A stretch of 64,000 nucleotides of DNA, taken from the IMG/VR virus record IMGVR_UViG_3300020434_000055. One strand, 5' to 3'. Under the pieces are notes generated by a model. It made no database searches and was not told the DNA's origin. It was given only the letters and a program-made list of their open reading frames with translations. Source of the DNA: a virus. Its lineage: Duplodnaviria > Caudoviricetes. Positions within the stretch are counted from its first letter, which is position 1, and each line of letters starts with the position of its first letter. This document shows, in pieces, positions 1 to 64,000 of this stretch. The translations under genes were made by a program, and so were the position numbers.

Positions 1-1668
1 AACAATACTACAGATGCTCCAGTACAATCATACATAGATGATGGTGTATTAGGACAACCAACTTTCTCTGCAAGAGGAATTGACTTTGAAACTGCAAGTG
101 CAACAGTATCTGACGCAGGAAGCGAAAAAGTTATTACAGGTATTTCACAAGCAAATCCAATGGAAGTTACAGCCGTAGCTCATAATTTTGTTGATGGTCA
201 AAAAGTTGTATTTTCTGATATAGTTGGTATGACAGAATTAAATTCTGGTGTATATTTTTATATTAGATCTACAAGTGTAGATACATTTGCAGTTTACATT
301 GACTTTGATTTAAATAATGGATTAGATTCAACTAATTTCACAGCATACGTTTCAGGTGGTAAAGCAACAAGCTTCGGTGGATTTAGAGATGAATATCAAT
401 TTGGAAGATATCTTCAAGTAGAAGGATTAACAAAAGTACCTCAAGCAGGTTCTAATATAGAATTTGATGGCATTGGTTCTACAACATATCCTTATGCATA
501 TGATGTTCTAACTTCAAATAAAGAATTTTTAAAAGATGAAGTTGTTTCTTGGTTTGATAATACTGGTTATCCAGGTGTTCATTCTCAAGCAGAATTAGAT
601 AAGTGCGAAAGAGACGTAGGATATGAAATAGATGCGTTAGCACATGATTTAAAATTTGGCGGTAATACAGAAACAGTTAGGGTAGCAAAATTTTATTGGA
701 TTGGAACTAATACACAACTAGGCGTAGGTGAACAAGCCTATGCAGTTGCAGTTAATAATAAATTAAAAGAAATAATTAATGGTTATATTCTTACTAATAC
801 TGGTTGGTCAACAGAACAAACTCCAGTTGTTACTACTCAAACTACAACTGCATTTAATGGAGAAACTGGTACAATAGATAAAATTACAACATTAATTACA
901 AACTTTAATGATGTTATTGAAAATGGTTTAACATCATTACCAGCTACAATAGGATTAAATAATCCTTACTACAAAATAGTAAGTGTTAAAAATCAAGCAG
1001 GATCACAAGCTCCTTATTCAGCACTATTACAAATTAGTCCACAATTAAGTGTAGCACAATCACAAGAGCATGGTTCTCAAGTGACAATGAAATTTAGATA
1101 CAGTCAAGTTAGATTGACTGGTCATGACTTTTTGGATGTTGGTACTGGTGACACAGCTAACACCAATTATCCTGGAACACCTTTAAATGATCCAGATTCA
1201 GCTAATGAAGCCGTTGGAAGAGGTGGAGGTAGAGTATTCTTCTCCGCAACTGATCAAGACGGTAACTTTAAAGTTGGAGAATTATTCTCAGTACAACAAG
1301 CAACAGGTATTGCTACGTTGAATGCTGATGCATTTAATATTTCAGGATTACAAGAGCTTCAGTTAGGAGATCAAACATTAGGAGGCACTAGTGCCGCTAT
1401 TAATGAATTCTCCACTGACGGGACAATGGCGGCTAATAGTGATTCCATTGTACCAACACAACGGGCAATAAGAACTTATATCGCTTCACAAATTGGTGGT
1501 GGTGCAAGTTCTATTAACGTTAACTTGATAACTGCAGGATTAATTCAGATATCAGGCAATTCAATAAATACAACAACAGGAGTAAGCATCAATATTGCAA
1601 GTCCAGTTAATTTCCTTAAAGGGGTTAGCGGAGGACCATTGGCGATGAACTTCTTAATACATAGTTAA
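1..1668 (+). CDS. Virion structural/fibre-associated protein, 5'-truncated (frame open from base 1)
   Basis: Frame 1 has no stop from base 1 (NNTTDAPVQ...). It carries an ITGISQANPMEVTAVAHNFVDGQKV module, an NKEFLKDEV...KCERD...DLKFGGN helical module and a C-terminal GHDFLDVGTG...GRVFFSATDQDGNFKVG segment typical of T4-like marine phage structural proteins. Confidence 0.7.
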   Translation, partial: NNTTDAPVQSYIDDGVLGQPTFSARGIDFETASATVSDAGSEKVITGISQANPMEVTAVAHNFVDGQKVVFSDIVGMTELNSGVYFYIRSTSVDTFAVYIDFDLNNGLDSTNFTAYVSGGKATSFGGFRDEYQFGRYLQVEGLTKVPQAGSNIEFDGIGSTTYPYAYDVLTSNKEFLKDEVVSWFDNTGYPGVHSQAELDKCERDVGYEIDALAHDLKFGGNTETVRVAKFYWIGTNTQLGVGEQAYAVAVNNKLKEIINGYILTNTGWSTEQTPVVTTQTTTAFNGETGTIDKITTLITNFNDVIENGLTSLPATIGLNNPYYKIVSVKNQAGSQAPYSALLQISPQLSVAQSQEHGSQVTMKFRYSQVRLTGHDFLDVGTGDTANTNYPGTPLNDPDSANEAVGRGGGRVFFSATDQDGNFKVGELFSVQQATGIATLNADAFNISGLQELQLGDQTLGGTSAAINEFSTDGTMAANSDSIVPTQRAIRTYIASQIGGGASSINVNLITAGLIQISGNSINTTTGVSINIASPVNFLKGVSGGPLAMNFLIHS

Positions 1669-1682
1669 AGGAGAGAAAACAC

Positions 1683-2003
1683 ATGGCTTCAGGAAGATTA
1701 GGAAAAGCGGATTTGGTTGCCACTACTGATACTGTAGTATACACGTGTCCAGCGGATACATTTACCGTGGCCACCGTGTCTATCTGCAATAGAGGTAATC
1801 AAGTTATTACACTAAAAATGTCGGTGTCAGACTCAGGTACTCCAGATGCGTCAGAATATGTAGAATATGATACAGAAGTTCTGTCACACGGAGTATTAGA
1901 ACGAACTGGTTTAGTAATGAATGCTGGACAAAAGCTCGTTGTATGGTCTAACGCTGTAAATGTTAGTGCAGTAGTTATGGGTATTGAAACTGGTACTTCG
2001 TAA
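1683..2003 (+). CDS. Small virion protein following fibre gene (hypothetical)
   Basis: 106-aa beta-rich ORF with GGAGA SD, located in the structural cluster. Confidence 0.55.
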   Translation: MASGRLGKADLVATTDTVVYTCPADTFTVATVSICNRGNQVITLKMSVSDSGTPDASEYVEYDTEVLSHGVLERTGLVMNAGQKLVVWSNAVNVSAVVMGIETGTS

Positions 2004-2066
2004 TAATTACGTAGAATTAGCTTAAATAACATAAATAGTTAAAATAGATACAAAGGACATAGAAAA

Positions 2067-2399
2067 ATGGGAAGATATATATCAACAACTGGAACTGCTG
2101 GTGCTGTTACTAGAGAAGTCTCTACAACATACGCCGCATTAGTTAATGATAGAATTCTTGCTGACAGTACAGGTGGAGCATTTACAATAACTCTACCGGC
2201 AAATGCTGGTTTGTTAATTAATGATACAATTCAAATCATTGATGCAACATCTCAAACTGGCGTAAATGCAATAACTGTTGGAAGAAACGGATCATTAATT
2301 CAGGGAGTGGCAGAAGATTTAACTGTTGACTTACCTGGAGCGATAATGACTATGGTTTATACTGGTGCAACATACGGTTGGATCTTAGGTGCTGTATAA
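2067..2399 (+). CDS. Stand-alone tail-fibre-type domain protein
   Basis: DSTGGAFTITLP...IIDA...ITVGRNG.LIQG...DLTV...YTGATYGW pattern, familiar from phage tail fibre domains. AAGGA SD and an upstream TAAATA. Confidence 0.6.
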   Translation: MGRYISTTGTAGAVTREVSTTYAALVNDRILADSTGGAFTITLPANAGLLINDTIQIIDATSQTGVNAITVGRNGSLIQGVAEDLTVDLPGAIMTMVYTGATYGWILGAV

Positions 2400-2450
2400 G
2401 AATTATTATTAATTTTTTTACACAACAGTTTTATTTAGGAGAGTTAAGAG

Positions 2451-3440
2451 ATGAGTGCATTAAGCACAATGCTGACAACAAAAAAAGTAGGTTTTACCGA
2501 AGCCGAAGAACAGAATCTTGAGAAAGGAAGAATTTATACATATACTCAAGGGGCTAATTGGTCTAGACTTTGGTGCGGATTTTGTTTTCATCCTGAAGTA
2601 GCAGGAACAGTATATTTAGAATCATGGGGAGCTGGCGGTAGTGGCGGTAAAATGTGCTGTTGCGGTTTTGGCTTACCTGGTAACTCTGCGGCTTATGCCT
2701 ATAGAAAATTTGATCTAGGAGAAAATGGATTTATTTGCGGATGTACAGGTCAATCATGTGGTAATGCAGATACATTATGTCACAGAGGTTGTTCTGAACC
2801 AACGTTCATGAATATTTCTACTGGCTTAGGTGAATGTACTTGCGTTTGTACTCAAGGTGGTGCAGGCGGAGTTTCTTATTGTTCTACTAATACTTCATTT
2901 TATTGTTGTTTTGCGGCAAACGGTTTTTGTGCAACAAAAACTGATAACGATCACTGCGGATGGGTATGTAATATGTGCGATGGAAAACATATAGCTCAAG
3001 CATATTGCGGAGATGCAGGTTTTAATTGTCCAGGAAGAACTTCTTGTGTAGCGGCTTTTGGTTGTTACCCATTATGTATTTGTAATTTTACTCACTACGC
3101 ACCTACACCTGCAGGTATGTTTAGTAAAGAAGGAATGTATGTCGCTTTTAATACAGAAAACGATAACGGATTTTCATCATGGTCAGGACAAGGTGCACAC
3201 CAATTAGAAGCATCTTTAGGGGCTGGAAGATGGCCTACAGGTGGTATACCTTGGGCAACTTGCTGGGGAGCAAGTAAAGGTTGTCACTGTCAAATAGGTG
3301 AACCTTGTATACCTCACGTTCCAGTTGGAATGGGAGGACACGGATCAATGCCATGTCCACAAGTAAGAGATCACGCAAGTAGAGGAGGTCACGGTGGAGT
3401 ACGAATTAAATTTATTCGTAACGACGAACCGACTCAATAA
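2451..3440 (+). CDS. Cys/Gly-rich putative fibre-tip protein, paralogue 1
   Basis: WGAGGSG Gly-rich motif, CCCG, 31 Cys in 329 aa (hand count), C-terminal CPQVRDHASRGGHGGVRIKF; AGGAG SD. Confidence 0.6.
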   Translation: MSALSTMLTTKKVGFTEAEEQNLEKGRIYTYTQGANWSRLWCGFCFHPEVAGTVYLESWGAGGSGGKMCCCGFGLPGNSAAYAYRKFDLGENGFICGCTGQSCGNADTLCHRGCSEPTFMNISTGLGECTCVCTQGGAGGVSYCSTNTSFYCCFAANGFCATKTDNDHCGWVCNMCDGKHIAQAYCGDAGFNCPGRTSCVAAFGCYPLCICNFTHYAPTPAGMFSKEGMYVAFNTENDNGFSSWSGQGAHQLEASLGAGRWPTGGIPWATCWGASKGCHCQIGEPCIPHVPVGMGGHGSMPCPQVRDHASRGGHGGVRIKFIRNDEPTQ

Positions 3441-3452
3441 AGAGAGATTATT

Positions 3453-4466
3453 ATGCCAGCATCATCATTAACAGCATTATTACAAACGAAGTATGATTAC
3501 CCATTAGCTAATGAAACTAATTTAGAAACGGGACAGCTTTTTACATTTTATCCTAGTAATCAATATAGCACTAATTTTTGGTGTCATATTTGTTGGAAAC
3601 CACCAGCAAATGGTATAGCTACAATTGAAGTATGGGGTGCGGCTGGATCAGGTGCAGAAATGTGCTGTTGCGGTGGAGGAATTCCAGGCAATCCAGGCGG
3701 TTATTCTAGAAAAGTATTACCAGAATTTGGAGCATCTTGGGCCGATTGTTATATTTGTGCTCAGATAGGTTTATCTTGTAATAACACAGACGATTTATGT
3801 TACAGAGGAATGTCAGAACCAACTCAAGTTTGTTGGTTAGCTGGTGATTCCGATGGATGTATTTGTGCTCAAGGTGGTAGAGGTGGAACATCATTCTGCT
3901 CATCTAGTCCAGCAATGTATTGTTGTTACCTAACAAATGACTGGTGTGGTACACAAGCCGGTGGAGCAGGTTGCGGTATAATTTGTAATTACAGAGATGA
4001 TGGTGGTACAAATTATGACGGTGCAGATTATTGTGCATTTGCTTATGGTGGAGATGTAAACTGTTATGGCGGATTTAGTTGTATGTACTTTAAAAACTGT
4101 TATCCAAACTGTAACTGTAGACAAAATCCAGTAATTAGAATTCCACCAGGAATGATTTCAGAAAAAGGTGGACAAGTTCAATACGCAATGGATACATCTA
4201 ATCAAAGATCTTATTGGTCAGGAATGGGCGGAATTTTTGGAGTAATGGAACCATTAAATATGGCAACAAGAAATCCAACTCAAGGAGCTCCTTATAATGC
4301 TTGTTGGACAGGTAATGACTCTTGCGGATGTTATCAAGATCAAGGAGCAATTAACTTCTTCCCTGGAGGAATTCCAGGACAAGGTCCTACACCTTGCGAT
4401 GGTGTAAGAGATCACGCTTGGAGAGGCGGAAACGGAATAATGAGGATTAAATTTGTAGCTTCGTAA
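3453..4466 (+). CDS. Cys/Gly-rich putative fibre-tip protein, paralogue 2
   Basis: WGAAGSG, CCCG, 28 Cys in 337 aa, C-terminal CDGVRDHAWRGGNGIMRIKF. Confidence 0.6.
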   Translation: MPASSLTALLQTKYDYPLANETNLETGQLFTFYPSNQYSTNFWCHICWKPPANGIATIEVWGAAGSGAEMCCCGGGIPGNPGGYSRKVLPEFGASWADCYICAQIGLSCNNTDDLCYRGMSEPTQVCWLAGDSDGCICAQGGRGGTSFCSSSPAMYCCYLTNDWCGTQAGGAGCGIICNYRDDGGTNYDGADYCAFAYGGDVNCYGGFSCMYFKNCYPNCNCRQNPVIRIPPGMISEKGGQVQYAMDTSNQRSYWSGMGGIFGVMEPLNMATRNPTQGAPYNACWTGNDSCGCYQDQGAINFFPGGIPGQGPTPCDGVRDHAWRGGNGIMRIKFVAS

Positions 4467-4484
4467 AAAGGAGTAAATAGTATT

Positions 4485-5453
4485 ATGGCAACATTGAAAA
4501 AAATATTAGGTGAAAGAACAGCCGGAGGCGGTATAGAACAAAACATAGAAAAAGGTTATATCTATGCTTATTCTCCAGGTACTCAACATTCTAATTTTTG
4601 TAATGGAGTTTGCTGGACTGCACCTTCAAATGGTAAAGCAATTGTAGAAATTTGGGGAGCTGGTGGATCTGGTTCTCGTATGTGTTGTTGTGGTGATGGA
4701 TTACCAGGCAATGCAGGAGGTTATTCTAAGAAAACTCTTGCAATTACGGCAGATGATACTATTACAGCTTCTTTAGGAATGGCTTGTATGTCTCACCCAC
4801 TTTGTCACTCAGGTTGCGGTAGTCCAACTCAATTATGTTATGTAACAGCCGGTAGTAATGGAAATGGTTGTATGTGTGCTAGAGGTGGATATGGCGGGAA
4901 ATCAATGTGTACTACAGGTACATCTTTTTATTGCTGTTATTCCAACGAAGGATTTTGTTTCAAAAGATGTAACAATGACAATTGTGCATTAATTTGTAAC
5001 GTATGTTCTGGAGCATGGGAAGCCTTAGCATATGGTGGTGACGTAAACTGTTGTGGAGAAATAGGTTGCGTAAGTTATTTTGGATGTTGTCCTCACTGTA
5101 AATGTTTCTTTCAAAGACACGCACCTGTACCAGCAGGTATGTTTGCAGAAAATGGAGCGTTAATTACGTTCCAATCAGAATCAGATACGACTCCAATGTC
5201 GCAATGGTCAGGAAATCAATTATTCCAATATTATGCGTCCCTTAATTTGGCAACAAAAGCGCCAAGACAAGGAAATCCAAGATCATATTGTTGGAGATCA
5301 GACAGATCTTGTGGATGTTATGAATCACAAGGTTGTGCAAATTTATTGCCAGTTGGAGCTGGCGGATTAGGACCACTTGCTTGTCCTGATGTTAGAGACC
5401 ACGGAATTAGAGGTGGTCATGGAGGCGTTAGAATTAAATTTATAGCTTCATAA
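4485..5453 (+). CDS. Cys/Gly-rich putative fibre-tip protein, paralogue 3
   Basis: WGAGGSG, CCCG, 31 Cys in 322 aa, C-terminal CPDVRDHGIRGGHGGVRIKF; AGGAG SD. Confidence 0.6.
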   Translation: MATLKKILGERTAGGGIEQNIEKGYIYAYSPGTQHSNFCNGVCWTAPSNGKAIVEIWGAGGSGSRMCCCGDGLPGNAGGYSKKTLAITADDTITASLGMACMSHPLCHSGCGSPTQLCYVTAGSNGNGCMCARGGYGGKSMCTTGTSFYCCYSNEGFCFKRCNNDNCALICNVCSGAWEALAYGGDVNCCGEIGCVSYFGCCPHCKCFFQRHAPVPAGMFAENGALITFQSESDTTPMSQWSGNQLFQYYASLNLATKAPRQGNPRSYCWRSDRSCGCYESQGCANLLPVGAGGLGPLACPDVRDHGIRGGHGGVRIKFIAS

Positions 5454-5504
5454 TAAATATTAGTATTAACAGGAGTTAGATAAATAGTTTTATAGGAGAA
5501 CACA

Positions 5505-6161
5505 ATGACAGTTAGCGTAGCTTTTAATATTGAAATGCCAAATGAACCGTATGTAGATGATTTTTCAAACGGTGATGTTCATGCGTCAACATATATTGGA
5601 CATAAGTTTATTTCAGTTAGCGTAGATGCAGATGGATGGGTTATTAGTGTTTTATCAGAAGCAGATACAGAAGCAGGATTAGTAGAACAAGCTAAACCTA
5701 CACCTGAAAATCATACAGCATTAACAATTGATGGTACAGCAAATCCTTTTGAAGCGTCTTATGTATGTAGAAAATATACAACAGGTGCAGTAGCAAATTA
5801 CACAGAAAATTTAGGAACAACTGATGATAATGGAGATCCAGAAACGTGGGAATATACATGGCACGAAAACGGAGTTTTATCTCAAATTTACTTACACGGT
5901 ACATTAAAATACTCAGGTGGAGCATTTCAAAAACCTACAATGAGAATACACGCATTTGACCAAGCATCATTTAATGCATCAATGGGTCCTATGTCAGCAG
6001 GATTACAAGAAGCTCTTGATGCCGACTCGGCGAATCAAGTTTATTCAGCAGAGCAAAGACAAGCAATTATAGATCACAAAACATATGTAGATAACATTAC
6101 TACAAAATACGCGGCAGTTAAGCATTGGAAAGTTCCTTTCAAACCAATGCCTCACGTATAA
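5505..6161 (+). CDS. Hypothetical protein, possibly a fibre assembly chaperone
   Basis: 218-aa acidic ORF right after the fibre-like trio. Its C-terminal helix plus HWKVPFKPMP loosely resembles tail-fibre assembly chaperone ends. Confidence 0.4.
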   Translation: MTVSVAFNIEMPNEPYVDDFSNGDVHASTYIGHKFISVSVDADGWVISVLSEADTEAGLVEQAKPTPENHTALTIDGTANPFEASYVCRKYTTGAVANYTENLGTTDDNGDPETWEYTWHENGVLSQIYLHGTLKYSGGAFQKPTMRIHAFDQASFNASMGPMSAGLQEALDADSANQVYSAEQRQAIIDHKTYVDNITTKYAAVKHWKVPFKPMPHV

Positions 6162-6241
6162 TAGTTTAATACCTCACAATACAATTCAAAATTTTTAGGT
6201 AACAACATTCATACTTTATAAGTATAAGTGTTAACCTAATT

Positions 6242-7213
6242 ATGACTAAAAATAATCCAATATCTAGACCAAAAGCATTTTTTTTAAATGGAGGAATGGG
6301 CAGAATTATTTGTGCCATCCCTGCCCTTGAAAAATATTATGAAGAATCTGATGATAAAGATTTTATCATAGTAGTAGAAGGAATTCAAAATATTCTAAAT
6401 GGTCATCCAACTTTAGACGCTAGAACATATGATTATTCTCATAAAAATTTATTTCATACTAAACTTGTAAAAATGGATGTAGTAAGTTTAGAACCTTATA
6501 GAGTATGGGAATATTATAATCAAAAATGTAATATAATTCAAGCATTTGATATTTTAATTAATAATAAAGGTGTAAGAGAATTGCCTAAACCTAAAATTAA
6601 TTTGAGTAAAGAAGAATTAATGGCAGGAGAAAAAGCAATAAATGATATTAAAAAACAAATTAAAAAAGACAAAGTAATTATTATTCAACCCTTCGGTCGA
6701 GCAATTCAACAAATAGATAGTAGTTTTGTAGATAAATCTAACCGAAGTATGGAATTTAAAAATTTAAAAAATTTAATAAGAAAATTTCAGGAAAAAGATT
6801 ATGCAGTAGCTATAATGGCAGAATTTGGAATAGAATTTAAAGATGAAAAATATAAAGATGAAGTAGCAATGCCTGAAAAAATTGACTTAAGACAATGGAC
6901 AGCAATTATAAAATATGCTGATCAATTTTTAGGTTGTGACAGTGTAGGACAACATTTGTCTTATATAGTTGATACACCATGTACAGTTGTTATAGGACAA
7001 ACTTATCCTATTAACACATCATACCCTAAAACAAAAAATATTTCTATAATTGATATGGGACAACTAGAACGAGAATATGATCCAATAAGAATAACAGTAG
7101 ATGAAAGAGTTAGTAGACAAGGTGAAAAATTAATGTGGATGAGTAAAGAAATAGAAGATCTTGTTGTAAAAGTAGTATTAGGTGAAGAAACAATAGAGGA
7201 AGAAGATGAATAA
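6242..7213 (+). CDS. GT-B glycosyltransferase, GT9 (heptosyltransferase)-like, paralogue A
   Basis: N-terminal NGGMGRIICAIP, central IIIQPFG, C-terminal ADQFLGCDSVGQHLS...PCTVVIGQT (compare GT9 DSGxxHLA...PTVxLFGxT). Confidence 0.6.
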   Translation: MTKNNPISRPKAFFLNGGMGRIICAIPALEKYYEESDDKDFIIVVEGIQNILNGHPTLDARTYDYSHKNLFHTKLVKMDVVSLEPYRVWEYYNQKCNIIQAFDILINNKGVRELPKPKINLSKEELMAGEKAINDIKKQIKKDKVIIIQPFGRAIQQIDSSFVDKSNRSMEFKNLKNLIRKFQEKDYAVAIMAEFGIEFKDEKYKDEVAMPEKIDLRQWTAIIKYADQFLGCDSVGQHLSYIVDTPCTVVIGQTYPINTSYPKTKNISIIDMGQLEREYDPIRITVDERVSRQGEKLMWMSKEIEDLVVKVVLGEETIEEEDE

Positions 7214-9014
7214 AAAATCTGGATGGATTGCCGCAATTTCTAGAGGACATAATTCAGGAATATGTCTAATGAAAGATGGAGAAATTATTTTTGCAATTGA
7301 AGAAGAAAGATTATCAAGACACAAATATGATGGTGGTCCTTATATGAGTATGTTGGAAATATTAAAATATACAGACACTTTAGATTATTTAATTATAGCA
7401 CATACCCAACCATTAACTGATCCTTCTACTGGTAGAGTTGATTATACAGGTGATGATGTATATACAGGTTTAGCAAGAAAATTAGGATTGATAGATAGAA
7501 AAGTAGATTTAAAAAAACATCCTCAAGTAATAGATCTCAGTCATATTCATCACAAGTTACACGCCGCCTGTGCTTTTTATAGATCTGGATTTGATGAAGC
7601 GTGTGCGGTTATTTGTGATGGTGCAGGAACTTTTATGCCTATTAATAGTTCTCTTGTAGGTGATATGACAATGTTTGAAGTTGAATCTATATTTGATTGT
7701 TCTTATCCTAATAATATATTTACTGTATGGAAACATTATGGTACTGGTACAACATCTCCAGGTGCTCTTATGACACAACAATCAGACAAAATGGGAGAGC
7801 CTGGAAGAACTCATCAAGTATTATTGTCAGACAAGGCAGGAATTACTAAAGTTTATGAAGCAGTTACTCAATACTGTGGATTTTCTGCCATTGAAGCAGG
7901 AAAAACAATGGGATTATTTCCTTATGGAAAACCTAATGATAGAATCCCTAAACTTTTTCAACAAGAAGGAAGATTTTCACAATCTAATAGAAATGTAATT
8001 CTTCCTACATATCCAAATGCGGCTATAGTAAATGAACAAATGTATGAATATCTTAATAATGTACCTGAAAGTTGTTCTGATGTTTCTACATTAGATAATA
8101 GGAGAGATTTAGCATATGCTTGTCAAATAGAAACTCAAGCAGAATTATTAAAAGTAATTTACCAGGCTGTAAAAAGAACAGGTAGAAAAAATGTTGTATT
8201 ATCAGGTGGCTATGGATTAAATTGTGTAGCAAATTATTTTTATCTTGAATCTTTAAGAAAAGATGGAATTAATTTATTTGTTGAACCTGTGTCAAATGAC
8301 GCTGGAACAGCCATTGGAGCGGCTCTTTTATTTTATTATGCTTTGTCAGAGGATAAGACAAAAAGACCACTTACTACATTGTGTCAAGGTCCTGAAAGAA
8401 AATATACATTAGAACAAATACAAGAATTAACAAATAAAGAAGGTATTGAATTAGTAGATGCAAACGATAAAGATATAGTCAAATTAATGATAGAAAAAAA
8501 TATTGTTTCTATGTTTCAAGGAAAATCAGAGAGTGGACCTAGAGCATTAGGTAATAGAAGTATTTTATTTGATCCTACATTTAAAGATGGTAAAGATTTT
8601 GTTAATATAGTTAAACGTAGAGAATATTTTAGACCATTTGCAGGGTCTATATTACATGAACACGTACATGATTGGTTTGATTTAAGAGGAATGGAAGAAA
8701 GTCCTTTTATGATGTATGCTGTAAATTGTCAAGAAGGAATAGCAGAAAAAATTCCTAGCATTATACACATAGATGGTACTTGTAGAATACAAACAGTTAA
8801 AGAAGAACAAAATCCATTGTATTATAAATTAATTAAAGAGTTTTATGATCAAACAAAAATACCAATAGTGTTTAATACGTCATTTAATTTGGCAGGAGAA
8901 CCACTTGTAGAAACATTACAAGATGCTATATTAACTCTTGAACACTCTCTTTTAGAATATTTGTATCTTCCAGAATATGGAAAAATGATAAAGGTAAAAA
9001 ATGTCGAGAAATAG
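7206..9014 (+). CDS. O-carbamoyltransferase, NodU/CmcH/TobZ family
   Basis: All expected motifs present: GHNS...EEERLSR, HHKLHAACAF, CDGAG, GKTMGLFPYG, GGYGLNCVAN, NDAGTAIGAA, GPRALGNRSIL, KRREYFRPFA, HIDGTCRIQTV, NTSFNLAGEP. Confidence 0.93.
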   Translation: MNKKSGWIAAISRGHNSGICLMKDGEIIFAIEEERLSRHKYDGGPYMSMLEILKYTDTLDYLIIAHTQPLTDPSTGRVDYTGDDVYTGLARKLGLIDRKVDLKKHPQVIDLSHIHHKLHAACAFYRSGFDEACAVICDGAGTFMPINSSLVGDMTMFEVESIFDCSYPNNIFTVWKHYGTGTTSPGALMTQQSDKMGEPGRTHQVLLSDKAGITKVYEAVTQYCGFSAIEAGKTMGLFPYGKPNDRIPKLFQQEGRFSQSNRNVILPTYPNAAIVNEQMYEYLNNVPESCSDVSTLDNRRDLAYACQIETQAELLKVIYQAVKRTGRKNVVLSGGYGLNCVANYFYLESLRKDGINLFVEPVSNDAGTAIGAALLFYYALSEDKTKRPLTTLCQGPERKYTLEQIQELTNKEGIELVDANDKDIVKLMIEKNIVSMFQGKSESGPRALGNRSILFDPTFKDGKDFVNIVKRREYFRPFAGSILHEHVHDWFDLRGMEESPFMMYAVNCQEGIAEKIPSIIHIDGTCRIQTVKEEQNPLYYKLIKEFYDQTKIPIVFNTSFNLAGEPLVETLQDAILTLEHSLLEYLYLPEYGKMIKVKNVEK

Positions 9015-9951
9015 TGCTATCTTTTTAAATGGTGGAGCAGGAAGAATGCTCAATTCAATACCTGCTTTAGAGAATTATCAAAAAGAAAATCCGGATGATG
9101 ATTTTGTAATAGTTTGTGAAGGTGGTACAGATGTTTTAAAAGGACATCCAACGTTACATTTTAGAACTTATGATGCTTGGCATAAAAACATTTTTCAAGA
9201 AATTTTAAAAGATAGAAATATAATTAGTCCAGAACCTTATAGAATTTGGGAATACTATACTCAAAAATGTAGTCTTGCTCAAGCATATGACATTGCACTT
9301 AATAATAAAGGCATAAGAGAATTATCTAAACCTTCAATAAAATTAAGTAAAGATGAAATTTTATATGCTCGAAAAATGTTAACAGAAATAAAAAATAAGA
9401 CTAAAAAAGACAAAGTAATTATAGTACAACCATTTGGACGAGGTATTAAAAAAGAAGATAAAGATATAGTAGACATTACAGGTAGAAGTATTGAAATAAA
9501 AAATCTTTATAATATTGTAAGAAAATTGGCTAAAAATTACAGTATATTAGTTATGACTGAAGTAGCTTTAGAATTTAATAAGCATATGTCAACACCTATT
9601 GCTATGCCACCTAATGTTCATATTAGAATATGGATGGCTTTAATTAAACAATGTGATCACTTTTTAGGTTGTGATAGTGTAGGACAACATATTGCTTATG
9701 CTTTTGATAAAACTACTACAGCTATAATAGGGTCTACATACCCTATTAACACGTCATATCCTGACGAAGAAACGTTTGACATCATAGATTTGGGCAAAGA
9801 TGACCGAGTATATAGCCCTATAAGAATAACTGTAGATGAATTTTCTGACAGAATAAATGAAGGTATAATGGACATGGATGACCAGCAAGAACAAAGGATA
9901 ATTCAGTCAGTTAATAGAATGATAAAACACGGTAAAAATAACCAATCATAA
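9001..9951 (+). CDS. GT-B glycosyltransferase, GT9-like, paralogue B
   Basis: Aligns by eye with 6242..7213 over its length: NGGAGR, EPYRIWEYY, IIVQPFGR, FLGCDSVGQH, YPINTSYP, YSPIRITVDE. Confidence 0.6.
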   Translation: MSRNSAIFLNGGAGRMLNSIPALENYQKENPDDDFVIVCEGGTDVLKGHPTLHFRTYDAWHKNIFQEILKDRNIISPEPYRIWEYYTQKCSLAQAYDIALNNKGIRELSKPSIKLSKDEILYARKMLTEIKNKTKKDKVIIVQPFGRGIKKEDKDIVDITGRSIEIKNLYNIVRKLAKNYSILVMTEVALEFNKHMSTPIAMPPNVHIRIWMALIKQCDHFLGCDSVGQHIAYAFDKTTTAIIGSTYPINTSYPDEETFDIIDLGKDDRVYSPIRITVDEFSDRINEGIMDMDDQQEQRIIQSVNRMIKHGKNNQS

Positions 9952-10017
9952 CCCACTCCCCCACTCAACTCTATCCTAGTAAAATTGGTAAATACATAAT
10001 ATAGAAGGATTTTTCAA

Positions 10018-10434
10018 ATGTTTGATGTGTCAAGATTATTTGGTAAAGGCGACAAAAATACGTTGTTAATGAAAAATGGATTAAATTTTTCATACAGCGG
10101 CCCTTATACTGTGGTAGAAGAAGAGGTGGTTTTAGACCAATGGCACGTTAATACCTTCTGTACAGCAGAGTATACAATATCTGTAGATTACGATACAAAT
10201 AATAAAGAAATTATTAGATGTTTAATGGTAGCTAGTCCTGAAAATAGTTCTCTTACAATTTATGGTAGATCAAATTTAGGAAATGATTTAGTAAAATTAA
10301 CTAGTGCAGTTACTAATTCATATGTACAATTAAAAATAGACCCTGCAAATAAAACAGCAACAACAAAATATACAGGATCAAAAGTTATCTTTAAAGCAAC
10401 ATATTTTCAAACAATAAATGCTTTAAAACTTTAG
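10018..10434 (+). CDS. Hypothetical virion protein
   Basis: 138-aa beta-rich ORF in the structural region, with upstream GTAAATA and AAGGA SD. Confidence 0.5.
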   Translation: MFDVSRLFGKGDKNTLLMKNGLNFSYSGPYTVVEEEVVLDQWHVNTFCTAEYTISVDYDTNNKEIIRCLMVASPENSSLTIYGRSNLGNDLVKLTSAVTNSYVQLKIDPANKTATTKYTGSKVIFKATYFQTINALKL

Positions 10435-10468
10435 AAGGAAAACAAGATAAATATAGAGTGGACATAAA

Positions 10469-12658
10469 ATGGCAGTAAATTATAAACCTTTAGAATCGCA
10501 ATATGGTTATAAATCCCCAGGATTTGTTGTAGATGATACGGGTAATGTAACAGTAAGAACTGTAACCAGCACATATATTCCAACACCAGCTGAATCCGTA
10601 AATTTCATAGTTTCTGAAGATGCAAGTCAATTTACTATGGTGGCACCTTCAGCCGCATCTTATACTCCAACAGCCGCATCATATACACCTTCAACAGGAG
10701 TAATGGTATTAACTATTGGAACACATACTTTACAAGCTGGTAATAAAATTAAAATTGCCCCTAATAGTTTAACATTTACTTGTAACATGGACGGTCACGC
10801 TACTGAAAAAACATATCCAAGGGCAACTGGATCAGCCGCACCTGGTGGAGTAGATTATTTCTATGATAAAGAAATAACACTTACTGGTAGAACAGAAACA
10901 ACAATTACAATGAACGTTGGTGATACTAGTATATCAGGTAACAATCATCCACATACGTTTGTAAGAGCTACTGCTGATTGTGTAACTAATGAGTCTTTAG
11001 GAACTAATCCACTTCTTTCTTTAGAAAGAGGACAAAGTTATGTTTTTAAACTTAATGAATTAAGTTCTTTAACATTTAATACATTTTCACCTGACGGTAA
11101 TAATCCTTTAGTTCCAGGAAATCTTTTTAATGATGGTTTAAAACACGTTACAACTATTACAGGAAATACACTTGTATCTGGTACTTTAACATTTGCTCAA
11201 TCTTGGCAACAAGAAACAGATTATAATAGATCTGTATCTATAGTTGTACCTGATACTGCAAATACTCCTTTACAAGGAAAACAAATACCTGTAGTTATAA
11301 GTTTGCATAATACAAATAAAACAATGGGGAATGGTATTGCAAACATTACATATATGACAGACAAAATTTTAATTGCTCCTCAAGGTTATAATAATGAATG
11401 GAATGTTGGTTATCAAACTAGTAAAGCAAATGATATTGCATTTCTTGATAGCATTATAGAAGAATTAGAAAAGTATGACAATGTAGATACTACAGCTATT
11501 ACAATAGTAGGTAAAGGTAATGGCGGACAGTTAGCACATCAATATGGTTTACAAACAACAAAAACAAATGTTACAAACATAGTAATTGAGTCAGCATTAT
11601 TTCACGAAGATCAATACAGAAAAGATACTAATACGTTTTATGGAATGAATTTAACAAATTTAGGAGATTCAACAGTTGTATCTTGGTCGGCTGTATCAGT
11701 TTTACCTAAAAATATTTTAATGTTTCACGGTGAGGTAGATTTAGTTTTTCCTTATAATGGTGGAACTGTAAGTGGTCAAACTTTTACTAACGCAGAAGAT
11801 ACTATATATGGTTGGGCAAAAGCAAATAATACAGCTGAAGCACAATTAAGCAACTCTGGTGTTACACAATCAGATGGGTCAAACTTATTCTCATATAATT
11901 CTGGTGATGTTCAAATGTATGGATTTCCTAATATAGCACAAAATTGGGACGCATTTCTAACATCAGTTCAAGCAAAAATAAATGCTTTAGCAACACCTAA
12001 TTCTTATTTGAATATTCCAGTAATTACAGATACTACTGAAGGTGATGCACAAGGAAAAGCAACAGGACTTACAACGTGGGAAGTTCCAGTAGATGCTCCA
12101 GATGTATTATTTTATGGAAATAGTAATCGAAATCCTTATGGATCAGTTGCTATTACTAACCCAACTCTTGTAGGAATAGGATCTTTTAGTTCTATTCTTA
12201 ATACAGGAAATTTCTTTAGTTCAGGTGAAGATGCAATTATAACAATGAGTCCAACAGGTACTGGTACTGTAACTATTTCTCCAGCAGGTGGTGGATTTGT
12301 AAACAATGTAAATGTTAATGCAACTAATTTAACAGTAGGTGGAGAAGTAACTATAACACCTAATGAAGATGTAACTATAAGCCCACAAGTAAATGGTACG
12401 TTAGCAATGAACCCTTTATCAAGAGGTGAAATGAATAATATGAATATAGGAGGTTCTATAGCAGGAGATGGGTCTTTTTCTAGTTTAGTTTCTAGCGGAG
12501 GAACGTTAAATAACACTACAATTGGTGTAACTACACCTGCAAATGCTGGGTTCTTAACTGCTACGGCGGAAAACGTTCCGACAGATAAAAAGGACTTAGG
12601 TAATAAAGCGTATATTGATAATACCTCAATGGTATATTCAATTGCATTAGGAGTATAA
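10469..12658 (+). CDS. Virion/fibre protein with internal alpha/beta-hydrolase (PHB-depolymerase/esterase-like) domain lacking catalytic residues
   Basis: N-terminal YTPSTGVMVLTIGTH...LTFTCNMDG...YPR module; central PVVISLH...APQG...W...DIAF...VD...GKGNGG...MFHG..D.VFPYNGG; C-terminal fibre-like region ending YSIALGV. Confidence 0.65.
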   Translation: MAVNYKPLESQYGYKSPGFVVDDTGNVTVRTVTSTYIPTPAESVNFIVSEDASQFTMVAPSAASYTPTAASYTPSTGVMVLTIGTHTLQAGNKIKIAPNSLTFTCNMDGHATEKTYPRATGSAAPGGVDYFYDKEITLTGRTETTITMNVGDTSISGNNHPHTFVRATADCVTNESLGTNPLLSLERGQSYVFKLNELSSLTFNTFSPDGNNPLVPGNLFNDGLKHVTTITGNTLVSGTLTFAQSWQQETDYNRSVSIVVPDTANTPLQGKQIPVVISLHNTNKTMGNGIANITYMTDKILIAPQGYNNEWNVGYQTSKANDIAFLDSIIEELEKYDNVDTTAITIVGKGNGGQLAHQYGLQTTKTNVTNIVIESALFHEDQYRKDTNTFYGMNLTNLGDSTVVSWSAVSVLPKNILMFHGEVDLVFPYNGGTVSGQTFTNAEDTIYGWAKANNTAEAQLSNSGVTQSDGSNLFSYNSGDVQMYGFPNIAQNWDAFLTSVQAKINALATPNSYLNIPVITDTTEGDAQGKATGLTTWEVPVDAPDVLFYGNSNRNPYGSVAITNPTLVGIGSFSSILNTGNFFSSGEDAIITMSPTGTGTVTISPAGGGFVNNVNVNATNLTVGGEVTITPNEDVTISPQVNGTLAMNPLSRGEMNNMNIGGSIAGDGSFSSLVSSGGTLNNTTIGVTTPANAGFLTATAENVPTDKKDLGNKAYIDNTSMVYSIALGV

Positions 12659-12662
12659 TTAA

Positions 12663-15600
12663 ATGGCTAAAAAGAAATTAAAAAATTATATATTTCAAAA
12701 AGGAATTCCTAAAACCGGGAATAACTATCCTATTGCTTGGAATCTACTTGATAAAAACGTAGAATATCTTAAAGATGAAATGTTAGGATATATTAAAGCC
12801 AGCTCAGCTAGAGATACTGCTATTAATTTATATCCTAATTTAGATTCTAGAATTACAAATAATAAAGAATATATTAAAGATGAAGTTGCATCTTGGGTTT
12901 CAGCACGAGTTATTCAAAATGTGGCACCATTTGCTGGTTATACAAAAGCGGCTAATGTTATAGAAGATGATGTTGATGCAGTAATAACTGCTGTTGCACG
13001 TGACGTTAGATATAATGGAAATGAACAAATAAGAGCACAAATAGAAACATATTTTATTGATGGAACACTTCAATTAGCTAATGGTGGCGATCCAGAAATA
13101 GCTTATCTAACTCAAGCTAGAACAATTATAACAGATTTCATTGCAACAGGAGCCACATATTCAAGTACTCAAAATGCAACAACTCAAGATCTAACAGGAT
13201 CAAATGGTGAATCAGGTGGAATAACTGAATTTACTACTAAAGCAAATCAAGTAATTGATACGATTGATAATGGAATTATACAAACTCCAGCTCTTTCTAG
13301 TAGCCCTTATGTATTTGAAAACTTTACTTACGATAAAAGTAAGTGCGATAGAGATTACCAATTTGTTTTAGATGCATTTTTAAATGATTTACGTTATAAT
13401 GGAAATAAATCAACAAGATATATTTCTTCTAAATTTTGGGTTGGATCAACACCTCAATTAGATGGAGATAGACAACCTGAAATACAAACACAATATTGGA
13501 TTAGAGATTTTATAAACAATTATATTTTTACTAATGTAGATGCTTCTAATCAATCTCCTAATGCAAGTACTATTATAAATGCTAATAAAGAATTTATAGG
13601 AGATGAAGTTGCGGCTTGGTTTGATGCAACATATCCAGGTGTTCATAGTCAAACAGAAATAGATAAGTGCGAAAGAGATTCTAAGTTTAATATCGAAGCA
13701 ATAGCACATGATATACAATATGGTGGTAATTCAGAAATAGTTAGAACAGCTAAAAAATATTGGGAAGGTGCCGCTTTAACATTATATCCAAATGAAAGAA
13801 CTTATGCAGTTGCAGTTAATAATAAAATAGAAGAAATTATTAATGGCTATATTCTTACTAATACTCCATGGACGTCATTACAAAGTCCAAGTGTAACTAT
13901 ACAAACAATGGGATCAGGTGAAGGTAGTGCTACTGCTAAAGTAACATCTTTCATCCAAATTCTTAATGCTGTAACATTAAATGGCGTAGGACAACTTCCA
14001 GTAGAAGTACATACTACTTCACATCAAGATCCTATAACTTCTGTTCAATTTACAGATGACAATACATCTGAAAGTCTAGCGTCTAATAGAATATCTACGC
14101 TTTCTTTTATTATTTCTGATGTAATGGAAAATGGATTAGATAATTTACCAGCTTTAGAAAGAAATGAAGTATCTAGTATAAGAGCAGTTGATCCAGCTGG
14201 AAAAATTAAACATGAAGATATTTTATTAGTTACTAATACTACAAGAAATACTGTATTATACAATTTTGCTGACCCTTCTATGGGTTGTGAAGTAGAATAT
14301 GACAGAGGACTAACTGGCAGTTCTCATACAGAGCTTGTTGAAGATACAGATTTTCCTTCTTTCTTAGAAGGTGCAGATACAATATCTACAATATTTTTTA
14401 ACGTAGATACTAGTACACACGAAAACACAGATAGTATACAAGCCTTTATAGAAGCTACAGAACTTAGAGTAAGACCATTTGATTTTGGTACAGATGCAAT
14501 TGAAAGATATAGAATTGCAAAACCTCAATCAATGATTGACGCTGACTTTGAGTATGGTCTTCAGCCAACAAAATGGCAAGCCATTTCAACACAAAGAGGT
14601 TATCCATCAATTTACGAAGTACCGGGTACAGATATTGACGTTGAATCAGTAACAACTGACGCATCAACTAGTACTCAAGGTATAGGTGCTTCATTAATAA
14701 CTGTAAACACAACAGGTCCTCATAACTTGGATGTTGGAGCTCCTATTTCAATTATAGGATTTGCAGGTTCAGGTGTAGAAGGTACAGGTAGAGCAACAGG
14801 ATCATTTGTTGTACATACTATTCCTACAAATAAACAATTAACTTATTATGCTAAAGCTAAAGTTGGTACTTCTGCTGGTGCAGTAATTTCTACAAAATTT
14901 ACTCAAATGCGTAGAGCCGCATTTTATACTGGGGCAGATTTAGGAGAACCAAGTTTTTCTGTTGCAAGTAATGGATCAAGTGGTGCTGTTGTTACATCAA
15001 TAGGCGCAATTCAAGGAGAAACAGTTTTAGCATTTACAGGAACACCTCCTCCTACTGGTGCACCTATTACTGGAACAGGTGTCGCAACAGGTACTCAAGT
15101 TACAGCGATTCAAGGAACAGGTGGAGCCATAGCAACACCAAAAATTAGTGGTGATTATGCCTCAGGAACATCACAAATAAATGTTGTTGATGCATCAGGT
15201 ATAGTTCAAAACTCTGTAATGGATAGAGGAGATGGTTATGCAACAACTATTATAAGTGTTGTAGGTCAAACTTTAGTTTTATCAACTCCATTAAATGGAG
15301 CTTTGATAGGTGATCAAACAGTTTATCCTGAAGTTGCTGGAACTAATGCAACGCCGGCAGGACTTGAGGCAACGTTTAATGTAACCTGGGCAGGTGGAAA
15401 CTATACTGTAACTCTTATTAATACTGGAAATGATTATGTAGTTGGAGATGCAATAGTTATTTTAGGAAATATGTTAAGTGGTACTACTCCTGAAAACGAT
15501 CTTATAATATCAGTAGATGAAGTAGATACTGCAGGAGAAATTCTTGCTTTTACATTTACAGGAGTCTCTTTTGGAGGAACAGGAAGTCTTTCAGGAATAA

Positions 15601-18600
15601 GTGGTACTGTAGCAGGTGGCACCGGAACAGGTGGAACATTTGCATTAACTAAAGATGCTGGAACATATACGATAGCATTAGAAGATAAAACTTACACAGG
15701 TCTTACAGCTACATACGCCGGTAATATATATACTGCTACTACTTGGGACATAACTGTATTAAATGGGGCTTATACTGTCCACACAGTAAACACTTCAGGA
15801 ACAGGACATATTGTAAACGATAAACTTGAAATTTCTGGAGGAAGTTTTGGTGGAAGTTCGGCTAATAATATAGTAATCACAGTTACCAGTGTAGATGGTA
15901 CAGGACAAATTACAGGACATACTATTGTAGGTACTGCTCCAGATATTATTGAATCATATATTAGTCCAGTATGGTCAACAGCAGGTGGTGGAACACTTGC
16001 AACTTTTACTATAACTAGAACAGGTACAGTATATACAGCACAAGTAACAACTCCTGGGGCTGGATTTGCAGTAAGTGATACTGTAGTAATTGATGGAGCA
16101 CTTTTAGGTGGTGCATCAACAACAAATGATTGTACTTTAACTATTAATACAATAGGTGGATCTGGTGACATTTTAACACTTACTCCAACAGGTACAGCAG
16201 TTAATACAAAAGATTTTACAGAAGTTTCTTCATCAGGTTATATAGGAACTGGAGCACAATTTAGTGTTACTAATGTAGTTGGGGCTACTACTTATAGTAG
16301 TATTACTGCAACATCATTAGGAGAAAAATATGGAATAGGACAAGAATTAATAATACTAGGATCAAGTTTAGGCGGTACTGACGGTGTACATGATTTAACT
16401 CTTGCATTAACAGGACCTTTAGGGGCCAATGATGCTGTAGTAGATCAACAATGGACAGACAGTGGTGCGGCACAACCAGGTCCTGAAACAAAAAATTATA
16501 CAGTAAATGATTTATTATTAGCTGGAGGAGTATCCTTAGGAGGTACAGCACCAACTAATGATGCATATGTTACAGTTACAAGTGTAGATGCAAATGGATC
16601 TATTACTGGTATGTCTATAGCAGGTACAGGAACAGATGCTAACGTAGATTATGTTAGTCCAGCATGGACAACATCAGGTTCAGGTGTAGATGCAACGTTT
16701 AGTGTAAACAGAACAGGAACAACATATTCAGTTTCAGTAACAGGTACAGGCTCAGGTTTTGCCGCAACAGATACAGTAACTTTTGCAGGAGATTTACTTG
16801 GTGGTGCTACAACTGCCAATGATTGTACTATTACAGTTGACTCAGTTAGTGCTGGAGCAATTGCTACAATAAGTGCCGCGGCAGGAACATCAGTAAACAC
16901 TCAAACTTTTTCACCAGCATCAATATCTGCAAGAGTAGGTACATCGGCCACTTTTGATGTTGACATAGCAGGTGGAAATTATACAGTATCTTTGAATCAA
17001 GGAGGATCAAATTATTGGGTTGGTCAAGAAATTACACTTCCTGGTACAATATTATATGGTAGTTCAACAGCAAATGATTTAGTAATTACTATTACAGCCA
17101 TTGATGCTGTTGCCACAGGTGTCATTACAACATTTAATTCGGCGGGAAGTGCCAATACTGGAACAGGTGGAATATCTACTGTTATGAGCGGTCAAAATAG
17201 AGCAATGACAGGAGTAGGTGGTACGTTTAGTGTAACAAGATCTTATTCAGAAGATTCTTCAACAACATATACTGAATGTCAAGTAACTTCTCCAGGTTCT
17301 AATTATAACGTAGGAGACAGACTTACTATATCAGGAGCAAGTTTAGGTGGAACTACACCAGCCAATGATCTCGAAGTTTTAGTTCAAGCAGTAAGTTCAG
17401 CAGGAGCCGTAACAGCAAATACTCACTCAGGTACTGCTATAGTAGGAACGGGTGTAACAGTTTATTCAAGTATAACGATATCTGATGCAACAACGACAAG
17501 TATTCCAAATGGAACTACATTAACTTATACTGCGATAGCAACTATGGAAGTAACTTTCTTAACTCCACATGGATTAGTTCCAGGTGCAGGATTCCTTGTA
17601 ACAATTGGATCTGATGACGGATCTAATAATCATATATTAGCATCAGGACCAGGTCTTGTTACAGAAATTCCTTCTCCTACGAAATTTAGATATCAGGTTA
17701 GATCTCCAGGAACAATTACAGATGCTCAATGGTCAGGATTCGTATATGTTAGACCAGATTCATTCTTTGTACATAGACCATTTGATGGAGGTGTTATGTT
17801 AGGAACAGGTGGACCACAACATGGTGCACAGGCGATAAGACAATCTAAAAAATATATTAGATATCAATCAGGTAAAGGTATTATGTATACAACAGGTGCC
17901 TTGTTTGCTCCATCTTATGATATTTTAAATGTTGTAGCAGATGGTAAAGCAGTAGGATCAGTAATAACAATTACTACAGATGAAATTGATCACGGACTAC
18001 AAGTTGGTGCAATAATAAAATTAATAGGAATAACACAACAAGAATATAATGATACCTATACAATAACTCAAATTATAAGTGAAAGAGTATTTAAAACTAC
18101 TGCACAAAGTACTTTAAGTATATTACAACCTGAATTTTCTGATCAACCTCAAGTATCATTAAAAAATTGGAATGGTGCAACAGTAAGATCAGGAATATTT
18201 GATGATCAAAACGGAATTTTTTGGGAATATGATGGTGTAAATCTTGCACTTACACAAAGAACAGCTACAAGACAATTAGCAGGTACAATTGCAGTAACAC
18301 CTGATTCTAATACAGTAAATGGTACAGGTACAAGATTTAGAGAACAATTAAAATCTGGTGATAGAATAGTAATAAGAGGTATGACTCACGTTGTATCGAA
18401 CGTTTCTTCTAACACAGAGATGTATGTAACTCCAGATTATAGAGGAGTTAATCCTTCTTCAGGTGTTAAAAGTTGTTTAATACTTGACAAAAAAACTAAA
18501 CAAAGTGACTGGAATTTAGATAAAGTAGATGGAACAGGACCTAGTGGTTATGATTTAGATGTCTCTAAGATGCAGATGGTAGGAATTCAAATGTCCTGGT

Positions 18601-20198
18601 ATGGTGCTGGATTTATTGATTACATGACAAGAGGTGGTGATGGTAACTTTATTTTCTGTCACAGAATGAGAAATTCTAACGTAAACACAGAAGCATATAT
18701 GAGAACAGGTAACCAACCTGTGCGTTATGAAGTTACAAATGAAGGTGCTAATGGTAAACTTTCAGCTGATATAAGTGCTGGAGAAACAACAATAAGACTA
18801 TTAGATACTTCATTCTTTCCACCAGCTGGCGGAACACTTTATATAGATAATGAAATTATTACATATACAGGAATTAACGGAAATAGATTAACAGGATGTA
18901 CTAGAGCAACTCAATTAACAAACTTTACTTCCGGTTCAATTAGATCATATTCAGCAGGAGCGGCGGCAGAACACTTTAGAAACACTGGAGTGGTATTAAT
19001 TAGTAATACATCAAGTCCAATTATATCACACTGGGGTTCATCTTATATAACAGATGGAGATTTTGATGAAGAACGTGGATATCTGTTTAGTTATTCAGCG
19101 ACAGCTTTAGCTTTATCAACTATAAGACAAACCGTGTTCCTAATAAGATTAGCACCGTCAATTGCAAATGCTTTAACTGGTGACCTGGGAGATAGAGACT
19201 TACTTAATAGAGCCCAATTGCTACTTGATGGTTTAGAAATAACATCTGAACCTACATCAGGTGCAGGTAATGGATCATTAGTTGTACAAGGAGTTATTAA
19301 TCCACAAAACTATCCATTAGATCCAAGTGATATAGGTTGGACGGGATTAACAGGAACAGCTCAAGGTGGTCAACCATCATTTGCCCAAATAGCGGCAGGT
19401 GGTTCGGTTAACTGGAACGGTGGAGCTACTCAAACTACACAAACAGCGGCAACATCGGCTATCATTACAACTGATGTAACAAACAACTGGTGGAACATGG
19501 GTTCTTGGTATAATAATTATTCATACTGGTTAAAAGAAGATGGCCCAGGTAACAATAATGGTTTCGCGGATAGAAATATTAAAGTAGGAGATAATGTAAG
19601 TGGTGGTAACTTTCCTGCAGGTACAGTTATTACAGAGCTTTATGAATATTCTTATTACTTCCTAGCATACTACAGTCAAAATCACGGTGGTATTCCTATG
19701 GCAACAACTATTACGTTTTCTATGGGTGGTGATTTAACTAATACAAACTACTTGTATATGGATCCTACTCAGTGGGAATCCTCAAATGCCACATCAGGTA
19801 CAGAATTGCAAGATACTAATTTCCCAGCTGGTACATCAGTTATTAGTGTGGATCCTAAAGCAAGATATGGTCCAGTAAGTACTGGTACAGAATATTACAA
19901 AGTAACGTTTTCACAAACGTCAACTGGAACAATTAATGCAGGTGCAAATGTTACGTTCTTATTTGGTAATCCACCATATGCACAACCGGGAGAAACGATC
20001 TTTTCATTCGTTGCACAACCGGGAGAAAGAGCAACATTATCACTTAATCAAATCAAGGAATTGACTAACACTACACTTGGTGGTCGAGGAGCATTTCCAA
20101 ATGGTCCAGATGCGTTAGCTATTAACGTATATAGAACAGCAGGTTCAGGTGATGTAGCTGGTACAGTTACATTACGTTGGTCAGAAGCTCAAGCGTAA
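12663..20198 (+). CDS. Giant (2511 aa) virion structural protein, Thr/Gly/Ser-rich
   Basis: Long ORF with N-terminal helical repeats, a SMIDADFEYGLQPTKW motif, eight internal GGTxPxND-type repeats and a C-terminal HRPFDGGV...RQSKKYIRYQSGKG region. Confidence 0.75.
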   Translation: MAKKKLKNYIFQKGIPKTGNNYPIAWNLLDKNVEYLKDEMLGYIKASSARDTAINLYPNLDSRITNNKEYIKDEVASWVSARVIQNVAPFAGYTKAANVIEDDVDAVITAVARDVRYNGNEQIRAQIETYFIDGTLQLANGGDPEIAYLTQARTIITDFIATGATYSSTQNATTQDLTGSNGESGGITEFTTKANQVIDTIDNGIIQTPALSSSPYVFENFTYDKSKCDRDYQFVLDAFLNDLRYNGNKSTRYISSKFWVGSTPQLDGDRQPEIQTQYWIRDFINNYIFTNVDASNQSPNASTIINANKEFIGDEVAAWFDATYPGVHSQTEIDKCERDSKFNIEAIAHDIQYGGNSEIVRTAKKYWEGAALTLYPNERTYAVAVNNKIEEIINGYILTNTPWTSLQSPSVTIQTMGSGEGSATAKVTSFIQILNAVTLNGVGQLPVEVHTTSHQDPITSVQFTDDNTSESLASNRISTLSFIISDVMENGLDNLPALERNEVSSIRAVDPAGKIKHEDILLVTNTTRNTVLYNFADPSMGCEVEYDRGLTGSSHTELVEDTDFPSFLEGADTISTIFFNVDTSTHENTDSIQAFIEATELRVRPFDFGTDAIERYRIAKPQSMIDADFEYGLQPTKWQAISTQRGYPSIYEVPGTDIDVESVTTDASTSTQGIGASLITVNTTGPHNLDVGAPISIIGFAGSGVEGTGRATGSFVVHTIPTNKQLTYYAKAKVGTSAGAVISTKFTQMRRAAFYTGADLGEPSFSVASNGSSGAVVTSIGAIQGETVLAFTGTPPPTGAPITGTGVATGTQVTAIQGTGGAIATPKISGDYASGTSQINVVDASGIVQNSVMDRGDGYATTIISVVGQTLVLSTPLNGALIGDQTVYPEVAGTNATPAGLEATFNVTWAGGNYTVTLINTGNDYVVGDAIVILGNMLSGTTPENDLIISVDEVDTAGEILAFTFTGVSFGGTGSLSGISGTVAGGTGTGGTFALTKDAGTYTIALEDKTYTGLTATYAGNIYTATTWDITVLNGAYTVHTVNTSGTGHIVNDKLEISGGSFGGSSANNIVITVTSVDGTGQITGHTIVGTAPDIIESYISPVWSTAGGGTLATFTITRTGTVYTAQVTTPGAGFAVSDTVVIDGALLGGASTTNDCTLTINTIGGSGDILTLTPTGTAVNTKDFTEVSSSGYIGTGAQFSVTNVVGATTYSSITATSLGEKYGIGQELIILGSSLGGTDGVHDLTLALTGPLGANDAVVDQQWTDSGAAQPGPETKNYTVNDLLLAGGVSLGGTAPTNDAYVTVTSVDANGSITGMSIAGTGTDANVDYVSPAWTTSGSGVDATFSVNRTGTTYSVSVTGTGSGFAATDTVTFAGDLLGGATTANDCTITVDSVSAGAIATISAAAGTSVNTQTFSPASISARVGTSATFDVDIAGGNYTVSLNQGGSNYWVGQEITLPGTILYGSSTANDLVITITAIDAVATGVITTFNSAGSANTGTGGISTVMSGQNRAMTGVGGTFSVTRSYSEDSSTTYTECQVTSPGSNYNVGDRLTISGASLGGTTPANDLEVLVQAVSSAGAVTANTHSGTAIVGTGVTVYSSITISDATTTSIPNGTTLTYTAIATMEVTFLTPHGLVPGAGFLVTIGSDDGSNNHILASGPGLVTEIPSPTKFRYQVRSPGTITDAQWSGFVYVRPDSFFVHRPFDGGVMLGTGGPQHGAQAIRQSKKYIRYQSGKGIMYTTGALFAPSYDILNVVADGKAVGSVITITTDEIDHGLQVGAIIKLIGITQQEYNDTYTITQIISERVFKTTAQSTLSILQPEFSDQPQVSLKNWNGATVRSGIFDDQNGIFWEYDGVNLALTQRTATRQLAGTIAVTPDSNTVNGTGTRFREQLKSGDRIVIRGMTHVVSNVSSNTEMYVTPDYRGVNPSSGVKSCLILDKKTKQSDWNLDKVDGTGPSGYDLDVSKMQMVGIQMSWYGAGFIDYMTRGGDGNFIFCHRMRNSNVNTEAYMRTGNQPVRYEVTNEGANGKLSADISAGETTIRLLDTSFFPPAGGTLYIDNEIITYTGINGNRLTGCTRATQLTNFTSGSIRSYSAGAAAEHFRNTGVVLISNTSSPIISHWGSSYITDGDFDEERGYLFSYSATALALSTIRQTVFLIRLAPSIANALTGDLGDRDLLNRAQLLLDGLEITSEPTSGAGNGSLVVQGVINPQNYPLDPSDIGWTGLTGTAQGGQPSFAQIAAGGSVNWNGGATQTTQTAATSAIITTDVTNNWWNMGSWYNNYSYWLKEDGPGNNNGFADRNIKVGDNVSGGNFPAGTVITELYEYSYYFLAYYSQNHGGIPMATTITFSMGGDLTNTNYLYMDPTQWESSNATSGTELQDTNFPAGTSVISVDPKARYGPVSTGTEYYKVTFSQTSTGTINAGANVTFLFGNPPYAQPGETIFSFVAQPGERATLSLNQIKELTNTTLGGRGAFPNGPDALAINVYRTAGSGDVAGTVTLRWSEAQA
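15350..17450 (+). repeat. Eight degenerate protein-level repeats (roughly 80-120 aa spacing) in the giant structural protein
   Basis: Recurring (L/I)xxxGxxLGGxxxxND(L/C)x(I/V)T(V/I): LSGTTPENDL, FGGSSANNI, LGGASTTNDC, LGGTDGVHDL, LGGTAPTNDA, LGGATTANDC, LYGSSTANDL, LGGTTPANDL. Boundaries are approximate. Confidence 0.75.
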
Positions 20199-20591
20199 TT
20201 ATTTCTTTTCAGGATTATTTTTAGAATCTTTTTGACTATCACCTTTAACAATTCTATAATTGTCATCAGAATGATCAGGAGTACTAACTTCAGATACACT
20301 ACCGGAATTACTCATACATACTAATTGATGTGGTTGGCAAGGAGGATTATGCCAAGAGTCGCCTTCTTTTAATTCTTGAGAATATAAAGTTGCATCTTTA
20401 GTATCAATCCAATTTAATTTAAATACACCATTGTTTACAAACCAAGTTTCATCTTTATCTTTATGAAAATGCATACTAAATTTTGCTCCTTTTTTAGTAA
20501 ACACCATAATTTTTCCACAGTACTTTTCATTAGAAGCCCATATTAATTCATAGCCCCAACCCATTTCTCGTTTACCTGTTTTATTGATCAT
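20199..20591 (-). CDS. Cupin-fold sugar isomerase/epimerase-like protein
   Basis: Lies on the minus strand (track label wrong; plus strand 20199 reads TTA). GWGYE.IW...FSMHFHKDKDETW...HNPPCQPHQL cupin metal motifs. Confidence 0.7.
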   Translation of the reverse strand: MINKTGKREMGWGYELIWASNEKYCGKIMVFTKKGAKFSMHFHKDKDETWFVNNGVFKLNWIDTKDATLYSQELKEGDSWHNPPCQPHQLVCMSNSGSVSEVSTPDHSDDNYRIVKGDSQKDSKNNPEKK

Positions 20592-21396
20592 TTACAAATT
20601 CCTTAACGGTTTTCCAATTAATGTCTATATGTTTATTTAATTTTGTCAAATCGGCGCAAGTATAACTTTGATATTGATTGCTTAAATTTAATGGCATAGG
20701 TATAGTTTCTATTTTAGCATTGTATTTTTTAGCGATAATTCCAGCTATTCTTAAAAAACTAGTAGTCTTACCAGTACCTACATTAAAAATACCACTAACA
20801 TCTTTTTTTAACATTTGTTCATGTACAGTACATACATCATCTACACAAACAAAATCTCTAAGATAATTTTCACTATTTTCAAAAATTTTAATTACTTTAT
20901 CTTCTTTAGCTTGTTTTGTAAATTTAGTTATAGGTGATGCTTGATCTTTTTTATGTTCTTCGTCAGAACCATATACATTAAAATATCTAAATCCTTGAAC
21001 AAGGACATCAAATTGGTCCACAGATTCAATAAAACGATCAAACAAATATTTGCTCCATGCATATGGATTCATTGGAGACACAGGACCATCTTCTGTAAAT
21101 GTACTTTGACCTCCATAAACACTAGCAGAACTGGCATATTGAAAATTTGTTCCCATAGTATCACATAATTGTAACAATCTCATACTAAAATCATAATTTT
21201 GTGTTAATATTTTTTTAACATTAGTTTCTGTAGTAGTTGCAATTGCGCCTAAATGTATTACCCAATCATATTTTGATGGATCTGGCACAACATTTTCTAC
21301 ATAAGAATAACCTTTTACAGTATGTCCTTTAGACTCTAAATGTTTAGATAAGTTTTTTCCTATAAATCCATTATGTCCTGTTATTAATATGTTCAT
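20581..21396 (-). CDS. hldD: ADP-L-glycero-D-manno-heptose 6-epimerase
   Basis: Minus strand; likely start MNILITGHNGFIG at 21396 (TAATG overlap). YASSASVYG, PYAWSKYLFD, GFRYFNVYG...HK, RDFVCVDDV, GIFNVGTG..SF and YQSYTCADL match HldD/RfaD. Confidence 0.85.
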   Translation of the reverse strand: MNILITGHNGFIGKNLSKHLESKGHTVKGYSYVENVVPDPSKYDWVIHLGAIATTTETNVKKILTQNYDFSMRLLQLCDTMGTNFQYASSASVYGGQSTFTEDGPVSPMNPYAWSKYLFDRFIESVDQFDVLVQGFRYFNVYGSDEEHKKDQASPITKFTKQAKEDKVIKIFENSENYLRDFVCVDDVCTVHEQMLKKDVSGIFNVGTGKTTSFLRIAGIIAKKYNAKIETIPMPLNLSNQYQSYTCADLTKLNKHIDINWKTVKEFVNDQ

Positions 21397-22001
21397 TAAT
21401 ATCCTGTCTTTTTCTCTCCCCAAGGTCTAGTTTTTTCTGCTACACTTTCGGGGATAGTTAAATGTGCATAGGTACTATCAGGTACCGGTATAAAATTAAT
21501 ATTAATTGCCATTCTACTTTTTACATCTGTACAAGTAGATCCAGAATGCATCATATAACTAGGAAAAATAACCATTGAATTTTCTACACTTGGTATTTTT
21601 GTACCATCTTCAAATTCAGTGTATCCATCATTTGTATTAATATAAAGAATTGCTGTAACACAACAAGGAGTTACTGTATCAACATGATAACCATGAGTAA
21701 CAAGTTTATCTTGTCTAGTAACAAGATTTGCTTTAACTCTAATAAAAGTTATTGGATCTAATAATGCAAAAACAGGAATTAGAGCTTCCCAATTAGATTC
21801 ATTTGTAACAATTCTATTACTTTCTTGAAATACGTGTGTAAATTGAAATTGGTATTTTTCAGTATCTGGTAATATGTGCATATCATCTACTACATTAGAA
21901 TTATAATACCAAGGAAAATTAAGACCCATGATAAGTTCTTGTAACCTTTTAAAGTGCTCAATTGATAATGCGTTTGGTAATTGGATTATTTTATTGTTCA
22001 T
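21396..22001 (-). CDS. 2OG-Fe(II) oxygenase (phage type)
   Basis: HVD...TAILYINTNDGYTEF...ENSMVIFPSYMMHSG...R pattern (HxD...H...R). Confidence 0.8.
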   Translation of the reverse strand: MNNKIIQLPNALSIEHFKRLQELIMGLNFPWYYNSNVVDDMHILPDTEKYQFQFTHVFQESNRIVTNESNWEALIPVFALLDPITFIRVKANLVTRQDKLVTHGYHVDTVTPCCVTAILYINTNDGYTEFEDGTKIPSVENSMVIFPSYMMHSGSTCTDVKSRMAININFIPVPDSTYAHLTIPESVAEKTRPWGEKKTGY

Positions 22002-23232
22002 TTTTAATTTTTTCTATTATGTCACTTGTAGAATGTCCTTCTATTCTTGGAAAAATTCTAACTTCTGCAAGTTCATTTCCTACGGTTGTTTGTACTGTCC
22101 AATCTCCCCCTTTTACTATAATATCTGGCATAACTTCTTTCATAAGTTTGTGTGGATTATCTTCTTCAAAAACTTTAACTTCGTCTACCCACGGTAACAT
22201 CATTAATTGTTTAACTCTTTTATCTTCATTATTAATAGGTCTATCCGGACCTTTTATTTTTTTAACACTATCGTCACTATTAATTCCAACAATTAATTTT
22301 TTACCTAAACTTTTTGCATATTTTAATAATTCTAAATGACCTATATGTAAAATATCAAATACTCCATTAGTAAAAATAACTCCTTTTTGTAAATCATTTA
22401 AAGTAACAGGTACAACACCACGTTGTTCTACGTTTCTAGCTGATGCCGTACACGCCAATTTACAACATTCAAATACATTAATATCTTTGGATATACCATA
22501 AGCTAATACACTTAAAAATGTGTCTCCTGCACCTGTAACATCTGCAACATCTTTTGCTTTTTCTTTTAATAAAGAATATTCACCTGTAGTACATAATACA
22601 TGAGCACCATTACTACCATCAGTAACTATTAACCATGTCCATTGATGTTCTCGCATAAATTTAAGAGCATCAGTAATTGAAAATACACTATTCCATTCGT
22701 TATATTCTTTCATATTTGGTTTAACAATATATGCTCCATCATAGGTATCTGCACTTTGTTTTGGATCAACTATTACATATTTTGTTTTTTTTAATAATTT
22801 AGATATTGTATCTTTTTTAATAACACCTTTATTATAATCACTAACAATTACTATATCATTTTCATTACAATCAACTGTAACTTCATTAGAATAATCTTCT
22901 TCTTTATCTAATCTTAAAACGTGTTTACCACCTTGACCTATTATCCTTGTTTTAGTAGTTGTAATAGAATGATCATAATTTAATTTAGGATGTATTTCTT
23001 GATTTAAAAATAATTTTATTAATTTTTTACCTGGATCATCTTGTCCTATTGCTCCATATAATTCACAAGGTACCTTTAAATTTGCAATATTAACTGCAAC
23101 ATTTCCAGCACCTCCTATACTATATTTTTTATTATTCTCTTTTATAACTAATACAGGTCCTTCAGGTGAAACTCTTTCTGCATTTCCTTCTATCCATATA
23201 TCTAACATAACATCACCAATTATTTTAATCAT
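21991..23232 (-). CDS. hldE: Bifunctional heptose 7-phosphate kinase / heptose 1-phosphate nucleotidyltransferase
   Basis: N-terminal IGDVMLD...RVSPEGPV, GGAGNVA, SDYNKG, VDPK, KPN..E, DVTGAGDT (PfkB kinase); C-terminal TNGVFDILHIGH, VGINSD.SV..KG..RP, KGGDW. Confidence 0.93.
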   Translation of the reverse strand: MIKIIGDVMLDIWIEGNAERVSPEGPVLVIKENNKKYSIGGAGNVAVNIANLKVPCELYGAIGQDDPGKKLIKLFLNQEIHPKLNYDHSITTTKTRIIGQGGKHVLRLDKEEDYSNEVTVDCNENDIVIVSDYNKGVIKKDTISKLLKKTKYVIVDPKQSADTYDGAYIVKPNMKEYNEWNSVFSITDALKFMREHQWTWLIVTDGSNGAHVLCTTGEYSLLKEKAKDVADVTGAGDTFLSVLAYGISKDINVFECCKLACTASARNVEQRGVVPVTLNDLQKGVIFTNGVFDILHIGHLELLKYAKSLGKKLIVGINSDDSVKKIKGPDRPINNEDKRVKQLMMLPWVDEVKVFEEDNPHKLMKEVMPDIIVKGGDWTVQTTVGNELAEVRIFPRIEGHSTSDIIEKIKNEQ

Positions 23233-23660
23233 ACTATAAATTTAACCATTTTAAAAACTGTTTCTAATTTTGTTTGATTGGTTTTATTTTGTAATGTTTT
23301 TCTTAATCCTTGATGCAAAGGTTTAGGCCATCTACCAAAAGCTACCCAAGAATAACCATCATGTTCTTTATTTAATTTAGGTATAAATTCATCTTTTACT
23401 AAACAAAGATATGTATGGTATAAGAAATTTTCATCATTACTAATGAATGTTTCCATAGGAATAGTTTTAACAATTTGTTGATTACCGATTTCTTCTTTAA
23501 TTTCTCTTTTCAATCCTTCCCAAGGATTTTCGGAAGTTGTTGTTCCTCCAACTAACCCCCAAACGTGACTTTGCTTACTTTGTGTCCTATGTAATAACAA
23601 AAATCGCTGAGTATTAAGGGTATAGAAAAGTGCTCCGCAACCAATTATTCTCTGGGTCAT
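23229..23660 (-). CDS. Nudix hydrolase
   Basis: Exact Nudix box GX5EX7REUXEEXG (GGTTTSENPWEGLKREIKEEIG). Confidence 0.88.
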   Translation of the reverse strand: MTQRIIGCGALFYTLNTQRFLLLHRTQSKQSHVWGLVGGTTTSENPWEGLKREIKEEIGNQQIVKTIPMETFISNDENFLYHTYLCLVKDEFIPKLNKEHDGYSWVAFGRWPKPLHQGLRKTLQNKTNQTKLETVFKMVKFIV

Positions 23661-23673
23661 GTAAATAATTATC

Positions 23674-25137
23674 TTAAAGAGTAATAGACCAGGTTCCTTT
23701 ACGATACTCTCCTTCGAAACTTAATATCCATTGTGTGCCATCCCATTTATATTGGATGCCTGTATTAAGGTTTGTAACGTATGTAGGTGTGAATACTGTT
23801 GAATCATCTAAATTATTAGCACTTGCATTAAAAATTACTGTCCAATCTGTTCCATTCCATTCTATAATATCATTAGCTTCTGCTACAAAGTCTGCATTAC
23901 CAGTACCTTTCCATGCATCTGCACCATCAGTATTACTTACATCACCGATAGGTCCTAATAATAAAAGTCTTTGACCTGCTACTTTTGTAGATGTAGGATT
24001 ATATGTTACCGGATCAATTATAAAATCTACTGTACCTCTTGCATCTGCATATCCTTGAATATCAGTATCGGTAGGAATAGTATCTGCGTCCCAGTTTACA
24101 ATTAATTGATTTTCATTTAAACTGTTAATTGCAAATGTTCCACTAATTCTTGTAGAAACATCTAACCTATTAAGATACAATGTGCTTAAACTTGCTTGAT
24201 ATATTCCAGGTAATCTCTCTAGTAATGCATTCCAATTGACATTTCCTACAACACCTCTGTCTACTATTTGAGCTATATTATTCATTACAAGAATATCATA
24301 TTGTATACCTGTAGTTCCTATAACACTATCAACATCTGCTTTAACAACTTTACTAGTGTCAATAGTACCGTCTGCACTTTTTACAATATCTGCTTTAATA
24401 TCTTTGCCATAATCATCTTGATAGGCTTGTAATTCAGGCATAGACTGACTAAGGTCAATGTTACCTGTTTTTTCATTGTATATGCTAGTAATAATTTGAG
24501 TAATAACTCCTAATTTTTTAACTTTAGTAGGAGGACTAATCCAAATAGGTGTTGTAAAACCTAAAGTAGCTATATCTATTTCGCTTTCTGCTCCCACTGG
24601 AATTGTTCTTCCACTAAACTGTACACTTGTTAAATCCACTACACTTAAACTAGTCCAATCAATATAATTGTCTGTAGTTTGGATTTCTAAACTTGGATTG
24701 AATAACATTAAAACTTGTTCTAAAATTTGTAATTTTTGTTCAGTATTTGTAGACCATATATCACAATTTACATTTAACGTATAAGGTGTTGGCATTAATC
24801 TTTCTACAGTATAATTTGATCCTTGAACATTAAGATATTCTTTATTGGAATCATCATAAGCACGTTCTCGTAAATGAATTTTACTAACATAAGTAGCATC
24901 TGCTAATCTGTCTCTAGCCATTTCTAAACCATTAACATAAATTCCCATTCTAGGAGCAGAAGGAATTTTATTTTCTGAATTATCTCTTATGATATGACCA
25001 ACTTGTCTAGAAATATCACCATACATGACAGGTATTTGTTTTAGATTTCCATCACCATCTTTATAGCTAAAGTTACTCATTAGTCTAATAATTTGAGTGA
25101 TATATCGTCTTATCTGTCCGTCGTAAAAAAATTGCAT
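23674..25137 (-). CDS. Tail terminator / sheath stabiliser (T4 gp15-like) with C-terminal extension
   Basis: FYDGQIRRY...IPVMYG...PRM...YTL...DIW...QKLQILEQVLMLFNP, located beside the neck genes. Confidence 0.7.
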   Translation of the reverse strand: MQFFYDGQIRRYITQIIRLMSNFSYKDGDGNLKQIPVMYGDISRQVGHIIRDNSENKIPSAPRMGIYVNGLEMARDRLADATYVSKIHLRERAYDDSNKEYLNVQGSNYTVERLMPTPYTLNVNCDIWSTNTEQKLQILEQVLMLFNPSLEIQTTDNYIDWTSLSVVDLTSVQFSGRTIPVGAESEIDIATLGFTTPIWISPPTKVKKLGVITQIITSIYNEKTGNIDLSQSMPELQAYQDDYGKDIKADIVKSADGTIDTSKVVKADVDSVIGTTGIQYDILVMNNIAQIVDRGVVGNVNWNALLERLPGIYQASLSTLYLNRLDVSTRISGTFAINSLNENQLIVNWDADTIPTDTDIQGYADARGTVDFIIDPVTYNPTSTKVAGQRLLLLGPIGDVSNTDGADAWKGTGNADFVAEANDIIEWNGTDWTVIFNASANNLDDSTVFTPTYVTNLNTGIQYKWDGTQWILSFEGEYRKGTWSITL

Positions 25138-25292
25138 TATTTTTTCTCTATTTTAGATTTTTCATTTGTTTTTTTAGTTGCTGGTTCATAAAAAGTTCTA
25201 ACTTTGCCCATATATTTTCGAGTAACTTTTTTAAGTCCAACGGCTTTTTCTGTGCCTGGTATAGGAATGCCCCATAATTCTCTAATCATCAT
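25137..25292 (-). CDS. Small basic protein (51 aa), not in ORF track
   Basis: MMIRELWGIPIPGTEKAVGLKKVTRKYMGKVRTFYEPATKKTNEKSKIEKK; TAATG overlaps with both neighbours. Confidence 0.65.
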   Translation of the reverse strand: MMIRELWGIPIPGTEKAVGLKKVTRKYMGKVRTFYEPATKKTNEKSKIEKK

Positions 25293-26449
25293 TAATTGTC
25301 TGCCTTAGGTTTAAGTGCTTTAGATAAACTTTGTCTTTCAGTTACAGTTTCTCCACCTATTTGATTAGTTGCTGTATTATTAATAAACGTACCTTTTTGT
25401 GTAGCTCTTGTGTCTGTATTAGTTAATGTCATTCTTACACCATCTTCCATTTTAACCCATCTAGTCTTATCAAATCTAAATAATCTATTTGGTAAAAAGT
25501 CTGTTCTTAAGAAATAATCACCTTTAATTGCACTTGTTGGAAAAGTAATTCCATGACCAAATACTTCACCATTAGGTGCAATTCCATCACCTACTAAATA
25601 ACCTTGATATCCTGATCTATCAGGTGTTTGATTAACTCTGTCTGCTAATTCGTTTTGTGTACTAGCATCTAATTCATTTGTATCAGTAGTAACAAGCTCA
25701 GTATTACCTTTAGCATCTGTTTGTAATGTGTATAAATGACTAGTTTCATATCCACTTTTTGTAGTATCAGCTTCTGCTTGAGCAACAACAGCCTCATTAA
25801 TTTGCATTTCTTTTTCATATGTGGATAGTACATCTCTAAGTGTTTGACTTGATCCTTCTTGTGCAGGTAAATCAAGTATGCCTTTAAATTCTTGGCTGTC
25901 TACTATTTGTTTTAATTTTACTCTATATAAATGAGGATACCATGATACACTAAATCCTTCTGCCGCCCTGCTTATATCTTCTACTACATAGTATCTTTTT
26001 AATGCTAAATTAAAATCATTAAGGGCGTATTCGTCTTTTAAATGAGGTAATTCAAATACATCTCCCGGCATTATTTTTCGTCCTAACGTTTCTACAGAAG
26101 TTGATATAGGAATAGTCATAAACAATGTATCATTTTGTAAAAACAAACCAAACTGGCTCATATCAAAATCTATATCTGCTACATTGTATATTCCTCTTAA
26201 TGTATAAACACTTGAATCGTATTTTCTATCACGATTTTCAAGAAATAACATATCTTGAATGTTAGTTTCTTTTACAGCATTATATCTAGGTTGTGTAGCT
26301 GTAGCTTCTTCTTCTTCAGGATTCCTTGGACCTAGGTATTTGTGTACAAATACATCAGTGCCCCCTACAGTAAACATCTCATTAACTGTTCTATCTAAGA
26401 AGGCGTAGTCCTGTCCTTTTTCCGGTTTATATAGACTTATTCTTGGCAT
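25292..26449 (-). CDS. Neck / head-closure protein (T4 gp14-like)
   Basis: Divergent from gp13; ENRDRKYD...FGLFLQND...GDVFELPH pattern. Confidence 0.65.
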   Translation of the reverse strand: MPRISLYKPEKGQDYAFLDRTVNEMFTVGGTDVFVHKYLGPRNPEEEEATATQPRYNAVKETNIQDMLFLENRDRKYDSSVYTLRGIYNVADIDFDMSQFGLFLQNDTLFMTIPISTSVETLGRKIMPGDVFELPHLKDEYALNDFNLALKRYYVVEDISRAAEGFSVSWYPHLYRVKLKQIVDSQEFKGILDLPAQEGSSQTLRDVLSTYEKEMQINEAVVAQAEADTTKSGYETSHLYTLQTDAKGNTELVTTDTNELDASTQNELADRVNQTPDRSGYQGYLVGDGIAPNGEVFGHGITFPTSAIKGDYFLRTDFLPNRLFRFDKTRWVKMEDGVRMTLTNTDTRATQKGTFINNTATNQIGGETVTERQSLSKALKPKADN

Positions 26450-26455
26450 ACGTTA

Positions 26456-26461
26456 TATTTA
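26456..26461 (-). promoter_or_regulatory. T4-like late promoter core TAAATA, 6 nt before gp14-like ATG
   Basis: Minus strand reads AATAAATA-TAACGT-ATG; no SD. Confidence 0.6.
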
Positions 26462-26480
26462 TTCTTAGGCAGGACGTTGA

Positions 26481-26486
26481 TAAATA
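26481..26486 (+). promoter_or_regulatory. T4-like late promoter core TAAATA (gp13)
   Basis: GATAAATA in the short divergent intergenic region. Confidence 0.5.
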
Positions 26487-26503
26487 TCTATAGAGAACAT
26501 ATT

Positions 26504-27262
26504 ATGGCAGATTTAGCAACACAAAAACAAGAAATATTCGACTACGTATACAATATGCTGGGCGGTGGCATGGTAGAAGTAGAGCTAGATCCAGCACATT
26601 ATGAAACAGCTTTACAAGATTCATTTGACAGATTCCGTCAAAGAGCAGATAATTCAGTAGAAGAAAGCTATATGTTTCTTACAACAGTAATAGACCAAAA
26701 TGCCTACACCTTAGCTAATGAAGTAATAGAAGTAAAAAAAATATATAGACGTTCAATTGGGTCACGAACGGGTGGAGGAGATGGCGGTACATTATTTGAA
26801 CCATTTAATTTAGCATATACAAACACATATCTTCTCGCTAGTACTAACATGGGAGGTTTAGCAACTTATAATATGTTTGCACAATTCCAAGAACTTGTGG
26901 GAAGAATGTTTGGTAGCTTTATTGAATTTAAATGGAACACTACAACTAAAGAATTAACTCTCTTACAACGACCTCGTTCAGACGAAGAATTACTATTATA
27001 TTGTTACAATTTTCGTCCAGATTCCGAATTAATGAAAGATTACCTAGTCAAAGAATGGCTTAAAAGACATACCCTTGCATTATGCAAAATATCACTAGGC
27101 CAAGCAAGAGGCAAGTTTGCCACTATTGCTGGACCACAAGGAGGAGCCGCATTAAACGGTGATTCTTTAAAACAAGAAGGTCAAGCCGAACTTGAAAAAC
27201 TTGATGAAGAACTAAAAACGCAAGTTGGTGGTGGTCAAGGGTATCATTTCACAATTGGTTAA
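26504..27262 (+). CDS. Neck protein / head-tail adaptor (T4 gp13-like)
   Basis: LGGGMVEVELDPAHY...WLKRHTLALCKISLGQARGKF...GPQGGAALNGDSLKQEG. The ATG at 26504 is preferred over the track's TTG start. Confidence 0.8.
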   Translation: MADLATQKQEIFDYVYNMLGGGMVEVELDPAHYETALQDSFDRFRQRADNSVEESYMFLTTVIDQNAYTLANEVIEVKKIYRRSIGSRTGGGDGGTLFEPFNLAYTNTYLLASTNMGGLATYNMFAQFQELVGRMFGSFIEFKWNTTTKELTLLQRPRSDEELLLYCYNFRPDSELMKDYLVKEWLKRHTLALCKISLGQARGKFATIAGPQGGAALNGDSLKQEGQAELEKLDEELKTQVGGGQGYHFTIG

Positions 27263-27271
27263 TAATAACAT

Positions 27272-27300
27272 TTGACATTCGCATAAATTTCCGTTATACT
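27272..27300 (+). promoter_or_regulatory. Sigma70-type promoter (dNMP kinase)
   Basis: TTGACA-17 nt-TATACT, then 6 nt to ATG at 27307. Confidence 0.75.
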
Positions 27301-27306
27301 TTATAA

Positions 27307-27900
27307 ATGATTATAGGTATTTGCGGTCTCATGGGTAGTGGAAAAGACACCATAGCCGATCATCTTATTCAAGAGCATCAATTTAAAAAAATATCATTCG
27401 CAGATAAATTAAAAGAATCTGTTGCTACAATGTTTGATTGGGATAGAACTATGCTTGACGGTCAAACAGATGAAAGTAGACAATGGCGAGAAAAACCAGA
27501 TGAATATTGGTCTAAAGAAGTAGGCAAATCTATTACTCCAAGATTTGTATTACAAAAATTTGGTACAGAATGTATGCGTGATAATTTTTATGACGGTATA
27601 TGGGTTAGTATGACTAAAAAGAAAATTTTAGATAATCCTAATACTAACTGGGTTGTTCCTGATGTTAGATTTGAAAATGAAGTTAAAATGATTAAAAGTA
27701 TCAATGGTCAAGTATGGTGGGTAAAAAGAGGTGAATTACCTACATGGTTTAGAGTTTATCAAGACATAGGTGTAGAACCTAAAGATGTACATCCTAGTGA
27801 ATGGTCTTGGGCAAAGGCTAATTTTGATAAAGTTTTAGATAATAATTCTACTATGGATAATCTTAAAAATCAGGTACAAGATCACCTTGTTTCCACTTAA
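27307..27900 (+). CDS. Deoxynucleoside monophosphate kinase (T4 gp1-like)
   Basis: MIIGICGLMGSGKDT P-loop, SFADKLK, TPRFVLQKFGTECMR, DVRFENE, HPSE. Confidence 0.88.
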   Translation: MIIGICGLMGSGKDTIADHLIQEHQFKKISFADKLKESVATMFDWDRTMLDGQTDESRQWREKPDEYWSKEVGKSITPRFVLQKFGTECMRDNFYDGIWVSMTKKKILDNPNTNWVVPDVRFENEVKMIKSINGQVWWVKRGELPTWFRVYQDIGVEPKDVHPSEWSWAKANFDKVLDNNSTMDNLKNQVQDHLVST

Positions 27901-28204
27901 ATCCTTCTTTATGTAATGTTCTTTGACAGTTGGCGCATACTGTTTTAAGATTTTTAAAGTTACAATTATTCATATGTCCATCAATATGAAACACATTAAA
28001 TTGTATTGGGTACTCACTTTTATACCCACACTTGTCACATTTACTTTTCATACGATAACCAGCATTATGCCATTTAGGCATACCATGATTGGCTCCACCA
28101 TATCTAATACAAGCTTCGCATTTACTTCTATAAAAGATTATATCCTTCTTATGATAGTTAATTGCACATGGATACTTGTTACAAACTTTACATAAAGGTC
28201 TCAT
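27863..28204 (-). CDS. Zn-finger / HNH-like small protein
   Basis: Three CxxC pairs, then CDKCG...FHIDGHMNNCNFKNLKTVCANC (HNH-type beta-beta-alpha-metal signature). Confidence 0.7.
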   Translation of the reverse strand: MRPLCKVCNKYPCAINYHKKDIIFYRSKCEACIRYGGANHGMPKWHNAGYRMKSKCDKCGYKSEYPIQFNVFHIDGHMNNCNFKNLKTVCANCQRTLHKEGFKWKQGDLVPDF

Positions 28205-28210
28205 ATAGCT

Positions 28211-28216
28211 TATTTA
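28211..28216 (-). promoter_or_regulatory. Late promoter core TAAATA, 6 nt before HNH-like ATG
   Basis: Minus strand reads GTAAATA-AGCTAT-ATG. Confidence 0.55.
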
Positions 28217-28276
28217 CCTGCCCTTTTCTGGCCCTTTTCATTTAGTAATTATAACCTGTCTTTTATGTAATAAGCA

Positions 28277-28282
28277 TAAATA
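28277..28282 (+). promoter_or_regulatory. Late promoter core TAAATA (sheath)
   Basis: CATAAATA upstream of the AGGAG SD and sheath ATG. Confidence 0.5.
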
Positions 28283-28318
28283 ACGTTAACAAAGGAATTA
28301 TAAGCAGGAGATTATAAA

Positions 28319-31300
28319 ATGGCATTAGTTTCACCAGGAGTACAAGTAAGCGTAATAGACGAAAGTTTCTATACACCGGCCGAACCAGGCACGGTGCCAA
28401 TGATATTCGTTGCATCAGCACAAGATAAAACATCAAGTTCAGGAACAGGAACAGCATCAGGCACAACAGCCGCAAATGCTGGTAAAGTTAATCTAATTAC
28501 TTCTCAAAGAGAGTTAGCAGAAACATTTGGTGATCCTACATTTACTAAAGATGGTAATAATAATCCTATACATGGTGGTGAACTTAATGAATGGGGACTA
28601 CAAGCGGCTTACTCTTATTTAGGTGTAGCCAACAGAGCTTATGTTGTTAGAGCGGCAGTTGATACTGGAGAATTAAATGCTTCTGCAACAACACCAGCGG
28701 CTAACCCTCCATCAGGAACTTATTGGCTAGATACTGCTAATACAGAATGGGGAGTATTTGTTTGGAATGGTAATGCGTCAACTACTACAGGTGGACAAAC
28801 ATTTACAAAACATGATCCAATAGTTATAACTGACAAAACAAATTGCGTAGGAGGTGTTGCAGGTGCAGTACCTAAAACTTCAATAGGAGCAGTTGGTGAT
28901 TATGCCATTAATGCTACTACTACGTATAACGATTTATATTTTAAAAAGCATGATGGAACTTGGCAAAAAGTTGCTTCTGCAGGATGGAAACAAAGTAATC
29001 CTGCTATAATTGGTGCAACATCAAATCCAACTATTACTAATGGTAAGACTATGACTCTTAATGGTAATAATGTTACTGCTTCAGGAACTACTTTAGATGC
29101 TTTAGTTACAGAAATAAACACTAATAATCCACACGCAGGTATTAAAGCTAAAAATCTTGATAACAAATTAGCAATTTATTCAGACGGTTCTCAAGCTGGT
29201 CCTTTAGATACTAAAGTGACAATTGTAGACGGTACAGGACTAATGGCAGAAGTAGGAATTACTGCTTCAACTGGTGATGGTTATAAAATACCAGCATACA
29301 ATACTTCTACTCACACTAACGTTCCAGCATTTAAAGGAACTCTAGGTAATGATGGAATGGCGTCAGGCGCTATTTGGCTTAAAACAACTAGTCCAAATTT
29401 AGGTGCAAATTGGAAAGTTAAGAAATTTAATGATACTACTAAACTTTGGGAAGACGTAAGTGCTTCATTATACTCTAGCAATGAATCTGCATTATATAGT
29501 TTAGATTTATCTGGAGGAGGAGTAAATCTTCCAGTTGGTACATTATACGTTAATACAGTAAATGGTCAAACTGGCGAAGCTGATTTTAAACTTTTCAGAC
29601 GAGCAAACACAGGTTCAACAACAATTACATCAAGTGCAATAGCAACACAATTAACAGCGGCTACATATGCAGTTACTATAGAAGAATCAATAGTAGGAGC
29701 AGAAGCTCTTGCTTCTAAGACTTTTAGTGTAACAACTACTGCGGCAACTACTGATGCTGATGTATTAGCAGGCGAAATTAATAACGCAAGTTTTACAAAT
29801 GTTAGTGCTAGTGTTGATACACTTAACAGAGTTGTAATAACTCACAATGATGGTGGAGAAATTAAAATTACTGACACAGATGGATTAATAGCTCTAGCAG
29901 GAATAACACAAGATTCAACTAACGTAACATATGAACCAGGTATAGATCCAGCTAGTCCTCCTACTCCTAGAGTATATAGAGGATCTAATTGGGGAGCATT
30001 AACACATAATTCTTCTTCAACAGCTCCTACTTCACTTGCAACAGATGGACAACTTTGGTATTCATCTATTGTTGACCAAGCAGATATTATGGAACATACA
30101 GGTGCTAAATGGGATGGTTATTTAACTGTAAATGCAAACACAGATCCAGCAGGACCACAAGTTTCTGCTACAGCACCAACTACACAATCAGATGCTACAG
30201 CTCTTGTAGATAGAGATTTATGGATTGATTCAAGTGATTTAGAAAACTATCCTAAAATTTCTAGATGGAATGCAAGTACATTAAAATGGGTAGCAGTAGA
30301 TAATTCAGATCAAACAACAGAAGATGGTATTGTATTTGCAGATAGTAGATCAAGTACAGCAGGCGCAGATGAAACAGATGCTACAATTGTTGCTTTACTA
30401 ACTAGCGATTTTGTAGATACAGATGCACCAGATCCAGCATTATATCCAAAAGGAACTTTACTTTTCAATACACGTAGAAGTGGATTTAATGTTAAGAAAT
30501 TTGCAAGAAATCATGTAGACACTACAGCTAACAATCTTAGAATGGGTAGTGCATCTATGAGTGGTTATTATGCTCACAGATGGGTTACAGAATCAGCTAA
30601 TAATTCAGATGGTTCAGGTTCATTTGGACGAAGATCACAAAGAAAAGTTGTTGTACAATCACTTCAAGCATTGGTTAATGCTAATCAAGAAATTAGAGAT
30701 GATGAATCAAGAATATTCAACGTAGTTGCTTGTCCTGGTTATCCAGAACTAATAGGTGAATTGGTTAGTCTTAATAATGACAGAAACTTGTCAGCATTTA
30801 TAGTTGGTGATTCACCAATGAGATTAACATCAGATGCAACGTCATTAAACAACTGGGCAACTAACGTTAGTTCAGCAACTGAAGACAATGACAATGGTCT
30901 TGTAACTAACGACGATTATCTTGGAGTGTTTTATCCATCAGGATTTACAAGTGATAATTTTGGTAACAACGTTGTTGTTCCACCAAGTCACATGATGCTT
31001 AGAACAATTGCTTTAAGTGATCAAGTTTCATTTCCATGGTTTGCTCCAGCAGGTACAAGACGAGGAGGAATTACAAACGCTAGTTCAACTGGATATATAG
31101 ATTCAGAAGGAGAATTTGTAAGTTCTCCATTAAATGAAGGTCAAAGAGACACTTTATATTCTAGCAATGTTAATCCACTTACTTTTATAACAGGTGCTGG
31201 TTTAGTTAATTATGGACAAAAAACTAGAGCAGGTGGTACTTCATCTTTAGACAGAATTAACGTATCAAGATTAGTAATTTACTTAAGAAGTCAATTAAAC

Positions 31301-31567
31301 AAATTGGCTAGACCTTTTGTATTTGAACCTAATGATAAAATTACAAGAGATGAAATAAAAGCACAGGCAGATAGCTTATTACTTGAATTAGTAGGTAACA
31401 GAGCATTATATGACTTCTTAGTAGTGTGTGATGAATCAAATAACACACCTTCAAGAATTGACAGAAACGAACTATATTTAGATATAGCAATTGAACCAGT
31501 AAAAGCAATAGAATTTATATACATTCCATTGAGACTTAAAAATACTGGCGAAATAGCTGGTTTATAA
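28319..31567 (+). CDS. Contractile tail sheath protein (T4 gp18-like) with large insertion domains
   Basis: MALVSPGVQVSVIDES start; C-terminal PWFAPAGTRRG, NVNPL, GQKT, SLDRINVSRL, FEPND..TR, CDESNNTPSRIDRNEL..DIAIEPVKAIEFIYI. Confidence 0.95.
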   Translation: MALVSPGVQVSVIDESFYTPAEPGTVPMIFVASAQDKTSSSGTGTASGTTAANAGKVNLITSQRELAETFGDPTFTKDGNNNPIHGGELNEWGLQAAYSYLGVANRAYVVRAAVDTGELNASATTPAANPPSGTYWLDTANTEWGVFVWNGNASTTTGGQTFTKHDPIVITDKTNCVGGVAGAVPKTSIGAVGDYAINATTTYNDLYFKKHDGTWQKVASAGWKQSNPAIIGATSNPTITNGKTMTLNGNNVTASGTTLDALVTEINTNNPHAGIKAKNLDNKLAIYSDGSQAGPLDTKVTIVDGTGLMAEVGITASTGDGYKIPAYNTSTHTNVPAFKGTLGNDGMASGAIWLKTTSPNLGANWKVKKFNDTTKLWEDVSASLYSSNESALYSLDLSGGGVNLPVGTLYVNTVNGQTGEADFKLFRRANTGSTTITSSAIATQLTAATYAVTIEESIVGAEALASKTFSVTTTAATTDADVLAGEINNASFTNVSASVDTLNRVVITHNDGGEIKITDTDGLIALAGITQDSTNVTYEPGIDPASPPTPRVYRGSNWGALTHNSSSTAPTSLATDGQLWYSSIVDQADIMEHTGAKWDGYLTVNANTDPAGPQVSATAPTTQSDATALVDRDLWIDSSDLENYPKISRWNASTLKWVAVDNSDQTTEDGIVFADSRSSTAGADETDATIVALLTSDFVDTDAPDPALYPKGTLLFNTRRSGFNVKKFARNHVDTTANNLRMGSASMSGYYAHRWVTESANNSDGSGSFGRRSQRKVVVQSLQALVNANQEIRDDESRIFNVVACPGYPELIGELVSLNNDRNLSAFIVGDSPMRLTSDATSLNNWATNVSSATEDNDNGLVTNDDYLGVFYPSGFTSDNFGNNVVVPPSHMMLRTIALSDQVSFPWFAPAGTRRGGITNASSTGYIDSEGEFVSSPLNEGQRDTLYSSNVNPLTFITGAGLVNYGQKTRAGGTSSLDRINVSRLVIYLRSQLNKLARPFVFEPNDKITRDEIKAQADSLLLELVGNRALYDFLVVCDESNNTPSRIDRNELYLDIAIEPVKAIEFIYIPLRLKNTGEIAGL

Positions 31568-31572
31568 TAGGA

Positions 31573-31578
31573 TAAATA
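31573..31578 (+). promoter_or_regulatory. Late promoter core TAAATA (tail tube)
   Basis: GATAAATA followed by AGGAG SD. Confidence 0.5.
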
Positions 31579-31597
31579 TTAATAGGAGATTATAAAA

Positions 31598-32224
31598 ATG
31601 AGTATATCAACATTATCAAAGATTACAGTACCTTTGAGTTCTAATCAAAGTTCTAGTAACCAAGGCCTATTAATGCCTAAGTTACAATATCGTTTTAGAG
31701 TAACTTTAGAAAACTTTGGTGTATCTACTCCTACTACTGAACTTACTAAACAAGTTCAGGATGTGATGAGACCTAATTTAAGTTTTGAAAAAACAACTAT
31801 TGATGTTTATAATTCAAAAGTATATCTTGCAGGTAAGCATACTTGGGAGCCAATTACTTTAACATTAAGAGAAGATGTTGCAAACAATGTTCAAAAATTA
31901 GTAGGCGAACAATTGCAGAAACAATTCGATTTCTTCGAACAATCTGCGGCGGCATCTGGAGCAGATTACAAATTTGTAACTAGAATTGAAATAACAGATG
32001 GAGCTAACGGAGCCAATGTAGTTAATGTTTTAGAAACATGGGAATTATATGGTTGTTATCTTGATTCTGCAAATTACAATACTTTAGCATATAACACTAG
32101 CGAACCAGTAACTGTAACACTTTCTATTGTATACGACAATGCTATACAAACACCACAAGGTTCAGGTGTAGGAACATCTGTAGGAAGAACAGTAAACACT
32201 TTAATTACTGGTGGCGGCGCATAA
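31598..32224 (+). CDS. Tail tube protein (T4 gp19-like)
   Basis: Follows the sheath; PKLQYRFRV, KVYLAGKHTWEPITLTLRED, ETWELYGC...YD pattern. Confidence 0.85.
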   Translation: MSISTLSKITVPLSSNQSSSNQGLLMPKLQYRFRVTLENFGVSTPTTELTKQVQDVMRPNLSFEKTTIDVYNSKVYLAGKHTWEPITLTLREDVANNVQKLVGEQLQKQFDFFEQSAAASGADYKFVTRIEITDGANGANVVNVLETWELYGCYLDSANYNTLAYNTSEPVTVTLSIVYDNAIQTPQGSGVGTSVGRTVNTLITGGGA

Positions 32225-32253
32225 TAACAAAATTTAAAATTCCACTAATAGAG

Positions 32254-32276
32254 GAGGCGCTAAGGCGCCTTTTTTA
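32254..32276 (+). terminator. Rho-independent terminator after tail tube
   Basis: AGGCGC-TAAG-GCGCCT stem-loop followed by a T-run. Confidence 0.8.
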
Positions 32277-32301
32277 TTCTCTACCCTGTTTTTCTACTCG
32301 A

Positions 32302-32307
32302 TAAATA
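32302..32307 (+). promoter_or_regulatory. Late promoter core TAAATA, 6 nt before ATG 32314
   Basis: GATAAATA-CTGTAT-ATG, immediately after the terminator. Confidence 0.65.
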
Positions 32308-32313
32308 CTGTAT

Positions 32314-33462
32314 ATGGCAAACTTACTAAACGGATTTTTAGATAACTTAAAAAGTGGTATATTAGGACCTAAAGGTAATTTAGGTGACTTTGCTCATGCG
32401 GCTAGACTGTATGTAGATGACAGTTTTAGACTTGCTCCAAAGAGTAAATTTTTATATCACGTAACATTTAACATTAATGATAGTGCTGGTATAACTGATC
32501 CACCCTTAACAAATCATAAACATGAATTGAATATGTTAGTAAAACAGGTTGACTTACCTAAATATACAATTGATGTGGATATGGTTCAAGCATATAATAA
32601 GAAAAGAAAAATTCAAAAAAGAATTCAATATGATCCAGTAGCTATTTCATTTCATGATGACAATTATGGAGTAACTACTGCACTATGGGAATGTTATTAT
32701 AGATATTACTTTAAAGACGGTAACTATGGAGACACAATGACAGATGGTTCTCCTGATATGACATCACCACCTGCATATAAAAAACCTTATAATAGAGGAT
32801 TAACATATATGTCGTCTGAAATGAACAAATTTAATTTTGGATTAGACAATAATAGTCTTGCTCCATTTTTTCACAGTATTCAAATTTATCAAATGGCTAG
32901 AAAAACATATACTTGTTACACATTAGTTAACCCTATAATTTCTGGTTGGGAACATGATTCACTTTCTAATGAAGACACAGGTCCAGTACAAAATCGAATG
33001 AGAGTAGAATATGAAGCAGTATTTTATAGTCGGGGTCCAGTAAGTCAAGGTAAGGCACCTAAAACTTTTGCCGATCCTGCTCATTATGATAGAACTCCAA
33101 GTCCTAATTCATTAAGTGGTGGTGGTACAACAAGTGTATTTGGAACTGGTGGTATATTAGATGGTTTATTTGGTGGAGGAGGTTCAGGACCTAATACTTA
33201 CATAGGCAGTCAAGGAGGTAAGAGAGGAAAAATGACCTTAGGATCTATCATTAGGACTGCTAATAGAATTAGAAATTTGAAAAAATTAAGTAAAGATGGT
33301 TTAAGACAAGAAGGATTTAATATATTAGTAGGAGCAATTGGTAAAATAGGACAAACGGCAGATGCTTCTAAAGGTGTTGCAAATACACATCTTGGAAAAT
33401 CTATTAATAGTGTTAGAAGTGGAGTAGTAAAAGCAATCCAAAAAACAAACAAACTCATATAG
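32314..33462 (+). CDS. Tail-tube-fold baseplate protein (gp19/gp48/gp54-like)
   Basis: LVKQVDLPKYTI...YNKKR...IQYDPVAISFHDD...W.YY, LVNPIISGWEH, V.YE tube-fold pattern. Confidence 0.6.
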   Translation: MANLLNGFLDNLKSGILGPKGNLGDFAHAARLYVDDSFRLAPKSKFLYHVTFNINDSAGITDPPLTNHKHELNMLVKQVDLPKYTIDVDMVQAYNKKRKIQKRIQYDPVAISFHDDNYGVTTALWECYYRYYFKDGNYGDTMTDGSPDMTSPPAYKKPYNRGLTYMSSEMNKFNFGLDNNSLAPFFHSIQIYQMARKTYTCYTLVNPIISGWEHDSLSNEDTGPVQNRMRVEYEAVFYSRGPVSQGKAPKTFADPAHYDRTPSPNSLSGGGTTSVFGTGGILDGLFGGGGSGPNTYIGSQGGKRGKMTLGSIIRTANRIRNLKKLSKDGLRQEGFNILVGAIGKIGQTADASKGVANTHLGKSINSVRSGVVKAIQKTNKLI

Positions 33463-33471
33463 GATAAATTT

Positions 33472-33846
33472 ATGGCATTACCTAATACAAACATACCAAA
33501 TGAATCTAAAGACAGTTCAGCACCTGTTAAAGAATTTTTTAATAAATTTTTTACTGATCCTATAAATTTTCCTAGCAACCAAGTAGATGCAGTTGTTGGA
33601 TTTTTTGAATCTAGAGGCTTTGATAAAGTTGCTAGTAGAAGTACTGCAACAGTTTTATTACAACAAGCTAAATTAGATGGTGTTAATGTTTTTGAATTAG
33701 TTGACACATTAAAAGGTGTAGAATCTGCTAAACTCAGTTTTATGGTTACTGAAATTCTTAATCATAATAGATCAAAAATATCAACGTTAGGTTATAAAAT
33801 TACAAACCCAAACGAGTCTACTGAAAAAAGAAATATAGTGGTGTAA
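33472..33846 (+). CDS. Hypothetical protein (tail/baseplate cluster)
   Basis: 124-aa ORF with AGGA SD. Confidence 0.5.
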   Translation: MALPNTNIPNESKDSSAPVKEFFNKFFTDPINFPSNQVDAVVGFFESRGFDKVASRSTATVLLQQAKLDGVNVFELVDTLKGVESAKLSFMVTEILNHNRSKISTLGYKITNPNESTEKRNIVV

Positions 33847-33850
33847 GTCC

Positions 33851-34288
33851 ATGAAACGTTATATTAATGGTAGATTCAATCCAAAGAATCCTAGCAAATA
33901 CATAGGTAATAGATCACCTTTATATAGATCAAGTTGGGAATTTGCTTTCATGAGATTTTGTGATGAAAGTCCTAGTATTAGCAAATGGGCCAATGAAGCA
34001 ATTAAGATACCTTACAAACATCCTTTCACAGGAAAATTTTCAATATATGTTCCTGATTTTTTTATAGCATATACAGATAAAGCAGGTAAAAGTCATGCAG
34101 AAGTTGTAGAAATTAAACCAGAAAATCAAACTAGAAAAGAAAAATTAGGTGAAAGCAAAGCTAACAAAATACAATATGTTATTAATCAAGCTAAATGGAA
34201 TTCCGCTATGGCTTGGTGTAAAAATAAAGGTTTTAAATTTAGAGTAGTAAATGAAAAAGACCTTTTCCATACTGGAAGACGCGGTTAA
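33851..34288 (+). CDS. Head completion nuclease (T4 gp4-like, PD-(D/E)xK)
   Basis: G.F.PKNP.KY.G...YRSSWE..FM..CD....W..E...IPY...Y.PDF...EIKP..Q. Confidence 0.85.
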   Translation: MKRYINGRFNPKNPSKYIGNRSPLYRSSWEFAFMRFCDESPSISKWANEAIKIPYKHPFTGKFSIYVPDFFIAYTDKAGKSHAEVVEIKPENQTRKEKLGESKANKIQYVINQAKWNSAMAWCKNKGFKFRVVNEKDLFHTGRRG

Positions 34289-34317
34289 AATTCTAAATAA
34301 ATATAGTAGTATATAAT

Positions 34318-34824
34318 ATGACTAAAAAATTAGAAGAACTTTTAAACTTACCTGAATCTCAATCCATAGTAGATGAAGATAAAGCCAATGAGAAACAGGC
34401 TAAAGTTAAAGCAGAAGCAGAAAAAGAACAAATAACTACCAAAAGAGATATAGCAGAACTAGACAAAATAACTGCCGCTTTACCTAGAGTAGACGGATTA
34501 GGTTCATTAGGTGATACAGAATTAAATGATATTAGTTCTAAAGCCATAGATGCATATGAAGATTTAATGGATTTAGGTATGAACGTAGAAAGTAGGTACT
34601 CTTCTAGAGTGTTTGAAGTAGCAGGACAAATGCTCAAAACAGCCCTTGATTCCAAGGTAGCTAAAATAGACAAGAAGCTTAAAATGGTCGATTTACAGTT
34701 AAAGAAACAAAAACAAGACTCTAAACAAGGTACAGAAGACACTTCTAGCATAGTACAGGGCGAAGGATATGTTATATCTGACCGTAATAGTTTATTAGAG
34801 AAACTTAGAAAACTGGATAAATAA
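34318..34824 (+). CDS. Terminase small subunit (T4 gp16-like), putative
   Basis: Helical SRVFEVAGQMLKTALD...KKL...LQ...DRNSLL motif; lies upstream of the large subunit. Confidence 0.55.
   Translation: MTKKLEELLNLPESQSIVDEDKANEKQAKVKAEAEKEQITTKRDIAELDKITAALPRVDGLGSLGDTELNDISSKAIDAYEDLMDLGMNVESRYSSRVFEVAGQMLKTALDSKVAKIDKKLKMVDLQLKKQKQDSKQGTEDTSSIVQGEGYVISDRNSLLEKLRKLDK
34818..34823 (+). promoter_or_regulatory. Late promoter core TAAATA, 6 nt before ATG 34830
   Basis: GATAAATA-ATACGT-ATG. Confidence 0.55.
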
Positions 34825-34829
34825 TACGT

Positions 34830-35378
34830 ATGCAAATAGATTTTAAAAAATATATAGCAGAAAGTAAAAAAACTTACAATTTTAAAGTAGGTTTAGCAGG
34901 TATGTTAGCAGATGATACTGGTGATAGACTTGAATCTTTAATGCAAAAATTTAGTGTAGTTAACATGAGTAACGGTAAAAAAACACCTATTCAAAAGAAA
35001 GCATTAGATTTCCCTGCATTAGAAAATACAGAAGTTACATATTTTGACATTGAAGTTGAATATCCAACAACTACTTCTGTCCTTGAGCAATACTTAAAAG
35101 ATTCATTAGGACTACCTGCTAATCATGTAGTAGTTAGAAAACCTGGTGATCCTTTAGTTGCTATACAAGAAGAACCTAAAGCAAATGGAGATAAGAAAGC
35201 AAATTTAGAAAGTGACTATCCTAAAAGTGATTCTGCCGCAACAAAAACAGCAGGAGATTCAAGAGTAATGGAACTACTTAAAGAATTAGAAAAAGTTAGA
35301 AAAGATAGAGATGCACCTGATGCCGCTAAAGATGTTAAAGTTAATCCAGAAGGCAATAAAGGAATAATGGAGAAATAA
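34830..35378 (+). CDS. Hypothetical protein
   Basis: 182-aa ORF; no recognised motif. Confidence 0.55.
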   Translation: MQIDFKKYIAESKKTYNFKVGLAGMLADDTGDRLESLMQKFSVVNMSNGKKTPIQKKALDFPALENTEVTYFDIEVEYPTTTSVLEQYLKDSLGLPANHVVVRKPGDPLVAIQEEPKANGDKKANLESDYPKSDSAATKTAGDSRVMELLKELEKVRKDRDAPDAAKDVKVNPEGNKGIMEK

Positions 35379-35380
35379 AA

Positions 35381-35959
35381 ATGGATATTAGTGATTTTAA
35401 TATTAGAAAACATATAGAAAAGATAGACAAGATTCAAACTAAAGAACAGTTGAAAGAAGAAGCCGACAAAGCAAATATAAAAGAAGCGGCTCAAATTTCT
35501 ATTGCTGGCGACTCTGCAGACGAAGTTAATAACTTAATGCAAATTTTTAGAAATGCAGGTGTACAAGCTCCAGCTTCTATGTCACCTTGCGGAACAGAAG
35601 TTACACCAGACATGATTAATCAAGAACCAAAAGCTGATGAACCAGAAACTGGTGATGAAACATTAGATAAAATTTTAAGTCCTGAAGATGAACTAGCTTC
35701 AGAAGAAACTAAAGACGAAGTACCTGGTCAAGCAAGTACTACACCTGATCCTAAATATCAAGATGCACAATATATGACAAAAGATATTGCAGGTGGTATT
35801 AATAAAGCTAAAAAAACATATCCTAAAGTATCAGATGGTGATAATCCAATGGCAGTCAAAGAAAGACTTATTTCGGAATACCAAATGTTTAAAAATAAAA
35901 CAGAACCTCGTGGAACTGTAGTTACTGACGATATGATTAATCAAAAATCAACGAAATAG
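35381..35959 (+). CDS. Hypothetical acidic protein (possible head/scaffold-associated)
   Basis: 192-aa low-complexity acidic ORF with GGAG SD. Confidence 0.5.
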   Translation: MDISDFNIRKHIEKIDKIQTKEQLKEEADKANIKEAAQISIAGDSADEVNNLMQIFRNAGVQAPASMSPCGTEVTPDMINQEPKADEPETGDETLDKILSPEDELASEETKDEVPGQASTTPDPKYQDAQYMTKDIAGGINKAKKTYPKVSDGDNPMAVKERLISEYQMFKNKTEPRGTVVTDDMINQKSTK

Positions 35960-35996
35960 ACCCCCGAATATAATATTTCCTCCCCATAATCCACAA

Positions 35997-36002
35997 TAAA
36001 TA
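35997..36002 (+). promoter_or_regulatory. Late promoter core TAAATA, 5 nt before terminase ATG
   Basis: AATAAATA-CTGTT-ATG. Confidence 0.6.
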
Positions 36003-36007
36003 CTGTT

Positions 36008-37600
36008 ATGACAATGAGAAGTTTGGACGGTGTGTTAACTAAAAAGGCACATTTAAAAGAAAAATATACAGAAGAACAATTAAATGATGTCACTAAATGT
36101 GCAGATCATGACTTAGGATATAAAGTTTTTGCTAACAATTTCTTTTATATTCAACATCCTGTAAGAGGTAAATTATTATTCCAGCCTTTTGAATATCAAG
36201 ACAAACTATTACAAAGTTATCATTTACATAGATTTAATGTTAATATGTTACCTCGACAATGTGGAAAAACTACTTCAGCCGCTTGTTATCTATTGTGGTA
36301 TGCAATGTTTCATCCTGATCAAGTAATATTAATTGCCGCACATAAATTTGCAGGTGCTCAAGAAATTATGCAACGTATCCGTTATGCATATGAATTATGT
36401 CCAGATCATATTAGAGCAGGGGTAATAAATTATAATAAAGGGTCAATGGAATTTGATAATGGTAGTAGAATAGTAAGCACAACTACAACTACAAACACTG
36501 GAAGAGGTATGGCAATTTCATTATTATATTGTGATGAGTTTGCTTTCGTAAATGCAGGAATAGCCAGAGAATTTTGGACTTCAATTTCTCCAACATTAGC
36601 AACAGGAGGTAAAGCAATAGTTACATCAACACCTAACTCTGATGAAGATGTATTTGCAACATTATGGAAACAATCTCAAGACAAATTCGATGAAAATGGT
36701 AATGAATCAGAATTAGGTTCTAATGGTTTTTATGGTTTTACTGCTGGATGGGATGAACATCCTGAACGAGATGAAGTTTGGAAACAACAAGAATTAAGTA
36801 GAATAGGTGAAGAAAGATTTAGACGAGAGTACGGTTGCGAATTTTTAGTTTATGAAGAAACTTTAATTAATAGTATTTTCTTATCAACGTTAGAAGGTAA
36901 ACAGCCAATATTTAATATGGGGCAAACACGTTGGTATGAAAAAATTAATAAAGAAAGCACTTATGTAATAGCATTAGATCCTGCAATGGGTACTGGTGGA
37001 GATAATGCCGCCATTCAAGTTTTTGAATTACCATCCTATAACCAAGTTGCAGAATGGAAACATAATACAACTGCTATACCACAACAAATTAGAATTCTAA
37101 AAGACATAGCAAATTATATTAAAGATGAATCAGAAAATCCTAATGGTTCAAATATATATTGGAGTGTAGAAAATAATACAATAGGCGAGTCAGCATTATT
37201 AGTAATTCAAGACTTTGGTGAAGATTCTATACCAGGTATGCTTGTAAACGAACCTATTAGAAAAGGTCATATTAGAAGATTTAGAAAAGGATTTAATACA
37301 ACTCATAAAACTAAAGTTGTTGCCTGTGCAAGATTAAAATCAATGATTGAAAGAGGTAAGATGAAAATTAATAGTAAGCCTCTAGTTAGTGAACTCAAAT
37401 CATTTATAGCATCTGGTGTTACTTACAGAGCTAAAACAGGTGAGCATGATGACCTAGTTAGTGCATCATTATTAGCTATGAGAGTTATTCAAGTACTAAA
37501 AGATTGGGATCCTAAAATATATACGTCTTTCAGTCAAGCAGATGAAGATACTACAGAGAGGGTTATACCACTACCAATTTTTGTTAGCCACGTTAATTGA
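36008..37600 (+). CDS. Terminase large subunit (T4 gp17-like)
   Basis: PRQCGKTT Walker A, LLYCDEFAF Walker B, TSTPN, RFRREY.CEF, ALDPAMG.GGD, VENN, GEHDDLV nuclease motifs. Confidence 0.95.
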   Translation: MTMRSLDGVLTKKAHLKEKYTEEQLNDVTKCADHDLGYKVFANNFFYIQHPVRGKLLFQPFEYQDKLLQSYHLHRFNVNMLPRQCGKTTSAACYLLWYAMFHPDQVILIAAHKFAGAQEIMQRIRYAYELCPDHIRAGVINYNKGSMEFDNGSRIVSTTTTTNTGRGMAISLLYCDEFAFVNAGIAREFWTSISPTLATGGKAIVTSTPNSDEDVFATLWKQSQDKFDENGNESELGSNGFYGFTAGWDEHPERDEVWKQQELSRIGEERFRREYGCEFLVYEETLINSIFLSTLEGKQPIFNMGQTRWYEKINKESTYVIALDPAMGTGGDNAAIQVFELPSYNQVAEWKHNTTAIPQQIRILKDIANYIKDESENPNGSNIYWSVENNTIGESALLVIQDFGEDSIPGMLVNEPIRKGHIRRFRKGFNTTHKTKVVACARLKSMIERGKMKINSKPLVSELKSFIASGVTYRAKTGEHDDLVSASLLAMRVIQVLKDWDPKIYTSFSQADEDTTERVIPLPIFVSHVN

Positions 37601-37606
37601 TAAATA
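37601..37606 (+). promoter_or_regulatory. Late promoter core TAAATA, 6 nt before ATG 37613
   Basis: GATAAATA-CTGCAT-ATG. Confidence 0.6.
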
Positions 37607-37612
37607 CTGCAT

Positions 37613-39676
37613 ATGAACACAGAAGCAATAGCAAACGATTTATTCAACAAAGTTAGAGGTCGATTCCCTGCTGTTACGTTAGGGGATAAAGAAGGCAATG
37701 TGACTAATGAACCTACACAGGCCCGTTATTTTGACTTTGATTTTAAGGAGGCAGGAAAATCGTTAGGAAAGGTAAGTATTAGTATAGACGAGAAAGATGG
37801 TCTTGTAATACTACATAATACGGATTTTATAGAAAATTCCGACGAGGTAGTAAAGCATAAATGGTTTGAATTTCTTAAAGAATTAAGAAATTTTGCTAAA
37901 GCTAGAATGCTTAATTTTGATACAAGAGATATTACAAAAAGTAATCTAGAAAAAAGAGATTATGATTATTTGAGTAAATCTCGTAAAGAAGAAGGAGAAA
38001 GTGTGAGCGAATCTAATATATACGGAACAACAAAAACTAGTTTTCAACCTATTGGAAAAGCACGTTTAGTTATTAAACATTCTGCCCCAGTAGACATGAC
38101 AGTTGCTGGTGGAAGATCTCACAGAATAGAATCTATATTCATAGAAAGCCCTACAGGAGAAAGATTTAGATATCCTCTTAAACATCTTAATGGTGCTAGA
38201 GCAATGGCACAACATATTTCCAATGGTGGAGTTCCTTATGATGACTTTGGAAAACATATTTCAGGATTAAGTGAAGAACTTAATCAACTTAAAAAATTTA
38301 AATCTTATATAAATCGTTCAGCTGTAATGGCAGAAGGACTTTCAGGCTATCTAAGTATTGTAGATGAAAGAATAGAAGAAGTTAAAAATTCCTGCCAAAA
38401 ATTACAAAGAAGTTCTTATTATAATAACGCTGTTAAAGACTTTGTAGCAAGACAATACGAAGAAGTACCAGAAGAACTTAAACAAAATTGGATAGACGAA
38501 TTAACAATTAAAACTTTTAAAGAAGAATTAGAAGATGTATTTCCTTACATATACAAACTAATAGGTGAGAAAACAAAAACTCAAGAAGTTACAGCAGAAG
38601 ATTTTGAAGAAGCAGGATATCAAGGAGAAGTAGAACCACATATGCATCAATTTGATTTATCAGGTGACTTTGATCAAGAAAGAGGTGTATCAGATATTGA
38701 CGCACAACAAATTCAAAAACAATTAGCAGATTCAGGTATTACAGCAGAAGTTCATACAGACGAAATGAATTTTAAAGGTGTTCATATTCACACAATGTCA
38801 TCTAGAGAAGAAGTAGAGAAAGCATTAGGTGACATAGTAGAACGTATTGGCGGTATAGAAGATTTTGAAAAAATAATGAGTACTATTGTAGGTGAAGCAG
38901 AAAATGGTTTATTTTCATCTGATCCAACAGAAGCCAAACAAGCATTAGTAAAATTAAACAATTTAATGGGACGACATTTTCCTGCAGGAGTAAATGGTGT
39001 TAATGGTGTAGAAAGTTTACAAGGCGTTATAGATGACAAAGAACTAAACGACCAAATAGTTTCAATGGGTAGAGAAGATAGTGATGCCTGCATTAGAGGA
39101 ACAATATTAAATTATATCAAAGACAAAAGACCAGACATGGCTAATAGTATTAATACAGGTGATATGGAACCAGAAGAAACATTGACTTGGGAAAATATTA
39201 AACCTTATGTATCTGTACAAAGAGATGATAAAAATAAAGTTCAATATCATGTATTAGACAAAGATGAAAAAGATATATTTGTAACACATGATTCTAAAGA
39301 AGCAACACAATTTTTAAGAAAAAATTGGAAAGATTTAAGACAAGGTACAGCAAAACCAGAAATGCCAGCGGGTTGGGAAGATGACGATAAAGGTGTTGCT
39401 GTTATGAAAGGCCCAGATGGCAAAATTAGTTTAGAACCAAAAACTGATGAACCAGAAGAAGAACCAAAAGAAGATCCAAAAAATTTAGATGAATATATAA
39501 AAAGCTTCTTTGATTATACAACTAATAGTTTTCCAAAAGGAGAAACAGGTCTTTTGACATCAGTGCAAAAGAAATTTGGTGATGAACACGTAAGAAATGC
39601 TGAAGCTATAATCCAAAAATTAATGTTGGGCAAAGATAAAGAAATTAATAGAATAAAAAAATTAGCCGGCGTATAA
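37613..39676 (+). CDS. Large hypothetical protein (late, possibly head-associated)
   Basis: 687-aa ORF with acidic linker regions, ending INRIKKLAGV; no recognised catalytic motif. Confidence 0.55.
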   Translation: MNTEAIANDLFNKVRGRFPAVTLGDKEGNVTNEPTQARYFDFDFKEAGKSLGKVSISIDEKDGLVILHNTDFIENSDEVVKHKWFEFLKELRNFAKARMLNFDTRDITKSNLEKRDYDYLSKSRKEEGESVSESNIYGTTKTSFQPIGKARLVIKHSAPVDMTVAGGRSHRIESIFIESPTGERFRYPLKHLNGARAMAQHISNGGVPYDDFGKHISGLSEELNQLKKFKSYINRSAVMAEGLSGYLSIVDERIEEVKNSCQKLQRSSYYNNAVKDFVARQYEEVPEELKQNWIDELTIKTFKEELEDVFPYIYKLIGEKTKTQEVTAEDFEEAGYQGEVEPHMHQFDLSGDFDQERGVSDIDAQQIQKQLADSGITAEVHTDEMNFKGVHIHTMSSREEVEKALGDIVERIGGIEDFEKIMSTIVGEAENGLFSSDPTEAKQALVKLNNLMGRHFPAGVNGVNGVESLQGVIDDKELNDQIVSMGREDSDACIRGTILNYIKDKRPDMANSINTGDMEPEETLTWENIKPYVSVQRDDKNKVQYHVLDKDEKDIFVTHDSKEATQFLRKNWKDLRQGTAKPEMPAGWEDDDKGVAVMKGPDGKISLEPKTDEPEEEPKEDPKNLDEYIKSFFDYTTNSFPKGETGLLTSVQKKFGDEHVRNAEAIIQKLMLGKDKEINRIKKLAGV

Positions 39677-39703
39677 TCCTAAACAACTATCCAAAAAAAA
39701 TAC

Positions 39704-39760
39704 TTGACTAAATAAAAAAGTTAATATAGTATTGACATTATGTTCGTCTTGTGCTACATT
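39704..39760 (+). promoter_or_regulatory. Tandem sigma70-type promoters upstream of SSB
   Basis: TTGACT-17-TAGTAT (39704-39732) and TTGACA-17-TGcTACATT (39732-39760); AGGAGG SD before ATG 39807. Confidence 0.65.
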
Positions 39761-39806
39761 AACAATAAGGCACAATTAACAAAGGCTAAAAATAGGAGGC
39801 TTAATT

Positions 39807-40760
39807 ATGGCAACATTAGCAGACATTCGTGCTAAACTTAAAGAACAAGAAGCACGTTCAGGCGGAAGCCGATCAGGCGGGGACAACGCCATTTTTCCAT
39901 TTTGGAATCTAAAAGAAGGAGAGCAGGCAACTGTTCGTTTCTTGCCGGATGGAAATAAAGAAAACACTTTTTTCTGGAAAGAGCGATTGATGATTAAATT
40001 GCCCTTTCAAGGAGTCAAAGGTGATACAGACTCAAAACCAGTACAGGTACAAGTACCATGCATGGAAATGTATGGAGAATCTTGTCCTATACTAGCTGAG
40101 GTTAGAGGTTGGTTTAAAGATCCTAAATTAGAGGATATGGGAAGAAAATATTGGAAGAAAAGATCTTATATCTTTCAAGGTTTTGTCGGAACAAATCCTT
40201 TAAACGAGGAAACTACACCAGAAAATCCAATTAGAAGATTTATAATTGGACCACAAATTTTCCAAATTATCAAGGGTGCATTAATGGATCCTGATATGGA
40301 AGATTTGCCAACTGACTCAGTCAATGGTGTTGATTTTAGAATAATCAAAACTAGTAAAGGTGGTTACGCAGACTACTCAACTTCATCTTGGTCAAGAAAA
40401 TCTAGACCGTTATCTGAAGAAGAAACTAAATCAATTGAACAAAACAATTTGTTTAATTTGAGTGATTTCCTTCCAAAGAAACCATCAGAAGTTGATGTTA
40501 AGGTAATCAAAGAGATGTTTGAAGCATCTGTGGATGGCGAAGCATATGACCAAGAAAAATATGGTCAATACTTTAGACCAGCAGGTATTGGTTCTAGAAC
40601 AGGAGATCCTGTAGCAGTTCCAAAATCAAACACACCGGCTCCTGAGAGCAACAAAACTCAGGAAACATCTACGGCTAATACTAGTTCTACTAAATCATCA
40701 CAGCAGAATAGTAAGGCTGAAGACATACTGGCAATGATAAGAGCAAGACAACAAAAGTAG
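39807..40760 (+). CDS. Single-stranded DNA-binding protein (T4 gp32-like)
   Basis: VRFLPDG...CPIL..VR.W...YWKKRSYIFQGFV...G.DFRI.KTSKGGYADYSTS. Confidence 0.85.
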   Translation: MATLADIRAKLKEQEARSGGSRSGGDNAIFPFWNLKEGEQATVRFLPDGNKENTFFWKERLMIKLPFQGVKGDTDSKPVQVQVPCMEMYGESCPILAEVRGWFKDPKLEDMGRKYWKKRSYIFQGFVGTNPLNEETTPENPIRRFIIGPQIFQIIKGALMDPDMEDLPTDSVNGVDFRIIKTSKGGYADYSTSSWSRKSRPLSEEETKSIEQNNLFNLSDFLPKKPSEVDVKVIKEMFEASVDGEAYDQEKYGQYFRPAGIGSRTGDPVAVPKSNTPAPESNKTQETSTANTSSTKSSQQNSKAEDILAMIRARQQK

Positions 40761-40769
40761 TATGAAATT

Positions 40770-40797
40770 TATGGTGGGGATTTAATTCCCCACCGTA
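40770..40797 (+). other. Intergenic stem-loop between gp32 and uvsX
   Basis: TATGGTGGGGA-TTTAAT-TCCCCACCGTA, an 11-bp stem with one G-U pair and no downstream T-run. Confidence 0.65.
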
Positions 40798-40811
40798 GTT
40801 AGGAATTAAAA

Positions 40812-41876
40812 ATGGCAAACAAAGCATTTGACGTATCAAAGTTTAGAAAAAGTATAACAAAGAACATTCAAGGACTAGGCATAGGTTTTACCGATCCAAC
40901 AGATTGGATATCTACAGGTAACTTTGCATTAAATTATTTAATATCAGGAGATTTTAATAGAGGTATTCCATTAGGAAAAGTAACTGTATTAGCAGGTGAA
41001 CCACAAGCAGGTAAATCTTATATAGCATCAGGTAACATTGTTAAAGCGGCACAAGAACAAGGAATTTTTGTAATTTTAATAGATTCAGAAAACGCTTTAG
41101 ATGAAAAATGGTTACAAGCATTAGATGTAGATACAGATGATAAGAAACTTTTAAAATTAAGTTTATCTATGATTGATGATGTAGCAAAAACTATATCAAC
41201 ATTTATGAAAGATTACAAAGAACAATATTCAGAAAATAAAATAGATGCACCAAAAATTTTATTTGTAGTTGATAGTTTAGGTATGTTATTAACACCTACT
41301 GATGTTAAACAATTTGAAGAAGGCGATATGAAAGGTGATTTAGGACGAAAAGCAAAATCATTAACAGCACTTGTAAGAAATTGTGTTAATATGTTTGGTA
41401 GTTGGAATGTAGGACTTGTTGCAACAAATCATACTTATGCATCACAAGATATGTTTGATCCGGATGATAAAATATCAGGCGGACAAGGATTTATATATGC
41501 ATCAAGTATTGTAATTGCAATGAAAAAATTAAAATTAAAAGAAGATGAAGATGGTAATAAAATAACAGATGTACGTGGTATACGAGCATCTTGTAAAGTA
41601 ATGAAAACAAGATTTGCTAAACCATTTGAAGCAGTACAAGTTAAAATTCCATATGATACAGGAATGGATCCATATAGTGGATTAGTAGACTTATTTGAGA
41701 AAAAAGGCCTTTTAGTTAAATCAGGTAATAGATTAAAGTACGTAGATTCTAAAGGAAAAGAGTACTTAGAGTATAGAAAAGCATGGTCCGGAGATAAATT
41801 AAAGATGTTAATGGATGATTTTGACGCTATGCAAGATAATCCAACAGCAAAAGAAATTGACGACGAAACGGAGTAA
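40812..41876 (+). CDS. uvsX: RecA-like recombinase
   Basis: STGNFALNYLISG, GEPQAGKS P-loop, IDSENA, VVDSLGML, NHTY, SGGQGFIYASS, KTRFAKP. Confidence 0.9.
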   Translation: MANKAFDVSKFRKSITKNIQGLGIGFTDPTDWISTGNFALNYLISGDFNRGIPLGKVTVLAGEPQAGKSYIASGNIVKAAQEQGIFVILIDSENALDEKWLQALDVDTDDKKLLKLSLSMIDDVAKTISTFMKDYKEQYSENKIDAPKILFVVDSLGMLLTPTDVKQFEEGDMKGDLGRKAKSLTALVRNCVNMFGSWNVGLVATNHTYASQDMFDPDDKISGGQGFIYASSIVIAMKKLKLKEDEDGNKITDVRGIRASCKVMKTRFAKPFEAVQVKIPYDTGMDPYSGLVDLFEKKGLLVKSGNRLKYVDSKGKEYLEYRKAWSGDKLKMLMDDFDAMQDNPTAKEIDDETE

Positions 41877-41879
41877 ACT

Positions 41880-42113
41880 ATGCTAGACGCTAACAAAGTA
41901 ATAGAACTATGGCAGTTCTTTAAAGAATATCTAGATCAAAAACAAATAAAAATAATTGCAGAAAAATACGTTGATTTATTAGCAGACTACGGAGTTTCAG
42001 ATGTAGAATTACAAGATGCAATAGGTCATGATGACGATTTAGATGAAGCTATAAATTATTATTTAGATGTAGATAATGAGGATAAACACGACGACGAATT
42101 AGAGGATTATTAA
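41880..42113 (+). CDS. Small acidic hypothetical protein
   Basis: 77 aa, coupled to uvsY by TAATG. Confidence 0.6.
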   Translation: MLDANKVIELWQFFKEYLDQKQIKIIAEKYVDLLADYGVSDVELQDAIGHDDDLDEAINYYLDVDNEDKHDDELEDY

Positions 42114-42571
42114 TGTCAAATTGGTACACAATAATATCTAGAGACGTTGGAAAAATACCAGAAGCTATTCAACATTTTGAAACTGAATTACAAAGTGCAA
42201 GATATGAAATAAAAATTAAAGGTAGTGTTGAAAAACAATCAGCAGAGTTACCTGGTGTAGTAGAAAATAGATTTCATCAATTACAAGAAATAGAAGCAAT
42301 ATTAGAATATTTAAACATAGAATTAAGAAGATTAAGAAGCAAATTTTTCAAAAAATATTTAGAAAATTATCAAAGAGCACTATCTAGTAGAGACGTAGAA
42401 AAATATGTAGATGGTGAGCCAGACGTTGTAGACTACGAAAAAATTATTAATGAATTCGCGTTATTACGCAATAAATGGTTAGCTGTTACTAAAGGTTTAG
42501 ACCAAAAACAATGGCAATTAACTAACATTGTCAAATTAAGAGTAGCAGGTATGGAAGACGCTACCATATAA
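42113..42571 (+). CDS. uvsY: Recombination mediator
   Basis: Helical protein with KYLENYQRALSSRDVEKYVDGE and C-terminal QLTNIVKLRVAG; follows uvsX. Confidence 0.7.
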   Translation: MSNWYTIISRDVGKIPEAIQHFETELQSARYEIKIKGSVEKQSAELPGVVENRFHQLQEIEAILEYLNIELRRLRSKFFKKYLENYQRALSSRDVEKYVDGEPDVVDYEKIINEFALLRNKWLAVTKGLDQKQWQLTNIVKLRVAGMEDATI

Positions 42572-42615
42572 TAAATCCTCTCTAACATCCTTCAAATAAA
42601 TATTACAAAATAGCC

Positions 42616-43494
42616 ATGAATGAATTTAAATTACCAAAATTAGAAGGTAACAAACCTGTAGGACCAGATATAATCTATTTTAGTTGTGATCCTAAATATT
42701 GGCATGAGTATGGTTTTTATCTAGCTAAAAGTACTATACATTTTAATCCTGATATTTTTTTACATATTCATATTTTATATAATAATAAAATTGAACCTAT
42801 AACAAAAATTAATGGATATAAAATAACTTATTCGTATGAATGTGTAGATGATAATTTTGTAAATTCATTAATATTAACTCATGACAAAGGATTATTATCT
42901 CAAGGTTATAAAATACTTGAAACAATAAATGAAAAAGTAATTAAACGAAAAATATATTTTGCTAGTGCAAGATTTATTAGAATGAAAGAACTTTTTAAAG
43001 ATAAACAACACGTATTACAATTAGATGCCGATGGATTATGTCGTAAAAATTTTTCTATAGATGAATTTAGAGAAACTACTAAATTACCATCAGCAATGAG
43101 AAAACCAAAAGATCCTGATACATTAATTGCAAGTGCTATAACTCCGGGAACAGGTATTGAAAGTGCTAAATTTAAAAAAGAATTAGCTAATAAAATGACT
43201 GAGATTTTTACTAAACCAATTTATTGGTTTATAGATCAAACTGTATTAAGAGAAGTTTTTAGTAAAATTAAATTTGAATCTATTCCTTATAAATGGAATG
43301 CCTGGGGATTCAAAGACTTTGATATATTCAGTACTGCAAAAGGTCGAAAAAAAAATAATTGGCGATATCTTGATAGAAAAGTTAATTGGTTAACAATAAA
43401 CGAACAAAAAGAATATATTAGGAATACGTCAGAAGAAAGAAAACAAAGATTTCTTCGTAAGAAACAAAAGAAATTGTTATGGCTTAAAAAATGA
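42616..43494 (+). CDS. GT-A-like nucleotide-diphospho-sugar transferase
   Basis: ASARF...VLQLDADGL (DxD)...WFIDQTVL...WNAW. Confidence 0.6.
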   Translation: MNEFKLPKLEGNKPVGPDIIYFSCDPKYWHEYGFYLAKSTIHFNPDIFLHIHILYNNKIEPITKINGYKITYSYECVDDNFVNSLILTHDKGLLSQGYKILETINEKVIKRKIYFASARFIRMKELFKDKQHVLQLDADGLCRKNFSIDEFRETTKLPSAMRKPKDPDTLIASAITPGTGIESAKFKKELANKMTEIFTKPIYWFIDQTVLREVFSKIKFESIPYKWNAWGFKDFDIFSTAKGRKKNNWRYLDRKVNWLTINEQKEYIRNTSEERKQRFLRKKQKKLLWLKK

Positions 43495-44066
43495 AAGTAA
43501 CAGGTTATATAATTTATCTTCCAAACCATAAAAATAGTGTCCTATGGAGTGATGAAGCATTAAAATCTGGGAAAAAATATAATTGGAATTTACAATTATT
43601 TCCTGGCGTTGATGGCAAAAAAGAAACTCTTAAAGATTATGGTTTAACAATATATCAAAAAAATAAAAAATGTAAAAGATATATGTCTAGACCAGGCACA
43701 GCCGGTTGCTTTTTAAGTCAATGGCAGTTATGGAATATGTGTTATAATACTAATAAAACTATAGCAATATATGAGCATGATGTAATTTTTAAAAAGCCAA
43801 TGGAACAACAATATAAATTTAAAGATGTAATTAAATTAGAAGGATTTAAACCAAGTAAACCTGTTGTAGGTCAATGGTGGGAAGGTGCTAGAGCATATCT
43901 AATCACACCTAAAGGTGCTAAAAAAATAATTGATTGGACAAAACTTAATGGTGCTATGCCGGCAGATTGGATGTTAAACAATGGCATTGTTGATATAAAG
44001 TTTGATTCAAACGAAGCAGTTGTAATGAAACAAAGAGCTTTTAGTTTTACAAAGGATTTAAAATGA
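43491..44066 (+). CDS. Glycosyltransferase family 25-like
   Basis: YIIYL...FPGVDG...GTAGCFLSQW.LW...IYEHDV...GARAYLITPKGAKK...ADW. Confidence 0.75.
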   Translation: MKVTGYIIYLPNHKNSVLWSDEALKSGKKYNWNLQLFPGVDGKKETLKDYGLTIYQKNKKCKRYMSRPGTAGCFLSQWQLWNMCYNTNKTIAIYEHDVIFKKPMEQQYKFKDVIKLEGFKPSKPVVGQWWEGARAYLITPKGAKKIIDWTKLNGAMPADWMLNNGIVDIKFDSNEAVVMKQRAFSFTKDLK

Positions 44067-44923
44067 ATCAAAATTGGACTATGGATGTTAATTTTAGACA
44101 CGACCGTTTAAAGAAAAATCATCCAGAAGTGTTTAAAATGAAACGATTAATTTTTCAAGTTGCTGTTGGTACACCAAATAAATTATATGAACTTTGTATT
44201 AAAAGTGTAGCGGAATATTGTAAAAAATATCAAATAGAACATATAGTATTAAGAGAACCTAAATTAAGAATTCGACCAGACATTAATAGAACAGGAAGAA
44301 GTAAACAAGCCGTATCAAGACTAGGATACCTACCTATATATGAAAAAGAAAATGCATTTGAATACTTACGCACTCATGATCAAGTATGCATTGTTGATAG
44401 TGACATATACATTAAAGCAATAGCACCAAACATATTTGATTTATTACCTTTTGATTGTTCATTTGGGGGAGTTATTGAAAGACAAATGCCTCTTACAAAA
44501 AAATATTTTAACAAAATAAGAAAATATTCTAGAAATGCATTTAAAAATTTAACAGATGTTAATTGGAAATGGAATACAAATGGAGCAGAATTTTTTAATA
44601 TGGGTTTAATGTTAATGAATAAAAACATATTATGGTATCTTAAAAATGAAACGCCAAAACAATTTTTATCACGTCCGGAGTTTAAAGATTTTGTAGATGG
44701 TGTGGGTTTTTATAAATGGTCTACGGATCAAATGTTATTAAATTGGTGGGTAAAAACAGAAAAAATGACTGTTAAACATTTAGATTGGAAATGGAATGCT
44801 TTATATACAGCCGTTGAAGACAACAAATTAAAAGAAGCATACTTTGTACATTTCTTTTTAAAAGATTTATTACCTAACAAAGGTGAAGAAATAGAAAGTT
44901 TATTAAAAAAAATAAATGGTTAA
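44063..44923 (+). CDS. Glycosyltransferase family 8-like
   Basis: IVDSDIYI (DxD), FFNMGLML, STDQMLLN, WNAL, FVHF. Confidence 0.7.
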   Translation: MNQNWTMDVNFRHDRLKKNHPEVFKMKRLIFQVAVGTPNKLYELCIKSVAEYCKKYQIEHIVLREPKLRIRPDINRTGRSKQAVSRLGYLPIYEKENAFEYLRTHDQVCIVDSDIYIKAIAPNIFDLLPFDCSFGGVIERQMPLTKKYFNKIRKYSRNAFKNLTDVNWKWNTNGAEFFNMGLMLMNKNILWYLKNETPKQFLSRPEFKDFVDGVGFYKWSTDQMLLNWWVKTEKMTVKHLDWKWNALYTAVEDNKLKEAYFVHFFLKDLLPNKGEEIESLLKKING

Positions 44924-45380
44924 AACAAACGACTTATTATTGGGCTCCGATCATAGAGGAGTAATACTTAAAGAAGAAATATTAAGTTATGTTTCTCCTG
45001 AAAATGATGACGAGAATCCTACAAAATTTAATCTAGCAATAATACAAAATTTAAAACCACACGATACTAAAAAATCTGTCGACTATCCAGATATAGTTAA
45101 AAGGTTTGCATTTTATTTTAATGGTTATTCGCATGGTATATTAATATGTGGCTCAGGTTTTGGTGTATGTATGGCGGCTAATAGATTTAAACATATTAGA
45201 GCAGTAGTTTGTAGAGATGTTTATGATGTTGAGGCGGCACGTCAACACAATAATATGAATGTTATGTGTTTAGGCGCAGATTATACTGATCCTGATACAG
45301 CAAAATATATGGTAGAAGCATTTTTCGAAACAAAATTTGAAGGGGGAAGACATAAACGTAGAGTAAACAAATTATCATGA
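44916..45380 (+). CDS. rpiB: Ribose-5-phosphate isomerase B (RpiB/LacAB family)
   Basis: GSDHRG, DYPD, GILICGSGFGVCMAANRF..IRA..C, QHNNMNVMCLG, FEGGRH.RRV. Confidence 0.9.
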   Translation: MVKTNDLLLGSDHRGVILKEEILSYVSPENDDENPTKFNLAIIQNLKPHDTKKSVDYPDIVKRFAFYFNGYSHGILICGSGFGVCMAANRFKHIRAVVCRDVYDVEAARQHNNMNVMCLGADYTDPDTAKYMVEAFFETKFEGGRHKRRVNKLS

Positions 45381-46156
45381 TACACATAGTAAACAGAATA
45401 ATGAGTACTAGAATTCCTAATCTACGTTATACAATGCCAGGGTTTGGTGATGCAATACATACAATTCTTTTAGCTTACTTGTACGGTAAAGCACATAACG
45501 ATCAAGTCACAATGCATTTAGACAAAGACAAATATAATAAAGATAAACCAGGAACCCTTGCTCAATGTATTTCTTTGTTTCCAAAAAATAAAATTTTTGT
45601 AGAAGGACACGACAAGTGGTTTAAAGGAGATAAAGAATTTGTAGATTATATTACACAACTAAAAGGAAAATGTATTGGACATTATTATAAAGATTTTCCT
45701 AATAGTCATAGAGTACAACAAGTAGTAGAACCTTTCTTTTGGGCTGACGATTATCTTAATGGCGGGGATCCATGTTTACCAGCAGATGATATGAGTCATG
45801 AAGTAAAAATACCTAAAAAATTTATAACTGTACAATGGGACGCAGGTTCTAAAAACAGAATGCTATCTAGTCAACAAATTTCTGAAATACATGATTCTTT
45901 TAAAAAGAAAGGTTATGAAGTTCTTGTAGTTGGTGGACAAGCTCAAGGAAAATTAAGAAGATCATTAAAACATATAGGGTATGCAATGGCAAATGCAGAC
46001 TTTCATGTAGGTGTAGATAGTGGCTATATGCATTTAGCTCAACTATATTTTAAACCAGAAAACATCTACATATATACTAATAAAAAAGGAAAATGGGAAC
46101 ATCATTTATTAAGATTTCATAAAAACGGTTCCAAAGTTAACGAAAAATTTGTATGA
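45377..46156 (+). CDS. GT9 (heptosyltransferase)-like glycosyltransferase with canonical motifs
   Basis: PGFGDAIH near the N-terminus; ADFHVGVDSGYMHLAQ near the C-terminus. Confidence 0.65.
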   Translation: MIHIVNRIMSTRIPNLRYTMPGFGDAIHTILLAYLYGKAHNDQVTMHLDKDKYNKDKPGTLAQCISLFPKNKIFVEGHDKWFKGDKEFVDYITQLKGKCIGHYYKDFPNSHRVQQVVEPFFWADDYLNGGDPCLPADDMSHEVKIPKKFITVQWDAGSKNRMLSSQQISEIHDSFKKKGYEVLVVGGQAQGKLRRSLKHIGYAMANADFHVGVDSGYMHLAQLYFKPENIYIYTNKKGKWEHHLLRFHKNGSKVNEKFV

Positions 46157-46653
46157 GTATAGACACAATAAATCATAATAGTAATTCTTTTTACAGATTA
46201 CAAGCCGAAGGTTTTGCTTCAAAATTTGCATTTTCATTTGCAAAAGAACTTTGTAAAGGCGAAGGATTAGACATTGGTTGTCATAAAAAGGAATGGGCTT
46301 TACCTGGAGCTACACCTATAGATAAAATATTTGGTGACGAATGGTATGCAGAAAATCTTCCAAACAAAAAATATGATTATATTTTTTCTTCACATTGTTT
46401 AGAACATTTAGATGATTGGGTAGGAGCATTAGATTATTGGACTGAACATTTAAAAACAGGTGGAGTTATGTTTTTATATTTGCCTCATTATGAACAAACA
46501 TATTGGCGACCTTGGAATAATAGAAAACATATTCATATACTAGATCCTAAATATTTAAGAGACTATTTCAAAGCAAGACCTTTTCATAACATATGTGTAA
46601 CTGATGGATACGATTTAAATTATTCTTTTTACGCTATAGCGGAGAAAAAATAA
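46153..46653 (+). CDS. Class I SAM-dependent methyltransferase
   Basis: GLDIGC, YDYIFSSHCLEHL, LKTGGVMFLYLP. Confidence 0.85.
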   Translation: MSIDTINHNSNSFYRLQAEGFASKFAFSFAKELCKGEGLDIGCHKKEWALPGATPIDKIFGDEWYAENLPNKKYDYIFSSHCLEHLDDWVGALDYWTEHLKTGGVMFLYLPHYEQTYWRPWNNRKHIHILDPKYLRDYFKARPFHNICVTDGYDLNYSFYAIAEKK

Positions 46654-47225
46654 TGATGTTCGGTAAAAATCCAGGTACAGATAAAACCTGGATAAGAATT
46701 CCTAAAGATAGCATTGGTGCAGAATTAGGTGTATGGCGAGGAGATAGTTCTGTAAAATTTCTAAACAATGCAAAACACATACATTTAGTAGATAGTTGGA
46801 GTACTATACCATATGAAAACTCTGATGAATTTGGTAATTACCAAGCCTATCTTGATAGATATTCTATACTTGTAAAGTCTAATAATCCAGAAGATTTTCA
46901 AAAATACTATGACAAAATTTATAATAGTGTTGTTAAAAGATTTAAAAATAGTCCTGTAACAATTTATCGTATGTCAACTAAAGAATGGTTTGAAAGTTTT
47001 AAAGAAAAATTAGATTGGATATATGTAGACGCTAGTCATAGCTTTGAAGGTTGTTATTATGATTTAATTAATGCTGTAAAATTTATTAAGCCAGGAGGAA
47101 CTTTATTTGGTGATGATTATGGAGATAAAAAACCAAATGTAAAAAAAGCCGTAGATAAGTTTATTGCTGATACAGGTTATGAATTTAATAATTTTCATTT
47201 AGATCAATTTGAGGTAAAGATATAA
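46653..47225 (+). CDS. Class I SAM-dependent methyltransferase (Methyltransf_24-like)
   Basis: GAELGVWRG, LVDSW, LDWIYVDASHS, IKPGGTLFGDDY. Confidence 0.85.
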   Translation: MMFGKNPGTDKTWIRIPKDSIGAELGVWRGDSSVKFLNNAKHIHLVDSWSTIPYENSDEFGNYQAYLDRYSILVKSNNPEDFQKYYDKIYNSVVKRFKNSPVTIYRMSTKEWFESFKEKLDWIYVDASHSFEGCYYDLINAVKFIKPGGTLFGDDYGDKKPNVKKAVDKFIADTGYEFNNFHLDQFEVKI

Positions 47226-47770
47226 TGCACCCTACGTCAATGGAAAATATGCGTTTAGCAAAAACAAAAATACCTGATCTAGGAAATAATATAACAATAG
47301 TAGATGTAGGTGGTAGAGGAACAAAACAAATACCTGTTAGATCTTATCAAAAAGTTTTTAAAGACGTATACAAACATTATTACGTTGCTGACATCAATGA
47401 AGGTCCTGGTGTTACTCACATTATGCCAGAACAATACAAATTACCATTTGCAGATAATTCAATAGATTTAGTAGTATCTGGGCAAACATTAGAACACGTA
47501 AGGAACCCTTTTAAAATGATGACTGAAATAAAAAGAATTATAAAACCAAATAGATATATGATAATAATAGCACCAAGCACAGGACCAAATCATGATGATA
47601 TAGATTGTTGGCGTTTCATGGCTAACAGTTTTGAATCAATAGCTCAGGAATGTAATATTAAATTTATTGAATCTTGGATAACAAATGATGCTGTTTGTGA
47701 TAAAAAAAGTTATAGATTTGAAAGTAGACGAAATATTTGGTCAGATCATACATTCATAGGACAAAAATAA
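47225..47770 (+). CDS. Class I SAM-dependent methyltransferase
   Basis: IVDVGG, DLVVSGQTLEHVRNPF, IKPNRYMIIIAP, DCWRF. Confidence 0.8.
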   Translation: MHPTSMENMRLAKTKIPDLGNNITIVDVGGRGTKQIPVRSYQKVFKDVYKHYYVADINEGPGVTHIMPEQYKLPFADNSIDLVVSGQTLEHVRNPFKMMTEIKRIIKPNRYMIIIAPSTGPNHDDIDCWRFMANSFESIAQECNIKFIESWITNDAVCDKKSYRFESRRNIWSDHTFIGQK

Positions 47771-48471
47771 TGACAATGTCAAACAAAGATGCGGCGGAAT
47801 GGCAAAAACAATTAGACAAATTACAAATGTCTACTTTAAATGAATTGTTTTTAAAACATAAATGCCTTAAAGGTATAGACCTAAAATATGATGAAATTTA
47901 TGAAGCTGACTTTAAAAAATTAAGAAATGAACCAATTAATATATTAGAAATAGGTGTAGATCAAGGACGAAGTATAGCTGTTTGGTTAGATTATTTTCCT
48001 AATGCTAAAATTTATGCTATAGATATTTTTACAAGAATGCATGAATCTCGTATTAAATCTCTTAAAGACAACAGAGTACAATATTTAAAAATAGACAGCA
48101 CTCACCCAGATGTACACAATCAAGTTGCACAATGGAAAACTGAATTTGATATTGTAATAGATGATGGTAGACATACTCCCGAAGCAAATGCATTAACATT
48201 TAAAAGCATTGCTCCTTTTTTAAAACCAAATGGCATATATTACATAGAAGATATTTGGCCTATAGATCAAATGACTAAATCAGATCTTAAAAATTTAGGA
48301 TTTGATTTTAAAAAACAAATAGCTTGGGCTCAAAAATATCGTAAAGGAGAATTTACAGAGAACAAATGGAAAATGTTTATTAATACACTTAAAGGATATA
48401 AAATAAAAAAGTTCGACAATAGAAAAAAATGTAAACTATTAGATAGTTACATTTATAAAATTACAAAATGA
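47770..48471 (+). CDS. Sugar O-methyltransferase-like (class I SAM)
   Basis: ILEIGVDQG.S..VW.DYFPNA.IYAIDI, FDIVIDDGRH, LKPNGIYYIEDI. Start 47770 (TAATG overlap) preferred. Confidence 0.8.
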   Translation: MTMSNKDAAEWQKQLDKLQMSTLNELFLKHKCLKGIDLKYDEIYEADFKKLRNEPINILEIGVDQGRSIAVWLDYFPNAKIYAIDIFTRMHESRIKSLKDNRVQYLKIDSTHPDVHNQVAQWKTEFDIVIDDGRHTPEANALTFKSIAPFLKPNGIYYIEDIWPIDQMTKSDLKNLGFDFKKQIAWAQKYRKGEFTENKWKMFINTLKGYKIKKFDNRKKCKLLDSYIYKITK

Positions 48472-49136
48472 AAGCATTTATAATAACAATTTTTGACAAT
48501 GAAGATAGTGTTGCTTATAGTAATAATGTTATTAAATCAATTAAAGAAACAAATTCTGATTTAGAACCTATTGTTTATCCAGCTGTCACTCCAGCAACAA
48601 TGTGGAAAGTTGATTGGACATGGCCCTGGCATAAAAAGAAAATTTGTGAAAAAACAAAATTATTATTAAAACCATATAAAACGTATGATATGTATAAAAG
48701 AATTGCCGCGGCAGGTAGCCATTATGCTTTATGGAACAAATGTGTTAAATTAAATGAACCAATAGTAATTTGTGAACATGATGCATACTTTACTAGAAAA
48801 TTTACACCATTTGATTTTGAAGGAGGTTGTTTAGGATTAAATGATCCTGCAAAAGCTACACCAAAAGCAGAACTTTTTCATGACACATTAAAAAATTTAG
48901 GTGAAGGAATACACGAAGCACCTTGGGTAATGAAAAAAGAAATACCACAAGGAATGGCAGGTAATAGTACGTTTGTTATAAAACCATGGGCCGCAAAAGA
49001 AATAATTAAAGCACAAGACGAAATTGGTTGGTGGCCTAATGATGCCATAACTTGTAAACAACTTTTTCCATGGATTAAAGTCGCATATCCATATTATTCG
49101 AAAGTACAAAACATCAAATCAACTACATCATTATAA
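48468..49136 (+). CDS. Glycosyltransferase family 25-like
   Basis: IAAAGSHYALWNKC...IVICEHDAYF...GNSTFVIKPWAAK...PND. Confidence 0.7.
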   Translation: MKAFIITIFDNEDSVAYSNNVIKSIKETNSDLEPIVYPAVTPATMWKVDWTWPWHKKKICEKTKLLLKPYKTYDMYKRIAAAGSHYALWNKCVKLNEPIVICEHDAYFTRKFTPFDFEGGCLGLNDPAKATPKAELFHDTLKNLGEGIHEAPWVMKKEIPQGMAGNSTFVIKPWAAKEIIKAQDEIGWWPNDAITCKQLFPWIKVAYPYYSKVQNIKSTTSL

Positions 49137-49163
49137 AACTGGTTAATAAATATTGGTAATCCA

Positions 49164-49886
49164 ATGAGAATATTATTAACAGGTCATAAAGGTTTTATAG
49201 GTTCAGCTCTTTATAAAAGATTAGAAGAAAAAAATCATAAAATTTTTGGTATAGATACTAAAGCAAATTCAAACATTTTTACGGCAGAACTTCCGGAAGT
49301 TGATTTAGTTATTCATTTAGCCGCCATAGGTGGGGTAAGAGAATCATTGGCAGATCCTAAAAAATATTGGTCGGTTAATGTTGAAGGAACTAAAAGAATT
49401 ATAGAACATTATCAAAATACAAGAGTGTTATATGCTGGATCAAGTTCACAATATGAACCACATTTAAATCCTTATGCCGCTAGTAAAAATGCAATTGAAT
49501 ATATTCCTCATCCTAATTCTGTTGTAATGAGATTTCATACAGTTTATTCTGATACACCAAGATTTAATATGTTTTTTGACAAGTTATTAAATGGAAAATT
49601 AGAATATGTAACTAATCATAAAAGGGATTTCCTTCATATTGAAGACTTATGTGATGCAATACTAACTATTATTGACAATCCTTTTTTTAAAGGTCCCGTA
49701 GATATAGGCACAGGACAAAGTGTTAGGATACGAGATATAGCACCTAATTTACCAGTAAAAGAAATTACTTTAGGAGAAAGACTAGAAACATTAGCTGACA
49801 TTAGTAAAATGAAACAATTAGGATGGTCACCTAAATGGACAGTACAAAAATTTTTAACACAACAGGGATTTGATGTAAAATTATGA
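49164..49886 (+). CDS. NAD-dependent epimerase/dehydratase (extended SDR)
   Basis: TGHKGFIGS, VIHLAA, NVEGT, SSS.Y, PYAASK, RDFLHIEDL, DIGTG. Confidence 0.88.
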   Translation: MRILLTGHKGFIGSALYKRLEEKNHKIFGIDTKANSNIFTAELPEVDLVIHLAAIGGVRESLADPKKYWSVNVEGTKRIIEHYQNTRVLYAGSSSQYEPHLNPYAASKNAIEYIPHPNSVVMRFHTVYSDTPRFNMFFDKLLNGKLEYVTNHKRDFLHIEDLCDAILTIIDNPFFKGPVDIGTGQSVRIRDIAPNLPVKEITLGERLETLADISKMKQLGWSPKWTVQKFLTQQGFDVKL

Positions 49887-50233
49887 AAGCAGGAAAAATT
49901 TGGGGACAAACAGAATTAATACACGCAAATGGTGTATTAGAATTTCATAGAATAGATTTTAAAGCAGGTGGAGTTTGTTCTAAACACAAACACAAATATA
50001 AATGGAATGGCTTTTATGTTGTTTCAGGCAAAATGATTGTAAGAGTTTGGAAAGATGATCAAGGACTAGTAGATGAAACATTATTAAATGCTGGTGACTG
50101 GACAAGAATTAAACCAGGAGAATATCATCAATTTGAAGGAGTAGAAGATGGTATTGCTTTTGAATTATACTGGGCACAATTTGATCATGATGATATAGAA
50201 AGAGAATATTCCGGGTCTAAAAAAAATGATTAA
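49883..50233 (+). CDS. Cupin-fold protein
   Basis: KIWG...CSKHKHKYKWNGFYV...IKPGEYHQF. Confidence 0.7.
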   Translation: MKAGKIWGQTELIHANGVLEFHRIDFKAGGVCSKHKHKYKWNGFYVVSGKMIVRVWKDDQGLVDETLLNAGDWTRIKPGEYHQFEGVEDGIAFELYWAQFDHDDIEREYSGSKKND

Positions 50234-50903
50234 TGTTTTTATAGGATATGATAACAAAGAAAAAGTAGCGTTCAATGTACTATCGTATAGTATAATAAAA
50301 AATAGTACTAGACCTGTTGCTATTACTCCAGTTAATTTACAAAATATAAAAGATAACTTTACTAGAGAACGTAGTAATATAGAATCAACTGAATTTAGTT
50401 TTAGTAGATTTATAGTACCTCACCTTATGAATTATAAGGGGTGGGCATTGTTTATGGATTGTGACCAGTTAATGTTAACAGATATTGCTGAGTTATGGAG
50501 ATTAAGAGATGAACGTTATGCTGTACAAGTATGTAAGCACGATTATGTACCTAGAAAAGAACAGAAATTTTTAGGACAAGTACAAACAAAATATGAAAAG
50601 AAAAATTGGTCAAGTTTTATGTTAATGAATTGTGATAAATGTACAGCACTGACTCCTGATTATGTTAATAATGCAACAGGATTACAATTACATCAATTTA
50701 AATGGTTAGCAGATGAAAGTCTAATAGGTGATTTACCTTTAGAATGGAATTGGTTAGTTGGAGAATATGAAAAGAAAGATGATGTTAATAATGTTCATTT
50801 TACAGAAGGTGGACCTTGGTTTGTAGATTATTTGCATTGTGATTATGCAGACGAATGGCAAAAATTAAAACAAGAAACAACACAAACTAATTTAATAAAA
50901 TAG
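50226..50903 (+). CDS. GT-A glycosyltransferase (GT8-related)
   Basis: VFIGYD, STEFSFSRF..P, ALFMDCD, KNWSSFML, LPLEWNWLVG, HFTEGGPWF. Confidence 0.8.
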   Translation: MINVFIGYDNKEKVAFNVLSYSIIKNSTRPVAITPVNLQNIKDNFTRERSNIESTEFSFSRFIVPHLMNYKGWALFMDCDQLMLTDIAELWRLRDERYAVQVCKHDYVPRKEQKFLGQVQTKYEKKNWSSFMLMNCDKCTALTPDYVNNATGLQLHQFKWLADESLIGDLPLEWNWLVGEYEKKDDVNNVHFTEGGPWFVDYLHCDYADEWQKLKQETTQTNLIK

Positions 50904-50910
50904 GAATCAA

Positions 50911-51729
50911 ATGGCAAGATGGTACGCAGTTGATCATAAAGATGAAATCTTAAAAAATTGGATGGCGGGTATTAAACACGTTGTTGCAGAGCCATCTGAA
51001 TATAATCATTGGGATCATATAAAAGGTACCTCTATAGAAAATCCTGTATCCATTAGAGGAATGACCAATCATAAAATTATTCGTAATTGTTGGGCAACAA
51101 AAAGAGATTTTTATTACGTAGATACAGGATACATAGGTAATAATAAAAAAAGAAAAGAATGGCATAGAGTAGTTCTTAATAATGTTCAACATCGAAAAGT
51201 TATTGATGTTCCTTCTGACAGATTTGATTGGCTCTTTATGCATGATCCTGAACTTAAATTTCCCGGTTGGAGGAAGGACGGTCGAGCAATATTACTTGTA
51301 ACGCCTAGTCCTAAACCGTGTAGATTCTATAATGTAGACCGAGATAAATGGGTAGAAGATACTGTGAATACATTAAAGAAATATACAGATAGAGAAATTA
51401 TTATTAGAGAAAAAGTGGAAAGACGTTTAAGAGTAGGTACAGGTCACATATATACTCAAATAAGAAATGATGACATTTATGCTTTGGTCACTTATCAATC
51501 TATAGGAGCTATAGAAGGAATAATAAGAGGCGTTCCAGCATTTACTAGTGCTCCTACAGCCGCTGATTCTGTAAGCAATAAAGATTTAACAAAAATAGAA
51601 ACACCTTGGTATCCTGACGAAGAACAAATATATAAATGGCAAAAATGGTTAGCATATTGTCAATATACTTCTGCAGAATTATCAAATGGTAATGCATTAA
51701 GATTTATAAAAGACAAGGGATTAAAATAA
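50911..51729 (+). CDS. GT-B protein, capsule-biosynthesis (KpsS/KpsC)-like, copy 1
   Basis: YYVDTGY...W...G..ILLV.PS...REIIIREK...ALVTYQSIGAIEGIIRGVPAF...W...LAYCQYT..E. Confidence 0.5.
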   Translation: MARWYAVDHKDEILKNWMAGIKHVVAEPSEYNHWDHIKGTSIENPVSIRGMTNHKIIRNCWATKRDFYYVDTGYIGNNKKRKEWHRVVLNNVQHRKVIDVPSDRFDWLFMHDPELKFPGWRKDGRAILLVTPSPKPCRFYNVDRDKWVEDTVNTLKKYTDREIIIREKVERRLRVGTGHIYTQIRNDDIYALVTYQSIGAIEGIIRGVPAFTSAPTAADSVSNKDLTKIETPWYPDEEQIYKWQKWLAYCQYTSAELSNGNALRFIKDKGLK

Positions 51730-52682
51730 TGTTAAGAGTAGTTGCATATATGAGAGTAATACCGCCTGGAAATAAAAATCCACAAAAGCCTTTAATTATT
51801 AAAAATTTTATAGAAGGAGTAAACAGAGCAGGCGATCAAGGGCTAGTTATAAACTCATGGCAAATTGTAAATGCTGATGTATCAGTAATACAAGGTTTTG
51901 TACATAAAGATTCTAAACAAACACGACATTTACTTTTAAGAAAAAATGTTTATGAAAATCAAATAAAATTAAAGAAAAAATGTTTAATTGTTGATAGTAG
52001 TTTATTTTTATGGGCAGATCCTAAACAAGAAAAAACATATTTAAGATATGGCTTTAATGGAATTTTTCCAAATACAGCAGAATATTGTAATGAAACTCCT
52101 GATCCTGCGAGGTGGGAAAAAATTAAAAAAGATCTTAATGTAGATCTTAAACCTTGGAGAATTAATAAAAATGCAGGAGATTGGATTTTAATTTGTTGCC
52201 AACGAGATGGTGGTTGGAGTATGGATGGTACGCCAGTAATGCAATGGCTAACAGATGTTATTAGAAAAATTCGAAAATATTCTGGTAGAAGAATTAAAGT
52301 AAGATTTCACCCAGGGGACAAAAATACAGGACAACATCACCAACAAATAAGAAAATGGATAACGACAAATAGTAAAGATTATAGTAATGTTGGAATTAGT
52401 ACTTCAAAAGATATAAGAGATGAATATGCCGGTGCCTGTGCAGTTGTAGGTCATAACTCAAGTCCAACTGTATCTAGTGTTATAGAAGGAATACCTACTT
52501 TTGTAACTGATCCATTACGTGCTCAGTCATCTCCAGTTGCACATCATTCATTTGAATTTATAGAAAAACCTAAAGAATTTGATAGAACAGTATGGGTACA
52601 ACGAATGGCACAAATACATTGGACTTTAAATGAATTAAGAGATGGTACTGCTTGGAGACATTTAAGGAAATGGGTTAAATGA
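51729..52682 (+). CDS. GT-B protein, capsule-biosynthesis (KpsS/KpsC)-like, copy 2
   Basis: PWR...ILICCQ.DGGWS...IKVRFHPG...AVVGHNSSPTVSSVIEGIPTF...W...HW...E...G.AW. Confidence 0.5.
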   Translation: MLRVVAYMRVIPPGNKNPQKPLIIKNFIEGVNRAGDQGLVINSWQIVNADVSVIQGFVHKDSKQTRHLLLRKNVYENQIKLKKKCLIVDSSLFLWADPKQEKTYLRYGFNGIFPNTAEYCNETPDPARWEKIKKDLNVDLKPWRINKNAGDWILICCQRDGGWSMDGTPVMQWLTDVIRKIRKYSGRRIKVRFHPGDKNTGQHHQQIRKWITTNSKDYSNVGISTSKDIRDEYAGACAVVGHNSSPTVSSVIEGIPTFVTDPLRAQSSPVAHHSFEFIEKPKEFDRTVWVQRMAQIHWTLNELRDGTAWRHLRKWVK

Positions 52683-53518
52683 AAAATTATACAGTAGTAA
52701 CTACCTTTAATAAAAAAGGAATGGATTTATATGGACAAAAATTTATAAATTCTTTTAATAAAAATGTGGATGAAAGTATACCTTTAATAGTATATGCAGA
52801 AAATTGTAATCCAACAGGAGATAGTAGAACAACAATTTATAAGAGTGAAGTTATAACAGATTTAATGGCATTCAAAAATAAATGGAAAGATGTTCCTAAA
52901 GCAAATGGTATATGTCCTTTTCCTGAAAAGCGTCCACGAGATCATCATAAAAAATTTAAATGGGACGCTATAAGATTTTCAAATAAAGTTTATTCAGTAC
53001 TTCATGCTACAGAAGATAACACCCGCGATTGGGTAATATGGATGGATGCTGATATTGTTGTACATAGTATTTGGCCTATACAAGACTTTCTAAAATTATT
53101 CCCTGATGACAAATGGTTAACATATGTGGGTAGAGGACCAGGTTCACAAACTTGGCCTGAGTGTGGATTTTATGGAATGAATTTAAAACAACCTGCTTGT
53201 TTAGAATTTTTAAAAGAATTTAAACGTGTTTATGACGATCCTGAAAATGGTATTTTTTTATTATCAGAATGGCATGACTCTTTTGTTTTTGGAAAACTAT
53301 TAAATGATGCAAAACAACGTAATGCTAATGTGCTAGATTATAGTAAAAACATATACAACAGGACCGCAAAGACGGGCGGAGGCGGGCATCCATTCATTAA
53401 TTGCGTATTGGGTACATGGCTAGATCATTTAAAAGGTGATTCCAGAAAACAAAAAGGAACTAGTTTAAAAACAGATTTAATGAGACAAAGATCTGAAAAT
53501 TATTGGAAAACAATATGA
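52679..53518 (+). CDS. GT-A-like nucleotide-diphospho-sugar transferase
   Basis: VVTTF, WDAIRFSNKV, VIWMDADI (DxD), PECGF, EWHDSFVF, DHLKG. Confidence 0.65.
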   Translation: MKNYTVVTTFNKKGMDLYGQKFINSFNKNVDESIPLIVYAENCNPTGDSRTTIYKSEVITDLMAFKNKWKDVPKANGICPFPEKRPRDHHKKFKWDAIRFSNKVYSVLHATEDNTRDWVIWMDADIVVHSIWPIQDFLKLFPDDKWLTYVGRGPGSQTWPECGFYGMNLKQPACLEFLKEFKRVYDDPENGIFLLSEWHDSFVFGKLLNDAKQRNANVLDYSKNIYNRTAKTGGGGHPFINCVLGTWLDHLKGDSRKQKGTSLKTDLMRQRSENYWKTI

Positions 53519-54354
53519 AATTTGGCGTGTTTACAGAAAACGGATCTTTAAATAGTCTTCCCGTTTTTAACTCAGTTATAAATGGTTTATTAAAACAAGG
53601 ACATGAAGTAGTTCAAAATTCTATGGACGTAGATGTACCTGTTATATGGTCATTACTCTGGCACGGTCGTATGGCTCCAAATAAAACAATATGGGAAACT
53701 TTTCATTCACAAAATAAAAAAGTATTAGTAATAGAAGTTGGAAACATTAAAAGAAATCATACATGGAAAGTTGGTATAGATGGAATAAATCGAAAAGCAG
53801 ATTTTGGTCCAAAAAATAATGGACCAGATAGAGTAAACAAATTTAATTTAAAATATCTTCCTTGGAGAGAAAAAGGTGAACATATAATATTATGTGTTCA
53901 ACATGATAAAAGTGAACAATGGAAAAATATGCCACCTTTAAATCAATACATACACGAAACTATATGGGAAATAAGAAAATATACAAAAAGAAAAATAATA
54001 ATTAGGACCCATCCTAGATGTCCAGTTAAAATAAATTTAAGAGATGAAAAAGATGTAGGTATGCAGATGCCTAAATTAATTAAAGATAGTTATGATGATT
54101 TTGATTTAGATTTAAAAAATTGTTGGGCCGTAGTTAGTTGGAGTAGTAACCCAGGTCCTACAGCAATTCTTAATGGAATACCAGCATTTGTAGGAGAGCA
54201 GAGTCTTGCATATGACGTAGGAAACACTGATCTCGCCCACATAGAAGACCCTAAAATGCCCGACAGGCAACAATGGCTACAAGATTACGCATATACAGAG
54301 TGGACAACCAACGAAATAGCAGAAGGATTACCGTTTGAACGATTGACTTTTTGA
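53503..54354 (+). CDS. GT-B protein, capsule-biosynthesis (KpsS/KpsC)-like, copy 3
   Basis: LPWR..G.HIILCVQ...IIIRTHPR...AVVSWSSNPGPTAILNGIPAF...W...Y.EW...E...G. Confidence 0.5.
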   Translation: MENNMKFGVFTENGSLNSLPVFNSVINGLLKQGHEVVQNSMDVDVPVIWSLLWHGRMAPNKTIWETFHSQNKKVLVIEVGNIKRNHTWKVGIDGINRKADFGPKNNGPDRVNKFNLKYLPWREKGEHIILCVQHDKSEQWKNMPPLNQYIHETIWEIRKYTKRKIIIRTHPRCPVKINLRDEKDVGMQMPKLIKDSYDDFDLDLKNCWAVVSWSSNPGPTAILNGIPAFVGEQSLAYDVGNTDLAHIEDPKMPDRQQWLQDYAYTEWTTNEIAEGLPFERLTF

Positions 54355-54371
54355 CAATACCAAAGTATAAT
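54343..54371 (+). promoter_or_regulatory. Sigma70-type promoter
   Basis: TTGACT-17 nt-TATAAT, then 6 nt to ATG 54378. Confidence 0.75.
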
Positions 54372-54377
54372 ATAGGT

Positions 54378-55661
54378 ATGCAAAAAATCACAATAGAAGA
54401 GTGTTTAGAGATGATCGTAGGGTTGGGCGAAGAAGCCATAAACCCACCTTTTATATTGTTAAACAAGGACAAAAAAATACTAACTGATATTGCTAAAAAG
54501 GTTTATCGAGGAACAGCATTAACTGATAGACAATATGCTGTAATAAAAAAGCTTCTAGTTAATAATTATTCTACCCAATTTAAAAACAGAAAAATTGACA
54601 TTCACGTATCATCTACGATGTTGCGTAAAACATTACGACAAATAGATAGAAGTTCTTATATTAAAATTGGAAAATACAAAGACCATATATACAATCCTTT
54701 TGGATATGATACTTATAACGTAGATAAAGTTATTATAGTAAGATTTCCATTTAATATAGTTCTTAGTAAACTTATAGGAGAAATTAAAAAACTTTTTCCT
54801 TTACAAAGTTATTCTTCTAAAAGAAATGATAAAAACAAATATATATTTCCTTATACAGAACGCATAGCTTATAAAATAATTGATAGGTTTAAAAATAAAA
54901 TAAAAGATATAGATCCTTTATTATTAGAAATTCACAAACAATGTGAAGAAATAGATATTAATAAAGAAAAATATCTTCCTGGAATTTATGATTATAAAAT
55001 AAAATATTGTTCACCTAAAATATCTCAATTCTATACAGAAAAATTTGGTAACCCAGATTTAAGTAATCTTTATTTGTATAAAGATAGAAGTGAATATCTT
55101 GGATTAAAACATTTTAATAATGCACATCTTGAAGAATCATTAAAGCCATTAGATGATTATACACAAAAAATTGTTATGCGTAAAACGTCAGTAATTACTT
55201 GTGATAAGAAAAAATGGAACCCTTTCCAAATAATTAAGACAATGTTTACTTTAAAAAGACTTCCTTTATTAATTGTTTTACCTGTATTTCCTAAACAAAG
55301 TCCTATTAATAATTTAATTCAATCCTTTAATATTTTAAAGAATTTTGTCAATCCAAAAGACATTTCGGTTTTGTTTAGATTAGAAAACGTTAACGATGGT
55401 ATCGCATTTAACGAATTTGTACGAGATAATGGTCTCAATAATAAACTTGCAAATAATACAAAAATAGTGTACATTAATAATAAAAAGATTCCAAAACCTT
55501 TATTGAAATCTAGCTGGAGACCTGAAGGAGTATTATGTCTAGATACTACAAGGAATTACAGCAAAGTAAATCAGTTTGAGGAAGAATTTGATTTGGTTAT
55601 TCAATATAGTAGCGAGGAACATACTCCTTGGAATCCTTATTTTGTTGTAGAAAGCATATGA
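54378..55661 (+). CDS. Hypothetical protein upstream of helicase
   Basis: Long Lys/Ile-rich ORF. ATG 54378 is preferred because the track's TTG start lies inside the promoter. ATGA overlap with the helicase. Confidence 0.55.
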   Translation: MQKITIEECLEMIVGLGEEAINPPFILLNKDKKILTDIAKKVYRGTALTDRQYAVIKKLLVNNYSTQFKNRKIDIHVSSTMLRKTLRQIDRSSYIKIGKYKDHIYNPFGYDTYNVDKVIIVRFPFNIVLSKLIGEIKKLFPLQSYSSKRNDKNKYIFPYTERIAYKIIDRFKNKIKDIDPLLLEIHKQCEEIDINKEKYLPGIYDYKIKYCSPKISQFYTEKFGNPDLSNLYLYKDRSEYLGLKHFNNAHLEESLKPLDDYTQKIVMRKTSVITCDKKKWNPFQIIKTMFTLKRLPLLIVLPVFPKQSPINNLIQSFNILKNFVNPKDISVLFRLENVNDGIAFNEFVRDNGLNNKLANNTKIVYINNKKIPKPLLKSSWRPEGVLCLDTTRNYSKVNQFEEEFDLVIQYSSEEHTPWNPYFVVESI

Positions 55662-57112
55662 GTTGCAGAATTATTATAAGTGATGAGGTAAACATAAAAA
55701 TAGAAGGTTTACCTGTAGACGTAAGAAGAAAAATAGCAAATACTTTAAAATGGGAAGTCCCATACGCAAGATATCTTCCACAATATAAATTAGGAAGATG
55801 GGATGGTAAAATTGGTTTCTTTGGTTTAGGGGGCAGTGGATATGTTAATCATATAGATAAAATTATCGATTTACTTCAAAAACAAGGAGTACAAGTAGAC
55901 GAAATTGACGACAAAAGAAAGAAATATGATTTAAAATTTGCACCAATAGATAAAAATTATTTTGGAAATAAGACTTGGCCTAAAGGTCATATTTGTGAAG
56001 GACAAAAAATTGTACTTCGCGACTATCAAGTAGAGGTTGTTAATAATTTTATAAAAGTACCTCAATCACTTCAAGAAGTTGCCACTGGTGCAGGTAAAAC
56101 AATTGTTACTGCTTGTTTATCTAGTTTATGTGAAAGGCTTGGACGAACTGTAGTAATAGTACCTAACAAAAGTTTAGTTACACAAACTGAAGAAGATTAT
56201 ATTAATGTAGGTCTAGACGTAGGCGTATACTTTGGTGATCGTAAAGAATTAAACAAAACTCATACTATATGTACTTGGCAATCTTTAAATGTATTAGATA
56301 AAAAAGCAAAAGAAGGAACATCAGTTCTTACACTTTCACAATTTTTAAGTGGTGTACAAACATTAATAATAGATGAAGTACATCAAGCAAAAGCGGATGT
56401 TTTAAAAAAATTATTGACACATCATTTAAAAAATTCTCCAGTAAGATGGGGATTAACAGGAACAATTCCAAAAGAACAATTTGAATTTCAAAGTTTATTA
56501 GTTGCTATAGGTCCTGTTATTAATCAAATATCTGCAAAAGAATTACAGGATAAAGGCATACTTTCTAAATGTCATGTTAATGTAGTACAATTAATTGATA
56601 CTGAAGTGCATAGAACATATCAAGAAGAATTAAAATATTTGGTTACAACTCCTGGCAGATTAAAATATATAGCAAAACTTATAAGCAAAATTAAAGACAC
56701 AGGGAATACACTTATATTAATAGATAGATTAATTGCTGGAGAAAAATTATCAAAATTAATTCCTGATAGTGTTTTTATTAAAGGAGAAACAAAATTACAA
56801 GATAGAAAAGATCAATATGATGAAATTTCTAGTGCAAACAATAAAGTAATAGTTGCAACATATGGCGTTGCATCTATTGGTATTAACATACCTAGAATAT
56901 TTAATTTAGTATTAATAGAAGCAGGTAAATCATTTATAAGAGTTATACAATCAATTGGCAGAGGCATACGAAAGGCACAAGACAAAAATTTTGTACAAAT
57001 ATGGGATATAACATCATCTTGTAAGTTTGCTAAAAGACATCTTACACGAAGAAAGAAATTTTATAAAGAAGCAGAGTATCCTTTCACAGTAGAAAAAGTA
57101 CAATGGAATTAG
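55658..57112 (+). CDS. uvsW: SF2 DNA helicase
   Basis: LRDYQ, VATGAGKT, DEVH, GLTGT, VATYGVASIGINIP, QSIGRGIR, HL..RKKFY..AEY. Confidence 0.85.
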   Translation: MSCRIIISDEVNIKIEGLPVDVRRKIANTLKWEVPYARYLPQYKLGRWDGKIGFFGLGGSGYVNHIDKIIDLLQKQGVQVDEIDDKRKKYDLKFAPIDKNYFGNKTWPKGHICEGQKIVLRDYQVEVVNNFIKVPQSLQEVATGAGKTIVTACLSSLCERLGRTVVIVPNKSLVTQTEEDYINVGLDVGVYFGDRKELNKTHTICTWQSLNVLDKKAKEGTSVLTLSQFLSGVQTLIIDEVHQAKADVLKKLLTHHLKNSPVRWGLTGTIPKEQFEFQSLLVAIGPVINQISAKELQDKGILSKCHVNVVQLIDTEVHRTYQEELKYLVTTPGRLKYIAKLISKIKDTGNTLILIDRLIAGEKLSKLIPDSVFIKGETKLQDRKDQYDEISSANNKVIVATYGVASIGINIPRIFNLVLIEAGKSFIRVIQSIGRGIRKAQDKNFVQIWDITSSCKFAKRHLTRRKKFYKEAEYPFTVEKVQWN

Positions 57113-57122
57113 CACAGAAAGA

Positions 57123-57317
57123 ATGGAACTTTGTAATTATAAATGTACAGTAACAAAAGGTAAAAAGGAAGTAGTATGGCATTATAGTTTGCCATATAAA
57201 ATGATAGAGGAAGAAGTTGATCAACATTATAAAGAAGGTGCTGACGCAGTAGAATTAGAAATGATTACACAAAAAGAGTTTGATGATTTATTACCAAAGG
57301 AAAAAAATTTAAAATGA
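57123..57317 (+). CDS. Small hypothetical protein
   Basis: 64 aa, ATGA overlap with the next gene. Confidence 0.55.
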   Translation: MELCNYKCTVTKGKKEVVWHYSLPYKMIEEEVDQHYKEGADAVELEMITQKEFDDLLPKEKNLK

Positions 57318-57820
57318 GAATATTAACATTAGAAAACGAAACGTTTTTATTAAACAAATTACCAGAACACGTCTCTGATGATATGTGTTTTTCTGTTTTA
57401 GATAATAGTAACCCTAAAGAACCTGACTTCTTTTTTATTCCATTAATTTATATAGAAAGTTTTAGTAGTCCTGCTATTGTTTTAGATATAGGTGGTAATG
57501 AATTAATAATGCCTTTAGATTGGAGTATAGGTGTAGGTGATAAAGAGGATAGTACTTCTGTAGAAGTAGTACCACTAACAAGTATAGCTGATCGAGGTTT
57601 TCAAACATTTTTATTCAATCCTTTAAATGGATTTAAAGCGGAATTTATGGATGTTAAAGTATTAAATTTCTATAATGATATTAAATGGTATTTCCCTAAA
57701 GTAAAAAATAATCAATTAATATCTACACCAATCACAGTAGGGAAAGAACCCTTATGTGCATTTTTTGTTAAAGATATATCAAGACAATGTGAAACTATTG
57801 AATATGGATTATTATTGTGA
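57314..57820 (+). CDS. Hypothetical protein
   Basis: 168-aa beta-rich ORF coupled within the operon. Confidence 0.6.
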   Translation: MRILTLENETFLLNKLPEHVSDDMCFSVLDNSNPKEPDFFFIPLIYIESFSSPAIVLDIGGNELIMPLDWSIGVGDKEDSTSVEVVPLTSIADRGFQTFLFNPLNGFKAEFMDVKVLNFYNDIKWYFPKVKNNQLISTPITVGKEPLCAFFVKDISRQCETIEYGLLL

Positions 57821-58083
57821 GGAAGAGAAAAAAAGTAAAAAAACATAAAGATAGTATTACAATTAAGGCACCTTTTTTAATGTTACCGTCAAATAAAGGA
57901 AGCAAAAAAGAACCAGTATGGCTAACACATGATTACTTACCACAACTTATAGAGTTAATTAAATCAAAAGATTTATCTTTGAAAGAAATACAAACATTAC
58001 CAAAAGGTCAAATTAAAATTTCTTTTCATGATCCCAGACATACAACTTTATTTGGATTACATTATGACAAAAATAAACACTAA
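57817..58083 (+). CDS. Small basic hypothetical protein
   Basis: 88 aa, GTG start overlapping the previous stop. Confidence 0.5.
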   Translation: MRKRKKVKKHKDSITIKAPFLMLPSNKGSKKEPVWLTHDYLPQLIELIKSKDLSLKEIQTLPKGQIKISFHDPRHTTLFGLHYDKNKH

Positions 58084-58357
58084 AAAAGAAATAGTAGCTG
58101 AAAAATTAGGAATAAAATATATTTACGAATCACCAGATGGTGGCGAAACTGTATATGCTCGTGAAGTAGGCAATTATACAGACGAAAGAGTTATGGTATC
58201 TAAAAGTTCGAAGGCGCATATAGACGAAGAATTCAGAAGACGTCATCGTTACATTACACCAGAAGCAGTTAAATTATGTTGGAAACATAAAGGATTGCAA
58301 AAAGCCTGGGAAAAGTATATAATGTTATTGGAGTTATATGGTCATTCAGAAGAATAA
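58064..58357 (+). CDS. Hypothetical protein
   Basis: YIYESPDGGETVYARE motif; ATG 58064 preferred. Confidence 0.55.
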   Translation: MTKINTKKEIVAEKLGIKYIYESPDGGETVYAREVGNYTDERVMVSKSSKAHIDEEFRRRHRYITPEAVKLCWKHKGLQKAWEKYIMLLELYGHSEE

Positions 58358-58817
58358 ATTGCCGTTAAAGGATATTCTTGCGGCTATAGATATGAAAGCC
58401 AAAAATATTTGGGACGAGTTTTCTGATGTAGAACAAAAACAAATAGGTTTTTATATATTGAATAGGTATGCAAGTTCAGTAGTAGGCAAAAAAGAAGATA
58501 AAGAATTAGTCCTTTTAAAAACAAATGAATATTATAATAAAAACTTTTTTGCTTTATCTAGACATAAAAAATTATTATGGTACTTACTTTGTATGACTGC
58601 AAGTAGTAAGAAAAAGATTACATTTCATCCATGGATAGGATATAAACATAAAGATCATGGAAGTAAATCAAAAGTAGTTAAGTTTTTAAAAAATTTATAT
58701 CCTACTAAAAAGGAAGATGAAATAGAATTATTGGCAAAAATAAATTCAATTAGTGACGTAAAAACATTAGCAATGGATTTTGGTATGTCAAAGGAAGATA
58801 TTCGAAAAGTTTTATGA
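58338..58817 (+). CDS. Clamp loader small subunit (T4 gp62-like)
   Basis: DILAAID...YILNR..S...NEYYN...H.KL.W..L...FHPWI...LYP...E pattern. Confidence 0.65.
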   Translation: MVIQKNKLPLKDILAAIDMKAKNIWDEFSDVEQKQIGFYILNRYASSVVGKKEDKELVLLKTNEYYNKNFFALSRHKKLLWYLLCMTASSKKKITFHPWIGYKHKDHGSKSKVVKFLKNLYPTKKEDEIELLAKINSISDVKTLAMDFGMSKEDIRKVL

Positions 58818-59497
58818 TAGATAGATTACATTCATGCAAATATTGTAGTGCAAAATTTACTAAAGAAAAAACATTAGCAGTACATATGTGTGAACAAAAA
58901 AGAAGATTTTTACAAAAAGATGAAAGAAGAGTGCAACTAGGTTATCAAACTTTTATTAGATTTTATCAACTATGTCAAAAAATGAAAAACATAAAAACAT
59001 ATGAAGAGTTTTGTAAAAGTCCTTACTATACAGCATTTGTTAAATTTGGTAGTTTTTTAAGTAATGTTAAACCTTTATATCCAGACAAGTATATTGATTA
59101 TGTTGTTACTAGTGGAGTAAAACTTGATCATTGGTGTAGAGAAGAATTATATGACAAATATTCTACAAATTTAATTTTAAAAGAAAAAATGGAAACTGCT
59201 GTTGAACGTTCTATTAAAACTATGATGGATTGGGGAGAAGAAAAAGAAGCACAATGGCAAGATTATTTTAGATATGCAAGTTTGAATAGAGCAACACAAG
59301 ATATTAGAGATGGAAAAATATCACCTTGGTTAGTATTAAATTGTAAAACAGGTAAAACTATGATGAATAACTTTAACGATGAACAACTAACAATAGTTAG
59401 TCATATAATGGATCCTAAACATTGGATCGTAAGATTTAAAAGACTTCCAGCAGATATTGAAATGGTTAAAGAAGTTTCAAAGAAAGCAAATTTATAA
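58814..59497 (+). CDS. Hypothetical protein with N-terminal zinc finger
   Basis: CKYCSAKFTKEKTLAVHMCE (C2H/C-type finger). Confidence 0.55.
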   Translation: MIDRLHSCKYCSAKFTKEKTLAVHMCEQKRRFLQKDERRVQLGYQTFIRFYQLCQKMKNIKTYEEFCKSPYYTAFVKFGSFLSNVKPLYPDKYIDYVVTSGVKLDHWCREELYDKYSTNLILKEKMETAVERSIKTMMDWGEEKEAQWQDYFRYASLNRATQDIRDGKISPWLVLNCKTGKTMMNNFNDEQLTIVSHIMDPKHWIVRFKRLPADIEMVKEVSKKANL

Positions 59498-59625
59498 TGA
59501 CAACAAATACTACTAAAACATATGCCAAAGGAAGATATCGTATAAAACAATATTATACTGATCAGAATTTATGGAAAACAACAAAAACTCTTATTAAAAA
59601 GAAGAAACCTAAAAAGAAAAAATGA
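59497..59625 (+). CDS. Small Lys-rich protein (42 aa), not in ORF track
   Basis: MTTNTTKTYAKGRYRIKQYYTDQNLWKTTKTLIKKKKPKKKK; TAATG and ATGA overlaps on both sides. Confidence 0.55.
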   Translation: MTTNTTKTYAKGRYRIKQYYTDQNLWKTTKTLIKKKKPKKKK

Positions 59626-59915
59626 AAAATATTAAAGTAAAAATTGAAGTATTTCGAAGCATGGATTTAGATTTCATGCAAGTTAAAGAATGGATTATTA
59701 GTTTATATCCTAATACTTTAACAATAAAAGATAGAACTTGTGAATCTATTGCTGACGAATTGTTTATGGAAATACAAAAGAAATATCCAAAAAGAGATGT
59801 TCTAATAGAGGTTACTGATGAAAGTGATTGTGGTTCATCAGCATTATATCCTAAAGATCCAATTAATATTTTTAATCCAAATCAAAAAACCATAGTTATA
59901 AAATGCCAGATATAG
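59622..59915 (+). CDS. Degenerate QueD/PTPS-like (T-fold) protein lacking the His motif
   Basis: IEVF...DLDFMQVKEWI..LY...TCESIADEL...YP.R.V.IEV..E..CG resembles the C-terminal half of phage QueD-like proteins. Confidence 0.4.
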   Translation: MKNIKVKIEVFRSMDLDFMQVKEWIISLYPNTLTIKDRTCESIADELFMEIQKKYPKRDVLIEVTDESDCGSSALYPKDPINIFNPNQKTIVIKCQI

Positions 59916-60481
59916 ATATAGACTTTGCAGATAGATCTATTTTATTAGATAAAGTTAAACACAGAATTGCTAAATTAGATTCTGGTAAGAAACATAATAC
60001 TGGTGTATACTTTACAGAAGTACCACACGATCCAGTAAACAATTTATGTACACTTGATTATGAACAAGCAGAAAAAAGAGGATATTTTAAAATAGATTGT
60101 CTGAACGTTAGCATTTATAAAGATATTAAAGATGAAAAACATCTTAATAAATTAATGAATACAGAACCATTGTGGGAATTATTAGAAGCAAAAGAGTTTG
60201 TAGATCAAATTTTTCATATTAATGGACACGTAGAAATATTAAAAAAACTTAAACCTACAAACATAGAACAATTAGCGGCAGTTTTAGCAATTATACGACC
60301 AGCAAAAAGACATTTGATTAAACAAAATTGGGATGAAATAGATGAACAAGTATGGAAAAAACCTACAGACGGAAGTTACTTTTTTAAAAAATCTCACGCA
60401 ACTTCATATGCAATGGCAGTAGTAGTGCATATGAATCTTATATGCGAACAATTAAAAGGAAATAATGACCAAAAGTCATAA
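59903..60481 (+). CDS. Miniature DNA polymerase III alpha (DnaE)-like protein
   Basis: PDIDIDF, KHNTG, GYFKIDCLNV, KP..IEQLAAVLAIIRP and YFFKKSHATSYA match DnaE palm/finger motifs, all within 192 aa. Confidence 0.75.
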   Translation: MPDIDIDFADRSILLDKVKHRIAKLDSGKKHNTGVYFTEVPHDPVNNLCTLDYEQAEKRGYFKIDCLNVSIYKDIKDEKHLNKLMNTEPLWELLEAKEFVDQIFHINGHVEILKKLKPTNIEQLAAVLAIIRPAKRHLIKQNWDEIDEQVWKKPTDGSYFFKKSHATSYAMAVVVHMNLICEQLKGNNDQKS

Positions 60482-60755
60482 AAAAAGAAGTCTAGTTAAA
60501 ACTCTTACATGGAGAATTTTGGCAACTACAGATACATTTTTAATAAGTTGGCTTATTACAGGTGCAATAACTTTAGCAGGTGCTATTGCAGGTATAGAAG
60601 TCGTAACTAAAATGGTTTTATATTACCTACACGAAAGAGGATGGAATAAAATTAAATGGGCAAAAGAACCTGGACCTGAAGAACATACAACTATATTTCC
60701 TTATTTTGATTTTCCACATGAACTTCCAAGTTCAAAACATGATAAGAAAGATTAA
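60465..60755 (+). CDS. DUF2061-like small membrane protein
   Basis: RSLVKTLTWR...T..ISWLITG...IAGIE...K..LYY.HER.W..I.W. Confidence 0.75.
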   Translation: MTKSHKKRSLVKTLTWRILATTDTFLISWLITGAITLAGAIAGIEVVTKMVLYYLHERGWNKIKWAKEPGPEEHTTIFPYFDFPHELPSSKHDKKD

Positions 60756-61165
60756 TTTTCTTTTTCTTTTGCTTTTGCAATATGTCGTTCAATAAAATCT
60801 CTAGGTTTTCTAACTAATTGAACTGATCTTCTTTTTGTTCTTTTTACAGCAAGGTTGTTTAAATTAGTAATGTGCCCCATTTTTACTGTAACATCTTTAG
60901 TATTCATTATCATTAAAATTTCCCTATAGGATGACATTTCTTTTCTTAAAAATATACCAATAGGAATCATTCTATTAGACTCCCACCACCATGTTTTGCA
61001 CAAAGCAACAAAGTCTGCTTTTTGTGTATCAGTTTTAAGGTCTTGATATATGTACATACTGGTGATTGCGTGGTCCTGATTGTTGATTACGCCGACATAT
61101 TCTTTGCCGCCGTACTCTACTACGCTGATGAATGGAAAGTCTTTCTTTATGTCCTCTTTAATCAT
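60752..61165 (-). CDS. Hypothetical protein
   Basis: 137 aa, convergent with the DUF2061 gene; FPFISVVEYGGKEYVGVI...WWWESNR.IPI. Confidence 0.6.
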   Translation of the reverse strand: MIKEDIKKDFPFISVVEYGGKEYVGVINNQDHAITSMYIYQDLKTDTQKADFVALCKTWWWESNRMIPIGIFLRKEMSSYREILMIMNTKDVTVKMGHITNLNNLAVKRTKRRSVQLVRKPRDFIERHIAKAKEKEN

Positions 61166-61203
61166 TCTAATTTCTAATAAATACGTTATATTGATGGTGT
61201 ATT

Positions 61204-61989
61204 ATGCAACTTATACGAAGATATTTATTAAATAATAGAATAGTGCTTACTGCGAATTTGGCAGGAGAGGTAACGAGGTATAGATCCGTGTATCAAAGAA
61301 ATGTAAATGTTTATAGAAATATCGACAATGTCCTTCAATTTGAAGTTAAAAATGCTGACGAAAAGGCTGTAAGTATCCTTAATACCTACACACCTAAGTT
61401 TAAAATGTGGGATGAAAACAGCACTCTTGTTGTTGAAAAAGATGGAACAGTTATAGAAACATCTACCCCTAACAAAGTAGGTCAATTTACTGTAAATGTA
61501 AGCGAAAATGATCTATTAAATCTTAAATCACAATACCTACGTTATAGTATCTACTTGTATAATACAAGTACTACTGAAAACGTTTTAACTTATCCTAATA
61601 CACATTTTGCAAGTCAAGGAACAGTATTTCTTGATACAAAAGAATTCCCAGGACCAAAAGATTCACATTCAGTTGCAACGTTTGTTCAAGCACAAAATGA
61701 CCCTGCTATATGGAATTCATCTACTGTTAATGCAGAACCAACTATAAATGGAAATTCAGCTCTTCATACAGTAGCATACTATACTACAGATGCTGAAGGC
61801 ACACTAACAGTTCAAGGTACTTTAGACAATCAAGTTGGTGCTGGAACAAATTGGACAGATATAAATGTAACCAATTTAGTTGCCGCAGACACACTTCAAT
61901 ATGTAAATTTTAATGGCGTGTTTAGTCATCTAAGATTTAGCCATGAAATAACTGCTGGTACAATAGACAAAATATTAGTTCGAAATTAA
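61204..61989 (+). CDS. Hypothetical virion-like beta-sandwich protein
   Basis: 261 aa with upstream AATAAATA (61176-61183). Confidence 0.55.
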   Translation: MQLIRRYLLNNRIVLTANLAGEVTRYRSVYQRNVNVYRNIDNVLQFEVKNADEKAVSILNTYTPKFKMWDENSTLVVEKDGTVIETSTPNKVGQFTVNVSENDLLNLKSQYLRYSIYLYNTSTTENVLTYPNTHFASQGTVFLDTKEFPGPKDSHSVATFVQAQNDPAIWNSSTVNAEPTINGNSALHTVAYYTTDAEGTLTVQGTLDNQVGAGTNWTDINVTNLVAADTLQYVNFNGVFSHLRFSHEITAGTIDKILVRN

Positions 61990-62018
61990 TTGACTTTTCA
62001 TTAAAATAGTTTTATAAT
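61990..62018 (+). promoter_or_regulatory. Sigma70-type promoter (primase)
   Basis: TTGACT-17 nt-TATAAT, then 6 nt to ATG 62025. Confidence 0.75.
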
Positions 62019-62024
62019 ATATGC

Positions 62025-63008
62025 ATGAATATCGTTTATGATGCATTATTAATTCACTTACCCCAAAAAAGAAAACAAACACCTAGCGGATGGCTATCTT
62101 TTAATGCTCCATGTTGTCAACATATGGGAACGACAGCTGATACAAGACAACGAGGAGGCTTAATTGGTAGTGCAGATGAAGGTATAAGCTACCATTGTTT
62201 TAATTGTGGCTTTACAGCAAGTTGGAGAGTTGGTAGAAATTTATCATATAAAATGAAAAAGTTCATGAGATGGCTTAATATGCCAGATGAACAAATTACT
62301 AAATTGGCATTAGCAGTTTTACAAATCAAAACAGATACAGTAGGATATCAAGCAATAACCCAATTACCAAAATTTAAGAACAAAGAACTTCCTGACGGAG
62401 CAAAACCATTACACGAATGGACAGAGCAAGACAAATACTTTTATAAAGTTTTAGAATATGTGGACAAAAGAAGTTTAAAGTTAGTTGATTATGAGTTTTA
62501 TTGGTCTAATAATAGTGGTTACAGAGATAGATTAATCATTCCTTTTTATTATCAATCACGTATAGTAGGGTATACTGCTAGAAGAGTTACCCACACAGAT
62601 AAAGTAAAATATCTATCTGAACAACAGCCAGGATACGTTTTTAACATTGATGCCCAAGATGATGATAGAAAATATGTAATAGCAGTAGAAGGACCTATAG
62701 ATGCAATTACTATAGATAGTGTTGCACTATTAGGAAGTGAAGTTAAAGATCAACAATCTGTATTATTAAACAGTTTAGGTAAGCACGTTATAGTAGTACC
62801 TGATAGAGATGACGCTGGACAAAAGCTAGTTCAAGATGCTCTGAACTTGGGATGGAGCGTGAGTATGCCTGATTGGGATCATGATATTAAAGATATTTCT
62901 GACGCTGTTGGTAAATACGGTCGACTACATACGTTGTATGCAATTATAAAAAACGCACAGGACTCACAATTAAAGATAAAGTTAAGGATGAAAAAATGGT
63001 TTATATAA
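62025..63008 (+). CDS. DNA primase (T4 gp61-like, zinc finger + TOPRIM)
   Basis: NAPCCQH...YHCFNCG zinc finger, RLIIPFY...GYTAR, VEGPIDA, VPDRDDAG, KDISD. Confidence 0.85.
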   Translation: MNIVYDALLIHLPQKRKQTPSGWLSFNAPCCQHMGTTADTRQRGGLIGSADEGISYHCFNCGFTASWRVGRNLSYKMKKFMRWLNMPDEQITKLALAVLQIKTDTVGYQAITQLPKFKNKELPDGAKPLHEWTEQDKYFYKVLEYVDKRSLKLVDYEFYWSNNSGYRDRLIIPFYYQSRIVGYTARRVTHTDKVKYLSEQQPGYVFNIDAQDDDRKYVIAVEGPIDAITIDSVALLGSEVKDQQSVLLNSLGKHVIVVPDRDDAGQKLVQDALNLGWSVSMPDWDHDIKDISDAVGKYGRLHTLYAIIKNAQDSQLKIKLRMKKWFI

Positions 63009-63118
63009 GAAAGTTTTTTTTGTTCTTATTCTCTCCTATAACTAAATTTCTAGAACGCAGAAATCATAAGAAGAAGATTAAAGAACTACAAAAACGAGAT
63101 CCTTTTATATACAAGTAG
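62996..63118 (+). CDS. Small protein (40 aa), not in ORF track
   Basis: MVYIRKFFLFLFSPITKFLERRNHKKKIKELQKRDPFIYK fills the gap between the primase and the carbamoyltransferase. Confidence 0.5.
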   Translation: MVYIRKFFLFLFSPITKFLERRNHKKKIKELQKRDPFIYK

Positions 63119-63122
63119 GACA

Positions 63123-64000
63123 ATGATAATTTGGGGAATAACAGGTAACAGTCACGATGCCAGTCTAGCAGTAATGAAGTGGAGTCCTAATGGTTTAACA
63201 GATCATTATACACTTAAACTTCTTTGGGCAGGACTCTCTAGAGATTTTAGTGGTAAACCTGGAGATCCTACTTTAAGCAATAGGATGTTAGCTCATGTAA
63301 GATCAAATGCATTATGGGCCCACCCAGCAAAAATTATTTGGTATGAAAAACCATTTTTAAAAAGTTTACGACAACTATGGGCAGGTCAAGGATTCACATT
63401 TACAGAAAATAATATTAAAGAATTTTTACGAACAAAAGGAATATTTCAACCTGTTGAATATGCAAAACATCATCATAGTCATGCGGCATACGGATATTTT
63501 ACTTCACCTTTTTCTGAAAAAAATGCCGCAATAGTTGTACTAGACAGTATAGGAGAGTTTCAAACATTTACTATTTGGCATGGCAAAGGGGATCATTTAA
63601 AACAAGTATACTCACAAAGTTATCCGCATAGTGTTGGATTATTTTATAGTGCTATGACACAACGAATAGGATTTAAAGCTAACGCAGAAGAACATAAAAC
63701 AGAACGACTTGCTAAAAAAGGCAACTGGAGAGTTCACTATAGAAAATTTATGGAAGAAATAGTTTTATCAAAATTGCCTTTTAAATTAAGAGAAAATTTA
63801 CATAGAGGAGCTAATTGGTGGAGACCTGAATTAAATTCAGAAGAAGATTTAGCCAACATAGCGGCAACTACTCAAAAGATTTTTGAACAAACATTAGTTT
63901 GTATTAGTAGCTGGTGTCAAATGCATATTAAGGCGAGCAATATAGTTTTTGTAGGTGGGTGTGCATTAAACAAAAGTGCAATAAAACATTTGGAACACAT
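63123..64000 (+). CDS. Second NodU-family carbamoyltransferase, 3'-truncated by window end
   Basis: Hand translation from ATG 63123 (AGGA SD) is open to the window end: IWGITGNSHDASLAV, HHHSHAAYGYFTSPF, VLDSIGE, YPHSVGLFYS..TQRIGF..N.EEHK, NIAA.TQ..FE, GGCALN. Confidence 0.85.
   Translation, partial: MIIWGITGNSHDASLAVMKWSPNGLTDHYTLKLLWAGLSRDFSGKPGDPTLSNRMLAHVRSNALWAHPAKIIWYEKPFLKSLRQLWAGQGFTFTENNIKEFLRTKGIFQPVEYAKHHHSHAAYGYFTSPFSEKNAAIVVLDSIGEFQTFTIWHGKGDHLKQVYSQSYPHSVGLFYSAMTQRIGFKANAEEHKTERLAKKGNWRVHYRKFMEEIVLSKLPFKLRENLHRGANWWRPELNSEEDLANIAATTQKIFEQTLVCISSWCQMHIKASNIVFVGGCALNKSAIKHLEH

Follow-up and report, generated by a model that had tools for sequence, protein, structure and literature searches.

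How can an open reading frame (ORF) of 192 amino acids carry the catalytic motifs of DnaE, the alpha subunit of bacterial DNA polymerase III (Pol III), and is its product an enzyme, a part of an enzyme or a relic? The question is raised by a gene in an AT-rich (32% G+C) viral sequence of 64 kb, which is referred to here, at its full length, as the window. We favor the reading, at a probability of roughly 85%, that the product of the ORF is the C-terminal one of two subunits of a stripped-down family C nucleotidyltransferase from a marine T4-like jumbo phage of ~356 kb. Below, the product of this ORF and its homologs are called the C-half, and the complementary N-terminal unit is called the N-half.

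An intact gene in a conserved jumbo-phage locus

The genes of the window considered here are the following:

7206–9014, forward strand: carbamoyltransferase-like gene (phrog_1601, 'Nol-like carbamoyltransferase', E = 2e-161)
12663–20198, forward strand: virion structural protein, 2511 aa (phrog_5838, E = 1e-234)
55628–57112, forward strand: SF2 DNA helicase (ResIII/DEAD/Helicase_C; phrog_16, E = 6e-73)
59622–59915, forward strand: upstream gene, 97 aa, phrog_17812 of unknown function, with no GRGS motif and not a DnaE piece
59903–60481, forward strand: C-half ORF, 192 aa, predicted to be the C-terminal unit, binding metal and template, of a split mini Pol III alpha
60465–60755, forward strand: downstream gene, DUF2061 predicted membrane protein, 96 aa (PF09834, E = 1.5e-23)
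60752–61165, reverse strand: gene of unknown function, 137 aa (phrog_11637, E = 4.9e-35)
61204–61989, forward strand: virion structural protein (phrog_14467), used as a syntenic marker
62025–63008, forward strand: DnaG-type primase (Toprim_2; phrog_47, E = 1.9e-38)
63123–63998, forward strand: second carbamoyltransferase-like gene, read by eye from its translation and running off the end of the window

The C-half gene has its own ATG and stop codon and is coupled to both neighbors, as originally described: the ATG lies 13 nucleotides (nt) inside the end of the upstream ORF, and the downstream ORF begins 17 nt ahead of the C-half stop. An in-frame stop nine codons 5′ of the ATG (stop-to-stop frame from 59876) means that no longer reading of the ORF is hidden there. 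Selection on the gene was estimated by the Nei–Gojobori method against IMG/VR orthologs, a check that had been proposed when the ORF was first noticed, and yielded dN/dS values of 0.14–0.18 where dS was unsaturated and of ~0.07–0.15 at higher divergence, with no internal stop in any of the homologs compared. The protein was found identical on 30 contigs, the longest being 355,620 base pairs (bp), and its 90% cluster takes in hundreds of Tara, JGI or ENA contigs; one member of this cluster is present on 358 contigs, and some members carry the name 'DNA polymerase III alpha subunit'. A HMMER search over 1.84 billion representatives recovered 431 cluster representatives at E ≤ 1e-3, among which the full-length C-half homologs are almost all 183–216 aa long; the exception, a protein of 375 aa, is taken up below.

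A protein so short beside DnaE might be a decaying remnant or an assembly artifact of a full-length dnaE. Both are excluded by the dN/dS values of 0.14–0.18 and the stop-free homologs, and finding the identical protein on 30 separate contigs means that no assembly error masks a full-length dnaE, a concern that had been voiced at the outset. Further points against a remnant or artifact are the 431 representative clusters with their nearly uniform length, a start of the form M(P/F)D(I/V)DID that is kept in 76 IMG/VR loci and the in-frame stop upstream of it. We assign this explanation next to no probability: the C-half gene is real and under selection, and the initial judgment that it is not a frameshifted remnant is borne out. 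A scan for promoters and terminators was uninformative, promoter-like sites being rarer than in shuffled sequences and terminators being absent.

The locus is shared with cultured jumbo phages. The order helicase, C-half, reverse-strand gene, virion protein and primase, with further genes between helicase and C-half, is common to the window, Sinorhizobium phage Phosso (in which the DNA helicase lies ~6.5 kb upstream of the C-half) and Pseudomonas phage PA5oct, and Agrobacterium phage Atu_ph07, 121Q and Kaldavass share the part of this order that starts at the C-half and ends at the virion protein. The virion structural gene is equally placed in Phosso, PA5oct, Atu_ph07, 121Q and Kaldavass. In these same five phages, a reverse-strand hypothetical gene also stands directly 3′ of the C-half. 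In the window, the DUF2061 gene separates the C-half from this conserved reverse-strand gene; it is missing at the equivalent position in Phosso, PA5oct, Atu_ph07 and 121Q and, judged by this comparison of gene order, is a lineage-specific insertion at the C-half locus. Structural genes of the window include a 1082-aa tail sheath, the large terminase and tail fibers. The search for a family B polymerase, also proposed at the outset, gave a divided result, with such an enzyme being present in Phosso and in the related IMG/VR contig G001 and none being found among the window ORFs scanned.

Homology to family C and the missing palm segment

The motifs named in the original prediction (PDIDID, KID, LA...RP and F.KSHA..YA) are all present in the 192-aa ORF, in the order in which they occur in DnaE. 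Together with a further conserved strand, they are located as follows:

59906–59926, forward strand: P2-DIDID-F8, first palm strand of the C-half, with metal-binding D3 and D5, plus D7
59993–60010, forward strand: H31-NTGVY36, conserved strand with which the palm continues past the missing DnaE thumb (model strand 30–36)
60089–60097, forward strand: K63-I64-D65, third catalytic Asp and adjacent Lys (model strand 64–68)
60272–60301, forward strand: L124-AAVLAIIRP133, fingers helix ending in an invariant Arg-Pro
60377–60412, forward strand: Y159-FFKKSHATSYA170, fingers motif

The catalytic residues of Escherichia coli Pol III alpha are D401, D403 and D555. In our alignments, M1-PDIDIDF of the C-half corresponds to MPDFDVDF at E. 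coli positions 399–406 (D3, D5 and D7 matching D401, D403 and D405), F62-KID-C66 to VKFDF at 552–556 (K63 matching K553 and D65 matching D555), LAAVLAIIRP to MIALVALFRP, of which the last residue is 640, and YFFKKSHATSYA to YGFNKSHSAAYA at 754–765 (K163-S-H165 matching K758-S-H760). The strand with H31 is one that we take to be the counterpart of the DnaE 'HAAGVVI' motif.

Conservation was assessed on 72 diverse homologs that are 29–61% identical to the 192-aa query. Six residues (D3, D5, K63, D65, R132 and P133) are invariant in 72/72 sequences, and D7, A23, H31, G34, Y36, P41, W91, P118, A125, I131, L138, K162, H165 and A170 are conserved in at least 90%. The placing of the third catalytic Asp in KID is thus upheld, both K63 and D65 being aligned with their E. 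coli counterparts and invariant, and the three catalytic Asp residues, whose conservation had been in question, do not vary in this set.

The PDB chains matched by a profile built from the 72 homologs were all of Pol III alpha, including those of E. coli (5fku, E = 4.7e-5), Mycobacterium tuberculosis and Thermus aquaticus. On E. coli alpha, the profile aligns in three collinear blocks (399–418, 539–641 and 740–770). A phmmer search of PDB sequences placed C-half residues 1–12, 90–137 and 157–172 on residues 413–424, 618–666 and 773–788 of M. tuberculosis DnaE1, respectively. Pfam scores were lower than the curated thresholds: PF17657 (DNA_pol3_finger) matched residues 88–135 weakly, at 18.6 bits where the cut-off is 22, PF07733 (DNA_pol3_alpha) was not reported for the 192-aa protein, and the C-half of the relative G001 reached 15.1 bits for PF07733 against a cut-off of 23.9. 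The homology of the C-half to family C is real, although it falls below the Pfam gathering cut-offs. The same Pfam scan of the 192-aa protein gave no PHP, OB or clamp-binding match, in agreement with the initial description.

Structural comparison led to the same family. An AlphaFold (AF2) model of the C-half built on the 72-sequence alignment reached a pLDDT of 96.1 and a pTM of 0.88; the single-sequence fold was unusable (pLDDT 35.7). The model contains strands at residues 4–8, 21–24, 30–36 and 64–68, followed by a helical module. With this model as the query, each of the top 13 Foldseek matches was to Pol III alpha, the best at E = 1.4e-4, and the top 15 VIA matches were all family C, with Z scores from 9.8 to 6.1 and 174–192 residues aligned. 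The best of these was Taq Pol III alpha (3e0d, Z = 9.8, 190/192 residues aligned on chain positions 461–869), with further scores of 9.6 for 5lew, 9.4 for PolC (3f2b) and 8.8 for 2hnh (chain 400–784), whereas the best unrelated chain scored 3.4. The superposition on the DnaE palm that had been suggested as a check therefore places the model with family C only.

The C-half starts exactly at the palm strand with the DxD metal ligands. This strand is followed by a short hairpin in place of the DnaE thumb, by the strand with the Lys and the third Asp and by a reduced helical fingers module that carries the Arg-Pro and KSH motifs. With DnaE (E. coli 2hnh and 5fku, T. aquaticus 2hpi and 3e0d, M. tuberculosis 5lew) and PolC (3f2b), the C-half therefore has in common a Pol-beta-like palm with DxD and K-x-D and fingers helices with RP and KSH, all collinear (Z = 8.8–9.8 with 184–190 residues aligned), but it is without the PHP domain, the GRGS half of the palm, the thumb, much of the fingers and the clamp-binding/HhH and OB domains. 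Its 192 residues correspond to the region from E. coli 400 to ~813, ending before the clamp-binding and OB domains, and the E. coli segments ~419–538 (thumb region) and ~642–739 (fingers) have no counterpart in it.

Also absent from the C-half is the preceding helix-strand of the palm that bears the GRGS triphosphate-binding loop; a motif search found GRGS neither in the C-half ORF nor elsewhere in the 64-kb window. Without this nucleotide-binding segment, the 192 residues amount to only about half of a catalytic domain. The original prediction of a 'minimal family-C polymerase core' was correct as regards the three Asp residues and the palm and fingers fold, and was overstated in that the GRGS segment of the palm is missing. 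The confidently predicted solo fold points to a compact unit and is silent on the need for a partner.

The conservation pattern also bears on whether the protein is catalytic at all. As a DnaE-derived fragment in a phage with family B replication (going by the family B enzymes of G001 and Phosso), it might instead act as a non-catalytic decoy or modulator that, by binding DNA or parts of the host replisome, would for example poison or redirect host Pol III, and the literature searched holds no biochemical or experimental work on any member of the family. Across 29–61% identity, however, it is above all the metal-binding D3, D5 and D65, with K63 and R132, that are invariant, and these are residues that a decoy would not need. 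In addition, the PHP domain, the clamp-binding motif and the C-terminal domains are all absent, only the region from E. coli 400 to ~813 being kept, with internal deletions; it is in those absent parts that DnaE has its surfaces for the clamp, tau and epsilon. We consider a decoy role highly improbable.

A probable partner encoded at a distance in relatives

The segment that the C-half lacks is found in its relatives as a gene of its own. Searching whole phage records with PF07733, we located the N-halves at the following positions relative to the C-halves:

Phosso: N-half at 97.2 kb, C-half at 321.3 kb
PA5oct: N-half at 187.8 kb, C-half at 144.0 kb
Atu_ph07: N-half at 240.8 kb, C-half at 58.3 kb
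121Q: N-half at 44.5 kb, C-half at 13.3 kb
Kaldavass: N-half at 138.7 kb, C-half at 172.4 kb
IMG/VR contig G001 (236.8 kb): N-half at 183.5 kb, C-half at 61.2 kb
IMG/VR contig G006 (275.4 kb): N-half at ~117 kb, C-half at 237.8 kb

Both halves are thus present in 5/5 complete cultured jumbo phage genomes and in 2/2 IMG/VR contigs of >230 kb. In these seven genomes, the N-half is a separate gene for a protein of ~180 aa that lies 31–224 kb from the C-half, and smaller contigs (92–168 kb) carry one half only, as is expected from this spacing. The two halves are exactly complementary in G001, since its N-half matches PF07733 positions 20–95 and its C-half positions 96–196. At the sequence level, the N-half of six genomes ends in ...G(V/L)GRGS...(D/E)EFL(K/N/R/E), in some cases followed by a last W, and the C-half opens with the conserved M(P/F)D(I/V)DID; the break point is identical in the six relatives in which both ends were read (all but G006).

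No N-half was detected in the 64-kb window, either by tblastn with the Phosso and G001 N-halves or by a search for GRGS and FERFL motifs, and at 80 IMG/VR loci the 3 kb around the C-half held none (0/80). The initial remark that there is no adjacent complementary fragment was accordingly accurate. The suggested search for other DnaE pieces came up empty in the window and succeeded in the relatives, where a separate N-half was found in 7/7 of those tested.

The exceptional 375-aa homolog, P0096, holds both halves in one polypeptide, whereas the window protein is a C-half alone. Its residues 15–180 align to the G001 N-half (31% identity, E = 9e-23) and its residues 189–370, in which every motif is kept, to the window protein (36% identity, E = 2e-37); only an eight-residue linker separates the two, and the PF07733 match runs over the junction. 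P0096 is a singleton, encoded on an ENA contig of 2.4 kb of marine or environmental origin, and has no relatives in IMG/VR. By the gene-fusion argument, here from a single sequence, this natural fusion suggests that the N-half and C-half act as one enzyme. The portion of Iyer et al. 2021 (PMC7824862) that we drew on describes split forms only. A second longer homolog, P0151 (350 aa), was set aside, having no DxD part and an unrelated N-terminus; a chimera or another kind of fusion is its probable nature.

In the N-half of G001 (L084:1174–1728, ~185 aa), the PF07733 match is confined to the last ~75 residues. The ~110 residues before them are matched by no Pfam family and are conserved as far as P0096, with the alignment beginning at residue 6. 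These first ~110 residues may form an undescribed domain that replaces the missing DNA-binding parts.

These observations weigh on the idea of a stand-alone miniature nucleotidyltransferase or polymerase, in which the 192 residues would be catalytically sufficient and the N-half irrelevant to function. The gene's own start and stop, the lack of a nearby partner (none in the window and none less than 3 kb away at 80 IMG/VR loci), the presence and invariance of all three Asp residues and the compact, confident model all suit it. Yet the helix-strand with GRGS is the other half of the palm and directly precedes the DxD strand in DnaE (an equivalence that rests on the split of PF07733 into positions 20–95 and 96–196), and the C-half is without it. 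Moreover, the missing segment is a separate gene in 7/7 sufficiently complete genomes, broken at an identical point in six, and is fused to the C-half in P0096. We therefore regard a self-sufficient C-half as very unlikely. Two possibilities had been put forward for this ORF: that of a stand-alone nucleotidyltransferase with a new role finds no support, in view of the missing GRGS half and its co-occurrence as a separate gene in 7/7 genomes, and that of a split-polymerase subunit is supported by the distant N-half genes and the fused 375-aa form.

A proposed two-piece enzyme and its place among known polymerases

In the two-subunit reading that we favor, the N-half and C-half would join, with no covalent bond between them, to form a single Pol-beta-like palm whose active site is complete and in which the N-half would hold the phosphates of the incoming nucleotide and the C-half would hold two Mg2+ ions and the template. 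The assembled enzyme, which lacks PHP, thumb, clamp-binding and OB domains and hence is likely to be a non-processive accessory, would probably carry out short-patch synthesis beside a family B replicative polymerase. Gap filling, repair or primer extension are possible roles, in keeping with the functions considered by Iyer et al. 2021 (PMC7824862).

A variant of this proposal is that the two-piece mini Pol III is a nucleotidyltransferase that uses assembly as a switch, or one that acts on something beyond a DNA primer, for instance in counter-defense or nucleotide signaling. Assembly could serve as a switch because the halves lie in separate, distant transcription units. We hold this variant to be unlikely.

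If the two-subunit enzyme is active, its total of ~375 aa would make it the smallest active family C catalytic module. A working polymerase of this size would be a minimal model for how the active site of the bacterial replicase is built, and would bear on the proposal that the versions found in phages are similar to ancestral ones. The one natural fusion and the invariant break point offer a concrete design for reconstitution.

The gene in the window is a member of a kind already described computationally. Iyer, Anantharaman, Krishnan, Burroughs and Aravind (Iyer et al. 2021, Viruses 13:63, PMC7824862) described, from sequence, a Pol III alpha of jumbo phages of 'group 2.2' that is both minimal and split, and suggest that it may cooperate with the family B enzyme in one-strand synthesis or repair. 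The window ORF fits the C-terminal (Mg2+- and template-binding) unit of that account. Novelty of the system as such can thus not be claimed, the more so as public annotation already names homologs as DNA polymerase or DnaE-like. The PA5oct omics paper does not mention the family.

The 192-aa protein matches phrog_11778 ('DNA polymerase') at E = 4.6e-62, with residues 3–183 aligned to positions 8–194 of a profile of 197. A tblastn search against 50,697 phage records returned 96 matching records, each with at least 80% of the query covered; among the 40 matching records listed, 39 are 284–490 kb long and one is 94 kb. In this search, identity to the window protein was 52% for Phosso, 49.5% for the Pseudomonas PA5oct group and 49% for Atu_ph07, and ~38% for Rak2-like coliphages and their Erwinia or Salmonella relatives. 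Some of the phage records annotate the homolog as 'DnaE-like DNA polymerase III alpha' or 'DNA polymerase'. Such labels set an annotation trap, as a 192-aa phage 'DNA polymerase III alpha' is, on the reading that we favor, neither a fragment nor a whole enzyme and would instead be a single subunit of a split mini-enzyme, with a partner that in relatives is encoded at a distance of tens to hundreds of kb.

Split mini Pol III is very common in ocean viromes, with ~500 or more IMG/VR relatives of each half: at least 545 for the C-half and 494 for the N-half. The N-half further accounts for at least 7,993 clusters at 90% identity, of which most of those listed carry PF07733 and several are named 'DNA polymerase III alpha subunit' by JGI.

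Set beside the split Pol III alpha of group 2.2 (phrog_11778), the window protein agrees in size, in matching over its full length, in starting at DxD and in its probable jumbo myovirus context with conserved synteny, and its relatives agree in having a distant N-half and a companion family B polymerase. It differs in belonging to an uncultured AT-rich marine phage, in being 38–52% identical to the cultured members and in having the DUF2061 gene inserted directly downstream; nothing substantive sets it apart.
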